Shown here in pieces: positions 1 through 64,000 of a stretch of 64,000 nucleotides of DNA. The DNA lies in the NCBI GenBank assembly GCA_963812135.1, contig CAWETU010000001.1, forward strand, positions 1,664,001 to 1,728,000. Direction: 5' to 3'. Position numbers and translations under genes: made by a program. The stretch's first letter is position 1. The number at the start of each line of letters is the position of its first letter. The notes beneath the pieces are model-generated. The model ran no database searches, had not been told where the DNA came from, and worked only from the letters and a program-made list of their open reading frames with translations. The stretch comes from Vulcanimicrobiota bacterium (GTDB lineage: Bacteria; Vulcanimicrobiota; Vulcanimicrobiia; Eremiobacterales; Eremiobacteraceae).

Positions 1-1020
1 AGCGAGCGCGTCCAGACCGCCCAGCTGCGAGCCGCCGCCCGTGAGCACGAGTTCAGCGAGCATTACTTCGGGCGGGCAGTTCTCGGCGAGGTTGGCGCGC
101 ACGAGTTTGAAGATCTCCGTCATGCGCGCGATGATGATCTGGCGCAAGAAGTGCTTCGATGCGCCGCGGCTGGTCCGGCCCGAGAGCGACTTGACTTCGA
201 ACGTCTGCTGGTCGAGATCGAGCGTGAGATCGGCCGTGCCGTAGACGTGCTTGATGTTCTCGGCTTCTTGGAAGCTCGTCTTGAGGCCGAGCGCGATGTC
301 GTTGGTGACGATGTTGCCGCCGACGGGCACTGTCCACGTGTGATAGACGCCGCCGCCCCAGTAGACGGCGAGATCCGTCGTGCCGCCGCCGATGTCGAGC
401 AAGGCGACGCCCGCGTTGCGCTCTTCTGACAACAGTACGGCCGCGCCCGATGCGAGCGGTTCGAAGACGACGCCTGCCGGCTCGACGCCGGCGCGGTGCA
501 CGCACTTGAGCACGTTGGTGACGAACGAGGTGCCGGCAGTCACGACGTGCGTGTCGACTTCGAGCCTGCCGCCCGCCATGCCGATTGGATCGGTGATGCC
601 GTTCTGTCCGTCGACCGCGAATTCGCGCGGCAACGTGTGGATGATCTGCCGGTCGGGCGGCACGTTGATGATGGTGCTCGCGTCGACGACGCGTTTCACG
701 TCGAGCCCCGCGACCTCGCGCTCGTCACCGCCGACCGCGATGATGCCGTGCGTGTTCTGCGAGCGCACGTGTTCGCCGGTCACGCCGACATACGCCGAGG
801 CGATGCTCACGCCCGCCATGCGCTCGGCGGTTTCGATGGCGGCTTCGATCGACTTGACGGTCTCTTCGAGGTCGGTGACGACGCCTTTGCGCAATCCAAG
901 CGAGGGCGCGACGCCGAAGCCGATGATATCCATCGCGCCTTCGCGGCTTGCGCTCGCGATGACGACCGCCGTCTTCGTCGTGCCGATGTCGAGACCGGCG
1001 ATGATGTCGTTACGCGCCAA
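1..1020 (-). CDS. ftsA: Cell division protein FtsA (3' end runs off the window)
   Basis: Not in the ORF track (no stop in window). Manual translation from TTG at 1020 gives MARNDIIAGLDIGTTKTAVVIA...GLRKGVV..., the FtsA actin-like N-terminus. GAGGA RBS upstream; follows ftsQ. Confidence 0.95.
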   Translation of the reverse strand, partial: MARNDIIAGLDIGTTKTAVVIASASREGAMDIIGFGVAPSLGLRKGVVTDLEETVKSIEAAIETAERMAGVSIASAYVGVTGEHVRSQNTHGIIAVGGDEREVAGLDVKRVVDASTIINVPPDRQIIHTLPREFAVDGQNGITDPIGMAGGRLEVDTHVVTAGTSFVTNVLKCVHRAGVEPAGVVFEPLASGAAVLLSEERNAGVALLDIGGGTTDLAVYWGGGVYHTWTVPVGGNIVTNDIALGLKTSFQEAENIKHVYGTADLTLDLDQQTFEVKSLSGRTSRGASKHFLRQIIIARMTEIFKLVRANLAENCPPEVMLAELVLTGGGSQLGGLDALA

Positions 1021-1034
1021 GAAATGTCCTCATC

Positions 1035-1099
1035 TTCTCCACAGGACCGCTGCGGTTGTGCACAGGCGCGGGCCGATTGTGCACACGGCATGTGGATAA
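1035..1099. promoter_or_regulatory. Cluster of four DnaA-box-like 9-mers
   Basis: TTCTCCACA 1035-1043, TTGTGCACA 1056-1064, TTGTGCACA 1077-1085, and a perfect inverted box TGTGGATAA (=TTATCCACA) at 1091-1099. Confidence 0.7.
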
Positions 1100-1117
1100 C
1101 CTCGCCATACAACGCAG

Positions 1118-1139
1118 TCGGCGACCCGAAGGTCGCCGC
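1118..1139 (-). other. Stable cUUCGg hairpin in the ftsQ-ftsA spacer
   Basis: Minus strand CGGCGACC-TTCG-GGTCGCCG, 8-bp perfect stem; no U-tract. Confidence 0.55.
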
Positions 1140-1158
1140 ACGCGTCGTCTAAGAACGC

Positions 1159-1183
1159 ATTCCAAGCGGAAAACGAGTTCCCT
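1159..1183 (-). promoter_or_regulatory. SigH-like promoter for ftsA
   Basis: Minus strand AGAGGG-N17-GAAT with A-rich upstream flank; resembles the B. subtilis sigma-H consensus AGGA-N17/18-GAAT. Confidence 0.5.
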
Positions 1184-1202
1184 CTTTTGTTTGCATTATT
1201 TT

Positions 1203-1982
1203 TCATCGCCGATATTGCACCGTCGGCGCCGCGATACTGCGCACGTCGACATATTCGACGGCATCGGGCTGCGCGATCCGTTTGCGGATCGCGTCGTACA
1301 GCGCGACCTTGCGCGCGAGATCGTCGAGATCCCCGAACACGACGCGCAGATTTGCATCTGTGAACGCGCTGATGCCCATCACCGGCTCGGTTTGTATTTC
1401 CGTCACGTGGACGCCGAGCGCGGTGAGCGCCTTCGCGGCGGCCAGCGCGTCTCCGACCGCCGTCGCGGCGAGCAGCGTCCCTGCGGTGCCGGCCCCGGGC
1501 GGCAGCGGGTGGACCGCAAGCACCGGCAACGTCTGATCCGCGTTGTCGTCCGCGTCGCCGAGCGCGCGTGCGTCGGCGTCGATCAGCATGTAAGGTTGCG
1601 CCGCCAGCGCGACGCGCGCCGCTGGTACCCGCTCGGTCACCACGATCGCCACTTGATTCGGCCAACCGCGCTCGATCGTGGCGGATGCGATCCAAGGCAT
1701 TCCTTCGATCCGGCGTCGCGACGCAGCTGTGTTCAGCAGCCAGATGTTGCGGCCGGCGGGCAATGCCGCTGCGGCCAGGATGTCGCCAGTGTTGGCGCGG
1801 TGCGCGCCGCGCACGCCGACGTCAGCCAGCGCGAAGCGCGGATCGGCGGCGGCCACCACGGCTACGTAGCCGATGGCGCCGGCGGCGAGGATGATGAGCA
1901 GCGCGAGTCCCAGGCGGCGCGCAGCGCCCGCGCGACCGGGCGCCGCTCGTCGTCGAGCTGCCGTTGCGTTCGCGTTAGCCAA
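1203..1982 (-). CDS. ftsQ: Cell division protein FtsQ/DivIB
   Basis: Basic N-terminus, single TM helix, POTRA motif (PWIASATIERGWPNQVAIVVTERVP), C-terminal YVDVR; upstream of ftsA. Confidence 0.88.
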   Translation of the reverse strand: MANANATAARRRAAPGRAGAARRLGLALLIILAAGAIGYVAVVAAADPRFALADVGVRGAHRANTGDILAAAALPAGRNIWLLNTAASRRRIEGMPWIASATIERGWPNQVAIVVTERVPAARVALAAQPYMLIDADARALGDADDNADQTLPVLAVHPLPPGAGTAGTLLAATAVGDALAAAKALTALGVHVTEIQTEPVMGISAFTDANLRVVFGDLDDLARKVALYDAIRKRIAQPDAVEYVDVRSIAAPTVQYRR

Positions 1983-2805
1983 CGGCTTGGCCGTTCATGA
2001 GCAACTGGAGCGCCTCGGCGACACCCCCGCGGTCTTGAGCGCCAACCACCCGCTGCGCCGCGGCGCGCGCCGCCGGCGACGCGTTTGCGACCGCGAACGA
2101 GTGCCCCGCCGCTTGGAACATCGGCACGTCATTGTCCGAGTCGCCGATCGCCGCGAGGTCGTCCATTCCAAGACCCATGGATTTCGCAAGCCAGGTGAGC
2201 GCGTGCCCCTTGGTCGCCGCCGGATCGGTTACCTCAAGGAACTCCGGCATGCTCTTGAACACGAGCGCGGAGTCCCCAAGTTCATCTGCCAGTTTGGGGA
2301 TGTGGTCGGCCACATGCGCGGGCGTGTCGATGCCGAGAACCTTCATCGGACCGATGTCCCCGGGCGGCGATCCGTCGAGCAGCGCGCGCAAATCGTCGAC
2401 CATCACCGGCTCGACACGCGACAGCGCGAGATAATGCCGCGCGCGATCGTCGAGCTCGTCAAGGTACAGGCGGTCGCCGAAATACAGCTGCAGGTGAAAG
2501 CCATCGCTTTTAAGATCGTCGTACGCCCGCAACGCGGTCGCCGCTTGCATCGGCACTGCGCTCAGCATCGCAGCGCTGGCAGCGTCGTAGATCGCGGCGC
2601 CGTTGAGCACGATGATCGGGCCGGGCAACCCGAGCTCGCTCGCGAACGGCCGCGCGGCGGAGAACATTCGCCCGGTCGCAAGCACGATCGTGCTGCCTGC
2701 AGCCGCGGCCGCGCCAATGGCCTCGCGATCCCGCTCGCTGATGAGAAGCGAGGGGCCGACAAGCGTGCCGTCGAGATCGATCGCGATCAGGCCGGGCGGC
2801 TTCAC
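1975..2805 (-). CDS. Cof-type HAD-IIB hydrolase
   Basis: DLDGTL, ATGR, KGHAL, GDSDNDVPM motifs. Confidence 0.92.
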   Translation of the reverse strand: MKPPGLIAIDLDGTLVGPSLLISERDREAIGAAAAAGSTIVLATGRMFSAARPFASELGLPGPIIVLNGAAIYDAASAAMLSAVPMQAATALRAYDDLKSDGFHLQLYFGDRLYLDELDDRARHYLALSRVEPVMVDDLRALLDGSPPGDIGPMKVLGIDTPAHVADHIPKLADELGDSALVFKSMPEFLEVTDPAATKGHALTWLAKSMGLGMDDLAAIGDSDNDVPMFQAAGHSFAVANASPAARAAAQRVVGAQDRGGVAEALQLLMNGQAVG

Positions 2806-5800
2806 GCGGCGCCCTCCCAGACATTGTCCGTGCCGAACAGTTTGGCAAGCTCTGCCCGCAGCTCGCCGGTGATCCGCAGCTTGCGCGCCAGCGCGCGGCT
2901 GCCGTTCTGCGTCGGTGCGTGCAGCACGATGCGTCCGTCGCCCAGTCCGGCGGCGAGCACCATGTCGCGCAGTCGGCTAAGGCGCGTCGCGTCATCTTCG
3001 TCGCCGAGCATGCGGATGTGGATGGCGAGCTCTGCATCCGCGCTTCGCTCGGGTACTATATTTGCTTCGGAGCTTCGCTCGGGTACTACGATCCTATCTG
3101 GGGTTATGATGCGGGCCTTCTCCAGCGGCCACGCTTCGTTGGCCTGCACGCTCAGCTCGGGCCGCTCTTCTTCTCCGCTGTCCTCGCCCGAGACGACGAT
3201 GGCGGGTTTGCCGGGCACGCGCCGCTCCTTGACGCGGCCTTTGATGACCACGATCGAGTCTGTGACGAGCAGCGGCGCAAGCTCCGCATACCACTTCGGG
3301 AACGCGATCGTCTCGATCGAACCGCTTTGATCCTCAAGCCGGGCGATGAGCATTTGGTCCCCGGCCTTGGTGATCACTCGCCGCGCCGCCGTGATGACGC
3401 CGCCTACCCACACCATCTCATCTTCACCCGTCTCGCGCAAGGCGGCGATCGTCGATGTCGTGCGTCGCGCCAGGTCGCGCGCCTTGTCAGCGAGCGGATG
3501 GCCCGAGATGTACACGCCGATCGCTTCCTTCTCTTGGGCGAGCCGTTGCGACGGCGTCGCTTCGGCGACCAGCGGAAGCGCCGGCGGGGGCATGTGCGAC
3601 TCGCCGTCGCCGCCGAACAGCGATGTCTGGCCTAGGTCGCGCTCCTGTGCGAGCTGCTGTCCGTAGTCGAGCGCGTTGTCGAGCCCGGCGAGCAGCGCAG
3701 CGCGACCCCCGAATGCGTCGAGCGCGCCGGCCTTGATGAGCGATTCGAGCACGCGCCGGTTCACCTGGCGGCCGTCCACCCGCGAGCAGAGCTCCGCGAG
3801 CGACTCGAACGGTTTTTCTTGGCGTTTGGCGATGAGCTCAGCGATGGCACCCTCGCCGACGTTGCGCACCGCACCGAGGCCGAACCTGATGGCTCCGTCG
3901 CTCACCGTGAAATCGGTCCCCGACACGTTGACGTCGGGCGGCCTGATCGGCAGTTTCATGAGCGAGCACTCAGCGAGGTACTCGGCGACTTTGTCGGCGT
4001 TGTTCTTGAGCGACGATAGCAGCGCGGCCATGAATGCGAGCGGGTAGTTCGCTTTGAGCCATGCCGTGCGATAGGCGAGCAAGCCATAGCAGACAGAATG
4101 CGCCTTGTTGAAGCCGTAGCCGGCGAACGGCTCGATGAACTGCCAGATCTTCGTCGCGAGCTGCTCGTCGATGCCGTTGCGCACGCAGCCGTCGATGAAC
4201 TTGGCGCGCTCGGCCGGGATCTTCTCTTTGATCTTCTTGCCGATGACCTTACGCATCTCGTCCGCCTGCGCGACCGTGTGACCCGCAAGATCGCGGCAGA
4301 TTTGCATCGCCTGCTCTTGATACACTGCGATGCCGTAGGTCTCGGTCAGGATCGGCTCGAGCTTCGGATGCAGGTACGTGATCTTGCGCCGCCCATGCTT
4401 GCCGGCGATGAAATCGTTGATCCAGTCCATCGGGCCGGGCCGATACAGCGCCACCATCGCGATGACGTCTTCGATGCACGTGGGCTTCAACTCGGCGATG
4501 TAACGCCGCATGCCGGCGCTTTCGAGCTGGAAGATGCCGGTGGTATGGCCGGACGAGAGCGCTGCGTACGTCAGCTGGTCGTCAAGCGGGATGTCCTCGA
4601 TTGCAAACGCAGGATCGGCGGTCCGCCGGATCTCTTGCGTCGCGCGCTCGATGACCGTCAGCGTCCGCAGCCCGAGGAAGTCCATCTTGAGCAGGCCGAC
4701 TTTTTCGACCCAGTCCATCGAGTACTGCGTGTTGACGTCATCGTCGCCAAGCTTGACAAGCGGTGCATATTCCGTGATGGGGCCGGGTGCGATCACGACG
4801 CCGGCCGCGTGGGTCGACGCGTGCCGCGCCAGACCTTCGACGCGCATCGCGGTATCGAGCAGCTCGTGCGCGCGCGGGTCGCGGTAGTAGATCGCGTTGA
4901 GCTCCGGCACGCTGTCGATCGCTTGACGGATCGACACCGGGTTAGTCGGCACGTTCGGGATCAGCTTGGCGATGCGATCGACGTCCGCGAGCGGATGGCT
5001 CATCACGCGTCCGACATCGCGCACAGCGGCGCGCGCCGCCATCGTGCCGAAAGTGACGATCTGCGAGACGCGATCCGCGCCGTATTTCTGGCGCACGTAG
5101 TCGATGACTTCATCGCGTCGCTCGAAACAGAAGTCGGTGTCGATGTCCGGCATCGAGATGCGCTCGGGGTTGAGGAAACGCTCGAAGAACAGGTTGTAGC
5201 GCAGCGGGTCGACGTCCGAGATGCGCAGCGCGTAGGCGACGATGCTGCCGGCGGCCGAGCCGCGTCCCGGACCGACGGGTATCCCCTTCTCACGGGCATA
5301 GCGTATGAAATCCCATACTATAAGGAAGTAGGACGAATAGCCCATGCGCGTGATGACTCCCAGCTCGTACTCCAGCCGCTCGAGCTGTTCTGGGGTCGGC
5401 GTGCCGTAGCGCTCGCGCAGACCCGTCATGCACAGGGAGTGCAGGTACGCGGTTTCGCCGCCTTCGTGCTCGGGGACCGGGAACGTCGGCAGCGCGAAGG
5501 ACTTCGATTCGAGGTCCAACTCGACCATCTGGGCGATGTCCAGCGAGGCGTCGCAGGCGTCGGGCGTCTCGGCGAACAGCTCGCGCATCTGGTCGGCGGT
5601 CTTGAAATGGAAGTCATCGCCTTCGAAACGCAATCGATCGTTGTCCGACACCAGCTTGCCGGTGCCGATGCAGAGCAGCACGTCGTGCGCGGCGGCGTCA
5701 TCGCGCGCGAGGTAGTGCGAGTCGTTGGTGGCCACCGCGCGGACGCCGGTCTCCTTGGAGAGCGTGATCAGCTGCGCGCGCACTTTGTCTTCGGCCGCCA

Positions 5801-6329
5801 TGTGATGGTGATGCAGCTCGAGGAAATACCGGTCGCCGAAAATGGCGCGGTAATCGCGCACGAGCGCGCGCGCACCGGCCACGTCATCATGCAGCAGCGC
5901 CTGCTGCACCCCGCCACCAAGGCAGCCGGATAGCACGACAAGCCCCTCGCTGTGGGCCGCGAGCAACTCGAGGTCGACGCGCGGCTTATAATAGTAGCCC
6001 TCGAGGAAGCCGGCCGACACGAGCTTCAAGAGATTCTGGTAGCCGGGGCGGTTTATCGCGAGGACGGTGAGATGATATTCGTCGCGCGCACTGCGATCGA
6101 GGCGTCCGCGCGGCGCGACGTACATCTCGCAGCCGATGATCGGCTTGATGCCTTTGGATCTGGCGGCGAAATAGAACTCGAGCGCGCCGTAGAGCACGCC
6201 GTGATCGGTCAGCGCCAGGGCAGGCATCTCGGTTTCGGCAGCGGCCGAGACGAGGTCGCCCACGCGGCAGGCGCCGTCGAGCAGCGAGTACTCGCTGTGC
6301 ACGTGCAGATGGACGAAGCTTTTGCTCAT
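2802..6329 (-). CDS. dnaE: DNA polymerase III alpha subunit (replicative DnaE type)
   Basis: HLHVHSEYSLLDG, intact PHP metal ligands (TDHG, NDSH), GRGSAAGS, ERISMPDIDTDF, KMDFLGL, YGFNKAH; 1175 aa, no intein. Confidence 0.97.
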   Translation of the reverse strand: MSKSFVHLHVHSEYSLLDGACRVGDLVSAAAETEMPALALTDHGVLYGALEFYFAARSKGIKPIIGCEMYVAPRGRLDRSARDEYHLTVLAINRPGYQNLLKLVSAGFLEGYYYKPRVDLELLAAHSEGLVVLSGCLGGGVQQALLHDDVAGARALVRDYRAIFGDRYFLELHHHHMAAEDKVRAQLITLSKETGVRAVATNDSHYLARDDAAAHDVLLCIGTGKLVSDNDRLRFEGDDFHFKTADQMRELFAETPDACDASLDIAQMVELDLESKSFALPTFPVPEHEGGETAYLHSLCMTGLRERYGTPTPEQLERLEYELGVITRMGYSSYFLIVWDFIRYAREKGIPVGPGRGSAAGSIVAYALRISDVDPLRYNLFFERFLNPERISMPDIDTDFCFERRDEVIDYVRQKYGADRVSQIVTFGTMAARAAVRDVGRVMSHPLADVDRIAKLIPNVPTNPVSIRQAIDSVPELNAIYYRDPRAHELLDTAMRVEGLARHASTHAAGVVIAPGPITEYAPLVKLGDDDVNTQYSMDWVEKVGLLKMDFLGLRTLTVIERATQEIRRTADPAFAIEDIPLDDQLTYAALSSGHTTGIFQLESAGMRRYIAELKPTCIEDVIAMVALYRPGPMDWINDFIAGKHGRRKITYLHPKLEPILTETYGIAVYQEQAMQICRDLAGHTVAQADEMRKVIGKKIKEKIPAERAKFIDGCVRNGIDEQLATKIWQFIEPFAGYGFNKAHSVCYGLLAYRTAWLKANYPLAFMAALLSSLKNNADKVAEYLAECSLMKLPIRPPDVNVSGTDFTVSDGAIRFGLGAVRNVGEGAIAELIAKRQEKPFESLAELCSRVDGRQVNRRVLESLIKAGALDAFGGRAALLAGLDNALDYGQQLAQERDLGQTSLFGGDGESHMPPPALPLVAEATPSQRLAQEKEAIGVYISGHPLADKARDLARRTTSTIAALRETGEDEMVWVGGVITAARRVITKAGDQMLIARLEDQSGSIETIAFPKWYAELAPLLVTDSIVVIKGRVKERRVPGKPAIVVSGEDSGEEERPELSVQANEAWPLEKARIITPDRIVVPERSSEANIVPERSADAELAIHIRMLGDEDDATRLSRLRDMVLAAGLGDGRIVLHAPTQNGSRALARKLRITGELRAELAKLFGTDNVWEGAA
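3042..3088. repeat. In-frame 30-bp-period tandem duplication in the dnaE C-terminal linker
   Basis: GCTTCGCTCGGGTACTA at 3042-3058 and 3072-3088 (IVVPERS / NIVPERS). Confidence 0.8.
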
Positions 6330-6340
6330 GCGACCCTAGG

Positions 6341-6354
6341 CAAACACATGTTCG
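6341..6354 (-). promoter_or_regulatory. LexA (Gram-positive-type SOS) box upstream of dnaE
   Basis: Minus strand CGAAC-ATGT-GTTTG, one mismatch from CGAAC-N4-GTTCG, 11 nt upstream of the dnaE ATG. Confidence 0.7.
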
Positions 6355-6452
6355 CTGGTCTATTTCATCGTCCGGGGAGCGCGACCTTGTGGACGGATTG
6401 TGAGCGGACTGCGAACTGGCGCGGATTCCTGTGGACAGGGGCCCGTCCTTGC

Positions 6453-6566
6453 GCGCGGAGGTCGCACCTCAGTTTCGGGGAAACCGCGCCACGAACCGTG
6501 GGCCCGGTTGGTCGACCCGCAGGTTCGCACGCTTTCTTTCGTTTCTATCTCTAATGGAGGTGCGAC
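6453..6566 (+). ncRNA. Candidate structured cis-regulatory leader of the OFA transporter
   Basis: Three-way junction, then a hairpin plus pyrimidine tract; 10-nt perfect complement (6461-6470) to the SD region (6557-6566). Confidence 0.4.
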
Positions 6567-7892
6567 GTGACGAATCGTTGGGCTATCGCCCTCGCAGGCG
6601 TCGTTGTGATGATGTGCCTGGGCACGGTCTACTCGTGGAGTCTCTTCACCCAGCCGCTCATCGCAAGCTTCGGCTGGAATTCGCAAACCACGGCTATCAC
6701 ATTCGAACTCGCGATCTTCTTCCTCGGTGTGGGCGCCGTCATCGGCGGACGCTGGCAAGACACCGTCGGTCCGCGGCGCGTCATCATGACGGGCGTCGCG
6801 TTATGGGGTATCGGCCTACTGCTCGCCGGCCTCGGTACCTCTCACTTCGGAAGCTGGTGGATCTGGCTCACGTACGGGGTTCTCGGCGGCCTAGGACTGG
6901 GAATGGGCTACATCACGCCCGTCGCCGTGGTGACCAAATGGTTTCCCGATATGCGCGGCGTGGGCAGCGGCATGGTGGTCATGGGCTTCGGGCTCGGCGC
7001 CTTCGTCTATAACCAGATAGTGCCGCGCTTGCCGGCGTTCGCAGCCGCGGCGAAGCAGGCAGGGGCGTACGCAAAAGCGCGCGCTGACGCCATCGCGGCG
7101 CACACGACCTTCGATCCGACCCAATATGCGATGACGCCTGAAAACGTTCAAGCCATTATGACGACCTTTCTCGTGTCCGGCGTCGTCTTTCTGGTCATCG
7201 GCTTGCTGTGCGGCTGGTTCGTCAACAATCCGCCGGCAGGCTACACGGTGCCGGGCGCCGTCGCTGCGGCTGCGTCCGCGGCCCGCTCGTTCTCACCGGG
7301 GGAGATGTTCGGAACGATCCAGTTCTATCTGCTCTGGTTGATGCTGTTCCTCAACGTGACCGCCGGCATCATGGTGATCAGCGTCGCGGTGCCTGCGTTC
7401 AGCGAGCTCACAGGCGTCACGCCCAAAGAGGCGGGCGTCATCTACGGATTCCTCGCGGTGTTCAACGGCCTGGGTCGATTCTTCTGGGGTTCTGTGTCCG
7501 ATCGAATCGGGCGCAATGCCGCGTATTTCCTCATCTTCGGCATCCAAGCAGTCATCTTCTATCTGCTTGGCGGCTTCCACAGCGTGTTCTTGGTGGGCGT
7601 CGCCTTCGCGATCATCCTGCTCTGCTATGGCGGCGGCTTCGGCACAATGCCATCGTTCAACGCGGACTACTTCGGCACGAAGTTCCTCGGCGTGAACTAC
7701 GGCTGGATCCTCACCGCGTGGGGCGTGGCCGGCGTGGTGGGACCGTACATCGCGGCGCGCGTGAAGGACTTCAGCGGTTCGTACGTCGGCGCGTTCACGC
7801 CGATCGCGATCATGCTGACGGTCGCGGCGATTCTCCCCCTGATCACACGCAAACCCAAAACAGCTGCGGCTCCCGCGGCGCAGCCCGCGTAA
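6567..7892 (+). CDS. OFA (oxalate/formate antiporter) family MFS transporter
   Basis: NRW...GTVYSWS, GGRWQD..GPR, KWFPD.RG, FNGLGRFFWGSVSDRIGR, YGGGFG, DYFG motifs; about 12 TM helices; GGAGG RBS. Confidence 0.92.
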   Translation: MTNRWAIALAGVVVMMCLGTVYSWSLFTQPLIASFGWNSQTTAITFELAIFFLGVGAVIGGRWQDTVGPRRVIMTGVALWGIGLLLAGLGTSHFGSWWIWLTYGVLGGLGLGMGYITPVAVVTKWFPDMRGVGSGMVVMGFGLGAFVYNQIVPRLPAFAAAAKQAGAYAKARADAIAAHTTFDPTQYAMTPENVQAIMTTFLVSGVVFLVIGLLCGWFVNNPPAGYTVPGAVAAAASAARSFSPGEMFGTIQFYLLWLMLFLNVTAGIMVISVAVPAFSELTGVTPKEAGVIYGFLAVFNGLGRFFWGSVSDRIGRNAAYFLIFGIQAVIFYLLGGFHSVFLVGVAFAIILLCYGGGFGTMPSFNADYFGTKFLGVNYGWILTAWGVAGVVGPYIAARVKDFSGSYVGAFTPIAIMLTVAAILPLITRKPKTAAAPAAQPA

Positions 7893-7930
7893 CGCGCTGC
7901 GCTTCGGCGCCGGCTTGACCTGGGCAGAAC

Positions 7931-7961
7931 GGGGCGCGACGGAAGTCGCGCCTCGTCTCTT
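7931..7961 (+). terminator. Probable intrinsic terminator after the OFA gene
   Basis: GGGGCGCGAC-GGAA-GTCGCGCCTC followed by GTCTCTT (weak U-tract). Confidence 0.45.
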
Positions 7962-8005
7962 GCGTACCGCAGGAAGGTCCACGCGACCGGGGTAAGCCCC
8001 TCATA

Positions 8006-9604
8006 ATGGCATTGCTTGCGGGCACCTCGATCGGACTAGAATCTTTCGGCATCGGCCCCGTCTCCGGCGCCGATTTCAACATGAGCGTTCCGGCCCTGTT
8101 CGAAGAGGCGATCCGGCGCGGCGAAGGGCTAGCAGCGGTGGCAGGACCCATCGTGGTCCGGACAGGCAAGCACACCGGCCGGTCTCCGCAAGACAAGTTC
8201 TTCGTCAAAGAACCCGCCAGCGAAGCCCATATCGACTGGGGCAAGACCAACAAGCCGTTCGACCAGCAGCGTTTTGAAGCGCTTCTCGGACACGTCGACG
8301 CCTATTTGCGCGACCAACACGTGTTCGTCACGGACGCGTTCGCCGGGGCGGATCCCGACTATCGGCTGCCGGTCCGCGTCGTGACCACGCAGGCGTGGCA
8401 GGCGCTGTTCGCGCGCCACTTGTTCATCGATCCTACCCCAGCGCAGCTCGCCCGCTTCGCGCCTGAGTTCGCGATCGTGGACGTAGCGGAGTTCTTAGCG
8501 TCGCCCGAGCGCGACGGCACGCGCAGCGAGACCTTCATCATCATCGACTTCAGCCGTCGCATCGTGCTGATCGGCGGCACGACGTATGCGGGCGAGATCA
8601 AAAAATCGGTCTTCACCCTGATGAACTACTTGCTTCCCTTGCAAGACGTCATGCCGATGCACTGCTCGGCCAACGTCGGCGCAGCCGGCGATGTCGCGGT
8701 CTTCTTCGGCCTTTCGGGCACGGGCAAGACCACGCTGTCGGCAGACCCAAAGCGCGCGTTGATCGGCGACGACGAGCACGGCTGGAGCAGCGCGGGCGTG
8801 TTCAATTTCGAGGGCGGATGCTACGCGAAGGTCATCAACCTCTCGCCGGAGCTTGAACCGCAGATCTATCCGACGACGCGCACCTTCGCCACGGTGCTGG
8901 AGAACGTCGTCATCGATCCAGCGACTCGCGAGCTCGATCTTGCCGACGCCTCGCTCACCGAGAACACGCGCGCGGCCTATCCGCTTACCTCGGTGACGAA
9001 CACGGTGCCATCGGGCCGGGCCGGGCATCCGAAGCACGTCGTCATGCTCACGTGCGATGCGTTCGGCGTCTTGCCGCCCATTTCACGCATGACGGTCCCG
9101 CAGGCGATGTATCACTTCTTGTCAGGCTACACGGCGAAGGTCGCCGGCACCGAAAAAGGCGTGACCGAACCGGAAGCGACGTTCTCGCAGTGTTTCGGCG
9201 CGCCGTTCATGGTGCACCATCCGATGGTGTACGCGAAGCTCCTCGGCGAACGGATCGCGCATCACAAGGTGGACTGCTGGCTGGTCAACACCGGTTGGAG
9301 CGGTGGCCCCTACGGCGTCGGCAAGCGCATGAAGCTGCCGTACACGCGCGCGATGATCGACGCCGCGCTCTCGGGCAAGTTGGCCGATGTCGAATTCGAG
9401 GCGGACCCGATCTTCAAGGTCGCCATTCCGAAGGCCGTGCCCGGCGTGCCTTCTCAGCTGCTGCAGCCGCGCTCGACATGGCACGACAAGGCGGCGTATG
9501 ACGCGAAGGCGCAAGATCTTGCCCGCTTGTTCACGGAAAACTTCAAGCGCTTCGAGGACACGGCAACACCCGAAGTACGCGCCGCTGGTCCCAGCGCGAG
9601 TTAG
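8006..9604 (+). CDS. pckA: Phosphoenolpyruvate carboxykinase (ATP)
   Basis: TGRSPQDK, YAGEIKKS, MHCSAN, FFGLSGTGKTTLS, IGDDEHGW, NFEGGCYAK. Confidence 0.97.
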   Translation: MALLAGTSIGLESFGIGPVSGADFNMSVPALFEEAIRRGEGLAAVAGPIVVRTGKHTGRSPQDKFFVKEPASEAHIDWGKTNKPFDQQRFEALLGHVDAYLRDQHVFVTDAFAGADPDYRLPVRVVTTQAWQALFARHLFIDPTPAQLARFAPEFAIVDVAEFLASPERDGTRSETFIIIDFSRRIVLIGGTTYAGEIKKSVFTLMNYLLPLQDVMPMHCSANVGAAGDVAVFFGLSGTGKTTLSADPKRALIGDDEHGWSSAGVFNFEGGCYAKVINLSPELEPQIYPTTRTFATVLENVVIDPATRELDLADASLTENTRAAYPLTSVTNTVPSGRAGHPKHVVMLTCDAFGVLPPISRMTVPQAMYHFLSGYTAKVAGTEKGVTEPEATFSQCFGAPFMVHHPMVYAKLLGERIAHHKVDCWLVNTGWSGGPYGVGKRMKLPYTRAMIDAALSGKLADVEFEADPIFKVAIPKAVPGVPSQLLQPRSTWHDKAAYDAKAQDLARLFTENFKRFEDTATPEVRAAGPSAS

Positions 9605-9615
9605 ATCTCCTTCGT

Positions 9616-10320
9616 ATGGATGTCGTCATCATCGGCGGCCCGCACTCGGGCGTCGGCAAGACGCTTGCCGCTGAAGTCGCGCTGCGCGCGCTCGACGGCC
9701 TGGGCTACGGCGCGATCAAGCTGACCGTCGCCGACGGCGAACGAGACCCCGAACACGACCATGGATCGTCCGCGCTCTCCGTCGCGCACGCGGCCGGCAT
9801 CTGCGGCCGGGGCGCTTCGTGCGGCGTCTGCGAGACCGTGTCCGCCAAGCTGCCGAGCCGGCTCATCGTGAGCGAGGGCGCGATCCACAAACGCGGTACC
9901 GACACGTGGCGTCTCGCGAGCGCGGGTGCTATAGCGGTGGCGTGGATCATCGCACTCCGCGAGGCAGCGCCGGCCGCGGTCGAAGCCGCGATGCAGCATC
10001 TGCAATCCAAAGGCGCGCGCGGCGTCGTGATCGAGGGGACGACGGCGCTCGACTGGTTGACCCCGCGGGCTTCCGTGATGGTCGCGACCGACCCCGGGCG
10101 GAAATGGAAAGACGTCGCGTTGCGCCACGTCGGAGATTGCGACATCGTCTTGCGCAACGTCACTCCGATTCCAAGCGGCGATGTCCCCGCGCCCGCCGCG
10201 TTTGCAGCCGCCAGCCCTCGCGTCTGCGACCTCGGCCGCGCCGACGACCCGGGGACGCAGTGGTATTCCGCACGCTTGCGAGAGCTGTGCGCGCCCTTTT
10301 CCGTTAGAGCGAACTCGTAA
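9616..10320 (+). CDS. MobB-like P-loop NTPase with His/Cys-rich insert
   Basis: GGPHSGVGKT Walker A, GAIK, GTDTWRL..AGA and VVIEG follow the MobB pattern; insert HDH...CGRGASCGVC. Confidence 0.6.
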   Translation: MDVVIIGGPHSGVGKTLAAEVALRALDGLGYGAIKLTVADGERDPEHDHGSSALSVAHAAGICGRGASCGVCETVSAKLPSRLIVSEGAIHKRGTDTWRLASAGAIAVAWIIALREAAPAAVEAAMQHLQSKGARGVVIEGTTALDWLTPRASVMVATDPGRKWKDVALRHVGDCDIVLRNVTPIPSGDVPAPAAFAAASPRVCDLGRADDPGTQWYSARLRELCAPFSVRANS

Positions 10321-11089
10321 GCCGGCGGCACAGCTCCATAACGGCTGCAACCGGATCCGCGGCGCCGAACGCTTCCACGAGCGCGCTGCCCACGACAATG
10401 CCGTCGGCGACCTTCGCGATCGCGCGCACGTCCTCGGACGTCGAAACGCCAAACCCGACTACCAACGGTTTATCAATCATCGCGCGCAATTCGTTCAATC
10501 TGCCTGGCAGCGAACGATCGACTCCCGCGTGCGTCCCGGTCACCCCCATTCGGCCAGCGACATACACGAAGCCAGTGGAGGCCGCGGCGATCGCGACTGC
10601 GCGCTTCCTCGGCGTCGTCGGCGCGACCAGAAACGAAAGCGAGAGGCCCTGCGCGGCGAGCGCAGCGGCCAGCGATCCGGCCTCTTCCGGCGGCAGATCC
10701 GGCACGATTGCACCCGCGAACCCGGCTTCGCGCAGATCAGAAGCGCTTCGTGCGAGGCCGCGCGCGTAGAGCGGATTATAGTACGTGAACGCGATTAGCG
10801 GCACACCCGCATCGCACCGTGACGCGATGTCGAGGACCGCGTCGAAGGTGGCGCCGTTGTCGAGCGCGCGTTGTGACGAGGCTTGGATGATCGGCCCATC
10901 GGCGAGCGGGTCAGAGTAGGGAAATCCCAGCTCGATAAGATCGGCGCCGCCTTCACACGCGGCGCGGACGAGTTCAGGCGTCAGCGCGAGACTCGGAAAA
11001 CCGGCGGTCAAGAAGGCGATGAACGCGGGCCGCCGCTGCGCACGGCAGCGCTCGAAAGTCGCTGCGACTGACGAGGCGACGGTCCTCAC
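10304..11089 (-). CDS. trpA: Tryptophan synthase alpha chain
   Basis: [41 protein letters not shown]. Confidence 0.96.
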
Positions 11090-12282
11090 GCCTGCCCCGC
11101 TGTCTCGGCCAGTGCGAAACGCACGGTGTCCTTATCGCCCCGTCCCGAACAGTTCACGAGCACCATCGCGTCTTCGGGAACTTCTCGCGCAAGTTTGCAC
11201 GCGTACGCGACGGCGTGTGCGCTCTCCAACGCCGGCACGATGCCTTCTGTTAGTGCGAGCGTTTCGAAGGCGGCACGCGCCTGAGCGTCGTCGACCGTTA
11301 CGTAGCGTGCTCGGCCGGACGCTTGCAGCGCTGCATGCTGCGGTCCAACGCCGGGGTAGTCCAGCCCGGCGGCGATCGAGTGCGTCGCGCTGATCTGGCC
11401 GTTGCCGTCCTGGAGCACTTTGGTCAGCGCGCCGTGCAGCACGCCGTCGCTGCCGGCAGCCAACGTCGCGGCATGCGCGCCGCCGCACTCGAGCCCGGCG
11501 CCACCCGCTTCTACTCCACACAGCGCGACCTCGGCGTCGCCGAGAAACGCGCTGAATATGCCGAGCGCATTGCTCCCGCCGCCCACACAGGCGACGACGT
11601 GGGTGGGCAGGCGCCCCTCGCGCTCGAGCACCTGTGCACGCGCTTCGTCGCCAATCACACGCACGAACTCGCCTACCAACTGAGGATAGGGGTGCGGACC
11701 GACGGCCGAACCGATCATGTAGAACGTGTCTTGGGCGCTGGCCGCCCAGTCGCGCAGAGCCTCGTTGGTCGCATCTTTCAGCGTGCGAGCTCCGCTGCTC
11801 ACCGCTTCGACCTGCGCGCCGAGGAGCCGCATCAGGTAGACGTTGAGCGATTGGCGCTCGATGTCATCGGAACCCATATAGACGACGACGGGGATCTGGA
11901 GCAAAGCCCCGACGGTCGCGGCCGCGACCCCGTGCTGGCCGGCGCCCGTCTCGGCGATGATGCGCCTGCGGCCCATTCGCTTCGCGAGCAGACCTTGACC
12001 GATCGCGTTGTTGATCTTATGCGCGCCGGTATGGTTGAGATCTTCGCGCTTGAGCACGATCCGCGCGCCGCCGTTGGCGCGAGACAGGTTCTCGCACGGC
12101 GTCAGCGGCGTCGGACGTCCGACGTAGTCGCGCAGCAACCGGCGATACTCGCCCCAGAACTGTTGGTCGGCGAATGCGGTTCGCATCGCATCTTCGAGCT
12201 GGACCAGCGGCTCGACGAGCACTTCAGGCACGAAGCGCCCGCCAAAACGTCCGAAATAGCCGCGCTCGTCAGGCTTGTACAC
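11086..12282 (-). CDS. trpB: Tryptophan synthase beta chain
   Basis: Start moved to GTG at 12282 (GGGAGG RBS). [46 protein letters not shown]. Confidence 0.96.
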
Positions 12283-12892
12283 GATACGCCTCCCTGACCG
12301 AGCGAGCGAACGCGGCGAGTAGATCCGGATCCTTGCGGCCAGAGCGCTCGACCCCGCTGCGCACATCGACGCCGTCTGGCCGCAGCCTGCGGATCGCGTC
12401 GGCGACGTTGTCGGGCGTGAGTCCGCCCGCGAGGATGAACGGCGCAGGGCTGCCGTCGCGGATGCGCTTGGCGATCGAAGCATCGACCATGCGACCTGTG
12501 CCGCCATAGGCTACGCGGCTGCGCGCATCTGCGATCACGCCGATCGCGTGAGCGCGTTGCACCTCGTCGGGCGCCGGTGGGCGCTCCCGCGCAGTCAACA
12601 AGGTCGGCACGCCGAACGAACCGCAGAACTCGGGCGTCTCATCACCCGCGAATTGCAGCACGTCGAGCCGGCAGCGCCGCAGCGCAAGCTCGACCAATTC
12701 GCGCGGCGAGTTCGCGAAGACGCCGACGCACGCCACATCGTCCGGCGCGGCCGCGGTGAGCGGTGCCGCGTCGTCGGGTGCCAACCGTCGGGGGCTGTCG
12801 GCGAAGATGAACCCGATCGCGTCCGCCCCGGCGCGAGCGCACAGGTCAACGTCGAGGGCGCTGGTGAGCCCGCAGATCTTGAGCGTGATCAT
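12269..12892 (-). CDS. trpF: Phosphoribosylanthranilate isomerase
   Basis: [36 protein letters not shown]. Confidence 0.95.
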
Positions 12893-13668
12893 GCGGGCAC
12901 GCCTCGCAATGCGGCGACGGCCGCGACTGGGTCGGTCGCGCGCATCAGCGATTCACCGATCAGCACGGCGGCGATGCCGTTTCGGGCGCATTCGCCGATA
13001 TCCGAGGCCTTCGAGTAACCGCTTTCGGCGATGACCAGACACTCGGGCGGGAGCATGCGCCGCAAGCGCAACGCGGTCGAGCGGTCGACCGTCAACGTGC
13101 GCAGATCGCGGTTGTTGATGCCGACGACCGTCGCGCCGCAGCGCAACGCGCGCCGGATCTCGCTCTCATCGTGCACCTCGACCACCGCGCACATGCCGAG
13201 CGATTCGGCGAGCCCTCGGAAGGTGTCCAGCTCTTCCGTGGTCAGCAGAGCGACGATGAGCAGGACGGCGTCCGCGCCGGCTTCAGCGGATTCCCAGATC
13301 TGATATTCGTCGACGATGAAGTCTTTGCGCAGCACCGGCAACCCGCACGCGTTGCGCGCCATCACCAGATCATCGAGCCCGCCGCGGAAAAATCGCGGCT
13401 CGGTGAGTATCGAAAGTGCCGCTGCTCCGCCGTCCTGGTAGGCGCGGGCGGTCGCAGCAAGATCGCGATCGCCGAGGTCGCCTGCCGATGGCGAGCAACG
13501 CTTGAACTCCGCGATGATCGACGGCGACCCGGAGCGCAGCGCGCGCGCGAAGTTGCGAGCCGCAGGCCGCCGCGCCGCAGGGTCGTGCAGCATCTCGATC
13601 GGGAGGCACGCCTTGCGCCGGCGAACGTCGCGCAGCCGGCTCGCGACGATGGCGTCCAGTTGGTTCAT
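12889..13668 (-). CDS. trpC: Indole-3-glycerol-phosphate synthase
   Basis: Start at ATG 13668 overlapping the trpD stop. IAEFKRCSPS, LSILTE, LRKDFI, GINNRDL, AESG. Confidence 0.95.
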   Translation of the reverse strand: MNQLDAIVASRLRDVRRRKACLPIEMLHDPAARRPAARNFARALRSGSPSIIAEFKRCSPSAGDLGDRDLAATARAYQDGGAAALSILTEPRFFRGGLDDLVMARNACGLPVLRKDFIVDEYQIWESAEAGADAVLLIVALLTTEELDTFRGLAESLGMCAVVEVHDESEIRRALRCGATVVGINNRDLRTLTVDRSTALRLRRMLPPECLVIAESGYSKASDIGECARNGIAAVLIGESLMRATDPVAAVAALRGVPA

Positions 13669-14705
13669 CGGTTGGTCTCCCGTATAAGGATGTCGAGCTT
13701 TTCGAGCGCTGCGCCCTCGTCGATCGCGCGCCGCGCGAGGGTGGCAGCGTCCAAGATGCTCTGCGCGCGTCCTGCGATATACAATGCGAGCGCGGCGTTG
13801 AGCACGACCACGTCGCGATGCGCCCCCGGCGCGCCGCACAGCACGCGGCGCACGATGGCTGCGTTATCCGCAGCATCGCCGCCGAGCAGCGCCGAGGTCG
13901 GCCCTCGGTCGAGATCGGCATCTTCGGGCGCGATCTCGTACTCGAGAACCCGGCCGTCGCAGACCTCGAGAACGTGGGTAGGGCCCACTAGCGTCGCTTC
14001 GTCCAGGCCGTCGCACCCGCGCAACACCGCCGCGCGCTCCGCGCCAAGCCGGTACAGCGCCTCCGCGACGGCGCGATGCGCGCCAGCATGCGCCACGCCG
14101 ACGATCTGGCGGGGGACGCCAGCCGGGTTCGTCAGCGGGCCGAGCACGTTGAACAGCGTTCTGATGCCGATCTGCCGGCGCACCGGCGCGACGTGGCGCA
14201 TCGCCGGGTGGTGTGCCTGCGCGAAGATGAAGGTGATGCCGTGTTCGTCGAGGATCTCACCGCACCGGCCGGGCGTCACGTCGATCCGCACCCCGCACGC
14301 TTCGAGCACGTCGGCACTGCCGCAGCGGCTGCTCATCGCCCGGTTGCCGTGCTTGGCCACGGGCACCCCTGCGCCCGCGACGACGAACGCGACCGCGGTC
14401 GAGATGTTGAACGTGCCGGACGCGTCGCCGCCAGTGCCGCAGACGTCGATCGTGTCGCGACGGTATGTGCGCACCGGGACCGCGTGCGCGCGCATCGCCA
14501 TGGCGGCGCCCGCGATTTCCGCCGCCGTCTCGCCCTTGAGCGCGAGCGCGACGAGCAACGCCGCGATCTGCGCGGCGCTGACGTCGCCGCTCATGATCGC
14601 GTTCATGGCGTCGTGCATGGCGTCGGCACCCAGATCGACGCGTGCCGCCGCCGAGCGGATGTGATCGCCGAGCGAACGCGATGACCCGACGTGCAACGCG
14701 CTCAT
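13665..14705 (-). CDS. trpD: Anthranilate phosphoribosyltransferase
   Basis: DVCGTGGD..TFNIST, KHGNR..SS..GSAD, GPLTNP, GLDE. Confidence 0.96.
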   Translation of the reverse strand: MSALHVGSSRSLGDHIRSAAARVDLGADAMHDAMNAIMSGDVSAAQIAALLVALALKGETAAEIAGAAMAMRAHAVPVRTYRRDTIDVCGTGGDASGTFNISTAVAFVVAGAGVPVAKHGNRAMSSRCGSADVLEACGVRIDVTPGRCGEILDEHGITFIFAQAHHPAMRHVAPVRRQIGIRTLFNVLGPLTNPAGVPRQIVGVAHAGAHRAVAEALYRLGAERAAVLRGCDGLDEATLVGPTHVLEVCDGRVLEYEIAPEDADLDRGPTSALLGGDAADNAAIVRRVLCGAPGAHRDVVVLNAALALYIAGRAQSILDAATLARRAIDEGAALEKLDILIRETNR

Positions 14706-15298
14706 GACGCGAGCCCCGCGATGGCGAGGAAGTTCTCCAGGATCCGCGGACCATGTTTGGTCAAGATCGATTCGGGGTGGAACTGCAGGCCGAACACCGG
14801 CCGGTTGCGATCCGCGATCGCCATCAGCGCGCCGTCGTCTCCGGCTGCGATCTGCACGAGGTCGTCCGGCAGACCTGCGTCGACGTGAAGCGAGTGGTAC
14901 CGGCCGGCCGCGAAGCGTTTGGGCACGCCGGCGAAGAGCCTATGATCCGCATGCTCGACCATCGTCGCCCGTCCATGCACGACGGCGCCGCGGCTGACGC
15001 TGCCGCCGTAGGCGAGCCCGATCGCCTGATGGCCCAAGCAAACGCCCAAGATGGGGCACCGTCCGCGCAGCGCCTTGATCAGTTCAATGCTGCGGCCGGC
15101 TAGCTGCGGACTCCCCGGGCCAGGCGAAAGCACCAGCGCGGCCGGCGGCGTGGTGAACAGCTCGTCCAGCGCGGGCGCGTCATTGCGCATTACGCGCAAA
15201 TCGATTCTGTGTCGGCCGATCTCGTCCGCGAGGTTGTACGTGAAGGAGTCGTAGTTGTCGATGATCACGGTTTCGCGTTTCTTACGGGGCGCTTTCAT
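14702..15298 (-). CDS. trpG: Anthranilate synthase component II (glutamine amidotransferase)
   Basis: Start at ATG 15298. IDNYDSFTYNL, SPGPG, GVCLGHQ, RYHSL, QFHPES. Confidence 0.95.
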   Translation of the reverse strand: MKAPRKKRETVIIDNYDSFTYNLADEIGRHRIDLRVMRNDAPALDELFTTPPAALVLSPGPGSPQLAGRSIELIKALRGRCPILGVCLGHQAIGLAYGGSVSRGAVVHGRATMVEHADHRLFAGVPKRFAAGRYHSLHVDAGLPDDLVQIAAGDDGALMAIADRNRPVFGLQFHPESILTKHGPRILENFLAIAGLAS

Positions 15299-16728
15299 GC
15301 CACGCTCCTTCTCGCGGTGCGCGTTCGCGCTGCCATGGCGATCGCGGCGAAGACCGCATCCGCCTTCGCGCGGCACTCGGCGTCTTCTCGCGACGGTACG
15401 GATGCGGAGACGATTCCAGCGCCGGCCGCGCAATGATAGATCCCATCGTAGGCGTGCGCGCTGCGCAGTGTGATGCACGAATCAAGCGATCCGTCGAAGC
15501 CAAGCCGGCACACGGCCCCGGCGTAGAAACCCCGCCGGCGCCCCTCGAGCTCCGCGATCAGCTCCATCGCGCGTATCTTGGGAGCGCCGCTGACCGTGCC
15601 GGCGGGAAACGCCGCCGCAAATGCGTCCAGCCCGTCGCAGCCAGGGCGCAAACGACCTGATACCTCGGAGACGAGATGCATGACATGACTGAAGCGCTCG
15701 ACCGACAGCAGTTCGTCCACATGGACGCTGCCGGGCATGCTGACGCGCGCGAGGTCGTTGCGGGCGAGGTCCACGAGCATGATGTGTTCGGCGCGCTCCT
15801 TCGGATCGCGACGCAGTTGGCGCGCGCGGCGGGCGTCTGCGATGGGGTCGTGCGCACGGGTGCGCGTTCCCGCAAGTGGCCGGATGCGCGCCTGACCCCC
15901 AGCGCACGCGACGAGCATCTCAGGCGACGACCCGAACAGCTGGCCCCAGCCGAGGTCCAAGAAGAACATATACGGCGAAGGATTCACGGCGCGCAGCGCA
16001 CGGTATGCGTCGAATGCCAGCGTCGTCAAGGGCGCCTCCCAGCGCTGCGCGAGGACGATCTGGAACGCCTCGCCCGCCTCGATCGCCTCCTTCGCCTGGG
16101 CGACCGCCGTTTGATACGGGAGCGGGCCGGCGACGGGCATGGGCTCTATCGGTTGGCTGCCCCGAACCAGCGGCGCGATACGCGCTTCGTCGAGGACGTC
16201 GACCACGCGTCGCGCGACGCCCGCGCCGTCGTGAGTCGAAAACGCGTGCACGTCGAGCTCGTGCGACAAGTGGTCGAAGACCACCAGAACCTCGGGCACG
16301 ACTAGATGCAGGTCAGGCATCGGATCGCTGCCGCGCGGCAATGTCGGGAGACGCTCGAAGCGGCCGGCGAATTCGTAGGCAGCGGCCCCATACGCTCCGA
16401 GGAATTCGGAGGTCGCGTGCGCGGGAGCAAGCCGCGCCAGCAGCCGGCGCGCGGCGCCGAGGGGATCGGACGCGTCGCCGGCGAGCGCCACGTGCTCGCC
16501 GTCGATCTGAAGGCGCACGCCCTGATCGTCGACGATCAGCTCCCCGCGGGCGCCGAGGCCGATGATCGAATGGCGCGCCGCCTGGCCAGCGCCGGGCGCG
16601 CTTTCGAACAGGAACGAGTGCCCCATGCGCAAGCCGCGCAGGGCGGCAAACGCGGCGATGGGGGTAACGCCATCCGCGAGGAGGCGCTCGGTCACAACTG
16701 GGTTCGATGACATCGTTGGTACGCTCAT
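15295..16728 (-). CDS. trpE: Anthranilate synthase component I
   Basis: FLFES, NPSPY, SSPE, PLAGT, EHIMLVDLARND, FPAGTVSGAPK; start at 16728 after GGAGA. Confidence 0.95.
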   Translation of the reverse strand: MSVPTMSSNPVVTERLLADGVTPIAAFAALRGLRMGHSFLFESAPGAGQAARHSIIGLGARGELIVDDQGVRLQIDGEHVALAGDASDPLGAARRLLARLAPAHATSEFLGAYGAAAYEFAGRFERLPTLPRGSDPMPDLHLVVPEVLVVFDHLSHELDVHAFSTHDGAGVARRVVDVLDEARIAPLVRGSQPIEPMPVAGPLPYQTAVAQAKEAIEAGEAFQIVLAQRWEAPLTTLAFDAYRALRAVNPSPYMFFLDLGWGQLFGSSPEMLVACAGGQARIRPLAGTRTRAHDPIADARRARQLRRDPKERAEHIMLVDLARNDLARVSMPGSVHVDELLSVERFSHVMHLVSEVSGRLRPGCDGLDAFAAAFPAGTVSGAPKIRAMELIAELEGRRRGFYAGAVCRLGFDGSLDSCITLRSAHAYDGIYHCAAGAGIVSASVPSREDAECRAKADAVFAAIAMAARTRTARRSVA

Positions 16729-16738
16729 GGGCTTCTCC

Positions 16739-16778
16739 AAAAACAAAAACGGCCGGCTCTTCATATGAGCCCGCCGTT
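16739..16778 (-). terminator. trp attenuator terminator (3:4 hairpin)
   Basis: Minus strand AACGGCGGGCTC-ATATGAA-GAGCCGGCCGTT followed by TTTGTTTTT. Confidence 0.88.
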
Positions 16779-16804
16779 GCGGTTTCGAAAATCCGGCGCT
16801 TAGA

Positions 16805-16903
16805 TCAGATCAGCGTGCGGACATGACGAACCTGGCGGGCTTGAGCCCACCACCACCAGACGTTCACCGCTTTGCGCGCGCAAAGGAGATTCGTCAGTCG
16901 CAT
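16805..16903 (-). CDS. trpL: trp operon leader peptide (4 tandem Trp codons)
   Basis: Manual translation MRLTNLLCARKAVNVWWWWAQARQVRHVRTLI*; alternative GTG start at 16867; directly upstream of the terminator and trpE. Confidence 0.88.
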   Translation of the reverse strand: MRLTNLLCARKAVNVWWWWAQARQVRHVRTLI

Positions 16904-16958
16904 CAGGTCCGCGCCGTTCCCGTCTGCGCCGACGGTCTCCTGCCCGGCGTTTTCGTAT

Positions 16959-17543
16959 TCATTCCGTTTTCAGAGGGGGGCGCTCGGGCAGCGGCATTCT
17001 CCGGATGCCTGGAGGGTAGAGGCTCGGGTGCTCCCGCATCCAGTCCTCCGAGAGCACGGCAAGATATTCATAGTTCTCCCAGATCGCGGCCTGGCCAGTA
17101 GCACTACGCGCATCGACGAGCGACTTCACCATGAGCTTCCAATAGCGCGAGATGACCCACGAATACCGGTCGAGGAAGATGTCTTTGTCGACGATGCCCT
17201 GCTTGACGAGTATGCCCAGCTCTTCGTATGCGTTCCCTATCACGTTCATCGCCTCGCGTACCGCTTCGTATTCAGGGATAGGATCCTGCTGCTGGTTGCG
17301 ATCCATTCGAGCGTTGTAGGCGCGGTACTCCGGATCGTCTTCAACCAAGGGAAGTTTGTGTTGGACGACGGCGATAGCATCAGTGAACGCTTTGCTGCTG
17401 AGCTCCTCGCCGATGGCCAGCATGGCGTTGATCTGATTGCCCGCTCGCAAGTGCCGCAGCTGCGCCAGCGCTGCGATCGCAGTCGCAGCGATGATGCACA
17501 CCGTGAGGAGCGAGGCAAGCGCGTTGAGCAGCTCGAGCGACAT
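16959..17543 (-). CDS. Membrane-anchored hypothetical protein, DUF4760-like
   Basis: N-terminal TM helix followed by QLRH...Q, central NAYEELGILVKQG, C-terminal ENYEYL; family call from recall. Confidence 0.6.
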   Translation of the reverse strand: MSLELLNALASLLTVCIIAATAIAALAQLRHLRAGNQINAMLAIGEELSSKAFTDAIAVVQHKLPLVEDDPEYRAYNARMDRNQQQDPIPEYEAVREAMNVIGNAYEELGILVKQGIVDKDIFLDRYSWVISRYWKLMVKSLVDARSATGQAAIWENYEYLAVLSEDWMREHPSLYPPGIRRMPLPERPPLKTE

Positions 17544-17581
17544 CCGTACCTCTGCTGACGAACGCGCGGGAGCTTAGAGCG

Positions 17582-18508
17582 TCAACGCACCGCGAGACCG
17601 GTCGAGCAGCCAGCACCAGCAGGAAGCGGCAGCGTATACGCCGGCGCTGATGTCGCGCTGAAGGTCGCCGTGGCGAAGACCTTGATCGACGAGGAACAAT
17701 CCGACACGTAGAGATTACCTGACGAGTCGAGCGCCATATAATATGGTGCATTGAGCGTCGTATTCGCCTTCAGATCAGTGATCGCCGGCGTCGCGCCGTC
17801 GTTGATGGGCGCGTTGTAGCGATAGAGGTTGCCGGTGGTGAAGTCGCCGACATACAGATTCCCAGCTGGGTCGAGAAGCATCGCTATCGGCTCGCTGAGG
17901 ACCGAAAGATTCGCATTGATCGACGTGGGCGGCGCATTGAGGCGGACGACGTGATCGTTGGCGGTCACGTACAGGTTGCCCGCACCATCGGAAATGTCGT
18001 TCCACGGTGATGCGACGGCGATGTTCGCAAAGGTCGCGGGCGAGATCGTGCCGCTGAACGGTCCGTGGTAACCGAGCAGCCGCCCGTTGCCCTCATCGCC
18101 GACCCACAGGTTGCCGGTCGGATCGAAAGCAAAACTGAAGGCGTTTGCCGTGTTGGTCGGGGCCGTCGCGGTTAAGGTTACATTCGAAACCGGTACGCTT
18201 GCCGCGGTGAGGGGTAGCGTGTAGCCGTGCAGCACCGACGGACTGGTATCCTGGTCCACCCAGAACGTACCGCTCGCATCGAACGCCGCGTCATAGAGCG
18301 GGGTGAATCCGGTCGTCACGGTCACAGTCGGCACTGCCGCGGCGCTCGCGGGCAACGAGTAGACGAATATCTTCTTCGTGGTCAGGTCGACGGCATACAG
18401 GTTTTGGGGCGCCGGTGGCGGCGGCGGTGCCGTGCTGCTGTTGCTGCAAGCGTCCAACGACACGGCGACAAAAAGGCTCAGGACAACGGCAAAGTGATTT
18501 AACCGCAT
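17582..18508 (-). CDS. Lipoprotein with NHL/beta-propeller repeats
   Basis: Signal peptide with lipobox LDAC, Pro linker, repeated AFD.SGNLYV/LWV blades. Confidence 0.8.
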   Translation of the reverse strand: MRLNHFAVVLSLFVAVSLDACSNSSTAPPPPPAPQNLYAVDLTTKKIFVYSLPASAAAVPTVTVTTGFTPLYDAAFDASGTFWVDQDTSPSVLHGYTLPLTAASVPVSNVTLTATAPTNTANAFSFAFDPTGNLWVGDEGNGRLLGYHGPFSGTISPATFANIAVASPWNDISDGAGNLYVTANDHVVRLNAPPTSINANLSVLSEPIAMLLDPAGNLYVGDFTTGNLYRYNAPINDGATPAITDLKANTTLNAPYYMALDSSGNLYVSDCSSSIKVFATATFSATSAPAYTLPLPAGAGCSTGLAVR

Positions 18509-18587
18509 GAAATCCTCCGAGCTTCAGTGAGCTATCGGGGCGCAGTTCGCGCGCGCCGGGAGGCCGCCCTTTTCGGCGGATGGACCT

Positions 18588-18944
18588 CTACGAGGTGAGC
18601 AGTTCGAGTTGCGCCAGTTCCGCCGCGTCGCCCTTGCGGATGCGGGTACGCACGATGCGCGTATAGCCCCCGTGGCGGCTCGCGAGGCTTGGCGCGATCA
18701 CGTCGACCAGCTTCTTGGCGACGTCCTCGGACGTCAGATACGCGGCGACCGCTCGGCGGCTCGACAAGTCCGCCTTCTTGGCGCGCGTGATCAGCCTTGC
18801 CGCGACTCGCGACGTCTCCTTGGCGCGCACCACCGTCGTCTCGATCTTGCCGTGCGTGAACAGCGAGGTCACGAGATTGCGCAGCATCGAGCGGCGGTGG
18901 TCGTCGTTGCGTCCGAGACGCTTGTCTGCTTTCTTGTGGCGCAT
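18588..18944 (-). CDS. rplQ: 50S ribosomal protein L17
   Basis: MRHKKADKRLGR..., GKIETT, GGYTRI; start corrected to 18944. Confidence 0.96.
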   Translation of the reverse strand: MRHKKADKRLGRNDDHRRSMLRNLVTSLFTHGKIETTVVRAKETSRVAARLITRAKKADLSSRRAVAAYLTSEDVAKKLVDVIAPSLASRHGGYTRIVRTRIRKGDAAELAQLELLTS

Positions 18945-18955
18945 GATGTCAGCGG

Positions 18956-19891
18956 TTATCCTTGCTTGAGCGACAGGTTGCGCTCGGCGAGCTTCTCTTT
19001 GATCTCGTCGACCGACTTCTTGCCCAAGTTGCGCATGTTCATGATCTCGTCTTCGGTGCGCTGCAGCAGCTCGGATATCTTGCTGATGCCGGCGCGCTTC
19101 AGACAGTTGTACGAGCGCACGGAAAGGTCGAGTTCGTCGACCGGGATATCCCAATCGGAGAACGGCGTCGCCTCTTCGACCGGCGCTTCGGTCTCTGGCC
19201 GGCCGCTGAAGTTCACGAACAGCGCGAGCTGGTCGGACAGGACCTTGGCCGCTGTGGAGAGCGCCTCGTCGGGCGTGATGCTGCCATTGGTCTCGATCTC
19301 CATGATGAGCCGGTCGTAATCGGTCACCTGGCCGACGCGCGTGTCCTCGACCGAGTAGTTGACCTTGCGGATCGGCGTGAAGATCGAATCCACCGGGATC
19401 AGGCCGATGACGTGTTCGACGTTGCGCTGCTTGTCTGCGGTGACGTAGCCGCGCCACTTCTCGATGCCGATCTCCATGAACAGCCGCGCCTTTTTGTCGG
19501 ACAGCGTGGCGATATGGTAGCTCGGATCGAGCAGCTCGACGTCTGCGTCCGGCACGATGTCGGCCGCTGTCACTTCGCGCTCGCCAGAGGCCTCGATGCG
19601 CAGCACCTTCGGCTCGTCGGTCGCCATCTTCAGCGGCAGGCCTTTCAGGTTGAGGATGATGTGGGTCGTGTCCTCGACCACGCCTGGGATCGTCGAGAAC
19701 TCGTGCAGCACGCCGTCGATCTTGACGTAGGTGACGGCTGCGCCGGGCAGCGACGACAACAGCAGCCGGCGCAACGCATTGCCCAGCGTGATGCCGAAGC
19801 CTCGCTCGAGCGGCTCGATCGCGAACTTGGCGTACGAATCGCCCCGCTCGCGGACTTCGATGGAGGCGCGTTGGAATTCAAGAACTGACAT
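18956..19891 (-). CDS. rpoA: RNA polymerase alpha subunit
   Basis: [32 protein letters not shown]; start corrected to 19891. Confidence 0.97.
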
Positions 19892-19928
19892 GGCTCCCCT
19901 TATGTTCGGTATGGTCGGTTTCAGGTCG

Positions 19929-20588
19929 TTATCGCGAGTAGTATTCAACAATTAATTGCTCTTCCACATTGGTGTCGATGTCGGCGCGCGTCGGGCGTGC
20001 CAGCACCTTAGCTTTGACGTTCAGCTCGTCGTACTCGAGCCAGGTCGGCACGCGCCGGCCTTTGGCGTACTGCTCGAGCGCCTGGAACAGATTGGACTTG
20101 CGGCTGGCCTCGACCACTGCGATCTCGTCGCCCGGGCGCACTTGCATCGACGGGATGTTGACGCGATGGCCGTTGAGCGTGAAGTGGCGATGGCGCACGA
20201 GCTGGCGCGCCTGGGCGCGCGAGCTGGCGATATTGAGCCGGTAGATCACGTTGTCGAGCCGCGTCTCAAGCTGTATCAGAAGCGCGGCGCCGGTCTGGCC
20301 CTTGCTTGCGCTCGCCTTCTTGAAGTAGTTCTCGAACTGCCGCTCGAGCACGCCATAAATGCGCCGCATTTTCTGTTTCTCGCGCAACTGGCGGCCGAAC
20401 TCGGACACCTTGGGGCGGTTCTTGGTCTGCGCTTTTTGCCCGGGTGCCGCGGTGCGGCGCTCGACGGCGCACTTCTTGGACAGGCAACGCTCGCCTTTCA
20501 AGAAGAGCTTGACCTTCTCGCCCGGTTTGGTGCCGCTGGCGCTTTCGCGCCGGCACAACCGGCAGACCGGTCCTGTGTATCGAGCCAT
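19929..20588 (-). CDS. rpsD: 30S ribosomal protein S4
   Basis: [35 protein letters not shown]. Confidence 0.97.
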
Positions 20589-20653
20589 ATATCTTCTACA
20601 TTCCTCTTTCGGTCCCCGCCCTCAGGAGGGCAGGACCACATCGTTGTTGCGAG

Positions 20654-21052
20654 TTATACACGGCGCCGTTTTGGCGGGCGGCAACCGTTGTGCGGGATCG
20701 GCGTGACGTCTTTGATGAGCACGATCTCAAGCCCAGCGGCCTGCAGGGCGCGGATCGCGGCTTCGCGGCCGGCGCCCGGCCCCTTGACGTGGACCTCGAC
20801 CTGCTTCATGCCATGCTCCATCGACTTGCGCGCCGCGCTCTCGGCCGCGAGCTGCGCGGCGAACGGCGTCGATTTCTTGCTGCCCGCGAAGCCCATGCCG
20901 CCCGCGCTGGCCCAGGCGAGCGCGCCGCCCTGCAGGTCGGTGATGGTGACGAGCGTGTTGTTGAAGCTCGCGTGGATGCGTGCGATGCCCTGGGAGACGT
21001 TTTTGATCTCCCGCTTCTTGGTGCGGCGCGCGCGTTTTTTCGGTTCTGCCAT
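20654..21052 (-). CDS. rpsK: 30S ribosomal protein S11
   Basis: [28 protein letters not shown]. Confidence 0.97.
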
Positions 21053-21445
21053 TTACTTGCCGACCCCCGGTCCCTTCGTCTTCTTCTTGCCGGCCACGGT
21101 CTTACGCGGCCCCTTGCGATTGCGCGCATTCGTGCGCGTGCGTTGGCCGCGCACCGGCAAGCCGCGCCGGTGGCGCACGCCGCGATACGAGCCGATGTCG
21201 ACCAAGCGCTTGATCGCGCTCGAGACCTCGCGCCGCAGATCGCCCTCGACCTTGAGGTTCTTCTCGATCTGCTCGCGCAGCTTCTGGATGTCGCCATCCG
21301 TCAGATTCTTGACGCGCGTGTCGGGATCGACGCCGGTCTGCCTCAACAGCTTCGTGGCGGTTGGCCGCCCGATGCCGAAGATGTAGGTCAACGCGATCTC
21401 AACGCGCTTCTCGCGCGGCAGATCGATTCCAGCAATACGTGCCAT
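21053..21445 (-). CDS. rpsM: 30S ribosomal protein S13
   Basis: [24 protein letters not shown]. Confidence 0.97.
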
Positions 21446-21453
21446 CGTCTCTC

Positions 21454-21567
21454 CTACCCCTGAGCCTGTTTATGCTTGGGGTTCTCGCAGATCACCCGTG
21501 TGCGGCCCCGCCGCTTGATGATCTTGCACTTGTCGCATATCTTCTTGACGCTCGGTCTGACTTTCAT
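21454..21567 (-). CDS. rpmJ: 50S ribosomal protein L36 (Zn-binding form)
   Basis: Below the ORF cutoff; manual translation [37 protein letters not shown]. Confidence 0.96.
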
Positions 21568-21583
21568 AGTTCCTCTATATATT

Positions 21584-21874
21584 CTACTTGTACCGGTAGG
21601 TTATCCGCCCTTGGCTCAGATCGTATGGCGACAGCTCCACGAGCACCCGGTCCCCCGGCAGGATCCGGATGAAGTTCATCCTGATCTTTCCCGATACGCG
21701 GGCCAGCACTTTGTGGCCGTTGCTCAGCTCGACCCGGAAGAACGCATTGGGCAGCGGCTCGACCACCACGCCCTCGACCTCGATCGCCTCTTCCTTGGGC
21801 GATGGGTTGGCGTCGGGCTTGGGGGGCTTTTTCTTACCCGAGCGCCGCTGCATTGGGCGATTGCGTCGCGCCAA
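21584..21874 (-). CDS. infA: Translation initiation factor IF-1 with basic N-terminal extension
   Basis: [42 protein letters not shown] start with GGAGG RBS. Confidence 0.93.
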
Positions 21875-22670
21875 ACGTGCCTCCGTTCATGACCCGGCGT
21901 TCGAGCGTGGCCGCTTCGGCCTCGTCGACCACCGTCAGGATCTCAAAACCTTTGGGCTGCACCGCGACCGTGTGCTCGAAGTGCGCGGACAGCTTGCCAT
22001 CTTTGGTGACCACGGTCCAGTTGTCAGACAGCGTGCGCACGTCGAACGCGCCCTGGTTGACCATCGGCTCGATCGCCATCACCATGCCGGGCTTGAGGAT
22101 CGCGCCCATGCCCTTGCGCCCGAAGTTCGGCACCGGCGGATCTTCGTGCAGATGCGTGCCGACACCGTGGCCGACCAGCGCACGCACCACCGAATAGCCG
22201 TGGCTCTCGACGTGGCTTTGCACCGCGTTGCCGATGTCGGACACGTGCGCGCCCGGGCGCACCGCGGCGATGCCGATGAACAGCGACTCCTCGGTGACGT
22301 CCATGAGGTGCTGGGCGGCCTTTGACACCTGGCCGACCGGCAACGTGCACGCCATATCCGAGTACCAGCCGTCGACGATCGCGCCGATGTCGATCTTCAG
22401 CAGGTCGCCTTCGCGCAAGCGGCGCGTGCCGGGGATGCCGTGGACGACCTCGTCGTTGACCGACGCGCAGATCGATCCGGTAAAGCCATGGTAGCCCAAG
22501 AACGCAGGCACGCCACCACCTTCGCGGATCAGCCGGTCGGCAAGCGCATCGATCTCTTTGGTCGTCACGCCGGGTTTGACGGCGTTTTTGAGCTGCGCCA
22601 ACGCGCGCGAGGTCACCGCGCCGCTGATGCGCATCTTCGCGAGTTCAGCGCTGCTCTTGCACGCGATCAT
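21834..22670 (-). CDS. map: Methionine aminopeptidase type I
   Basis: [33 protein letters not shown]. Confidence 0.96.
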
Positions 22671-23347
22671 GTCGTCTGCACCTGGGCGCCGGCGGTCGCG
22701 GCCTCGACGATGGCGCGGTGAACCGTGTCAACGGGCTGCGTGCCGTCCACGCGATGCAGCAAGCCCTTCTTCTCGTAGAACGCGATGAGCGGCCTGGTCG
22801 ACTTGTCGTAGACGTCGAGCCGGTGCGAGACGGTCGCCTCGGTATCGTCCTCGCGCTGCTCCAGCGCGTGGCGGCAGTGGTCGCAGACATCGTCCACCCT
22901 GGGCGGCGCCGACACCACATTGTAGTTCGTGCCGCAATTCGGGCACACGCGCCGGCCGGTCAAACGCCGGATCAGCTCGTCGCGCGGCACCGTGAGCTTG
23001 ACCACTGCGTCCAGATGCTGACCGAGCCGCGCGAGCAGCGCGTCCAATGCCGCGGCCTGGACGGGGGTCCGGGGGAAACCGTCAAGGATCCAGCCTTGCG
23101 CGACGTCGGGCTGTTGCAAGCGCTCGTCCACGATGCCGATGGTCACCGCATCGGGCACGAGTGCGCCTCTGTCCATGTACTTGCGCGCCATCACGCCCAT
23201 CGGCGAGCCTGCCGCCTTGGCGGCACGGAACATGTCGCCCGTCGAGATATGCGGCAGCCCCAAACGCTTGGTGAGCAGCTCGGCTTGCGTGCCTTTGCCG
23301 GCGCCCGGGGCGCCCAGCAGCAGCAGCCGGAATCCATTGTCGCTCAC
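22667..23347 (-). CDS. adk: Adenylate kinase (Zn-lid type)
   Basis: GAPGAGKGTQ, STGDMFR, LDGFPRT, CPNC...CDHC lid. Confidence 0.97.
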   Translation of the reverse strand: MSDNGFRLLLLGAPGAGKGTQAELLTKRLGLPHISTGDMFRAAKAAGSPMGVMARKYMDRGALVPDAVTIGIVDERLQQPDVAQGWILDGFPRTPVQAAALDALLARLGQHLDAVVKLTVPRDELIRRLTGRRVCPNCGTNYNVVSAPPRVDDVCDHCRHALEQREDDTEATVSHRLDVYDKSTRPLIAFYEKKGLLHRVDGTQPVDTVHRAIVEAATAGAQVQTT

Positions 23348-24639
23348 TTGTTGATGAACCCGCGGTAATCGCGCATCGCAAGGCGCGCTTCGAGTTGGGT
23401 CATGGTGTCGAGCGCGACGCCGACGACGATGAGCAGCGACGTGCTGCCCAAGAAGATCGTCGTGATGTGCGTGAACGCTTGCGTGACGTTCGGCAGGATC
23501 GCGAGGACGCCGAGATAGATGGCGGCGACGAAGGTGATGCGGTGCAAGATCTTCTGCAAGTAGTCCGAGGTAGGCTTGCCCGGCCGGATGCCGGGGATGA
23601 AGCCGCCCTGCTTCTTGAGCGAATCCGCGATGTCCATGATGTTGATGACGACTTCGCTATAGAAGAACGTGAAGCCGACGACGAGCAAGAAGTACACGAC
23701 ATTGTACAAGAAGCTGCCGTAGTTGAAATACAAGCTCATGAAGCGGTTGAAACCGTCGGCGAGCGGCGTGTGGTAGTTGGCGGCCCACGCGGAGATCTGC
23801 TGCGGCAGCAGCAGGATCGAGATCGCGAAGATGATCGAGATGACGCCCGCGTTGTTCAAGCGCAGCGGGATGTAGGTGCTGCGCCCGCCATACACCTTGC
23901 GGCCGACGACGCGCTTGGCGTACTGCACCGGCACGCGGCGCTGGCCTTGGTACATAAAGACGATCGAGATCAGCGAGATGATCGCGATCGCGACGAACAG
24001 CAGCAGTCCGAACCAGTTGAGGCCGCCGGCTTGGCCGAGCGAAACGGTCTCTTTGAAATACGTGGGGTAGCGCAAGATGATGCCGACGAAGATGATGAGC
24101 GAGACACCATTGCCGACGCCCTTGTCCGTGATCTGCTCGCCGAGCCACATGAGCCAGACCGTGCCGGCGGTCAGGGTCAAGATCACGCCCACGAGATAGA
24201 ACAGATCGGTGCGCGCAAAGACTTGATTTCGGTTGAGCGCCACGACCATCGTGGTCGCCTGCACCAGCGCCAGGATGACCGTGAGCCATCGCGTCCACAG
24301 GCCGACCCGCTTGCGGCCTTCCTCGCCGCCATGCTGCATGAGCTCTTTGACTTCCGGGAAGACGACGGTGGCCAGCTGCATGATGATGCTCGCGTTGATG
24401 TAGGGCGTGATGCCCATCGCGATCACCGAGAAGCGCTGCAGCGCGCCGCCCGACAAGAAGCCGAGGAAGTTGAGGAACTGGCCGGAGCTGAGCATCGCCT
24501 GCCACTTGGTGTGGTCGACGTACGGGATCTGGACGTAGACCGCCATGACGAACAGCGCGAACGCGCCAAATACGAACAGGAGCCGGTTGCGGAGCTCCGG
24601 CACGACGAGCGCGTTGGCTAAGTTACGCCACATCACCAT
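23344..24639 (-). CDS. secY: Preprotein translocase SecY
   Basis: GITPYINASII, WLGEQIT..GVGNG.S, FIPGIRPG; start 24639 or 24633. Confidence 0.96.
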   Translation of the reverse strand: MVMWRNLANALVVPELRNRLLFVFGAFALFVMAVYVQIPYVDHTKWQAMLSSGQFLNFLGFLSGGALQRFSVIAMGITPYINASIIMQLATVVFPEVKELMQHGGEEGRKRVGLWTRWLTVILALVQATTMVVALNRNQVFARTDLFYLVGVILTLTAGTVWLMWLGEQITDKGVGNGVSLIIFVGIILRYPTYFKETVSLGQAGGLNWFGLLLFVAIAIISLISIVFMYQGQRRVPVQYAKRVVGRKVYGGRSTYIPLRLNNAGVISIIFAISILLLPQQISAWAANYHTPLADGFNRFMSLYFNYGSFLYNVVYFLLVVGFTFFYSEVVINIMDIADSLKKQGGFIPGIRPGKPTSDYLQKILHRITFVAAIYLGVLAILPNVTQAFTHITTIFLGSTSLLIVVGVALDTMTQLEARLAMRDYRGFINK

Positions 24640-24649
24640 TGGCGGTGCG

Positions 24650-25108
24650 TCACTCCTCGAATACCGCACCAGCGGCTTCGAGTTTGGCTCGAGCCGGGGC
24701 GGAGAAGACGACGTCTTTGAAGCGCAGACCCTTGGGCGCGTCGCCCACGCTGAGGATCTTGATGCCGTCGCGCATGCGCGTGATCAGGCCGGCGTCGCGC
24801 AACGCATCGGGCGTCACGACCGCTTTGGCATCCCAATCCGTCAGGTCCGCGAGGTTGATGACGGAATAGGTCGTCTTGAAGATCGCGTGCGGGCGCGATT
24901 TTTGCGAGACGCCTTTGCGCTGCGGCAAACGGCGGAACCAGGGCGTCTGGCCGCCCTCGAACGTGCGGCCCTTGCCGCCGCCCGAACGCGCCGTCTGGCC
25001 CTTGCCGCCTTTGCCTGCGGTCTTCACCATGCCGCTGCCATGGCCGCGGCCGATGCGCACGCGCTTGGTCTTGCTGCCGGGCGCGGGCTTAAGATGCGAC
25101 AGCTTCAT
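24650..25108 (-). CDS. rplO: 50S ribosomal protein L15
   Basis: GRGHGSG..KT.G.G.KGQ.AR, FEGGQ. Confidence 0.96.
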
Positions 25109-25646
25109 CCGTGGTCTCCTTGACTTCAGCCGTGGTTTCCTTAGTCTCTCTGCCGAACAGCTCGGCGACGGTCTTGCCGCGCTGCTTGGCGACCTGTTCT
25201 GCGGTGCGCAGCGACTTGAGGCCCGCGACGGTCGCCTGGATGACGTTGATCGGATTGTTGGTGCCCAGCGATTTGGTCAGGATGTCGTGCACGCCCGCGA
25301 GCTCGAGCACCGCGCGCATCGCGCCGCCCGCGATGACGCCCGTTCCCTTGCTGGCCGGCTTCATGAGCACTTTGCCCGCGCCGACGTGCGAGAGAATGGG
25401 GTGCGGGATCGTGCGGCCGACCATCGGCACGGTGATGAGCGCGCGCCGAGCCGCCTCAACGCCCTTGCGAATCGCTTCTGGAACCTCGCGCGCCTTGCCC
25501 AAGCCGTAGCCGACGCGTCCCTGGCGATCACCCACGACGACGAGCGCGCTGAAACTGAAGCGCTTGCCGCCCTTGACCACCTTCGCGACGCGGTTGACCC
25601 GAACGACTTGCTCTTCGAGTCCAGAACCGTCCGTGATACGTGCCAC
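25089..25646 (-). CDS. rpsE: 30S ribosomal protein S5
   Basis: [28 protein letters not shown]. Confidence 0.97.
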
Positions 25647-25649
25647 TGT

Positions 25650-26018
25650 CTAAAACTCCAAACCGGCGCCGCGCGCGGCGTCTGCCAGCGCTTTGATGCG
25701 CCCGTGGTACTTGTAGCCGCCGCGATCGAACACGACGGATGTCACGCCTTTTTCCTTGGCGCGTTCTGCGACGATCGTGCCGACGCGCTCGGCCGCCGCC
25801 ATGCTCGACAGCGACTCCAGACCCTGCGCCACCGTCTTCTCGCGGGTGGACGCCGCGACGAGCGTGCGGCCCGTCGAATCGTCGATCACCTGCGCGTAGA
25901 CATGGTGCAGGCTGCGGAAGACCGACAGCCGTGGCCGTTGCGCCGACCCGTTCATGCGCTTGCGGATCCGGTCGTGCCGGCGCACGCGCAGCGCGTTTCT
26001 GCTCTTCACTGTCGCCAT
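25650..26018 (-). CDS. rplR: 50S ribosomal protein L18
   Basis: [20 protein letters not shown]. Confidence 0.97.
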
Positions 26019-26590
26019 TATTTCTTGCCCCCGGCGCCGCCGGCCGCGCCCGCGGTCTTACCAGCTTTGCCCAGTTTGCGGCGCACGCGCTCGCCTTCGT
26101 AGCGGATGCCCTTGCCTTTGTACGGCTCGGGCGGCCTGATCGCGCGGATCTGCGCCGCGAGCTGGCCCACCATCTGCTTGTCCGCGCCGCTGACGGTGAT
26201 CTTGTTCGTGCCCTCGACCTTGATGTCGATGCCCGCCGGCGGCTCGACGACGACCGGGTGCGAGTAGCCGACCGAGACGTTGAGCTTCTTGCCCTGCGCC
26301 TGCGCGCGGTAGCCGACGCCGACGATGTCGAGCTGCTTGGAGAACCCGGTGGTCACGCCGAGCACCATGTTGGCGATCAACGTGCGCGTCAAACCGTGCA
26401 GCTGCTTGCTGCGCTTGTCGTCGTTCGGGCGCGTGACGCTCACGCTCGCGCCGTCGACTTTGACGTCGATGGGCTCAGCGCAGCGCAACGAGAGCTCGCC
26501 TTTTGGCCCTTTGACCGTCACCACGCGCTGGTCGTAGCCGACTTTCACGCCGCTGGGCACGTCGATGGCCATTCGTCCGATTCTGCTCAT
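26018..26590 (-). CDS. rplF: 50S ribosomal protein L6
   Basis: [22 protein letters not shown]; start corrected to 26590. Confidence 0.97.
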
Positions 26591-26594
26591 CGCG

Positions 26595-26996
26595 TCACCA
26601 TACGAACGCCATGACTTCACCGCCGGTGCCCAACCGTTTGGCCTGGCGACCGCTGATGATGCCCTTGGGCGTCGACAAGATCACAAGGCCGAGGCCGCCC
26701 ATGCATTTGGGGATCTCGCCTTTGGGCGTGTAGATGCGCAAGCCCGGCCGGCTGATGCGCTGCAGGCCGTTGATGACGCGCTCGCGGCCAGTGCCGTACT
26801 TGAGCGAGAGGCGGATGACATCGCGCGGCGCCTGCTGCACCACGTCGAAGCCTTTGATGAAGCCTTCGGCCTTGAGCAGCTTGGCCAGCTCGAGTTTGAC
26901 GCGTGACGCCGGGATGTCGACGCGCTCCTGGAACGCGGTGTTCGCGTTGCGGATGCGCGTCAGCATGTCGGCGACCGGATCGGTTATGACTCCCAT
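26595..26996 (-). CDS. rpsH: 30S ribosomal protein S8
   Basis: [24 protein letters not shown]. Confidence 0.97.
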
Positions 26997-27010
26997 ATTC
27001 CTCTAGTCCC

Positions 27011-27196
27011 TCACCACGACGCCTTGACGACGCCGGGCACTTTGCCCGCATGGGCCAATTCTCTGAAGCAGATGCGGCACAGCGCGAATTTGCGCAAGAA
27101 GCCCTTCGGGCGGCCACATCGCAGACAACGGTTGTGTTTGCGGACCTTGAACTTCGGCGTCCGCTTGCTTTTCTCGATCAAGCATGTCTTGGCCAT
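27011..27196 (-). CDS. rpsN: 30S ribosomal protein S14 (type Z, Zn-binding)
   Basis: MAK...RCLRCGR...LCRICFRE...KASW, 61 aa; start corrected to 27196. Confidence 0.96.
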
Positions 27197-27200
27197 CGCG

Positions 27201-27755
27201 TTATGCCGCCGCTCCTTCTTTGCGCAGCGGCATGCCCATCTCGGCAAGAAACGCCAGCGCCTCTTCGTCGTTGCCCGCGCTCGTCACGATGACGATGTCC
27301 ATCCCGCGGACGCGGTCGACTTTGTCGTAATTGATCTCCGGAAACACGAGCTGCTCTTTGAGCCCGAGCGCATAGTTGCCACGGCCGTCCAGCGACGAGC
27401 GCGACGTGCCGCGAAAGTCGCGGATGCGCGGCAGCACGATGTTGACGAGCTTATCGAAGAACGCGTACATGCGCTCGCCGCGCAGCGTCACCTTCGCGCC
27501 GACCTGCATGCCGGCGCGCAGCTTGTACACCGCGATGCTCTTGGTCGCGCGCGTCACCAGCGGCTTTTGCCCGGTGATCGCGGCCAGATCGGATACCGCG
27601 CCATCCATCGCCTTGGGCTCAGTGACGGCTTCGCCGACGCCCATGTTGACGACGATCTTGCGCAAGCGCGGCACCTGCATCGGGTTTTTGTACCCGAAGC
27701 GCTTGGTGAGCGCAGGCACGACCTGCTTCTCGTAGCGTTCTCTCATCCTGTTCAT
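27201..27755 (-). CDS. rplE: 50S ribosomal protein L5
   Basis: [28 protein letters not shown]; start corrected to 27755. Confidence 0.96.
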
Positions 27756-27760
27756 CGTTC

Positions 27761-28093
27761 TTAAACCTTCACGGGCCGGTCGGCGGCCTCGCCGCAGCGC
27801 CGGCAGATACGCTCTTTGCCTTCGCCCTTGATCACGCGCGCCAGCTTGCTGGGCTTGTTGCACTTCGGGCACACGTACATAAGCCGGCTCACGGACATCG
27901 GCAACTCTTTTTCGAGAATACCCGCCTTGGCTTTTTGCGTCGCCTTGGTGTGCCGCTTGACGACGTTGACGCCTTCGACTTCCGCCACGCCCTCGTGACG
28001 GCGCACGAGTTTGATCTTGCCGCGCTTGCCTTTGTATTTGCCGGACAGCACCATGACGGTGTCGCCTGCGGCCAGTCGCGTCTGTTTCACCAT
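27761..28093 (-). CDS. rplX: 50S ribosomal protein L24
   Basis: GDTV.V.SGK.KGK.G KOW motif, VEGVN.VKRH; CxxC...CxxC at the C-terminus. Confidence 0.96.
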
Positions 28094-28461
28094 CACAGGA
28101 CCTCCGGCGCGAGCGAGATGATCTTCATGAAGTCGCGATCGCGCAGCTCACGGGCGACCGGACCGAAGATGCGCGTGCCGCGCGGGTTGTTCTGTTCGTT
28201 GAGGAGCACGGCGGCGTTCTCGTCGAAGCGGATGAACGAGCCGTCGGGCCGGCGCATCTTCTTCTTCTGGCGCACGATGACGGCCGACACGACGTTGCCC
28301 TTCTTCACGGCCGCGCCGGGAATGGCGCTCTTGACCGTGGCCACGACGATGTCGCCGACGTATGCATACGGATGGCGCGAGCCGCCCTTGACGTGGAACA
28401 CCATGAGCTCGCGCGCGCCCGAGTTGTCCGCGACCTTGAGCCGCGTCTGCGATTGGATCAC
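28093..28461 (-). CDS. rplN: 50S ribosomal protein L14
   Basis: MIQ...[26 protein letters not shown]. Confidence 0.97.
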
Positions 28462-28742
28462 TTCGCCCGCTCCATGATCTCGATCAGCCGCCAGCGCTTG
28501 CGCGCGGACAGCGGACGCGTCTCGACGATGCGCACGAGGTCGCCCACCTTCGCTTCGTTCTTCTCGTCGTGCGCCATATACCGCGTCGAACGCATTGCGA
28601 TCTTGCCATACTGCGCGTGTGCTTTGCTGACTTGCGACTTCACGACGATGCTCTTGTCCATCTTGTCCGACACGACGCGCCCGACGCGCACTTTGCGCAC
28701 GCCTCGGTCGTGTGTCTGATCTTGCGTCTTCGTCTCTTCCAT
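28458..28742 (-). CDS. rpsQ: 30S ribosomal protein S17
   Basis: [23 protein letters not shown]. Confidence 0.96.
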
Positions 28743-28749
28743 TATCTTT

Positions 28750-28962
28750 TTAGCCGGCTAGGCGGCGCTGCGCCAGGAGGGTGTATAGTTGTGCGATGTT
28801 GCGCCGCAGCTTGCTGACCTTGGCGTGATCCTCCAGATGGCCCGTGACCAGCTGGAAGCGCAGGTTGAACATCTCTTCTTTAGTTGCCGTGAGCTTGTCC
28901 TCAAGCTCGCGGACGGTGAGCTCGCGCAGCGAGCGCAATTCGCTAGGCTTCAACGGACTCAC
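28750..28962 (-). CDS. rpmC: 50S ribosomal protein L29
   Basis: [17 protein letters not shown]; position between rplP and rpsQ. Confidence 0.93.
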
Positions 28963-29374
28963 CAATCCCTTCGCGCCGCACGAACTTCGTAGCGATCGGC
29001 AGCTTGGATGCGGCCAGTTTGAGGGCTTCCTTGGCGACGGCTAGCTCGACGCCGGCCAGTTCGAACAAGATGCGGCCGGGGCGCACGACGGCGACCCAGC
29101 CCTCGGGCGCGCCCTTGCCTGAACCCTGGCGCGTTTCCGCAGGCTTCTTCGTGTACGATTTGTCGGGAAACACCGTGATCCAGACCTTGCCGCCGCGCTT
29201 CATGTGGCGGGTGAGCGCGATACGTGCGGCTTCGATCTGGCGGTTGCTCAGCCATACCGGCTCGAGCGCTTGTAGGCCGTACTCGCCGAAGTGCAGCGCA
29301 CTGCCCGATTGCGCACGTCCCTTCATGCGGCCGCGCTGCATCTTGCGATACTTGACGCGTTTTGGCATCAACAT
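28943..29374 (-). CDS. rplP: 50S ribosomal protein L16
   Basis: [22 protein letters not shown]. Confidence 0.97.
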
Positions 29375-29377
29375 CGG

Positions 29378-30241
29378 TTACGTTCCCTCCGGCTTGGCGG
29401 CTTCGACCGGCGGCGTGGCTTCGACGGCGGCCTCGGTCGTCACCGGCGTGGCACCTTCAACAGGCGCTGGCGCGGCTTCGACCGGCGGCGCGCCGACGGC
29501 GGCCTCGGTGGTCACTGGAGCTGCCGGCGTCGCACCGTCCGCAGGCGTTTCTGCTTTTGGCCGGCGTGGGCGCCGCTCGCGCGGACGCAGATCTTGTTCT
29601 TGCTTGGGCCGTCCATCGGGGAGCACTTCTCCGAGATAGATCCACACTTTGACGCCGATGCGGCCGTAGGTGGTGTACGCCTCGACCTGCGCGTAGTCGA
29701 TGTTGGCGCGCAGCGTGTGCAGCGGCACCTTGCCTTCGAAGTTGCGCTCGACGCGCGCGATCTCGGCGCCGCCGAGGCGTCCGCCGCATTGCACTTTGAT
29801 GCCGCGCGCGCCGGCTTTCATGGTGCGTTGGATCGCCTGGCGCATGGCGCGCCGGAACGCGATGCGCTTCTCGAGCTGGTCGATGATATTGTTGGCGACG
29901 AGCTTCGAGTCGAGCTCGGGGTGCTTGATCTCGATGACGTTGACGTTGACCGGCTTGCCGACGACGCGCTCGAGCTTCTTGCGCAGGTCTTCGATGCCGG
30001 CGCCGCGCTTGCCGATGATGATGCCCGGCTTCGCGGTGTTGATCACAACGCGCACCTGGTTGGCGCGCCGCTCGATCTGCACGCGCGACACGCCGGCCGA
30101 ACGCGACAGTTCGTCGATGACGGCGCGGATGCGCAGGTCCTCGTGCAGCTTATCTTTATATTGCTTGCCCTCGAACCAGAGCGAATCCCACGTGCGGACG
30201 ATGCCCAGGCGCATGCCGATGGGGTTGACCTTCTGACCCAT
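29378..30241 (-). CDS. rpsC: 30S ribosomal protein S3 with Ala/Pro/Glu/Thr C-terminal tail
   Basis: [33 protein letters not shown]. Confidence 0.97.
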
Positions 30242-30242
30242 G

Positions 30243-30584
30243 CTAGCTGCCTTCCCCGTCCGACACGGTGATGGTCACGTGTGACATTCTCTTCCTTTTC
30301 AGACCTGCCGACCCGCGCGCGCGCGCTTCGACGCGTTTGAACATCGGGCCGCCGTCGACCGTCGCCGTGGCGATGATCAGATCGCCGGGCTTCATGCCGT
30401 GGTTGTTCTCGGCGTTCGCGGCCGCCGATTGCACCAGTTTGCGGATCGCCTTGCTCGCCTCGAGCGTCGAGAACGACAGCTCGACCAGCGCGCGATCGAC
30501 CCGCTTGCCGCGAATCACGTCGACGACGCGACGCGCCTTGCGCGGCGGGACCTTCAGGAACTTCACGGTTGCCTGTGCTTGCAT
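30243..30584 (-). CDS. rplV: 50S ribosomal protein L22
   Basis: PRKAR.V.D.IRG, SAAANA, SHVTI; start corrected to 30584. Confidence 0.96.
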
Positions 30585-30586
30585 GA

Positions 30587-30895
30587 TTACTTGATCACCG
30601 CGGGGGCCGCGGTCGCGGTGGCTTCGGCCTTGGCTGCGCCTTGGCCGTGACCGCGGAAGATGCGCGTCGGCGCGAATTCGCCGAGCTTGTGACCGACCAT
30701 GTTCTCTTGCACGTACACGGGCACGTGCTTGCGGCCGTCGTGCACGGCGATCGTGTGGCCGACCATGGCGGGCACGATCGTCGACGCGCGCGACCACGTC
30801 TTGATGACCTTTTTCTCGCGCGTCGAATTCATCTTCTCGATCTTGGCGAGCAGATGGTCGGCGATGAACGGTCCTTTTCTGATCGAACGGCTCAT
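30587..30895 (-). CDS. rpsS: 30S ribosomal protein S19
   Basis: [23 protein letters not shown]; start corrected to 30895. Confidence 0.97.
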
Positions 30896-31719
30896 TTTTT
30901 GCTCCGGCGTTTCACGATGAATTTGTTGGTGCGCTTGTTGCGGCGCGTCTTTTTGCCCATGGTCATCACGCCCCACGGCGTTGTGGGCGGACGGCCCGCG
31001 GTCGAGCGCGCCTCGCCGCCGCCGTGCGGATGGTCGACCGGGTTCATGGCGATGCCGCGGACCTGCGGACGGCGTCCGAGCCAGCGGATGCGCCCGGCCT
31101 TGCCGATCACTTGGTTCTCATGCTCCAAGTTGCCGAGCTGGCCGATCGTCGCGCGGCACGTCACCGCGATCATGCGCACTTCGCCCGAAGGCATGCGCAC
31201 CTGCGCGTACTCGCCTTCCTTGGCCATCAGCTGCGCGGCGCCGCCGGCGCTGCGCACCAGCTTGCCGCCGCCGCCGGGCGTCATCTCGATGTTGTGGATG
31301 ATGGTGCCCAACGGAATGGAGGAAAGCGGCAGCGCGTTGCCCGTCTTGATGTCCGCTTCTGGGCCAGACAGGACGACGTCGTTGACCGCTAAGCCGAGCG
31401 GCGCCAAGATGTAGCGCTTCTCGCCGTCGCGGTAATGCAGTAGCGCGATGCGCGCCGAGCGGTTGGGATCGTATTCGATCGCCGCGACGCGGGCGGGCAC
31501 GCCGTCCTTGCGGCGTACGAAATCGATCCGCCGGTACATCTGCTTGTGTCCGCCGCCACGATGGCGCACGGTGATATGCCCGTTGAAGTTGCGCCCCGCG
31601 TGCTTTTGCTGCGACTCGATGAGCGCGTTCTCGGGCTTGCTCTTGGTGATGTCGTCGAACGCCGTGATCGTCATGAAGCGGCGTCCAGGCGAGGTCGGTT
31701 TGAATTTCTTTATCGCCAT
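30892..31719 (-). CDS. rplB: 50S ribosomal protein L2
   Basis: [20 protein letters not shown]. Confidence 0.98.
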
Positions 31720-31720
31720 C

Positions 31721-32035
31721 TTAAGACTCGAAGTAGTTCACGCCGCCGAGCTCGATCTTGTCGCCCTCTTTGAGCGTCACGATCGCCTTCTTCCAGGCGC
31801 TCTGCATTTCGACGGGACGGCGCGTCGGGCGGCGCATGTTGCGCCCCGATTTCGCCGGCACGCTGACCGTGTTCACGCGCAACACCGTCACCTTGAACAG
31901 GCTCTCGACGGCTGCTTTGATGTGATGCTTGTTGGCGCGCTTGTCGACTTCAAACGCGTATTGGCCGCGCCCCGTGCCGGCCACCGACTTCTCGGTGACG
32001 AGCGGGCGCTTCACGACGCGACGCAGTTCAGGCAC
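31721..32035 (-). CDS. rplW: 50S ribosomal protein L23
   Basis: PLVTEKS, IK.AVE.LF.V.V..VNT, KKAIVTL. Confidence 0.96.
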
Positions 32036-32681
32036 TGAGCACCTCCGCCAGCGCTTCGTACGCGTTCTTGGTGAAGATCACGCGGTCGTGCGCGAGCAGC
32101 GCATGCGCGCTCACGCCGCCATACGGCACGATCGTCACGCGCCGCACGTTGCGGCCCGCCTGCCTGATCTCTTGAGCGTGCTCGTCCTTCTCGGTATGCA
32201 GCACGAACAGCACTTTATTGCGCGCGTCGGCTGCGTCGGAGCGCTCGAGGATCTCGATGAATTCTTTGGTCTTCGCCGGCTTGAGACCGGCCGCGTCGAT
32301 CACGCTGATGCCGCCGTCCGCGGCTTTGGCCGCCACGGCCATGCCGAGCGCCGCACGCCGCGCGCTGCGGTTCATCGCGATGTTGTACGAGCGCGGATGC
32401 GGACCGAACACGACGCCGCCTTTGCGCCACAGCGGTGAACGGATGCTGCCGGCGCGGGCGCGTCCCGTCCCTTTTTGGCGCCACGGCTTCTTGCCGCCGC
32501 CGCGCACGTCGTCGCGTCGCTTCGTGTCGGCCGTTCCGGCGCGGCGATTGGCGAGATGGCGCATGACCGCGAAATGCAGCACGGCCGTCTTGGGCTCGCG
32601 CGCGAACGCCGCCGGCACGTCGATCGATCCGACCGCTTTGCCCGATCCGTCGAGCAGCGGGAATTTCGTATCGGCCGTCAT
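32028..32681 (-). CDS. rplD: 50S ribosomal protein L4
   Basis: GGGKKPWRQKGTGRARAGS.RSP, FGP.PR. Confidence 0.97.
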   Translation of the reverse strand: MTADTKFPLLDGSGKAVGSIDVPAAFAREPKTAVLHFAVMRHLANRRAGTADTKRRDDVRGGGKKPWRQKGTGRARAGSIRSPLWRKGGVVFGPHPRSYNIAMNRSARRAALGMAVAAKAADGGISVIDAAGLKPAKTKEFIEILERSDAADARNKVLFVLHTEKDEHAQEIRQAGRNVRRVTIVPYGGVSAHALLAHDRVIFTKNAYEALAEVLSA

Positions 32682-33307
32682 TTCGCTTTCGCTTTCACGG
32701 ATGAGCGCACGAGCACCAGGGTGTTGCGTCCACCCGGCACCGTGCCGCGCACCAGCAAGAGGTTGCGTTCGGCGTCGGCGCTGACGACTTCGAGGTTCAG
32801 CGAGGTGACGCGCTCCACGCCGAGGTGGCCCGGACGGTGACTGCCTTTGACGGTCTTGGCCGCATTGGTGTCGCCGTTCGATGCGGGCTGGCGGTGGATC
32901 ATCGAGCCGTGGCTTGCGCCGCCGCCCGAACCGTTCCAGCGCTTGATGATGCCGGCGTAACCGCGGCCTTTGCTCGTGCCGATGACGTCGACTTTGTCGC
33001 CGGTCGCGAACTCGCCGACGGTGACCGTGTCGCCGGCTTTGGTCTCGCCGAGGTCCGTGCGGAACTCACGCAGCACCGCCTTGGGCGCTGTGTTGAGCTT
33101 CTCGAAACGTCCGCGCTGCGGCTTGGTCAGCTGTTTGTGCTTGGCATCTTCGAAGCCGAGCACGACAGCCTCGTAGCCGTCTTTCTCGCGTTGCTTGCGC
33201 TCGATCACCGAGCACGGGCCGGCCGCGATCACGGTGACGGGCACGTAGCGTCCGTCTTCCGTGAACACGTTGGTCATCCCGAGCTTGCGACCGATGATGT
33301 TCTTCAT
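32678..33307 (-). CDS. rplC: 50S ribosomal protein L3
   Basis: GRKLGMT, DGYEAV, SKGRG..G..KRW, VPG. Confidence 0.97.
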   Translation of the reverse strand: MKNIIGRKLGMTNVFTEDGRYVPVTVIAAGPCSVIERKQREKDGYEAVVLGFEDAKHKQLTKPQRGRFEKLNTAPKAVLREFRTDLGETKAGDTVTVGEFATGDKVDVIGTSKGRGYAGIIKRWNGSGGGASHGSMIHRQPASNGDTNAAKTVKGSHRPGHLGVERVTSLNLEVVSADAERNLLLVRGTVPGGRNTLVLVRSSVKAKAK

Positions 33308-33312
33308 GTCCT

Positions 33313-33621
33313 TTAGGCTTTCAGTTCGATGTCGACGCCCGCCGGCAAGTCGAGGTGCATCAACGCATCCATCGTCTTGGCGGAGGCTTGGAGTATGTCG
33401 ATCAAGCGCTTGTGCGTGCGGATCTCAAAGTGCTCGCGGCTCTTCTTGTCCACGTGCGGCGAGCGCAGGACGCACCAGCGATTGATCTCGGTCGGCAGCG
33501 GCACCGGGCCGCTGATGAACGCGCCGGTGCGCTTGGCCGTCTCGACGATGCGCTCGGCCGACTGATCGAGGATCTTGTGGTCGTACGCGCGCAACCGGAT
33601 GCGGATCTTCTGGCGTGCCAT
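33313..33621 (-). CDS. rpsJ: 30S ribosomal protein S10
   Basis: [28 protein letters not shown]. Confidence 0.97.
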
Positions 33622-33622
33622 G

Positions 33623-34816
33623 CTACTCGATCACCTTGGTGATGACGCCCGCGCCGACCGTGCGGCCGCCCTCGCGGATCGCGAAGCGCAAGCCCTCTTC
33701 CGCCGCGATCGGCGTGATCAGCTCCACGTTCATCTTCACGTTGTCGCCGGGCATCACCATCTCGACGCCTTCGGGCAGCGTGATCGAACCCGTCACGTCG
33801 GTCGTCCGGAAGTAGAACTGCGGACGGTAGTTCGAGAAGAACGGCGTGTGACGGCCACCCTCGTCCTTGGAGAGCACGTACACTTCCGATTCGAATTTCT
33901 TGTGCGGCTTGATGCTGCCCGGTTTGGCCAGCACCTGGCCGCGCTCGATGTCGTCGCGCTCGATGCCGCGCAGCAGCACGCCCACGTTGTCGCCCGCGAT
34001 GCCCTCGTCGAGCAGCTTGCGGAACATCTCGATGCCCGTCACCACCGACTTCTTGGACTCGCGGAAACCCACGATCTCCACTTCGTCGCCCACCTTGACC
34101 CGGCCGCGCTCCACGCGACCCGTGCCAACCGTGCCGCGACCGGTGATCGTGAACACGTCTTCCACCGGCATCAGGAACGGTTTATCCACGTCGCGCTGCG
34201 GCACAGGGATGTACTTGTCCACTGCATCCATCAGCGCGAGGATCCTGTCCGTCCACTCGCCCTTGGTCGTCTCTTCCAGCGCTTTGAGCGCTGACCCGCG
34301 GATGACCGGGATCTCCTGGCCGGGGAACTTGTAGGCTGAGAGCAGCTCGCGCACTTCTAGCTCCACCAGGTCGATCAGCTCGGGGTCGTCCACCATGTCC
34401 ACTTTGTTGAGGAACACGACCAAGTAGGGCACGCCCACTTGGCGCGCCAGCAAGATGTGCTCGCGCGTCTGCGGCATCGGGCCGTCCGCCGCCGACACCA
34501 CCAAGATCGCGCCGTCCATCTGCGCTGCGCCGGTGATCATGTTCTTGATGTAGTCCGCGTGACCGGGCGCGTCCACGTGGCTGTAGTGGCGCTCCTTGGT
34601 CTCGTATTCGGCGTGATACAGCTGGATCGTGATACCGCGCTCTTTCTCTTCGGGCGCGTTATCGATCTGATCCACCACCAGCTTCTTGGTCCCCGTGCCG
34701 GCCTCGGCCAGCACCTTGGTGATCGCCGCCGTCAACGTCGTTTTGCCATGGTCCACGTGACCGATCGTGCCGATGTTCACGTGCGGCTTGTTGCGTTGAT
34801 ACTTTTCCTTGGCCAT
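33623..34816 (-). CDS. tuf: Elongation factor Tu
   Basis: [39 protein letters not shown]. Confidence 0.98.
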
Positions 34817-34834
34817 TTTCTTTCGTCTCCGTCG

Positions 34835-36963
<2,129 letters not shown>

Positions 36964-36967
<4 letters not shown>

Positions 36968-37434
36968 CAGCGATAGTGGGCGAACGCTTTGTTCGCCTCG
37001 GCCATGCGGTGTGTGTCCTCGCGCTTCTTCACTGCCTGACCCTGGTTGCCGGCGGCATCCATGATCTCAGCCGCGAGCTTGTCGGCCATCGTCCGCCCCG
37101 GGCGTGAACGCGCGAATTGGATGAGCCAGCGCATGCCCATCGCCTGACGGCGATCCGGGCGCACTTCCATCGGCACTTGATAGGTCGCACCGCCGACGCG
37201 CCGCGGCCGCACTTCGATGAGCGGCATCGCGTTGTTGAGCGCCTGCGTGAAAACTTCCATCGGGTCCTTGCTCGTCTTGCCTTGCACGATGTCGAACGCG
37301 CCATAGACGATGCCTTCCGCGGTGCTCTTCTTGCCGCGGAGCATGATCTTGTTGATGAAGCGCGCCATGGTCCGCGAGTTGTAACGCGGGTCGGGCAGCA
37401 CTTGGCGTTTCGGCGCCGGTCCTTTACGAGGCAT
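36964..37434 (-). CDS. rpsG: 30S ribosomal protein S7
   Basis: [30 protein letters not shown]. Confidence 0.98.
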
Positions 37435-37454
37435 ATCTTCCTTTTATAGTGAGG

Positions 37455-37892
37455 CTATTTCGGGCGCTTGGCGCCGTACTTGGAGCGCGATTGTTTGCGG
37501 TTCTGCACGCCTTGCGTGTCGAGCGTGCCGCGGATGATGTGGTAGCGGATGCCCGGCAGATCTTTCACGCGGCCACCGCGGATGAGCACCACCGAGTGCT
37601 CTTGCAGGTTGTGGCCGATGCCGGGGATGTAGGCGGTGACTTCGATGCCGTTGGTCAGCCGCACGCGCGCGACTTTGCGCAGCGCGGAGTTCGGCTTCTT
37701 CGGCGTGATCGTCTTGACTTGGGTGCACACGCCGCGCCGCTGCGGGTTGCCCTTTTTGATCAGCTTCGTGCGTTGCGGCAAGTCGGGGTGGCCAGGCTTG
37801 GCTCCGGTCAGCGAGACCAGGAACGCCGGCGACTTCGACTTTTTCTTGACCTTCTCGCGCCCGCGGCGCACCAACTGACTGATTGTTGGCAA
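37455..37892 (-). CDS. rpsL: 30S ribosomal protein S12 with long N-terminal insert
   Basis: [30 protein letters not shown] start. Confidence 0.97.
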
Positions 37893-38117
37893 GACAACCC
37901 CTCGTGAATCATCGCTGTCGTAGAAAACAAAGAAGACAACGCGCGCGCGGCGCCGCTGCCTCTCCCTGGGGTGTCCCGCCTTTGGAGCCTAGTTTTGGTC
38001 GCTAATGCCGGTGGGGATCAAACCTCCGGGGATTTTTTCCTACCGGCAGGCGCCTGAGCGCCTGGGCCGGTTCGGATGAGTGCGGACGTCCCTATGGGAC
38101 ACCCGCCCAACCAAAGT

Positions 38118-38146
38118 ATTTTACCAGGAAGGGTGCCTGGGGTCAA
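38118..38146 (-). promoter_or_regulatory. Sigma-70/A promoter of the ribosomal superoperon
   Basis: Minus strand TTGACC-N17-TAAAAT with TGn extension. Confidence 0.8.
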
Positions 38147-38171
38147 GCCGCGCGGGCCGGGTGCCCGTAGC

Positions 38172-38855
38172 TTACGTCGCGAGAAGTGCCGGTAATTGTT
38201 CGAGTGCGGTGATCGTCGCGTCCGGCGCGGGGATCCCGTCCGGGTACCGCGCGTCTTCTAGGTCGGCCCACACGGCTCGCAATCCTGCGGCTTTGGCACC
38301 AGCGACGTCGACGCTCGGGTTGTCGCCGACGTAGATCGTTGTCTGTGCGCTCATCGAGAAACGCTGCAATGCGATCTGGAAGGCGCGCGCGTCTGGCTTC
38401 CACGCGCCGATCTCTTCGGACGCGAGCACGGGGCCTTGGAATCCGATGATTTCGGCCTTGCGATGCTGCAGCTCGGTCCAGCCGTTGCTCAAAATGCCGA
38501 GCGCGAAGCCACGCGATTTCAACGCCTCGAGCATTGTTTCTGCGCCGGGCATCGGACGAACGCGCTCGGGCGCGAGTGTTAACACCTGACTCCGAAACGT
38601 CGCGATGGCGGCTGCCAGCCGCTCGGGCGGACAACCCAGCTCGCGCAGTCCGTCGCCGAGCGCCTGATCCAACGCCACGGGCGTGTAACGAAAGCGATCG
38701 AGTACGGTTTGGATTTGATCGTCGTTCGGCGCGCGTTGACAAAACGTCGCCGCGATCTCCCGAACGACGGAGAATTCGAGCTTGTTGTCGACGCCCAGCG
38801 TGTGGTCGAAATCGAAGAGGACGGCGTTGACGTCCCGGATCATGCGCTCCGGCAT
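38172..38855 (-). CDS. HAD-superfamily hydrolase (subfamily IA)
   Basis: FDFDHTL, LSNG, KPD, VGDN...DV.GA. Confidence 0.9.
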   Translation of the reverse strand: MPERMIRDVNAVLFDFDHTLGVDNKLEFSVVREIAATFCQRAPNDDQIQTVLDRFRYTPVALDQALGDGLRELGCPPERLAAAIATFRSQVLTLAPERVRPMPGAETMLEALKSRGFALGILSNGWTELQHRKAEIIGFQGPVLASEEIGAWKPDARAFQIALQRFSMSAQTTIYVGDNPSVDVAGAKAAGLRAVWADLEDARYPDGIPAPDATITALEQLPALLAT

Positions 38856-38914
38856 TGTCTGCGGCCTCTACGATGCCCTTGGCGAACGGCGTGGGCGCGG
38901 GTAAGATAGGAGGG

Positions 38915-39940
38915 ATGTCACGACCTCGCATCGCGATGCTCGCTCCGATCGCCTGGCGCGTTCCACCGCGGCACTACGGGCCCTGGGAATACGTCGTCTC
39001 ACTGCTCACCGAGGGGCTGGTGGAGCGCGGCGTCGACGTGACGTTGTTCGCCACCGCCGATTCGCAGACGCGCGCCGCGCTGTGCGCAGTCGCGCCGCGC
39101 CCGTACGAAGAGGACAAGACGCTCAATCCCAAAGTGTGGGAGTGCCTGCATATCGCCAACGCCTTCGAACGCGCAGGCGAGTTCGACCTCATCCACAACC
39201 ACTTCGATTTCTTGCCGCTTAGCTATAGCGGGCTCGTCCGCACGCCGGTGCTGACGACGATCCATGGCTTTTCCTCAAAGACCATCCTGCCGGCGTACCA
39301 GCGATACAACGGCCGCCAGCACTACGTCTCGATCAGCGACGCCGATCGAGATCCGAGCCTGACCTACTTGGCCACCATCTACCACGGCATCCCGCTGCAC
39401 GAGTACACGTTCCGGCCCGATGCCGGCGACTATCTGCTGTTCTTCGGACGCATCCATCCAGACAAGGGCACCGCCGAAGCGATCGAGGTGGCGCGTTTGG
39501 CGAACCGCCGGCTGGTGATCGCCGGGATCATCCACGATCGTGGGTACTTCGATCGGTTCGTCGCGCCGGCGCTCGAACCGGGGGTCGTCGATTACATCGG
39601 TCCTGTCGAGCCCGCCGGGCGCGACGCGTTGCTCGGTGGCGCGTACGCGCTGCTGCACCTCGTGAATTTCGCCGAACCGTTCGGTCTGAGCATGATCGAG
39701 GCGATGGCATGCGGCACGCCGGTCGTCGCCTTTGGCCGCGGCTCGGTGCCCGAGATCGTGCGCGATGGCGTCACCGGTTTCGTCGTTACGTCGGTCGATG
39801 AAGCGGTCGAGCGGTTGTCGCAGATCACGGATCTCGATCGGGCGGCGATCCGCGCCGACGCGCAGATCCGCTTCGATCGCTCGCGCATGGTCGACGACTA
39901 CCTGCGCGCCTACGATGCGATGCTGGCAGTCCGCGCGTGA
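38915..39940 (+). CDS. Glycosyltransferase family 4
   Basis: PPRHYGPWE, GRI..DKG, EPFGLSMIEAMACGTPV; start at ATG 38915. Confidence 0.93.
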   Translation: MSRPRIAMLAPIAWRVPPRHYGPWEYVVSLLTEGLVERGVDVTLFATADSQTRAALCAVAPRPYEEDKTLNPKVWECLHIANAFERAGEFDLIHNHFDFLPLSYSGLVRTPVLTTIHGFSSKTILPAYQRYNGRQHYVSISDADRDPSLTYLATIYHGIPLHEYTFRPDAGDYLLFFGRIHPDKGTAEAIEVARLANRRLVIAGIIHDRGYFDRFVAPALEPGVVDYIGPVEPAGRDALLGGAYALLHLVNFAEPFGLSMIEAMACGTPVVAFGRGSVPEIVRDGVTGFVVTSVDEAVERLSQITDLDRAAIRADAQIRFDRSRMVDDYLRAYDAMLAVRA

Positions 39941-41130
39941 GCGAGCGCTTTCGCCTGGGCGTCAATTATTGGCCGGCGCGCACCGGCATGTACTGGTGGT
40001 CGCACTTCGAGGCTGAGGATGTCAAACGCGACTTCGATCGGATCCGCAACGCGGGCATGGACTGCGCACGCATTTTCCTGATGTGGGAGGATTTCCAACC
40101 GAGACCGGACAGCGTGTCGCGCCGACACATCGAGCTGCTGCGCTACGTCTGCGAGGTAGCGTCAGGTAACGACCTCAAGCTGATCGTCACGCTATTCACC
40201 GGGCACATGAGCGGTGCGAACTTTCTACCCTTCTGGGCGCTGGCGCCAGGCGACGGCAAGTCCCGATTCCCCGTCGTCTCGAACGGCGACGTCAAGAACT
40301 CGCGACCGCGCGATTGGTACGCCGATTCAGAGGTCCGGCAAGCGCAAGCGCTGCTCGCGCTCGAGGTCGCGATCGCGCTTTCCGATCAACAGTCCGTCTG
40401 GGCTTATGATCTCGGCAACGAGAATTCAAACGTCGTCGTGCCGCACGACGTCCAAGCCGGCAGCGCTTGGCTTGGAATGATGCACGACGCGCTGCGCGAA
40501 GGCGATCATCATCGTCCGATCACGCTTGGCATGCACATGGAGGATCTCGAGGAAGACCGGCGCATCGGGCCTATCCAGGCTGCCGAGGTATGCGATTTTC
40601 TGAGCATGCACTGCTACCCCGTCTATACCGAATGGTGCACAGGCCCCACCGACGCGGTGCTGCTGCCCTTTCTTGCGCTCATCACGCAGTGGCTGGGCGG
40701 CAAGGACGTGCTCTTCGAGGAGTTCGGCGCGCCGACGCTCGATGACGACGACGAGGAAGCGCGCGCGTCGGGCGTGCCGTTGCTGGGTGAAGATCAAGCC
40801 GCCGCCTACACCGACGTCGCGCTCCGCCAGCTGCACGATTTCGGCACCAGCGGAGCCCTCGTCTGGTGCTTTAGCGACTACGATCGTCAGTTGTGGAAAG
40901 CGCCACCGCTCGACCGCGCGCCGCACGAACGGCACTTCGGGCTGTGGCGGGCGGACCGCTCTCCCAAACCGGCGCTCGAGGCCGTTGCGGCGCGTGCCGA
41001 TCTACTGCGCGGGGAGAAGATCGAGGATTACACGTGGATCGACATTGAGCGCGAGCGCTATTACGAACGGCCACGCGAGAACCTCGAGCGTTTGTACTCG
41101 CGCTTCCGCGAGCACTTCGACCTGAAATAG
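39937..41130 (+). CDS. Clan GH-A glycoside hydrolase (GH5-like)
   Basis: GVNYWP, RIFL.WEDFQP, DLGNE acid/base, MHCYP, EEFG nucleophile, W...D, ERHFGL. Confidence 0.82.
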   Translation: MSERFRLGVNYWPARTGMYWWSHFEAEDVKRDFDRIRNAGMDCARIFLMWEDFQPRPDSVSRRHIELLRYVCEVASGNDLKLIVTLFTGHMSGANFLPFWALAPGDGKSRFPVVSNGDVKNSRPRDWYADSEVRQAQALLALEVAIALSDQQSVWAYDLGNENSNVVVPHDVQAGSAWLGMMHDALREGDHHRPITLGMHMEDLEEDRRIGPIQAAEVCDFLSMHCYPVYTEWCTGPTDAVLLPFLALITQWLGGKDVLFEEFGAPTLDDDDEEARASGVPLLGEDQAAAYTDVALRQLHDFGTSGALVWCFSDYDRQLWKAPPLDRAPHERHFGLWRADRSPKPALEAVAARADLLRGEKIEDYTWIDIERERYYERPRENLERLYSRFREHFDLK

Positions 41131-41158
41131 AATAGCGCGCTCCGAAGAGCGCGCTATT
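41131..41158. terminator. Hairpin between convergent GH5 and rpoC (likely bidirectional terminator)
   Basis: AATAGCGCGCTC-CGAA-GAGCGCGCTATT, perfect 12-bp inverted repeat. Confidence 0.7.
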
Positions 41159-41168
41159 GTCGTGGGCT

Positions 41169-41188
41169 CGGTCGAGTAAACTCGACCG

Positions 41189-41192
<4 letters not shown>
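41169..41192 (-). repeat. GTAG-type REP-like palindrome, copy 1 (overlaps rpoC stop)
   Basis: GTAG-CGGTCGAG-TTTA-CTCGACCG. Confidence 0.7.
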
Positions 41193-44944
<3,752 letters not shown>

Positions 44945-44997
44945 TTACATCCCTTAGCAAGCCACATGTTATCGTCGTCGTATTGTTCTGTCTTCGT

Positions 44998-48816
<3,819 letters not shown>

Positions 48817-49033
48817 CTGATGTGGTTCTTACCTTTGCGGGCGGCGCGCACGGGTGAGCGGCGGCGAGCGTTGCTCGCCTTGCTATCTTATATAGAGTGG
48901 CGGTTTGTCGGCTGCTGCGTCAGGGGATGAAAAAGACGATACGCGGCGGGGTCCCGGCTGGGAGGTGGCGAGTCTGGCGTCGCTCACCACTCCTGTCGGT
49001 CGGCGCTATCGTCCCAAGGTGGCACAGACAAAC

Positions 49034-49061
49034 ATTATAGCATGAAATGCAAGCTTGTCAA
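49034..49061 (-). promoter_or_regulatory. Consensus sigma-70/A promoter for rpoBC
   Basis: Minus strand TTGACA-N16-TATAAT with TGn extension. Confidence 0.88.
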
Positions 49062-49173
49062 ACGGGACACGCGTGGGCTTGCGCGCGTCCTACTACTTAT
49101 TCGAGCTGGATGCTCCCGCGGATCAATTCGGCGGTCTGTCGCGCAAATCCCATATTGGGGGACATCGATTCAC

Positions 49174-50907
49174 TCAGTCGGACACCGCTGGGACCGGCTC
49201 GAGCATCTGTTTCTCGTAGAGCGATGCGTAGAGGCCGCCCCGGCGCAGCAATTCGTCATGCGTGCCTTGTTCGACGATCTTGCCGTCGGCCAGCACGAGG
49301 ATCGTGGCCGCTCGCCTGATCGTCGACAGCCGGTGCGCGATGATGAACGTCGTCCGTCCGACCAGCAGATGGTCGAGCGCCTCCCCGATCAACGCCTCTG
49401 AGTGGGCGTCCAGCGATGAGGTCGCCTCATCGAGGATCAGGATGCGCGGGTCGCGCAGGATGGCGCGCGCGATCGCGATGCGCTGGCGCTCGCCGCCCGA
49501 TAGGCGCATACCGCGCGAGCCGACGAGGGTCGCGTAGCCGTCCGGCAGCTTGCTGATGAACTCGTGCGCGTTGGCCAGCCGCGCCGCTTCTTCGATCTGC
49601 GCGTGCGTGGCGTCAAGCCGGCCATACCGTATGTTCTCTTCGATCGAGTCAGAGAACAGCTGCGGGTCCTGCGGCACGACGGCGATCGCGCCGCGCAGCG
49701 AGTGCAGCGTCACCCCGGCGACGTCGTGACCGTCCACGAGGAGCGATCCGCCGGTGGACTCGTAAAATCGCGGCACGAGATTGACCAGGGTCGTCTTACC
49801 TGCGCCCGACGGTCCGACGAGCGCCACGATTTCGCCCGGCGCGACGCTGGCGGATATTCCCTTGAGCACATCGCGCGCGCCGTCATAGCTAAAGCGCACG
49901 TCCTTGAACTCGACCGCTCCGCGCACATCGTGCAGGTCGGTCTTGTCCGCCTCTTCGGCCGTCTCCACCGGCAGATCCATCAGCTCGAAGACGCGCGTGG
50001 CAGCCGCAAACGCTTTGTTCAAGCTGCCGATGTAGTTCGACAGCTGCGCGATCGGGTTGGCGACCGTCGCGGTGACGGTGAAGAACATGAAGAACTGGGT
50101 ATAGGTCAGCGTCCCCGACACGACCTGATAGAGCGAGAACCCGGCCAGGATGAGCACGCCGATCATCACGACGAAATCGATCACCGGCGTCTGCGTCAGC
50201 GAGATCTGCGCGAGCTTCATCGATGCGCCGAAGTTCGCGTCGTTCCGATTCTCGAAGCGAGCTATCTCGTAGGGCTCCCGTGTGAACGCTTTGATGATGC
50301 GCATCGACTCGAGCGACTCTTGCAGCAACGAGTTCAGGTCGGCCACGCGGTTCAGCGCCGTCGTCGTCACGCGCCGAAGCACGCCCGAAAAGCGATAGAC
50401 AGCCCAGGAGATCAGCGGTGCGACTGCCATGGTGACCAGCGTCAGCTGCCAGTTCAGATAGAACATCACCGCGAGACCGGCGAGCAGCGTGAGGCTTGCG
50501 CTTAAGAACAGCGGCAACGCCGAGACGCCTTCCACCAGCACGAGCATGTCGTTGGAAAAACGCGACAGGATATCGCCGCTGCGCCACTTGTCGAACGTCG
50601 GCAGCGCCAGGTATTGGATCCGCGCGAACAGGTCGCGCCGGATGTTACGCACGACCTGTTGGCCGACCGACGTCAGCGCATACCCGCCGAAATACTGGCC
50701 CGCGTTTTTTAGCATGTTCAAGGCCAGCGCGGCGGCCAGGGCGATGCCGAGACCCTGCAAACTGCGATCCGACACTGCCTGGACCAGCAGCTTCACGGCC
50801 CCGGCGTAGCCGACGGTCGCCAGCGACGCGATCGCGGTGAGCAGCAGTCCGCCCAGCATGGGCGCGACAAACGGGCGCAGGTAGCGCACCAAACGCTGGT
50901 AGGTCAT
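49174..50907 (-). CDS. ABC exporter, fused permease/ATPase (MsbA-like)
   Basis: TM domain plus GPSGAGKT, LSGGERQR, LDEATS, IAHRLST; start at ATG 50907. Confidence 0.92.
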   Translation of the reverse strand: MTYQRLVRYLRPFVAPMLGGLLLTAIASLATVGYAGAVKLLVQAVSDRSLQGLGIALAAALALNMLKNAGQYFGGYALTSVGQQVVRNIRRDLFARIQYLALPTFDKWRSGDILSRFSNDMLVLVEGVSALPLFLSASLTLLAGLAVMFYLNWQLTLVTMAVAPLISWAVYRFSGVLRRVTTTALNRVADLNSLLQESLESMRIIKAFTREPYEIARFENRNDANFGASMKLAQISLTQTPVIDFVVMIGVLILAGFSLYQVVSGTLTYTQFFMFFTVTATVANPIAQLSNYIGSLNKAFAAATRVFELMDLPVETAEEADKTDLHDVRGAVEFKDVRFSYDGARDVLKGISASVAPGEIVALVGPSGAGKTTLVNLVPRFYESTGGSLLVDGHDVAGVTLHSLRGAIAVVPQDPQLFSDSIEENIRYGRLDATHAQIEEAARLANAHEFISKLPDGYATLVGSRGMRLSGGERQRIAIARAILRDPRILILDEATSSLDAHSEALIGEALDHLLVGRTTFIIAHRLSTIRRAATILVLADGKIVEQGTHDELLRRGGLYASLYEKQMLEPVPAVSD

Positions 50908-50976
50908 TGGCTCGCATTCTTTGGTGAAACATGGGAGCGCCCCTCGCGGTAAAGCGGGCAAAGGGGGCTTGACGTC

Positions 50977-51555
50977 ATGGGTTGCTACTATCATCCGCGT
51001 TTGGCGACGGCACTACGCTGTCACGATTGCGGCCGCGAGATCTGTCAGACGTGCTCGGACGCCGGCATCTGCCCGGGCTGCCGGCTCGGGCGCGCGCTCC
51101 AAGGAGCGCCGGCGAAGAGCGCCGTCGCGGTCGCGGAAGCGCCGCGGCCGGGAACTTGGACCGCGCCGCGCGCCACCGCAAACGTCAGCGCCGTACGCGC
51201 GCCCGTCGTGCACGCCGATGAAGGGACGGCGTCCAATGAAGACCGCGTCCTCGCCGCGCTCTGCTATCCACTGTGGCCGCTCGCGCTCTTGCTCTTGCTG
51301 CTGCCATCAGGCCGCAGCGGATTCGTGCGCTTCCACGTGTTGCAGTCGCTCGGTGTGAACGCGCTCGGTGTCGCGCTGTACGTCATCTACGCGCTGTTGG
51401 CCAACGTACCGCTCATCGGATGGCAAAGCGCGTTCGCGCTGCCGTTCTTGGTGCCGCTGTGGATGCTTGGGGACTTGTACCTCGCCATCCGAGCCGCCAG
51501 CGGCCAGATGCCGCGCGTGCCATTCGCTGCGGATTGGGCGTCGCGCTTCCGCTAA
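50977..51555 (+). CDS. B-box zinc finger plus DUF4870/Tic20-like membrane domain protein
   Basis: CYYH...CHDC...CQTC...CPGC; LAALCY, FVRFH..QSL, three hydrophobic helices. Confidence 0.7.
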   Translation: MGCYYHPRLATALRCHDCGREICQTCSDAGICPGCRLGRALQGAPAKSAVAVAEAPRPGTWTAPRATANVSAVRAPVVHADEGTASNEDRVLAALCYPLWPLALLLLLLPSGRSGFVRFHVLQSLGVNALGVALYVIYALLANVPLIGWQSAFALPFLVPLWMLGDLYLAIRAASGQMPRVPFAADWASRFR

Positions 51556-52952
51556 GTCTCGCGGAAGGCGCGGTAGCGCTTGAGGAACTCGCGCGCCGTG
51601 CTCTCGTGGTCCACGATCGGCTGCGGGTATTGATCGGGCGTGAAGAAGCTCAGCTCGATCTGGTGCTGGCGATCCATCCGCCAGGGCGCGAGCGCCGCCG
51701 CGGTGGGAAGCTTGCGCAACTCGGGCACCCAGCGGCGCACGTACACCGCTTGGGCGTCGAATTGCCGCGCTTGCTTCTCGGGATTGTAGATGCGCGGATA
51801 CGCGGCTTGATCCGATCCGACGCCGGCGAGCCATTGCCAGTTGCCGTCGCACAGCGCTTCGTCGGCCGCGAGATATTGGTCCATCCACACATCCCGGCCC
51901 GACCGCCAATCCAGACCAAGATCGAAACAGCAGAACGATGCGGCGCAGATCGCCGCGCGTTGATGGACGAGTCCATGTGTGTGTAGCTGCCGCATCGCGG
52001 CGTCCACGAACGGATAACCGGTGCGGCCTTTGCGCCAGATCTCCAGCTTCTCGTCGTCGGTCGACCAAGGAAAGCTGCGCATCTTCTCCTGCAGCGCCTC
52101 GTCGTGCAGTTCGGGCACGAAGTACGCGAGCTGGGTGAAGAAATCGCGCAGCGCGAGTTGCCGCATGAATGCAGCCATGGACCGGCGCTCTTGCGCGAGC
52201 GTCCACGACCACGCCATGCGTCGCGCCATCGCCTGATGCACGACGCGCGGACTCACGCACCCAAAGCGCAGATAGGGCGCGAGACCCGAGGTCCCGTCGG
52301 TGGCCGGGTATTGCCCGCTTACGATGTAGTCGGCGGCGCGTGCGGTCACAAATCGCTCTAGAGCGCTGCGCGCAGCGGCCTCCCCCGCGGGCACCGGCGG
52401 AGCCGTGTCGTCCTCAGGCAGCGCGCCCGCCTGCTCGTCCCGCCCGTTCGGAATGACCTCGCCCGAGGGCACCGCGACGTCGAGCGATTGCCACGCCGCG
52501 AAGAACGGCGGGAACACGCGATAACCTTCGCCCTCGGATTGCTTGAGCTCAGCGACCGCCTCCGGTTCATGCACGACGTCGCCCTTTAACTTATGCAGCG
52601 CGATATCGGAGCGGCGCAGTGCGGTGGCCACTTCCGACTCGACGGCGCGCTCGCTGCGCGAGTACGATCGCGAGCAGTAGACGGCGGTCGCCTCGAAACG
52701 CTGGACTACGCGGACGAGCGCCTCAGACGGCGAGCCGCGCACGAGCGTGAGCGTCGCGTCGCGTTTTTCGAGCACCGTGCGCAGCGCGCGCAGCGAGCCT
52801 ATGGCGAATGCGCGTTGTCGCGCGTTCAGCTTGTCGAGCTCGTCGAGGCAGTACACCGCGTAGACGGGTCCGCCGCTACCCGCAGCGGCATTGAGGCCGG
52901 GATTGTCCGTCAGGCGCAGATCGCGCCGGAACCAGAACAGGCTCGCGCTCAT
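51552..52952 (-). CDS. Photolyase/cryptochrome family protein (atypical active site)
   Basis: WFRRDLRLTDN, TSGLAPYLRFG, GRTGYPFVDAAMRQL, DWR.G, GNWQW, RIYNP..Q..FD, WVPEL, YP.PIVDH. Confidence 0.93.
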   Translation of the reverse strand: MSASLFWFRRDLRLTDNPGLNAAAGSGGPVYAVYCLDELDKLNARQRAFAIGSLRALRTVLEKRDATLTLVRGSPSEALVRVVQRFEATAVYCSRSYSRSERAVESEVATALRRSDIALHKLKGDVVHEPEAVAELKQSEGEGYRVFPPFFAAWQSLDVAVPSGEVIPNGRDEQAGALPEDDTAPPVPAGEAAARSALERFVTARAADYIVSGQYPATDGTSGLAPYLRFGCVSPRVVHQAMARRMAWSWTLAQERRSMAAFMRQLALRDFFTQLAYFVPELHDEALQEKMRSFPWSTDDEKLEIWRKGRTGYPFVDAAMRQLHTHGLVHQRAAICAASFCCFDLGLDWRSGRDVWMDQYLAADEALCDGNWQWLAGVGSDQAAYPRIYNPEKQARQFDAQAVYVRRWVPELRKLPTAAALAPWRMDRQHQIELSFFTPDQYPQPIVDHESTAREFLKRYRAFRET

Positions 52953-53032
52953 CTCATGCCGTCTTCAATGCGACGCGCCGCTCGGTTCTGACGACCCGGC
53001 GGCGCGCGAGGCTCGGATCGGGGTCCAGCGCC

Positions 53033-53491
53033 TTATTTCAAAGACGCGACGTAGGCGGCGACATCAGCGATGTCCTTGGGGGACAGCGGGAGCTTGGGCA
53101 TCCCGGAATCCTTATCGATCGCTTGCGGATTCATCACCATGTACGCCACCTGGCCGGCCTTGAGGCCGGTGCCCGCGAGAGACGGGCCGACGGTACCGTT
53201 CTTGCCGCCTGCGCCGTGACAGCTCTCGCAATTGGCGGAGAAGACTTTCGCGCCGGCTGTCGCGTCACCGGCAGCGACTTTGGCGTTTGGCAACTTGGCG
53301 AGCGGGATCGGCAGCGGGCTGGCCGCCATCGCCATGGCGCTTGGCATCGCACTGGCTGCTGCCGAAGCGGCCGGCGCGGTCGTCGCCGCGGTATTCGAAC
53401 TCGATGAATTGTCAGTCGACGACTTCGTGCATGCGGCCGAAAACGCGAGGCTTACCGCCACCACAACGAGCAACACCGACGTTTTCTTCAC
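53033..53491 (-). CDS. Lipoprotein cytochrome c (single heme)
   Basis: Lipobox SAAC, Ala/Ser linker, CESCH, GPSL, distal Met in SGMP. Confidence 0.9.
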   Translation of the reverse strand: MKKTSVLLVVVAVSLAFSAACTKSSTDNSSSSNTAATTAPAASAAASAMPSAMAMAASPLPIPLAKLPNAKVAAGDATAGAKVFSANCESCHGAGGKNGTVGPSLAGTGLKAGQVAYMVMNPQAIDKDSGMPKLPLSPKDIADVAAYVASLK

Positions 53492-53532
53492 GGTCTCTTG
53501 CTCCTCTCAAGGGTCGATTGAGTCGCGACGCT

Positions 53533-54798
53533 TTAGGGGGGATCACGCCCCAATCCTTCCCGTTGTTCCCGCACGAATGACAGCGCAAACGCACCGCACG
53601 TCACGAACAGCGCGACCAACGCGAACAGCATGCGATAGCCCAAACCGAGATCGCCGGTGCTCGCGCCGACGCGGTCGACGAGCAGTCCGCCGGCGATCGG
53701 CGCGGCGACTTGCGGCGCCGACGCCCCAAGGTTCCAGATGGCCATGAGCGCGCCCGCCCGACCTGGCGGCAACAGATTGCACGCCAGCGCCCAATCGACC
53801 GAATAATACGCGCCCCAGCCGATGCCCAGCAGCACCGAGAGCAGACCGACAAGCGCGAGCGACTTCGTGAAGACCAGCGCGCCCGCGCCGGCGACGAGCA
53901 GCGCGAGCGCTATATAGATGATGGATTTTTTCGGGAACCGGTCGGCGAGCCGGCCCGCCGGTACCGTGCCGACCAACGAACAGCCGACCATCAGGAGCAG
54001 CAGCAGCAGGCTCGTCCCCAGATAATTCGCCACGTGCAATGCGAAGCGCAAATAGAACCCGAGGAACGGCAGGATCAGATACAGGCCTGCGCTCACGAAT
54101 CCACGCGACACGACTAGCCACCAGAAACTCGTGCGGCTCGGCCACGCCGCAAGAACGGGCTGGGGCGGTGGCACGTCGCCTTCGCGTTCGCCGACACCGA
54201 AGATCGTCACCACCAGTGCGACGGCGAGCACCACCGCGATCACCGAGACCAGCGCGATGAAGCCGGCGGTGTACATCTGTGGCGTGATGCCGGGACCGGG
54301 CTGATGGACGAATATCTTTGCGAGCAGCAGGCCGACTGCGGTGCCGGCCAGACGCATGAGTCCCATGAACGCCGAAGCGCGGCCTTGTTGGGATTTCGCC
54401 ACGCGGTCGGGGATCAGCGCCTGATAGGGTCCGCCGGCGATGTTCAACGCGATCTGGATCGCCGCGAACGATACCAGCACGGCGCCGAATGACGGCGCGA
54501 GCGCGAACGCATACAACGCGACGATATCGAGCACGGTGCCGACGATGATGAACGGCATGCGCTTGCGCAAGACGTCGGACGCGCGGCCCGCGCCATACTG
54601 CGTGACGATCGCGAGCAACGCGCCAAGCCCGCCCAGCAGGGCTGTTGCGCGGCCGTACGCAGTTTCAGGTATGAAGCGCGCGATATCCGCTTGCAGCGTT
54701 GCTCCCAGCAGCGCCGCCCAATGCATTTCCCAGGCGAACCAGTAGAACGCGAGCACGAACTGGTTTTGCGGCCGGCTGCCCGGCTCGGCCGCGCTCAT
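53533..54798 (-). CDS. MFS transporter
   Basis: G.ASD...R.PF, YQALIPDRV...QGRASA, GRLADR; about 12 TM helices; start at ATG 54798. Confidence 0.88.
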   Translation of the reverse strand: MSAAEPGSRPQNQFVLAFYWFAWEMHWAALLGATLQADIARFIPETAYGRATALLGGLGALLAIVTQYGAGRASDVLRKRMPFIIVGTVLDIVALYAFALAPSFGAVLVSFAAIQIALNIAGGPYQALIPDRVAKSQQGRASAFMGLMRLAGTAVGLLLAKIFVHQPGPGITPQMYTAGFIALVSVIAVVLAVALVVTIFGVGEREGDVPPPQPVLAAWPSRTSFWWLVVSRGFVSAGLYLILPFLGFYLRFALHVANYLGTSLLLLLLMVGCSLVGTVPAGRLADRFPKKSIIYIALALLVAGAGALVFTKSLALVGLLSVLLGIGWGAYYSVDWALACNLLPPGRAGALMAIWNLGASAPQVAAPIAGGLLVDRVGASTGDLGLGYRMLFALVALFVTCGAFALSFVREQREGLGRDPP

Positions 54799-55544
54799 TC
54801 GGCGGCCGCCTGCAAACGCCGGTCGGCGTACTCGAAATCTGCCAGCTCGTCGCAATCCATCGCGAGCGCCGGGTCTGCGCCTCTGATCGGCTCGAACTTC
54901 AAACCAGTCAGCTCGACAAGCCGAGCCTTGACGTCGGCGATGCGCAGTTGATGGCTCGCGTATCGGAGGGCGAGTCGCGGGCCGAGCAATCCAGCCAGCC
55001 CGAGCAGGCTCTTGCGCGCCGCGAAGGCGCGCTTGAGCAATGCTATATTGCGCAGCACTTTTTCTGCGTCGAGCACGAGCACGCTACCGCCGGTCCACTC
55101 GCCGTCCGCCAATCGCGCGAAGCTCGAGCGCCCACCGGGAAACGCGGCGGAGAACTCTTCGCGCGTGTAGATCGGATAGGCGCACGCGACATCCTCTGGT
55201 ACCAACGCCAGCAACCCTGCGATGCCGTGCGATGTGACGAACGGCAGGTCAGCCGCGGCGATCACGCACCGGCCCGAGCCGGCGCTTTGCAGCGCCGCGA
55301 TCACGTTTTCTTCGCCGCTGGCGCGCTCGTCAAGCCAATCATCCGCCGCTGCGCCGCACTCGCGTACCGCGGGCGGACCGACCACACTGATGCGCGCGAT
55401 CTCGGGAACGCCGCGCAGCGCCTCCACGAGGATCGCCAAGAGCGTCTTGCCGCCAACGCGCGCAAGCGCTTTGATGTCGGTGCCTTCGCGCCGCGCCTCT
55501 TCTGGTCCAAGGCGGCCGGCAGCCGCGATCACCGCGTTGAGCAC
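54795..55544 (-). CDS. MobA/CobY-like nucleotidyltransferase
   Basis: AVIAAAG...IKAL..VGG, ADLPFV, MDCD..D motifs of the NTP_transf_3 fold. Confidence 0.75.
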   Translation of the reverse strand: MLNAVIAAAGRLGPEEARREGTDIKALARVGGKTLLAILVEALRGVPEIARISVVGPPAVRECGAAADDWLDERASGEENVIAALQSAGSGRCVIAAADLPFVTSHGIAGLLALVPEDVACAYPIYTREEFSAAFPGGRSSFARLADGEWTGGSVLVLDAEKVLRNIALLKRAFAARKSLLGLAGLLGPRLALRYASHQLRIADVKARLVELTGLKFEPIRGADPALAMDCDELADFEYADRRLQAAAE

Positions 55545-55548
55545 GGCC

Positions 55549-56769
55549 TCAGCTTGGCAGCGCCGGCGATGGCGCCCTGCAAACGATTGCGGTCTTCACG
55601 CCGCCGATCGTCGTGCAGGCCAGTATCGCGGCGTTATCGCCGCGCACTTTGAGCGCCGCCGCGATCTCGTCGGGCCGCATCGGAAAGGCGCGCGTTTTGA
55701 TGACCAACGACCCGATGCCGCGCGCGCGCAGCAGCGCACGCAAGCGTTTGACGCCGAACGGCAGCGACTCGATCACTTCAAACCACCGGACGTACGGATC
55801 GTCCGCCTCGTGGCCGGCGGTCACGTAGGCCAAATCTCGATCCAGCACCGCGGCCCCGATCCGAGCGCACAACGTGCCGATAAGGCCGGCACGGATGACC
55901 GCTGGATCGGGTTCGCCCAGGTAGCGCTCGAGCGGGCGGACAGGCGCAGGCTGCAGCGCACCGTCAAGCACATGCGCGCCGCCGGCATCGATGACCGTCG
56001 CGCTGCGCGCGCCATGGCGCCGCGCGAGCGCGCCGCACCATACGGCCGCTTCTTTGCATTCGCCGCGCTCGGACAAGTACTCCAGCTCGACCGGCGCCCC
56101 GCACAGCTCGCGCAACCCATCTTCTTCAACGCGCAGACCCGGCGCGATCTTGACGCCGAGCGCATGATCGGGGATTTCTTTCGCGCGCGCAAGGATCGAG
56201 CGCAGCGGCGGTTGGTACTCGTCGCCGTGTCGCGCGCGGCCTCGCGCCGTTCGGCGCGACGGATCGGCGAACGCGGCGTCGCCATTGCCGCCCAGCGGCC
56301 ATGCCAACGCATCTGCGTGATGGAACACGGCGGTGGCTTGCACGTCATAGACTTGCGCGTTGTGCCGCGCGCAGGCGAGCGCGTCCTCATCCGTGTCGAC
56401 ACCGTCGACGCGTCCTTCCGGTCCGTGCGCGGCCGCGATGGCGACCGAGTCGGATCCAATGCCCGAGCAAAGATCGATCACGCGCGCGCGATTCTCAAAA
56501 CGCGCCGCGCGATGGCGAGCTAGGGCCTCGGAGGACGCTTGCTCGTAGCCGGCGTGCGTGAAGAACATCTTGTCTGCGCGTGAGAACTTCCCGGCTGCGA
56601 CGGCTCGACGACGCGCGAACGCCGTCGTCAGCGCCGCAGCGGCACGCGCCGCATCGGTCCGCTTGCGAGCGATCGCCGCCGCCGCAGCGGCGCGCGACTC
56701 CGTGAAGGTGCTGAGCTCCGCCAGCAGCGCGTCACCCGCCGGGGTTGCAAGCCACTCATAGGGACTCAT
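55549..56769 (-). CDS. Class I SAM methyltransferase with THUMP-like C-terminal domain
   Basis: EQASS, DLCSGIGSD, DPSRR, KIAPG, GECKEA, EPDPAVIRAG. Confidence 0.82.
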   Translation of the reverse strand: MSPYEWLATPAGDALLAELSTFTESRAAAAAAIARKRTDAARAAAALTTAFARRRAVAAGKFSRADKMFFTHAGYEQASSEALARHRAARFENRARVIDLCSGIGSDSVAIAAAHGPEGRVDGVDTDEDALACARHNAQVYDVQATAVFHHADALAWPLGGNGDAAFADPSRRTARGRARHGDEYQPPLRSILARAKEIPDHALGVKIAPGLRVEEDGLRELCGAPVELEYLSERGECKEAAVWCGALARRHGARSATVIDAGGAHVLDGALQPAPVRPLERYLGEPDPAVIRAGLIGTLCARIGAAVLDRDLAYVTAGHEADDPYVRWFEVIESLPFGVKRLRALLRARGIGSLVIKTRAFPMRPDEIAAALKVRGDNAAILACTTIGGVKTAIVCRAPSPALPS

Positions 56770-56794
56770 CGCGTGCGAATCGGCTATCTGCGGA

Positions 56795-57388
56795 TCACTC
56801 GGCGCCCGGTACGCTCATCACGTGCAAGCCGCCACCGGCCGTCAGCAATTCGGCGGCGGCCGGCGCGGTCGCCGAGTCCAGCGCGGCGACGACTGCGAAG
56901 CCGTGATGCTCGATCTCGTCGACGATCCGGAACGCCGCGTGGGTCGAGCGCTGCGGCGCGAGCGCGCTGCCCAGTGTGGCTCCGGCGAGCGATCCGACGA
57001 TGAAACACAACAGAACCGTGGCGAGCATGCGATAGTGCGCATCCACTGGGATCACATGCACGCTTGGGATGAGCGCGAGCGCGAATCCCGCCAGGACGCC
57101 GACGAGCGCGCCGATGACGGCGCCGCGGTTGATATTGTCCGAGCCGATCGCCGCCGATGCAAGGCCAGGTGCACCCGCTAACGGATCGTCCGGATCGACG
57201 TCGTCGCGCACGCCCAGCTCTTGCGCCAATTGTCCGGCGATCGGCCTCGCCGATCCGGCAGCGCCGATCGCGACATCCGCCGGCGCGACGCCGCTTGCCA
57301 ACAGCGAACGAACGGCGCCTTCTGCCGCAGCGACGTCCTTGAACGCGCACGCGACGAACACCGGAGTCGTGGGTGAAGGTCCCTGCAT
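56795..57388 (-). CDS. Hypothetical membrane protein (Gly-rich TM hairpin)
   Basis: F...AA..AV..L...G N-terminal motif and GAVIGALVG...GSLAGA helices; start at ATG 57388. Confidence 0.6.
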   Translation of the reverse strand: MQGPSPTTPVFVACAFKDVAAAEGAVRSLLASGVAPADVAIGAAGSARPIAGQLAQELGVRDDVDPDDPLAGAPGLASAAIGSDNINRGAVIGALVGVLAGFALALIPSVHVIPVDAHYRMLATVLLCFIVGSLAGATLGSALAPQRSTHAAFRIVDEIEHHGFAVVAALDSATAPAAAELLTAGGGLHVMSVPGAE

Positions 57389-57425
57389 CGCCGCGCGTAA
57401 TTCACCCTGTCCGAGGTGCAGTCCC

Positions 57426-57710
57426 GTGGATTCCAAACGAGTTCTCGTCGGCAAGTCGGTGACCGTGCGGTCGCTCGACGTCGAGCCCAAGTATTTCACC
57501 GACGTGCATCGCGCACGCATCGGGCAGACCGGACGCGTGCACGCGGTCGTCGCCGGCGATCGCGACGATCCGCTTATCAAGGTCGGGTTCGAAGAGGGGA
57601 CGCAGATCGTTTTCTATCGACTCGCCGACCTAAGCGTCGATCACGACGCCGAGCCGGAGACGCCGAAACGTCACGGCCTCCGGGCGAGCCACCTACCGAA
57701 ACTGGGCTGA
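57426..57710 (+). CDS. Small hypothetical protein, SH3/KOW-like
   Basis: GAGGTG RBS then GTG; MDSKRVLVGKSVTV...IGQTGRV...IKVGF...FYRLADL beta-rich pattern. Confidence 0.6.
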   Translation: MDSKRVLVGKSVTVRSLDVEPKYFTDVHRARIGQTGRVHAVVAGDRDDPLIKVGFEEGTQIVFYRLADLSVDHDAEPETPKRHGLRASHLPKLG

Positions 57711-58559
57711 GAGCCACTCCAAGCCTTCAACCACGCGCGGCCCGTTGCGCTCGATGATCGAGTCGTTTGGCGGCTGAAACACGCGCCCACGTTGCACTGC
57801 GCGCAGGCTGCGCCACGGTTCGCGCGCACGCACGTCCGAACCGAACGGCGTATCCTTCGAGACGATGATGACATCCGGATCGGCGCGCAGGATCGCTTCG
57901 GCGCTCAGGTCGGGATACGGCTGGTCTACATCGCCTGCGATGTTCTCGCCGCCCGCGAGCGTGATCAGATCGTTGATGTACGACGACTTTCCAACGGTGA
58001 ATCCGGGCAATCCGAGCAAGAAAAGGACGCGCGGCCGATGCGCGGTGGTCAGCGGGCGCGCCACGATGCGCTTGAGGCGTTGCCGGATTTGCGCCGCGAG
58101 CGCCTTGCCTTGCGGTGCGCGGTCGCATGCTTTCGCGACACCGGCGATGTCCGCGTAGAGATCGTCGAGATTGCGATTGGGCAGATAGGTCACCGGAATG
58201 CCAAGACGGGCCTGGATCGGCCCGCCCTCGTGCTCCTGATCGTGCACGGCGATGGCAACACTCGGATGCAACTGTGCGATGCGCTCGAGATCTGCATGCG
58301 TAAGGTCAGCGACGTGCGGCAGATCTTTGGCAGTCGGCGGATAGTCGTCATACGTGGTGTCGGCCACCAGCGAATCGCCGCAACCGATCGCGAACGCGAT
58401 CTCCGTGAGCGACGGGGCGAGCGAGATGATGCGCGGCCCGTGGGTCGCCGGCTCTAGTGTAGCGGTCGAATTTATTCGACCGTGCGCGCAGCCCGCCAGC
58501 AGGCTCAGGCTTCCCACGAGCGCTGATAGCATGCGCAATGCCTTGCGCGTCTGCGTCAT
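57693..58559 (-). CDS. btuF: Cobalamin ABC transporter substrate-binding lipoprotein
   Basis: Lipobox LAGC, RIISLAPSLTEI, YP, E.I..L.P, GPR; in a riboswitch-controlled operon. Confidence 0.85.
   Translation of the reverse strand: MTQTRKALRMLSALVGSLSLLAGCAHGRINSTATLEPATHGPRIISLAPSLTEIAFAIGCGDSLVADTTYDDYPPTAKDLPHVADLTHADLERIAQLHPSVAIAVHDQEHEGGPIQARLGIPVTYLPNRNLDDLYADIAGVAKACDRAPQGKALAAQIRQRLKRIVARPLTTAHRPRVLFLLGLPGFTVGKSSYINDLITLAGGENIAGDVDQPYPDLSAEAILRADPDVIIVSKDTPFGSDVRAREPWRSLRAVQRGRVFQPPNDSIIERNGPRVVEGLEWLSAQFR
58459..58482 (+). repeat. GTAG-type REP-like palindrome, copy 2 (inside btuF)
   Basis: GTAG-CGGTCGAA-TTTA-TTCGACCG. Confidence 0.7.
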
Positions 58560-60586
58560 TTCGCGGTGAGCCGCACGCTGAACGTCGTACCAAGCACGGG
58601 ATAACCATAGACCTGCGGCACGCGCTGGTCGGTCAGGTTGTCCACCCGCAGCAACAGGTTGAGGTGCGGGCTAAGGTTGCGCGAGACATGCAGCCCGACT
58701 GTCGCGTATGGCGGCAACAGATGCAAGTTCTCCTCATCGGCGTACTGTCGTCCGACGAACAGCAAGTCAAATCCGTCCTCGCCGATCGCCTGCTCGTGCG
58801 GATCGTACCCAGCTCGGCGCCAGATCTCAAGCGTCGCGGTCGCCGTGGGCCGATAGAGCAGACGGTTTCCGGTCGTCACAACGCCATTGATGTCGGGCGC
58901 GGTGCTCAGATCTTCCGCGAGCGGGTAGTCCGTGTAGGATGCTTGGGCGCCGAGTCGCAGGTTCCACGCGTTGCTGACCTGCACGCTGAAGCCGCGCACG
59001 CGGGCGCGTCCGACGTTGAACGGTAAGAAGTCCCCGAGCATGTCGATCGCCTGATTGACGATGAGATTGTTCGTATCGCTGCCGAAAAACGTGGCCGACG
59101 CGTCGATGCCTTTGTTGTTCGTCACGACACCGGCGTCGAAGGTCGAAGCATATTCCGGCTGCAACTTCGGGTTGCCGAAACCCGGGAAGTAGAGTTCATC
59201 GAGATTCGGCGCGCGGAACGAACGCGCATAACTTGCCCGCACCAGTGTGCCGTACCACGTCTCCCTGCCGCCCACTTGCTGGCTCGCCGCAAAGCTCGGC
59301 AGCGTCGTGCTTGGCGTGCCTTGCGTGTGCGCGAACTGCACGGCTGCATCGAGACGCGGTCCCTTGTCACCGGCGCGATATTCGTCCCCGACGTAGAGGT
59401 TGGTCGTGGAATCTCGAGCGACAAGCTGCATGGGCACATCGATCGTGCCTTGGAAGAGCGCGACGGTGCCGTTCTGTTCGTATTTCGCGGTGAGCGTATT
59501 GGTCCGACCAAGCTGAACGAGCTGCTCGACCGAAAAGCCGCGCTGTGTCGCGAGCGTCAACGTATCGTACGGAAATGATGGAGTCGGGTCGTAGAAATGC
59601 AAGCGCCGGCCGTCCACGTAGACGATGGCGGTGGTTAGCGCATTCGCGGTGCTGTACCGAAGGTTGAGTGAATTGCGCTGCACGTCGCGCTGCTGGCGCG
59701 CGAACACGCTCACGAATGATGGGCCGAATTGCACGCTACCGGGTGCGCCGACCTCCGACGTGTTATCCTCCAGATGTAAGTCGGCGGCGAGACCGCGCCC
59801 GTTTCCAAAAAAGTGAAAGCACGCGCACAACGTGATGTCGGAGGCGTGCAAGTCGTTGTTCGTGCGCGTGCCGCCGGCGAGGCCGGCGAAGCTCGGGTAG
59901 TCAAACGTGTTGTTGGCGTAGCGCGTGAAGGCGTCGACCACGACGCCGCCGTTCGCGCCGCTGCTGCTGACCTGGGCTCCGCTCCCGAAATCCCCTTGAT
60001 AGCCGACTTGCGCGTACGCGGAATCGTGCGGAGGGGAGAACGGATGCTTGGTGGATATCTCCACGACGCCGCCGATGGCGCCAGATCCATATCGCGACGA
60101 CATGCCGCCTTCGATCACGACGATGTTCTGGACACCGTCGAGCGGCATCGATGTGAAATCAGTGACCCCGGTATCGCCTTCATTGACGGGCCGGCCGTCG
60201 AGCAAGATCAGCGTCTGCGATGCGCTGTTGCCGCGTAGCGCAACGGTCTGGAGCGCGCCAGCCGTGCCTGTTTGGCGAACGAGAACACCGGGAACGAAGC
60301 GCAGTGCATCGCCGATCGTTCGCGCGCCGAGACGCTGCAGCTCGATGACCGGCAAAGTGTATCCTTCGCGCGGGCCTGCATGGGCGACGACCTGGCCGAG
60401 GTAGTTACTGTACAGCGTGATCGTCCTGAGTTTTGGCGTCGGCGATGGGCTCGGAACAGCGGAGGGCGATGGAGATGGCGATGGCGAGAGTGTCGGCGCA
60501 GGCGCCGTGCTGTCGGCCTTGCTCTGCGCCGCCCCGAGAACGCACGCGAGCGCGATAGCAATGCACGTCGCAGCGCGCACGCTCAT
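58556..60586 (-). CDS. btuB: TonB-dependent outer-membrane receptor (BtuB-like)
   Basis: Signal peptide, plug motifs (DALRFVPGV, LRG...LILLDG, YGSGAIGGVV), FRAPNLDELY, NPKLQPE, NLTD..Y; start at ATG 60586. Confidence 0.85.
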   Translation of the reverse strand: MSVRAATCIAIALACVLGAAQSKADSTAPAPTLSPSPSPSPSAVPSPSPTPKLRTITLYSNYLGQVVAHAGPREGYTLPVIELQRLGARTIGDALRFVPGVLVRQTGTAGALQTVALRGNSASQTLILLDGRPVNEGDTGVTDFTSMPLDGVQNIVVIEGGMSSRYGSGAIGGVVEISTKHPFSPPHDSAYAQVGYQGDFGSGAQVSSSGANGGVVVDAFTRYANNTFDYPSFAGLAGGTRTNNDLHASDITLCACFHFFGNGRGLAADLHLEDNTSEVGAPGSVQFGPSFVSVFARQQRDVQRNSLNLRYSTANALTTAIVYVDGRRLHFYDPTPSFPYDTLTLATQRGFSVEQLVQLGRTNTLTAKYEQNGTVALFQGTIDVPMQLVARDSTTNLYVGDEYRAGDKGPRLDAAVQFAHTQGTPSTTLPSFAASQQVGGRETWYGTLVRASYARSFRAPNLDELYFPGFGNPKLQPEYASTFDAGVVTNNKGIDASATFFGSDTNNLIVNQAIDMLGDFLPFNVGRARVRGFSVQVSNAWNLRLGAQASYTDYPLAEDLSTAPDINGVVTTGNRLLYRPTATATLEIWRRAGYDPHEQAIGEDGFDLLFVGRQYADEENLHLLPPYATVGLHVSRNLSPHLNLLLRVDNLTDQRVPQVYGYPVLGTTFSVRLTAK

Positions 60587-60591
60587 TGAAT

Positions 60592-61326
60592 TCAGCGCGG
60601 GGTGCATACGATGTACCCCTCGGGATCTTCGTGCGTGGTGACGTCGACGCCGAACGCCCGAGTGAGCGTCGGCGCCCGAAAGACTTGCTCCGGCGCACCG
60701 CACTCGAGCACGCCGCCGGCGAGCAGCGCGACCGAATCGGCGAAGCGCGCCGCGAGCGTGAGATCGTGGATCGCAGCCAAAACCGCGACCCCCGATCGCG
60801 CGAGCGTCTTGAGCGTCCGCAGCACCTCGAGCTGATAGCGCAGATCGAGATGTGTCGTCGGCTCGTCGATGAGCAGCACGCGCGCTTGCGCGGCGAGCGC
60901 AGCGGCGATCCACGCGCGTTGCAACTCGCCAGCGCTCAACGTCGCTGCGGCGTCATTCGCGCGCTCGAGCAATCCCGTCCGTTCGAGCGCCGCATCAACG
61001 GCGTTATGCTCTGAAGGCGCACTACCCAACTGCCACCATGGCTTGCGCAAGGCGACCACGTATCCGGCTAGTTGCGCCGGCGTGACGTCGGGCGGCAATG
61101 CGAGCGAGGTCGCGACCAACGCGACGCGCTCCGGGCGCTCGATAGAACCTGCGCTCGTCTTCTGCGTCCCCGCGAGCAGGCGGAGCAAACTTGACTTGCC
61201 GGCGCCGTTCGGGCCGACGAGCGCCGTCATCTGACCGTCCGATAAGGCAATGTCGAGATCGGTGAACACCGACCGGGCGCCGTAGCGTACTGCCAGCCCG
61301 CGCCCGAGCAAAGCCGGCGCGTTCAT
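60592..61326 (-). CDS. btuD: Iron/cobalamin ABC transporter ATPase
   Basis: GPNGAGKSS, LSAGELQR, DEPTTHLD, HDL; start at ATG 61326. Confidence 0.85.
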   Translation of the reverse strand: MNAPALLGRGLAVRYGARSVFTDLDIALSDGQMTALVGPNGAGKSSLLRLLAGTQKTSAGSIERPERVALVATSLALPPDVTPAQLAGYVVALRKPWWQLGSAPSEHNAVDAALERTGLLERANDAAATLSAGELQRAWIAAALAAQARVLLIDEPTTHLDLRYQLEVLRTLKTLARSGVAVLAAIHDLTLAARFADSVALLAGGVLECGAPEQVFRAPTLTRAFGVDVTTHEDPEGYIVCTPR

Positions 61327-62345
61327 AGCTCCACCGGCCGGCGCGCTATCATAAGGAAGAACGGCACGCCGACCAGAGCTAGCAGGACCCCAAGCGGCAG
61401 CTCCGCCGGCGCGACAACCGTGCGCGCGAATGCGTCGGCGAGCATGACGACGGCGGCTCCGCCCGCAGCGCTTGCGGGCAGCAGCCAAACGACGTCGCCG
61501 CCCACTAGGCGGCGTGCCCCGTGCGGCACCATGAGGCCGACAAATCCGACGATGCCGGACACCGCGACGCACGCTGCCGCGACGAGCGCCGCCGCCGCGA
61601 GCACGGCGAAGCGCGTTCGTTCAACAGGCACACCTAATCCAGCGGCGGCTTCGGCGCCGAGTCGCAATACGTTGAGCGGTCGCAGCAAGAACACCGTCGC
61701 ACACAGGCCGAGCGATAGATACACGACGGTCCAGCCAAGATCGCTCCAACCTCTGCCGCCGATTCCGCCGGCGAGCCAGCCGAGAATCGTGAGACTGTCG
61801 GACGCGCCGCTGCGCAACAATAGGATGGTGATCGCGGCTGCGCATAACGATGAGATCGCGATCCCGAAAAGGACGAGCCGCAGATTGGCGCTCGGCCCGG
61901 AGCCCGCAGCCAGCAGCGTGACGAGCGCGGCGCACGCCAGACCGCCGGCGAACCCGAGCACCGGCACCACGGCGAACGACAAGCCGGCGGCGATGCTCGC
62001 GCTCGCAGCGAGCGCCGCACCTGCCGACACGCCGGTCACGTACGGATCGACCAGCGGATTCCGGAAGAGCGCTTGGAGCATCGCGCCCGCGACGCCGAGG
62101 CCTGCGCCCACGCACGCCGCGATCGCCAAACGGGGCAGCCTGATATCCCAGACGATGGTGTGCGCGAGACTGGGCGCTGCTGGGTGCGCGAGCGCCGACA
62201 GGATCGAGGATGGATCGATCGGCAGGCTGCCGACAGCGAGCGAAGCGGCCGCCGCGGAGAGCGCGACGCCGCAAAGCCCGAGCAGCCAAATAGGTTTGGA
62301 TGAAAAGGCGCGCGCGGCGCCGCTATGCGAGGAGACCACTGCCAT
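61323..62345 (-). CDS. btuC: FecCD/BtuC family permease
   Basis: RLPR, QALFRNPLVDP, GVSAGA, GFVGL.VPH, ELP.G. Confidence 0.88.
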   Translation of the reverse strand: MAVVSSHSGAARAFSSKPIWLLGLCGVALSAAAASLAVGSLPIDPSSILSALAHPAAPSLAHTIVWDIRLPRLAIAACVGAGLGVAGAMLQALFRNPLVDPYVTGVSAGAALAASASIAAGLSFAVVPVLGFAGGLACAALVTLLAAGSGPSANLRLVLFGIAISSLCAAAITILLLRSGASDSLTILGWLAGGIGGRGWSDLGWTVVYLSLGLCATVFLLRPLNVLRLGAEAAAGLGVPVERTRFAVLAAAALVAAACVAVSGIVGFVGLMVPHGARRLVGGDVVWLLPASAAGGAAVVMLADAFARTVVAPAELPLGVLLALVGVPFFLMIARRPVEL

Positions 62346-62399
62346 ACCCCTTTGACGCGAAGGGTTAGGGGCGCGATGTCGCCATCGCGCATGGGCGTC

Positions 62400-62545
62400 G
62401 GGGCAGGTCTCCTGACTTCCGGATCATCGCCTTGTGGTGCCGGCGCCTTCCCTTGCGGTGGCGCGATCGGCGGCTCCCCGGTTACAGTGGCGCGACCGTG
62501 CTGGATTTGCACCAGCTTCCCTGTCGCCCCGAGCCACGTGCGTCT
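62400..62545 (-). ncRNA. Cobalamin riboswitch
   Basis: Minus strand AGGGAAGCTGGTGCAAATCCAGCACGGTCGCGCCACTGTAA...GGGAAG...AGTCAGGAGACCTGCC (B12 box). Downstream ACCCTT can pair with the AAAGGGGT RBS. 5' boundary approximate. Confidence 0.93.
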
Positions 62546-62602
62546 TGATTTTCGCCCTCGCTCCAGGCTTCCTGTATAGCTCGTGGAGAAAAGCGCGCCG
62601 CC

Positions 62603-63460
62603 GTGCAATACTTCGAACCGAATTTTGTCGACGAGGCGTTGGTCTTATTGGACCGCTTCGCGCCCACAGCCCGCGTGCTTGCCGGCGGTACGCTGCTCGG
62701 CCCCGAGGTGCGTCGCGGCGACTCCGACACCTCGACGATCGTCAACATCAAGCGCATTCCTGAATTGAAAGATATCGGTCTGGACGGCGAGGTCTTGCGT
62801 GTCGGCGCCCTCGTCACCGCCGCCGAGCTAGCCGCCGATGACATGGTGCGCCGCTATGCTCCGCTCGTGGCGCTTGCGGCTGGCACGCTCGGTGCCCGCC
62901 AGTTGCGCAACGTCGCGACGATCGGCGGCAACCTGTGCTCGACGCATCCGGCTGCCGACATCGTCGTCGCGCTGCTTGCGAGCGACGCACGATGCGTGGT
63001 CGCTGACATCGTCGCCGGACCAACCAGCATCACCGTGGATGATTTCTTGGTACTAGCAGCGTCACGCGATCCGCGCACGTTGTTGACCGCGGTCGAGATC
63101 CCAACGATACCGGTGTCGGTCTCGTATCAAAAGATGCAAACCAGACGCGCCTTCGAGATGGCGTTGGTGGCGGCCGGCGTCGCGGTACAGATTGTGGAGG
63201 GCACGATTCGCAACGCGCGCGTGGCGCTGGGCGGCGTGGCGCCATCGGTCGTGCGGGCGCCAAACGCCGAGCTAGGATTGCTCGGCAAACGTGCCGATGA
63301 GGAGACCGCTCGCGTCGCGGCTCGTATCGCGGCCGCGCAAGACACGCGCGCCGAAGACAACCTGCATGCATCGGCCGAGTATCGGCGGCATCTCGTCGCG
63401 GTGCTGTGCGAGCGCGCGTTGCGCGACGCGTTCGCGCAGCCGCCCCGGGTCGCGAACTGA
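62603..63460 (+). CDS. Xanthine dehydrogenase/CoxM family FAD-binding subunit
   Basis: LAGGT, QLRNVATIGGNL, AD, ASAEYRRHL. Confidence 0.9.
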   Translation: MQYFEPNFVDEALVLLDRFAPTARVLAGGTLLGPEVRRGDSDTSTIVNIKRIPELKDIGLDGEVLRVGALVTAAELAADDMVRRYAPLVALAAGTLGARQLRNVATIGGNLCSTHPAADIVVALLASDARCVVADIVAGPTSITVDDFLVLAASRDPRTLLTAVEIPTIPVSVSYQKMQTRRAFEMALVAAGVAVQIVEGTIRNARVALGGVAPSVVRAPNAELGLLGKRADEETARVAARIAAAQDTRAEDNLHASAEYRRHLVAVLCERALRDAFAQPPRVAN

Positions 63461-63984
63461 TGCAACCGGTTACGCTCTTCGTCAACGGCACGGAGCACGA
63501 AGTCGTCGTCGAACCGCTGGAGACGCTGCTTTGCGTCTTGCGCGAGCGGCTCTCATTGACGGGCACGAAAGAGGGCTGCGGCACAGGCTACTGCGGCGCA
63601 TGCACCGTGCTCGTGGATGGCCTGGCCGTGAATGCATGTCTTTTTCCCGCGGTCGACGCCGACCGGCGAGAGGTCACGACTATCGAAGGACTAGCAGAGA
63701 ACGAAGGCTCGCTGCACCCGGTCCAAGCCGCGTTTGTCGAAAAATTCGGATTGCAATGCGGATACTGCACCCCGGGCATGATCATGGCCGCCGCATCACT
63801 GCTCGCCGAAGAACCGCAGCCAACCGCCGCGCAGACGCGAGCCGCGCTCGCCGGCAACCTTTGCCGCTGCACGGGTTATCAGACGATCGTGGCCGCCGTC
63901 GATGAAGCAGGGCGTCGCCTTCGCGCGCAAGGCCGTGCGAGCGAGCAGCCGGGCAAACGCGCACGTATCAGGGCGCGGGCATGA
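63460..63984 (+). CDS. Xanthine dehydrogenase/CoxS family 2x[2Fe-2S] subunit
   Basis: GCGTGYCGACTV, QCGYCTPG, NLCRCTGY; ATG overlaps the upstream TGA. Confidence 0.93.
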   Translation: MQPVTLFVNGTEHEVVVEPLETLLCVLRERLSLTGTKEGCGTGYCGACTVLVDGLAVNACLFPAVDADRREVTTIEGLAENEGSLHPVQAAFVEKFGLQCGYCTPGMIMAAASLLAEEPQPTAAQTRAALAGNLCRCTGYQTIVAAVDEAGRRLRAQGRASEQPGKRARIRARA

Positions 63985-64000
63985 ACAAGACGTCGATCGT
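63981..64000 (+). CDS. Probable start of the molybdopterin-binding large subunit (truncated)
   Basis: ATGA overlap with the CoxS-like stop, MNKTSI...; inferred from M-S-L gene order only. Confidence 0.45.

Follow-up and report, generated by a model that had tools for sequence, protein, structure and literature searches.

Does DnaA act directly on the cell division genes ftsA and ftsZ in Eremiobacterota, a phylum with almost no molecular genetics? This question, which bears on how bacteria tie cytokinesis to replication, is raised by a group of DnaA-box-like 9-mers directly in front of ftsA in the 64,000-nucleotide stretch of genomic DNA analyzed here (in the following, the window). An initial annotation of this DNA had reported three boxes of the same orientation starting at positions 1035, 1056 and 1077, each 21 bp apart, and an inverted perfect box at 1091-1099; all these 9-mers were found as placed. 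Their location between a promoter-like element and the ftsA ribosome binding site, also proposed there, was borne out by the sequence, where the element occupies 1159-1185 on the minus strand and the ribosome binding site 1027-1031.

The four boxes in the ftsQ-ftsA spacer

At the left end of the window, the minus strand carries the genes dnaE (2802-6329), a HAD hydrolase gene (1975-2805), ftsQ and ftsA in this order. The ftsA gene product matched Pfam FtsA and SHS2_FTSA as well as NCBIfam TIGR01174 (ftsA, 366 bits), and ftsZ (TIGR00065, 443 bits) is located on the same strand directly downstream of ftsA, beyond the window edge. The spacer between ftsQ and ftsA comprises 182 bp. Read in ftsA sense direction, the ftsQ stop codon is followed by a short A/T-rich run, the promoter-like element, 20 nt and a hairpin. 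Another 20 nt with a U-rich stretch lead to box 1, which is separated by 5 nt from box 2 (TGTGCACAA in this direction). After 12 nt, TGTGCACAA is repeated as box 3, and a further 12 nt precede box 4, the GAGGA sequence and the TTG start codon. The coordinates of all features are compiled in Table 1.

Table 1. Features of the ftsQ-ftsA region in the window
Feature	Position	Strand	Sequence and remarks
ftsA CDS	1..1020	-	5' part in window; TTG start 1020-1018
Shine-Dalgarno-like GAGGA	1027..1031	-	read from sequence; 6 nt ahead of TTG start
Box 4, ftsA-proximal (predicted)	1035..1043	+	TTCTCCACA (TGTGGAGAA on ftsA sense strand)
Box 3 (predicted)	1056..1064	+	TTGTGCACA; 21 bp from box 4
Box 2 (predicted)	1077..1085	+	TTGTGCACA; 21 bp from box 3; convergent with box 1, 5-bp gap
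Box 1 (predicted)	1091..1099	-	perfect TTATCCACA on ftsA sense strand; + strand reads TGTGGATAA
Hairpin-box 1 spacer	1100..1119	-	U-rich GTTCTT-like stretch, GCGTTGTAT here
Hairpin	1119..1138	-	C-GGCGACC-TTCG-GGTCGCC-G; conserved; ftsA sense direction
Promoter-like element (candidate)	1159..1185	-	AGAGGGAA-N12-TTGGAAT; sigmaH-like core AGGRWW, 11-nt gap, GAAW
ftsQ CDS	1203..1982	-	TGA stop 1205-1203; Pfam POTRA_1, FtsQ-type, E = 1.1e-17

The GAGGA sequence was kept in four of the five other four-box arrays of the window's genus. In the genomes G003 and G002, a GGAG within the proximal box is the only Shine-Dalgarno-like sequence. Box 4 of the window likewise overlaps a GGAG, which may be conserved as a ribosome binding site instead of as part of a box. 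In all 23 loci of the family (L002-L024; window 1018-1020), ftsA begins with TTG (20 loci) or GTG (3 loci), so that a weak start codon is conserved; in the sister families, ATG predominates. A small open reading frame of 51 codons (1010-1165), running from the TTG of TTGGAAT across the boxes, was rejected as not conserved, since in the closest relative it is interrupted by a stop codon after 7 codons.

Box 1 matches the consensus perfectly. Boxes 2 to 4 each differ from TTATNCACA by one mismatch at position 3, which is occupied by G or C. This exchange, which the initial annotation had named as the box variant of high-GC genomes, is documented in the relevant passages of PMC4285127, where G or C at position 3 is reported as a high-affinity form of the box in high-GC actinomycetes. 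The origin-side boxes of the genome studied here all have A at position 3, so that the three phased boxes are probably weaker sites and may even not be DnaA sites; box 1 is the probable high-affinity anchor for DnaA. As a convergent pair, boxes 1 and 2 form an imperfect inverted repeat; TGTGCACA itself is palindromic.

The window contains four TTNTNCACA matches, all of them inside these 65 bp. This total is not unusual (shuffled sequences had 1.97 matches on average and 16 of 100 reached four); the clustering is. A scan of the genome for DnaA boxes had been suggested along with the initial annotation. Performed on the complete assembly (2.79 Mb, 6 contigs, 64% G+C), it singled out the ftsA spacer and the region upstream of dnaA. 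The genome harbors 11 perfect TTATCCACA sequences and 322 sites with at most one mismatch to TTATNCACA. At least four such near-consensus sites per 100 bp were present at only two loci, upstream of dnaA (C1:307876-307944) and in the ftsQ-ftsA spacer, compared to a mean of 0.005 and a maximum of 1 locus in 200 genomes shuffled within 200-bp blocks, a procedure that keeps local composition and does not keep dinucleotide and codon structure. Places with at least three sites numbered five against a shuffled mean of 0.3. Over the whole genome, near-consensus words reached about half of their shuffled frequency (322 observed vs 630 +/- 24), suggesting that box-like words are avoided outside a few clusters.

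Other perfect boxes of the genome are located before dnaX, ftsY, glnA and further genes. Just upstream of dnaX, a perfect box is accompanied by a convergent TGTG partner (C1:251157-251173; L070 in the window's genome, G000), and this pair sits inside the 3' end of the preceding gene for an AMP-binding enzyme. It was absent from the other 31 family genomes searched, and no regulon is therefore claimed from the other perfect boxes. In the two large contigs, the cumulative GC skew had no usable turning point and a scan for a dif-like core returned nothing convincing, so that no claim is made on the position of the locus relative to the replication terminus.

Conservation of the boxes and a pair shared with the dnaA upstream region

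We sampled 30 ftsA regions from relatives, 23 from the window's family f1 (its own locus included) and seven from the sister families f2 and f3, and added seven further ftsA loci from MAGs. The close FtsA relatives are Eremiobacteraceae MAGs of Candidatus Eremiobacterota/Vulcanimicrobiota, mostly from soil. Comparison of the ftsQ-ftsA spacers, another check put forward with the initial annotation, revealed that boxes and spacing are conserved. Of the 23 family loci, 11 have a perfect TTATCCACA on the sense strand, located 36-80 nt upstream of the ftsA start, and two more have CTATCCACA there. The core TATCCACA is invariant in all 13 aligned loci, which represent four genera (g1, g3, g4 and g6) and have a mean column identity of 54%.

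Six of the seven genomes of the window's genus carry the four-box array, and the seventh (G001) has the convergent pair only. The boxes are spaced by 21/21 bp in five of these six arrays and by 22/21 bp, with a degraded box, in the remaining one. The sequence of the 12-bp spacers between the boxes differs freely among the genomes of the genus while their length stays constant, which argues for selection on both boxes and phasing. Box 3 (TTGTGCACA) is kept in six of the seven genomes; box 4 (TTCTCCACA) is identical in six of seven and occurs twice in genus g6. In other genera, the position of box 2 is taken by TGTGGACAA, TGTGGACAG or TGTGGAGAA at a gap of 3-4 bp. Genus g6 has three boxes with 18-bp spacing, genera g3 and g4 have a pair, and in the pair of genus g8 the inverted member is perfect (TTATACACA in the unpublished genome G013, TTATTCACA in G020). 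Across the relatives, the inverted box follows the pattern TGTG-[G/C/T/A]-A-[C/G/T]-A-[A/G], and 3-6 bp separate it from the perfect box. Its most variable position is position 5 (C, G, A or T), which corresponds to the N of the published consensus.

Spacer boxes were not found in the genera g2, g5, g7, g9 and g10, and in 7 of the 23 family loci no box lies within 100 nt; statements on g2, g5 and g8 rest partly on unpublished genomes (G010, G013 and G016; loci L016, L019 and L023). At locus L015 there is a lone one-mismatch word. The seven loci of the sister families contain no perfect box, and five of them have one-mismatch words scattered without a fixed place. As the array is absent from several genera of the family and from the sister families, it is not essential.

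Two further sequence elements were noticed upstream of ftsA. Genera that lack boxes in the spacer carry ATATCCACA in the 3'-terminal part of ftsQ, some 170-230 nt ahead of ftsA, where it is read as the codons ATA TCC ACA and encodes part of the peptide K-I-S-T. All 11 loci concerned have this sequence unchanged (L017, L018, L020, L022, L023 from an unpublished genome, L042, L043, L045, L046, L047 and L050) while neighbouring third-codon positions vary; it could serve this operon as an alternative DnaA box. In f2 and f3, the sister families (L025-L031), one or two copies of CCACAATAT or a close variant lie 20-130 nt before ftsA, in the region where the window's family has the predicted DnaA boxes. 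This element may be a -10-like sequence or the site of another regulator.

The genome contains one dnaA gene, which adjoins dnaN and diverges from rpmH-rnpA in a classical origin neighbourhood. The DHTTV stretch of the DNA-binding domain, which we take from the E. coli domain IV structure to contact the box, is kept in its product. The protein, a canonical DnaA, can be aligned along almost its entire length to a solved DnaA (8btg, E = 3.5e-150). Seven near-consensus boxes, all with A at position 3, lie in the rpmH-dnaA spacer (C1:307876-307944 and three more at 307666-307699), and this region contains the convergent pair TTATCCACA-GG-TGTGAATAG.

A search for TTATCCACA-N2-6-TGTG in 32 family genomes yielded 47 places in 28 genomes; the reversed control yielded 0 in all 32. 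Within about 1.3 kb of dnaA, recognized by its AAA+ domain, were 22 places, nearly all of them with the same 15-mer as C1:307888, and 11 were directly upstream of ftsA. One place was left unplaced, as no dnaA was found in its genome (G014) at the threshold used, and 13 were elsewhere or unplaced. The only places common to all seven genomes of the window's genus were those upstream of dnaA and upstream of ftsA. In the family, too, the pair is consistently shared only at the dnaA/oriC region and in the ftsA leader. The strongest argument follows from this finding, namely that whatever binds the origin-side boxes should also bind the ftsA leader. The shared pair suggests a direct link between DnaA and ftsAZ, and as a sequence-level pointer it is about as clear as comparative genomics gives.

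Box modules were also observed elsewhere. A third conserved module, TTCTCCACA-N5-TGTGAATATGTGGATAA (C1:321126-321156; L063), precedes a thiD-like gene at a distance of about 13.6 kb from dnaA. Its homologue in genus g3 (L084, L086) lies about 12.7 kb from dnaA and has the perfect and imperfect boxes swapped, with TTCTCCACA in the window's genome where g3 has TTATCCACA and vice versa; several of the convergent-pair places counted as elsewhere in g3 belong to it. This exchange supports TTCTCCACA as a working variant. Finally, the genome has two copies of the composite CTAT[G/C]CACATATCCACA-N16/17-TGTGGATA[C/G], one upstream of dnaA (C1:307666-307707) and one just before a gene for a sugar ABC-transporter binding protein (C1:580690-580732; L064). 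The latter copy may be a further DnaA-binding cluster.

A hairpin and a promoter-like element in the ftsA leader

Calculation of a consensus structure with RNAalifold revealed the hairpin upstream of box 1 as the only sizeable helix (9 pairs), with a loop of 4-6 nt. Its stem exhibits G-U wobbles (in 3 + 1 sequences) and one compensatory swap from C-G to U-A, which fits an RNA in ftsA sense direction. For the leader in the window, folding gave a z-score of -3.0 against shuffled sequences. The distance from hairpin to box 1 is 20-21 nt in 13 of 13 loci, and the GTT-T stretch in between (alignment columns G98, T99, T100 and T102) is invariant or nearly so. Likewise, box 1 and the promoter-like element are 56-62 nt apart in all 13 loci. 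As the distance from the box to the start codon varies (36-80 nt) while that to the hairpin is fixed, the box is positioned relative to the leader hairpin and not to the gene start. A scan of the region 900-1400 for intrinsic terminators found 0; 6-7 nt separate the stem from the start of the U-rich stretch. As a known RNA family, the best Rfam match (mir-254, 19.5 bits, E = 0.24) was rejected.

In the promoter-like element, AGGGA and TT-GAA do not vary among the 13 aligned loci, and a similar element is present in most other loci of the family. The sigmaH consensus RMAGGRWWW-N11-12-RRMGAAW, as printed in the relevant part of PMC4754846, was compared by eye and matched at 7 of 9 and 4 of 7 positions with an N11 gap. 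A looser sigmaH-like pattern had 18 matches in comparison to 4 for the reversed control. The strict element occurs only once in the genome, so that no promoter class is established by it, and a sigma70 promoter scan of the region 900-1400 returned 0 promoters. Based only on its conservation and the partial match to the consensus, we regard the element as the putative ftsA promoter.

A SigH ortholog is encoded at C1:1870307-1870894 of the window's genome (L071; 340.7 bits vs an NCBI equivalog cut-off of 294.8). A SigH-type factor was found with almost identical scores in 39 of 41 genomes of the class and is thus nearly invariant in a non-Firmicute phylum; its presence therefore does not separate families that have the element from those that lack it. 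A Spo0A ortholog above the cut-off was not found in the genome.

Possible roles of the array and comparison with known systems

The array is confirmed as conserved and far beyond chance. That its 9-mers are DnaA sites is well supported by the comparative evidence, and a regulation of ftsA-ftsZ by DnaA via these predicted sites is plausible. We infer that DnaA binds here, and take the direction of the effect, a putative repression, from the position of the array alone. On balance, we lean towards the view that the ftsAZ leader holds a predicted DnaA-binding array that would lower ftsAZ transcription at high DnaA activity. In such a model, one perfect box would serve as anchor for three weaker, opposed boxes, phased by 21 bp, in the transcribed ftsA-ftsZ leader. 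Abundant active DnaA, present before initiation or with stalled replication, would occupy the array and hinder RNA polymerase coming from the ftsA promoter as well as reading through from ftsQ, so that synthesis of FtsA and FtsZ would fall. When DnaA activity drops, the block would be lifted. The fragment is short and hence amenable to in vitro work with purified DnaA.

The fixed spacing between hairpin and box suggests, more speculatively, a DnaA-assisted attenuator. We consider it rather doubtful that hairpin and perfect box form one such device in the ftsAZ leader. Polymerase stopped by box-bound DnaA would then be held on the U-rich stretch, having just passed the hairpin, and the hairpin, too weak alone, would release the transcript only with DnaA on the array. 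The weaker boxes with their 21-bp phasing would tune the response to the level of DnaA-ATP. If this were true, the potential for replication initiation would directly set the supply of FtsA and FtsZ in this lineage.

The boxes might also bind DnaA in order to act on DnaA itself, by titration, inactivation or reactivation in the manner of the B. subtilis DnaA-box clusters or of E. coli datA and DARS; their location ahead of ftsA would in that case be of secondary importance or incidental. The density of the cluster is comparable to that of the oriC-like region, and stable complexes of DnaA at intergenic box clusters are described for B. subtilis in parts of PMC2533591. Furthermore, an opposed pair with a 5-bp gap and a consensus box, followed by boxes of the same direction, recalls the DARS core as outlined in PMC6868365. 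We nevertheless hold a DnaA-directed function to be unlikely, since the distances of 20-21 nt to the hairpin and of 56-62 nt to the promoter-like element, kept in 13 of 13 loci, point to integration into ftsA transcription, and the number of boxes goes down to two in some relatives. Binding of a different protein to repeats of the TGTG...CACA type, such as a dimeric helix-turn-helix regulator recognizing TCCACA-N-TGTGGA or the TGTGCACA palindromes, would make the likeness to DnaA boxes a coincidence. The inverted repeat formed by the convergent pair and the palindromic TGTGCACA would suit such a protein, and position 3 of the phased boxes is unlike that of the boxes in the oriC-like region. 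However, the palindrome is peculiar to the window's genus. A regulator bound to TGTGCACA palindromes had been named in the initial annotation as a scenario that would speak against DnaA sites, and it turned out to be improbable, because these positions are occupied in relatives by TGTGGACAA, TGTGGAGAA, TGTGTATAA or TGTGAATAA, none of them palindromic, and because the half-sites are separated by a gap of variable length (3 to 6 bp). The freedom at position 5 of the inverted box, together with this gap, fits monomer-wise binding of DnaA better than a rigid dimeric binder of palindromes. Moreover, the full 9-mer TTATCCACA is kept beyond its CCACA core, and the same type of pair marks the dnaA upstream region at 22 places, all of which renders another regulator very unlikely.

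Least credible, in our estimation, is that the conserved sequences act as RNA, either as an ftsA leader or as an ftsQ 3' element affecting stability or translation, with no role of the boxes at the DNA level. The better-than-shuffled fold of the leader would be in line with such a function, as would the conserved hairpin, whose G-U changes suit a sense RNA. RNA libraries cover the region as well: in soil metatranscriptomes (four runs), contigs span 1056-1205 (X1, with 0 other letters and 1 inserted A) and 881-1075 (X4), which are small shares of the stretch from contigs whose starts, ends and strand are not readable and which may derive from DNA carry-over. Against an RNA function, the RNAalifold helix over the boxes is limited to a stem of 3 invariant pairs between boxes 1 and 2, no Rfam family matches, and the fold score is explained by the hairpin, which is separate from the boxes.

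Schaefer and Messer reportedly found in 1988 that the DnaA/DnaA-box complex blocks RNA polymerase. At the E. coli asnC terminator, a DnaA box in the transcribed region acts as a roadblock that stops RNA polymerase. The ftsA leader has its boxes in a predicted transcribed region as well, with the addition of a hairpin at a fixed distance of 20-21 nt upstream of the box.

According to passages of PMC11317965, E. coli DnaA prefers tandem pairs of boxes 2-3 bp apart, termed 'double DnaA box'. A pair of one consensus and one weaker box as the binding unit is also predicted here; in contrast, the close pair of the ftsA leader is convergent (5 bp; 3-6 bp in relatives) and its tandem boxes are 12 bp apart. 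In the DARS core, as described in the respective section of PMC6868365, a 5-bp gap separates the opposed boxes I and II, boxes II and III have the same direction, and box II is the consensus box. The array resembles E. coli DARS1 and DARS2 in the opposed pair with a 5-bp gap that includes a consensus box and in the further boxes that follow in the direction of the second, a comparison that concerns the relative orientation and spacing of the boxes only. Boxes II and III of DARS, which is defined by its ADP-release activity, are close neighbours allowing head-to-tail contact, whereas 12-bp gaps separate the tandem boxes here, and the array is located inside a gene leader. The similar layout keeps a DnaA-directed function in titration or nucleotide exchange alive as a rival.

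In B. subtilis, ftsAZ is transcribed from a sigmaH-dependent promoter (PMC12421865, in a passage citing Gonzy-Treboul 1992). The genome studied here has a SigH ortholog and, before ftsA, a sigmaH-like core element as a candidate promoter. Unlike in B. subtilis, there is no Spo0A ortholog above the cut-off, and the passages of that source on B. subtilis ftsAZ mention no DnaA boxes.

E. coli has the same gene neighbourhood and gave rise to the same idea, but serves as a caution: three DnaA boxes in ftsQA, which lie upstream of the ftsZ promoters, later turned out to have no control over ftsZ transcription (Smith et al. 1996, in the summary given by a section of PMC8203912). The E. coli boxes are inside ftsQ and ftsA, whereas those described here form a phased cluster between genes that is conserved across genera and statistically singular within this genome. 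The same section states that no major effect of the transcriptional activity of DnaA on the timing of cytokinesis has been demonstrated in any species.

Our literature search found no paper tying Eremiobacterota to DnaA regulation and none on a DnaA-box array before ftsA outside E. coli and Caulobacter. DnaA is described as a transcription factor on division genes, namely ftsZ of Caulobacter crescentus and ftsL (yllB) of B. subtilis, and its reported effect on Caulobacter ftsZ is activation (relevant parts of PMC8203912 and PMC2533591). As in these two systems, the boxes of the window lie in the control region of a cytokinesis gene and a coupling of replication and division is proposed. In contrast to them, the putative target is ftsA-ftsZ of an uncultured member of the Eremiobacterota, and four boxes occupy the leader up to the ribosome binding site, downstream of the putative promoter. 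An action of DnaA on division genes is known; new are the array of predicted DnaA sites in the ftsA leader of this lineage and its unusual architecture.

Follow-up and report, generated by a model that had tools for sequence, protein, structure and literature searches.

The only photolyase-type gene of a soil bacterium probably serves light or redox sensing rather than DNA repair

The only photolyase-type gene of a soil bacterium, located in the 64,000-nucleotide stretch of DNA analysed here (the window), probably serves light or redox sensing and not DNA repair. Judged from its sequence, the encoded protein may well be a cryptochrome-like FAD light or redox sensor that derives from class I photolyases and no longer repairs CPDs. 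It lacks an Arg-Asp pair at the flavin that is conserved in the structures of CPD photolyase, DASH and 6-4 photolyase (PMC9356274) and in cryptochromes, and that is a proposed activation switch in Drosophila cryptochrome (PMC8213227). The lineage represents a natural, selected double knockout of this pair with an insect-like Cys at flavin N5. It probably goes back to a class I photolyase and took shape in bacteria independently, and a sister lineage is caught at an intermediate step. It offers an experimental handle on the role of the salt bridge and of the N5 residue, and on how photolyases become non-repair proteins. With regard to annotation, these proteins carry the source name "deoxyribodipyrimidine photo-lyase", which probably overstates the photoreactivation capacity of most genomes of this widespread soil lineage.

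Gene, fold and active-site residues

The photolyase-homology gene (51552..52952, reverse strand) is a full-length open reading frame encoding 466 amino acids, starting with MSASLFWFRRD. The two-domain architecture is that expected of a class I CPD photolyase, with an N-terminal photolyase domain (PF00875, 1.5e-39; residues 4-156) and a FAD-binding domain (PF03441, 9.8e-65; residues 262-461). The AlphaFold2 model reached a pLDDT of 95.9 and a pTM of 0.93, and its top structural matches were the class I photolyases 1QNF/1OWM and Arabidopsis CRY1-PHR 1U3C, all with a TM of 0.91. The class I CPD photolyases (Synechococcus/Anacystis 1QNF/1OWL and E. coli 1DNP) share its architecture and length and are its best matches in sequence (235 and 202 bits) as well as in structure, whereas Drosophila cryptochrome (dCRY) chains scored 107-110 bits. 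However, the protein missed the NCBIfam equivalog cut-offs of NF007955 (268.4 vs 506) and TIGR03556 (295.2 vs 884.6), and also those of CRY-DASH TIGR02765 (176.4 vs 317.05) and of plant cryptochrome TIGR02766 (219.6 vs 603.85). PF04244, the DPRP-type model of FeS-BCP/prokaryotic 6-4 photolyases, had no match in the protein or in the genome. In the alignment to E. coli photolyase, the C-terminus is the end of the photolyase-homology region (residue 464 pairs with E. coli 468/471), and a regulatory C-terminal tail of the kind found in Drosophila-type cryptochrome is absent. No fused form was detected at E <= 1e-60 among proteins of 817-2330 residues, which is weak evidence.

Residues are numbered by HMMER alignment to E. 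coli photolyase 1DNP in the literature numbering, with W306 falling on chain residue 306; the E. coli numbers exceed those of the query by 10 across residues 293-396 and by 13 near residues 192-225. An earlier note on this DNA had claimed six substitutions, and the alignment confirmed all of them (R226 to G213, E274 to Q265, W277 to L268, R344 to A334, D372 to A362 and N378 to C368). Changes absent from that list are N341 to Q331, M345 to I335, L351 to C341, A377 to L367 and G381 to N371, together with W338 to L328, W271 to F262 and S238 to A225. The isoalloxazine pocket is defined by five residues in PMC9356274, and by this definition all five differ from E. coli (A334, A362, L367, C368 and N371 in the query).

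The canonical comparison comprised 143 rows, namely 140 diverse 50%-identity representatives of class I/III from outside the Eremiobacteria clade and three rows of group 2, a sister group treated below. R344, L351 and W384 were kept in all 140 representatives, while D372 was Asp in 139 and N378 was Asn in 138; Trp277 was found in 137 of the 143 rows. The proposal that a near-invariant Arg-Asp pair has become Ala at both positions was thus upheld (140/140 and 139/140 elsewhere). The likening of the N5 site to Drosophila-type cryptochromes also agreed with the alignment, as C368 occupies this site and Cys is the state given for that class in PMC9356274. In the query, the Trp triad of W306, W359 and W382 is kept as W296, W349 and W372, and the Cys run ICAASFCCF is present as C336, C341 and C342. 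R226, E274, W277, N341, M345 and W384 are the residues which we take to be the CPD contacts, and here the query has G, Q, L, Q, I and W; across the clade, the contact positions have been substituted and differ from cluster to cluster, in line with the claimed loss of CPD-pocket residues.

Conservation and ancestry of the variant

The new pocket states mark a clade of 110 protein clusters, and the variant gene, with an intact and full-length reading frame, was found in 31 of the 32 genomes of Eremiobacteraceae (family by source names). The HQRAA/ALCDG-type states therefore belong to a conserved clade and are not a strain-specific oddity. Across the 110 clusters, site 344 has Ala in 102 and Gly in 8, site 372 has Glu in 61 and Ala in 44, and Leu377, Cys378 and Asn381 occur in 97, 105 and 108, respectively. 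Among the other positions, site 226 is G in 49, A in 49 and S in 8, site 274 is R in 90 and Q in 18, site 277 is L in 82, W in 8, R in 6, Q in 6 and M in 5, and site 384 is W in 56 and R in 50; Arg has stayed at 342 in 105 clusters and at 278 in 100. A constrained flavin pocket, with near-invariant residues facing the flavin, thus lies next to a substrate pocket that is relaxed. Trp was present at position 359 in all clusters, at 382 in 109 and at 306 in 82, so the retention of the Trp triad noted earlier holds for the query protein but not clade-wide.

The extra cysteines behaved similarly: the cluster is present in the query but is not conserved as a set, with Cys351 in 87 and Cys352 in 70 of the 110 clusters and only position 378 near-invariant. 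By eye, position 346 is C, V or A, seven clusters lack both Cys351 and Cys352, and Cys351 is present in three of the four clusters without Cys378. Since the cysteines are not conserved as a set, a metal-binding Cys cluster was rejected. The suggestion of a modified or different cofactor was not supported either. In a 126-row alignment of the clade with canonical enzymes, query residues Y209, W349 and W372 show no variation and T221, S222, L224, R269 and D364 hardly any; in the same rows, the FAD anchors Y222, T234, S235, L237, R278 and D374 (E. coli numbering) are invariant or nearly invariant.

In a tree with E. coli Phr as the only named anchor and without 6-4 or animal CRY rows, the clade and group 2 come together with full support and appear to branch off from class I-like photolyases. 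The clade groups with the class I-like rows, outside the class III-like clade (SH-aLRT 100); the node joining it to the class I-like rows has an SH-aLRT of 89 on a near-zero branch of this outgroup-free tree, and a long stem branch (0.46 plus 0.39) sets the protein apart from class I CPD photolyases. The designation of a new class was thus too strong for a protein that appears to nest among class I-like photolyases as an offshoot confined to one bacterial class, and the alignments and tree point to a lineage-specific variant instead. With plant cryptochromes and class III, the protein shares the structural match to CRY1-PHR (TM 0.91), but the clade lies outside the class III-like clade and has Cys at 378, where that class has Asp. 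Arabidopsis CRY1 also has Leu in place of W277. A scan of named genomes with generic patterns kept 80 loci, six of which belong to the clade; the cultured Vulcanimicrobium strain was not among these loci. For the cultured relative Vulcanimicrobium alpinus, PMC9758169 describes phototaxis and makes no mention of a photolyase or cryptochrome.

Group 2 is the positional orthologue in a sister family (Baltobacteraceae by source names) and a fully supported sister clade. Like the clade, it has lost W277, E274, N341 and N378 and has the L377 and N381 states. Unlike the clade, it keeps R344 (16/16) and has Glu372 (16/16), carries Ala or Ser instead of Cys at 378, retains L351 and W338, and usually lies downstream of an ECF sigma/anti-sigma pair (16 of 20 loci).

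Genomic neighbourhood and other photolyases

Directly upstream of the photolyase-like gene, on the same strand and 80 bp from its start, lies a gene for a small monohaem cytochrome c with a lipoprotein-like signal peptide (53033..53491, reverse strand; Pfam Cytochrome_CBB3, Cytochrom_C). This gene was found upstream in 25 of the 27 other Eremiobacteraceae loci, the remaining two being cut on that side, and in 10 of the 20 sister-family loci, overlapping the photolyase-homology (PHR) start by 4 nt in locus L047. Upstream of the cytochrome c gene, an MFS transporter (53533..54855, reverse strand; Pfam MFS_1) is present in 24 of the 27 other Eremiobacteraceae loci and has no match in the 20 sister-family loci, where the ECF sigma/anti-sigma pair takes its position in 16. 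On the other side, a convergent neighbour (50977..51555, forward strand) combines a Cys-rich, zinc-ribbon-like segment at the N-terminus with a membrane domain behind it; its DUF4870 match is weak (E 0.0045, below the family cut-off), and its stop overlaps that of the photolyase-like gene by 4 bp. This neighbour occurs in 18 of the 27 other Eremiobacteraceae loci and in all 20 sister-family loci. An ABC exporter with membrane and ATPase domains (49174..50994, reverse strand; Pfam ABC_membrane, ABC_tran) is a conserved flank marker in both families (19/27 and 20/20). These shared flank genes identify the genes of the two families as positional orthologues.

No terminator-like site was detected between the cytochrome c and photolyase-like genes, and a scan of 51300-55100 for sigma-70 promoters and terminators was uninformative, with no promoter and no more terminator-like sites than chance would give. 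A search for RNA runs containing 51552-53491 listed none. Of the 16 sister-family loci that bear the sigma gene, 15 have the motif GTCAC-N16-18-CGTT upstream of it; the motif never immediately precedes the cytochrome c or PHR-like genes and is absent from the Eremiobacteraceae loci. For this reason, direct sigma control of the photolyase-like gene was dropped as a general claim. The three matches of the motif in the window (16691, 25741 and 44032) are far from the photolyase-like gene.

A check for a second, canonical photolyase found none: the variant is the sole FAD_binding_7/DNA_photolyase protein of this 98%-complete genome, and the genome search also failed to detect FeS-BCP. Dark excision repair is represented by UvrB (1059.6 bits). 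The genome has no reaction-centre genes, indicating a non-phototrophic host, and no clear F0 synthase for a host-made 8-HDF antenna was found in it (CofH-like matches of 328 and 285 vs a cut-off of 374). At the level of the bacterial class, a PF03441 match occurs in 110 of 111 high-quality genomes, 36 of the 111 also have a canonical-scoring photolyase, and the variant is the only FAD_binding_7 protein in about two thirds. Canonical copies score 264-305 bits, the variants of the two families 186-221 and the f3 copies 226-233; two canonical copies that were read have the motifs ELIWRDF, HNRLRM and NNGGWQW. That a canonical photolyase is kept alongside the variant argues for a diverged function.

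Candidate functions of the protein

Many residues that are invariant elsewhere have been lost, and the PF03441 score is about 80 bits below that of the canonical copies, as might be seen in a decaying or functionless photolyase remnant. This explanation is in effect refuted and strikes us as highly improbable. The gene is under purifying selection, with a dN/dS of 0.07-0.21 (19 pairs, leaving out locus L027, where the motif filter gave no open reading frame), and it sits in conserved synteny with a between-genome identity similar to that of the neighbouring genes. In 31 of the 32 family genomes its reading frame is uninterrupted over the full length, the new states are themselves conserved and the fold is predicted with confidence; hence the gene is functional, and the argument against decay that the earlier note drew from the full-length frame was borne out. 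The protein might still be a light-driven DNA repair enzyme, the photolyase of its lineage, with an unusual active site or acting on another lesion or nucleic acid. Neither this genome nor about two thirds of the class genomes have another protein of this type, R342 and R278 are kept in 105 and 100 of the 110 clusters, and in 16 of 20 loci its sister-family orthologue follows an ECF sigma/anti-sigma pair, like stress-regulated photolyase genes, for which the Rhodobacter sigma-E regulon is the comparison. Against this stand the replacement and variability of six CPD-contact positions (226, 274, 277, 341, 345 and, in half of the clade, 384), and the presence of Q and I at 341 and 345 in place of the His-His pair that is the 6-4 photolyase motif. 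By the mutant data in PMC9356274, the replacement of the N5 Asn, the hydrophobic residue at 377 and the loss of the Arg-Asp pair each speak against a stable FADH-. With scores far below the NCBIfam photolyase cut-offs and a canonical copy kept alongside in 36 of 111 genomes, we consider a repair function unlikely.

A light-independent reuse of the fold, whether as a dark redox enzyme, as a thiol-based redox sensor using flavin and Cys378 plus Cys351/352, or as a scaffold like the mammalian cryptochromes, carries somewhat more weight, although it too would be the less expected outcome. The new cysteines (378 in 105, 351 in 87 and 352 in 70 of 110 clusters) lie on pocket helices, which the AlphaFold2 model places at 331-344 and 365-376 and which carry positions 344 and 372. 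The host is non-phototrophic, 28 of the 110 clusters have lost the distal Trp, and linkage to the cytochrome c gene is tight. However, an obligatory dithiol is unsupported, since only Cys378 is near-invariant and seven of 110 clusters have neither Cys351 nor Cys352; Trp382 and Trp359 stay invariant, and the signal peptide of the linked cytochrome c should place it outside the cytoplasm.

For a cryptochrome-like sensor, we infer the following photocycle and signalling role. FAD would still be bound in the usual U-shaped site, and the Cys at N5, Leu377, Asn381 and the loss of Arg344 and Asp372 would jointly disfavour the fully reduced FADH-. Because this form, which is needed for repair, would be disfavoured by the pocket changes, the resting flavin is probably oxidised. 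Under blue light, electrons would then pass from the conserved Trp382 and Trp359 to the flavin and form a short-lived anionic semiquinone, as in a Drosophila-type cryptochrome, and the redox change would be read out by a partner. According to PMC9356274, site 377 is V415 in Drosophila CRY, Cys378 and Asn381 are the states of type I animal CRYs, and a hydrophobic residue at site 377 destabilises FADH- and lowers repair. The Cys at the N5 site, the bulky hydrophobic residue at 377 and Asn381 are therefore shared with Drosophila-type cryptochrome, but the low dCRY scores and the missing tail set the protein apart, and the resemblance is convergent. In PMC8213227, the salt bridge of Drosophila CRY (Arg381-Asp410) is the described activation switch, conserved and functionally required; work cited there found R381A constitutively active, D410N inactive and the double mutant without a light response. 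As both residues are absent here, the photolyase-like protein cannot signal through this switch.

Some observations weigh against the sensor. The anionic semiquinone, too, should become less stable once the positive Arg is lost, the protein has no C-terminal extension or fused output domain, and the distal Trp306 is missing in 28 of the 110 clusters. The need for light sensing is not obvious in a host without reaction-centre genes, and a residual repair role is possible, as the variant is often the only FAD_binding_7 protein.

The rewiring may have proceeded in two steps. The common ancestor within the class would have lost the lesion pocket and Asn378; Eremiobacteraceae would then have lost the Arg-Asp pair and the linkage to the ECF sigma/anti-sigma pair and gained Cys378, usually also Cys351 and/or Cys352. 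By a bolder and doubtful extension of the same sequence comparisons, the protein would be a new kind of prokaryotic cryptochrome, a photolyase-fold flavoprotein without the Arg-Asp pair and with Cys at flavin N5, in which Cys351/352 might take part in thiol or adduct photochemistry. In soil bacteria that are not phototrophic, such a protein would pass information on light or redox state to a new partner, the sister-family form being wired to the ECF sigma/anti-sigma pair.

Substituted sites in the photolyase-like protein and its clade

The photolyase-like gene at 51552..52952 (-) is an intact ORF of 466 codons, and its product contains PF00875 (1.5e-39) and PF03441 (9.8e-65), the Pfam domain pair of photolyases and cryptochromes. 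The protein scored far under the curated cut-offs of all NCBIfam photolyase/cryptochrome models (268 vs 506 for NF007955, 295 vs 885 for TIGR03556, 220 vs 604 for TIGR02766 and 176 vs 317 for TIGR02765). Among solved structures the top matches were 1OWL/1TEZ (Synechococcus, class I) at 235 bits, 4U63 (Agrobacterium, class III) at 224 bits and 1DNP (E. coli photolyase) at 202 bits; Drosophila cryptochrome chains reached only 107-110 bits.

Sites were numbered from a HMMER alignment to 1DNP, which corresponds to the literature numbering. All the substitutions listed in an earlier note on this DNA (R226G, E274Q, W277L, R344A, D372A and N378C) were seen in this alignment, together with N341Q, M345I, L351C, V352C, A377L, G381N, W338L, W271F and S238A. 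The Trp triad, described there as retained, is kept in the window protein (W306, W359 and W382), but the W306 position is Trp in only 82 of the 110 protein clusters of this type, hereafter clade 1. W384 is also kept in the window protein.

A word-index search found 109 further clusters (P0002-P0110, 48-94% identity) with H[QR]RAA and (A/E)AD.ALC.GNWQ motifs; the HQRAA/ALCDG signature, which had been offered as the possible mark of a conserved clade, does define one in this looser form. In an exhaustive search of 1.84 billion representatives, clade 1 corresponded to one full-length 50% representative, P0040 (624 bits), and the runner-up scored 339 bits. Where source names were given, they were Eremiobacteraeota or Eremiobacteraceae, with Acidoferrales as the sole exception. 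The clade members P0083 (a cluster) and L069 (a locus) come from MAGs labelled Acidoferrales/Acidiferrales, which may stem from inconsistent binning or labelling, or from a rare transfer event.

The comparison set consisted of 143 rows, each 400 residues or longer: 140 50%-identity representatives from outside the Eremiobacteria clade and three rows of the sister-family form (group 2). R344, L351 and W384 were each present in 140/140 representatives, D372 in 139 and N378 in 138, and W277 was found in 137 of all 143 rows. The states of the window protein are rare in other photolyases and fixed within one clade. Within clade 1 there is constraint at the flavin-facing sites and none at the lesion-pocket sites: site 344 is Ala in 102 clusters and Gly in 8, site 372 Glu in 61 and Ala in 44, site 377 Leu in 97, site 378 Cys in 105, site 381 Asn in 108, site 374 Asp in 109, site 359 Trp in all 110 and site 382 Trp in 109; site 226 is Gly in 49, Ala in 49 and Ser in 8, and site 277 is Leu in 82, Trp in 8, Arg in 6, Gln in 6 and Met in 5. 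At the E. coli W384 position (query W374, the last Trp of NWQW), 56 clusters have Trp and 50 have Arg, as do 14 of 24 genome copies from the window's own family. The E274 position is Arg in 90 clusters and Gln in 18; the window protein has Gln there and Trp at the W384 position. Arg at these two positions adds positive charge to what was the lesion pocket.

Descent and distribution of the variant

A maximum likelihood tree was built by IQ-TREE quick search under LG+G4, with SH-aLRT as the sole support measure and no outgroup. Its 105 rows were 18 of clade 1 (every sixth cluster among those with 440 residues or more), 14 of group 2, 70 representatives (every second one with 430 residues or more), E. 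coli Phr and two canonical copies from the window's family. Clade 1 and group 2 each had a support of 100, as did the two joined on a stem of 0.46. They fell with class I-like rows bearing a motif of the DGD..NN(G/N)GNWQW type, and a class III-like clade (support 100) excludes them. Since the node joining them to particular class I rows has a support of 89 and a near-zero branch in an outgroup-free tree, the placement is limited to calling both forms putatively derived from class I-like photolyases. The two canonical copies group close to E. coli-type enzymes, and their motifs are ELIWRDF, HNRLRM and NNGGWQW.

In 16 group-2 rows, sites 344, 372, 381 and 341 are Arg, Glu, Asn and Pro throughout; site 378 is Ala in 14, Ser in 1 and Gly in 1, site 377 Leu in 14 and Val in 2, site 351 Leu in 15, and site 277 is Arg, His, Leu, Gln or Met and never Trp. 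Absence of the Arg-Asp pair is unique to the clade-1 variant. The site states of the two forms thus point to a two-step rewiring, in which their common ancestor lost the lesion pocket and Asn378, and the window's family later lost the Arg-acid pair and gained Cys378.

In a phylum sample of 401 genomes, copies at least 54% identical to the window protein were confined to the window's family (Eremiobacteraceae by source names), in 28 of 29 genomes besides its own. The group-2 form (39-45% identical) occurred, mostly as a single match, in 289 of 297 genomes of the sister family (Baltobacteraceae by source names), nine unpublished-flagged genomes included. With PF03441 as query, the variant was found in 31 of 32 genomes of the window's family, the sole miss being G154 (94% complete); these tallies take in the unpublished-flagged genomes G128, G232 and G344, without which the PF03441 count is 28/29. 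Four genomes of this family (G067, G128, G187 and G211) have an extra copy at 294-305 bits, vs 193-221 for full-length variant copies.

Among 111 genomes of the class with at least 90% completeness, 110 had a PF03441 match, and the scores were bimodal. One copy at 264-305 bits was present in each of 36 genomes (3 of the window's family, 32 of the sister family and 1 of a further family); the variant of the window's and sister families scored 186-221 bits, three copies of the further family scored 226-233, and two copies covering only profile positions 1-153 scored 235-239. The variant is a near-universal gene of the class and the canonical enzyme is patchy. That a third of the genomes keep both kinds argues that they are not redundant. 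One canonical-scoring copy, in the sister-family genome G121 (C97:48485-49078), contains an in-frame TGA.

Conserved neighbourhood and the sister-family sigma factor

Among 27 other loci of the window's family, a cytochrome c gene lies directly upstream in 25 (the remaining two are cut on that side), an MFS transporter is present in 24, an ABC exporter in 19 and a convergent zinc-ribbon membrane gene in 18. In the window, the last of these (50977..51555 (+), 192 aa) encodes an N-terminal, Cys-rich zinc-ribbon-like segment and a membrane domain with a weak DUF4870 match below cut-off, and its stop overlaps that of the photolyase-like gene by 4 bp. The group-2 gene is flanked by the zinc-ribbon gene and ABC exporter in 20/20 sister-family loci from several genera, and the shared flanks thus make clade 1 and group 2 positional orthologues. 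Part of this synteny may come from a stable stretch of chromosome near rpoB/rpoC and not from functional linkage; rpoC and rpoB lie at 41189..48816 (-), a few kilobases from the locus. A cluster of TonB-dependent receptor, periplasmic binding protein and FecCD permease genes occupies 57693..62345 (-); after it comes the gene for the CoxM-like flavoprotein subunit of a molybdopterin dehydrogenase (62603..63460 (+), FAD_binding_5 and CO_deh_flav_C).

In 16 of the 20 sister-family loci (L043-L062), the group-2 gene is preceded on its own strand by a regulatory gene pair. The first encodes an ECF sigma factor with the domains Sigma70_r2 and Sigma70_r4_2, the second a membrane anti-sigma factor that contains H-x3-C-x2-C and whose C-terminus weakly resembles TonB_C. 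The order is ECF sigma, anti-sigma, sometimes cytochrome c, and photolyase-like gene (e.g. L061:5444-6561 (-), L047:1446-3037 (+)); the small cytochrome c is present in 10/20 loci, and in L047 its stop overlaps the photolyase-like start by 4 nt. A conserved ECF-type promoter motif, GTCAC-N16-CGTT, was found upstream of the sigma gene as an exact pattern in 15 of 16 loci and by eye as a CGCT variant in the sixteenth, and in these loci never directly before the cytochrome c or photolyase-like genes. The sigma factor could thus plausibly control the group-2 gene only in loci where the genes adjoin one another. This sigma factor is 70-84% identical among the 15 other loci keeping the pair; the window's genome has no orthologue (best match, 30% identity), and an MFS gene stands in place of the pair.

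Flavin pocket and possible roles

Pairwise dN/dS was 0.07-0.21 (NG86, 466 codons, 19 pairs of at least 68% identity, locus L027 being left out by an ORF filter), and the least saturated pairs gave 0.07 at a dS of 0.35 and 0.09 at a dS of 0.66. Between-genome identity of the gene is similar to that of its neighbours. The AlphaFold2 model (126-row alignment; pLDDT 95.9, pTM 0.93) has the three pocket helices intact (331-344, 349-359 and 365-376), and Foldseek matched it to class I photolyase (1QNF and 1OWM, TM 0.91) and Arabidopsis CRY1-PHR (1U3C, TM 0.91). The gene is functional. Given the low dN/dS, confident predicted fold and intact ORF, the earlier argument against decay holds, and a remnant of a photolyase is a highly improbable reading. 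In the same alignment Y209, W349 and W372 are invariant, and conservation reaches 90% or more at T221, S222, L224, R269 and D364; these match E. coli Y222, W359, W382, T234, S235, L237, R278 and D374, which we take to be among its FAD contacts, so that FAD binding is probably retained.

PMC9356274 defines the isoalloxazine pocket by five residues: Arg344 and Asp372, whose salt bridge backs the re face; Asn378, which sits at N5; and Ala377 with Gly381, which cover the si face. According to this paper, the CPD, DASH and 6-4 enzymes share Asn378, whose place is taken by Asp in plant cryptochromes and by Cys in type I animal cryptochromes; DASH, 6-4 and type I animal proteins have Asn at site 381; and site 377 is small or polar in ~86% of class I/III enzymes and Ile, Leu or Val in animal cryptochromes (V415 in Drosophila). 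By this account, L-C-N at sites 377/378/381 of the window protein is the type I animal state. As the protein has no kinship to that branch, its pocket has converged on type I animal cryptochromes at these three sites. In Drosophila, the R381-D410 pair is described in PMC8213227 as conserved across cryptochromes and an allosteric switch; work cited there found R381A constitutively active, D410N inactive and the double mutant without light response. The window protein lacks both residues, which on that description makes the natural double loss remarkable and means that it cannot signal as proposed for Drosophila.

Weighing sequence, context and predicted fold, we tentatively regard the protein as a cryptochrome-like photo/redox sensor, a reading somewhat short of an even chance, with the L-C-N pocket on one side and the missing switch pair on the other. 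A light-independent redox or regulatory protein, which would accommodate the incomplete conservation of W306, is unlikely. That the protein is still a repair enzyme is more doubtful again: the unconstrained lesion-pocket sites and Leu377 speak against it, and a hydrophobic residue at 377 is described in PMC9356274 as destabilising FADH- and lowering repair in vitro and in vivo. The window's genome (98.4% complete) has no second PF03441 or PF00875 match, so the second canonical photolyase raised in the earlier note was not found there, and no PF04244, reaction-centre protein or BLUF match was found either; UvrB is present (1059.6 bits). This genome also has adjacent CofH/CofG-like radical-SAM genes (C5:303212-306159; 328 and 285 bits vs the F420 CofH cut-off of 374), which may belong to another pathway, e.g. 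menaquinone synthesis.

The substitutions behind the proposal of a candidate new cryptochrome-like class are real and clade-wide, but a new class overstates the case: the protein fits best as a lineage-specific variant, new within the photolyase/cryptochrome family and putatively derived from class I photolyases. Among openly accessible full texts, no Eremiobacterota photolyase and nothing relevant on a WPS-2 cryptochrome were found; with the same coverage, a search on new photolyase classes gave known groups only, and no prokaryotic member with Cys at N5 was found among the matches listed, by title and abstract start. A term search of PMC9758169 gave neither photolyase nor cryptochrome for Vulcanimicrobium alpinus, the one cultured relative, for which that paper reports blue, green and red phototaxis.
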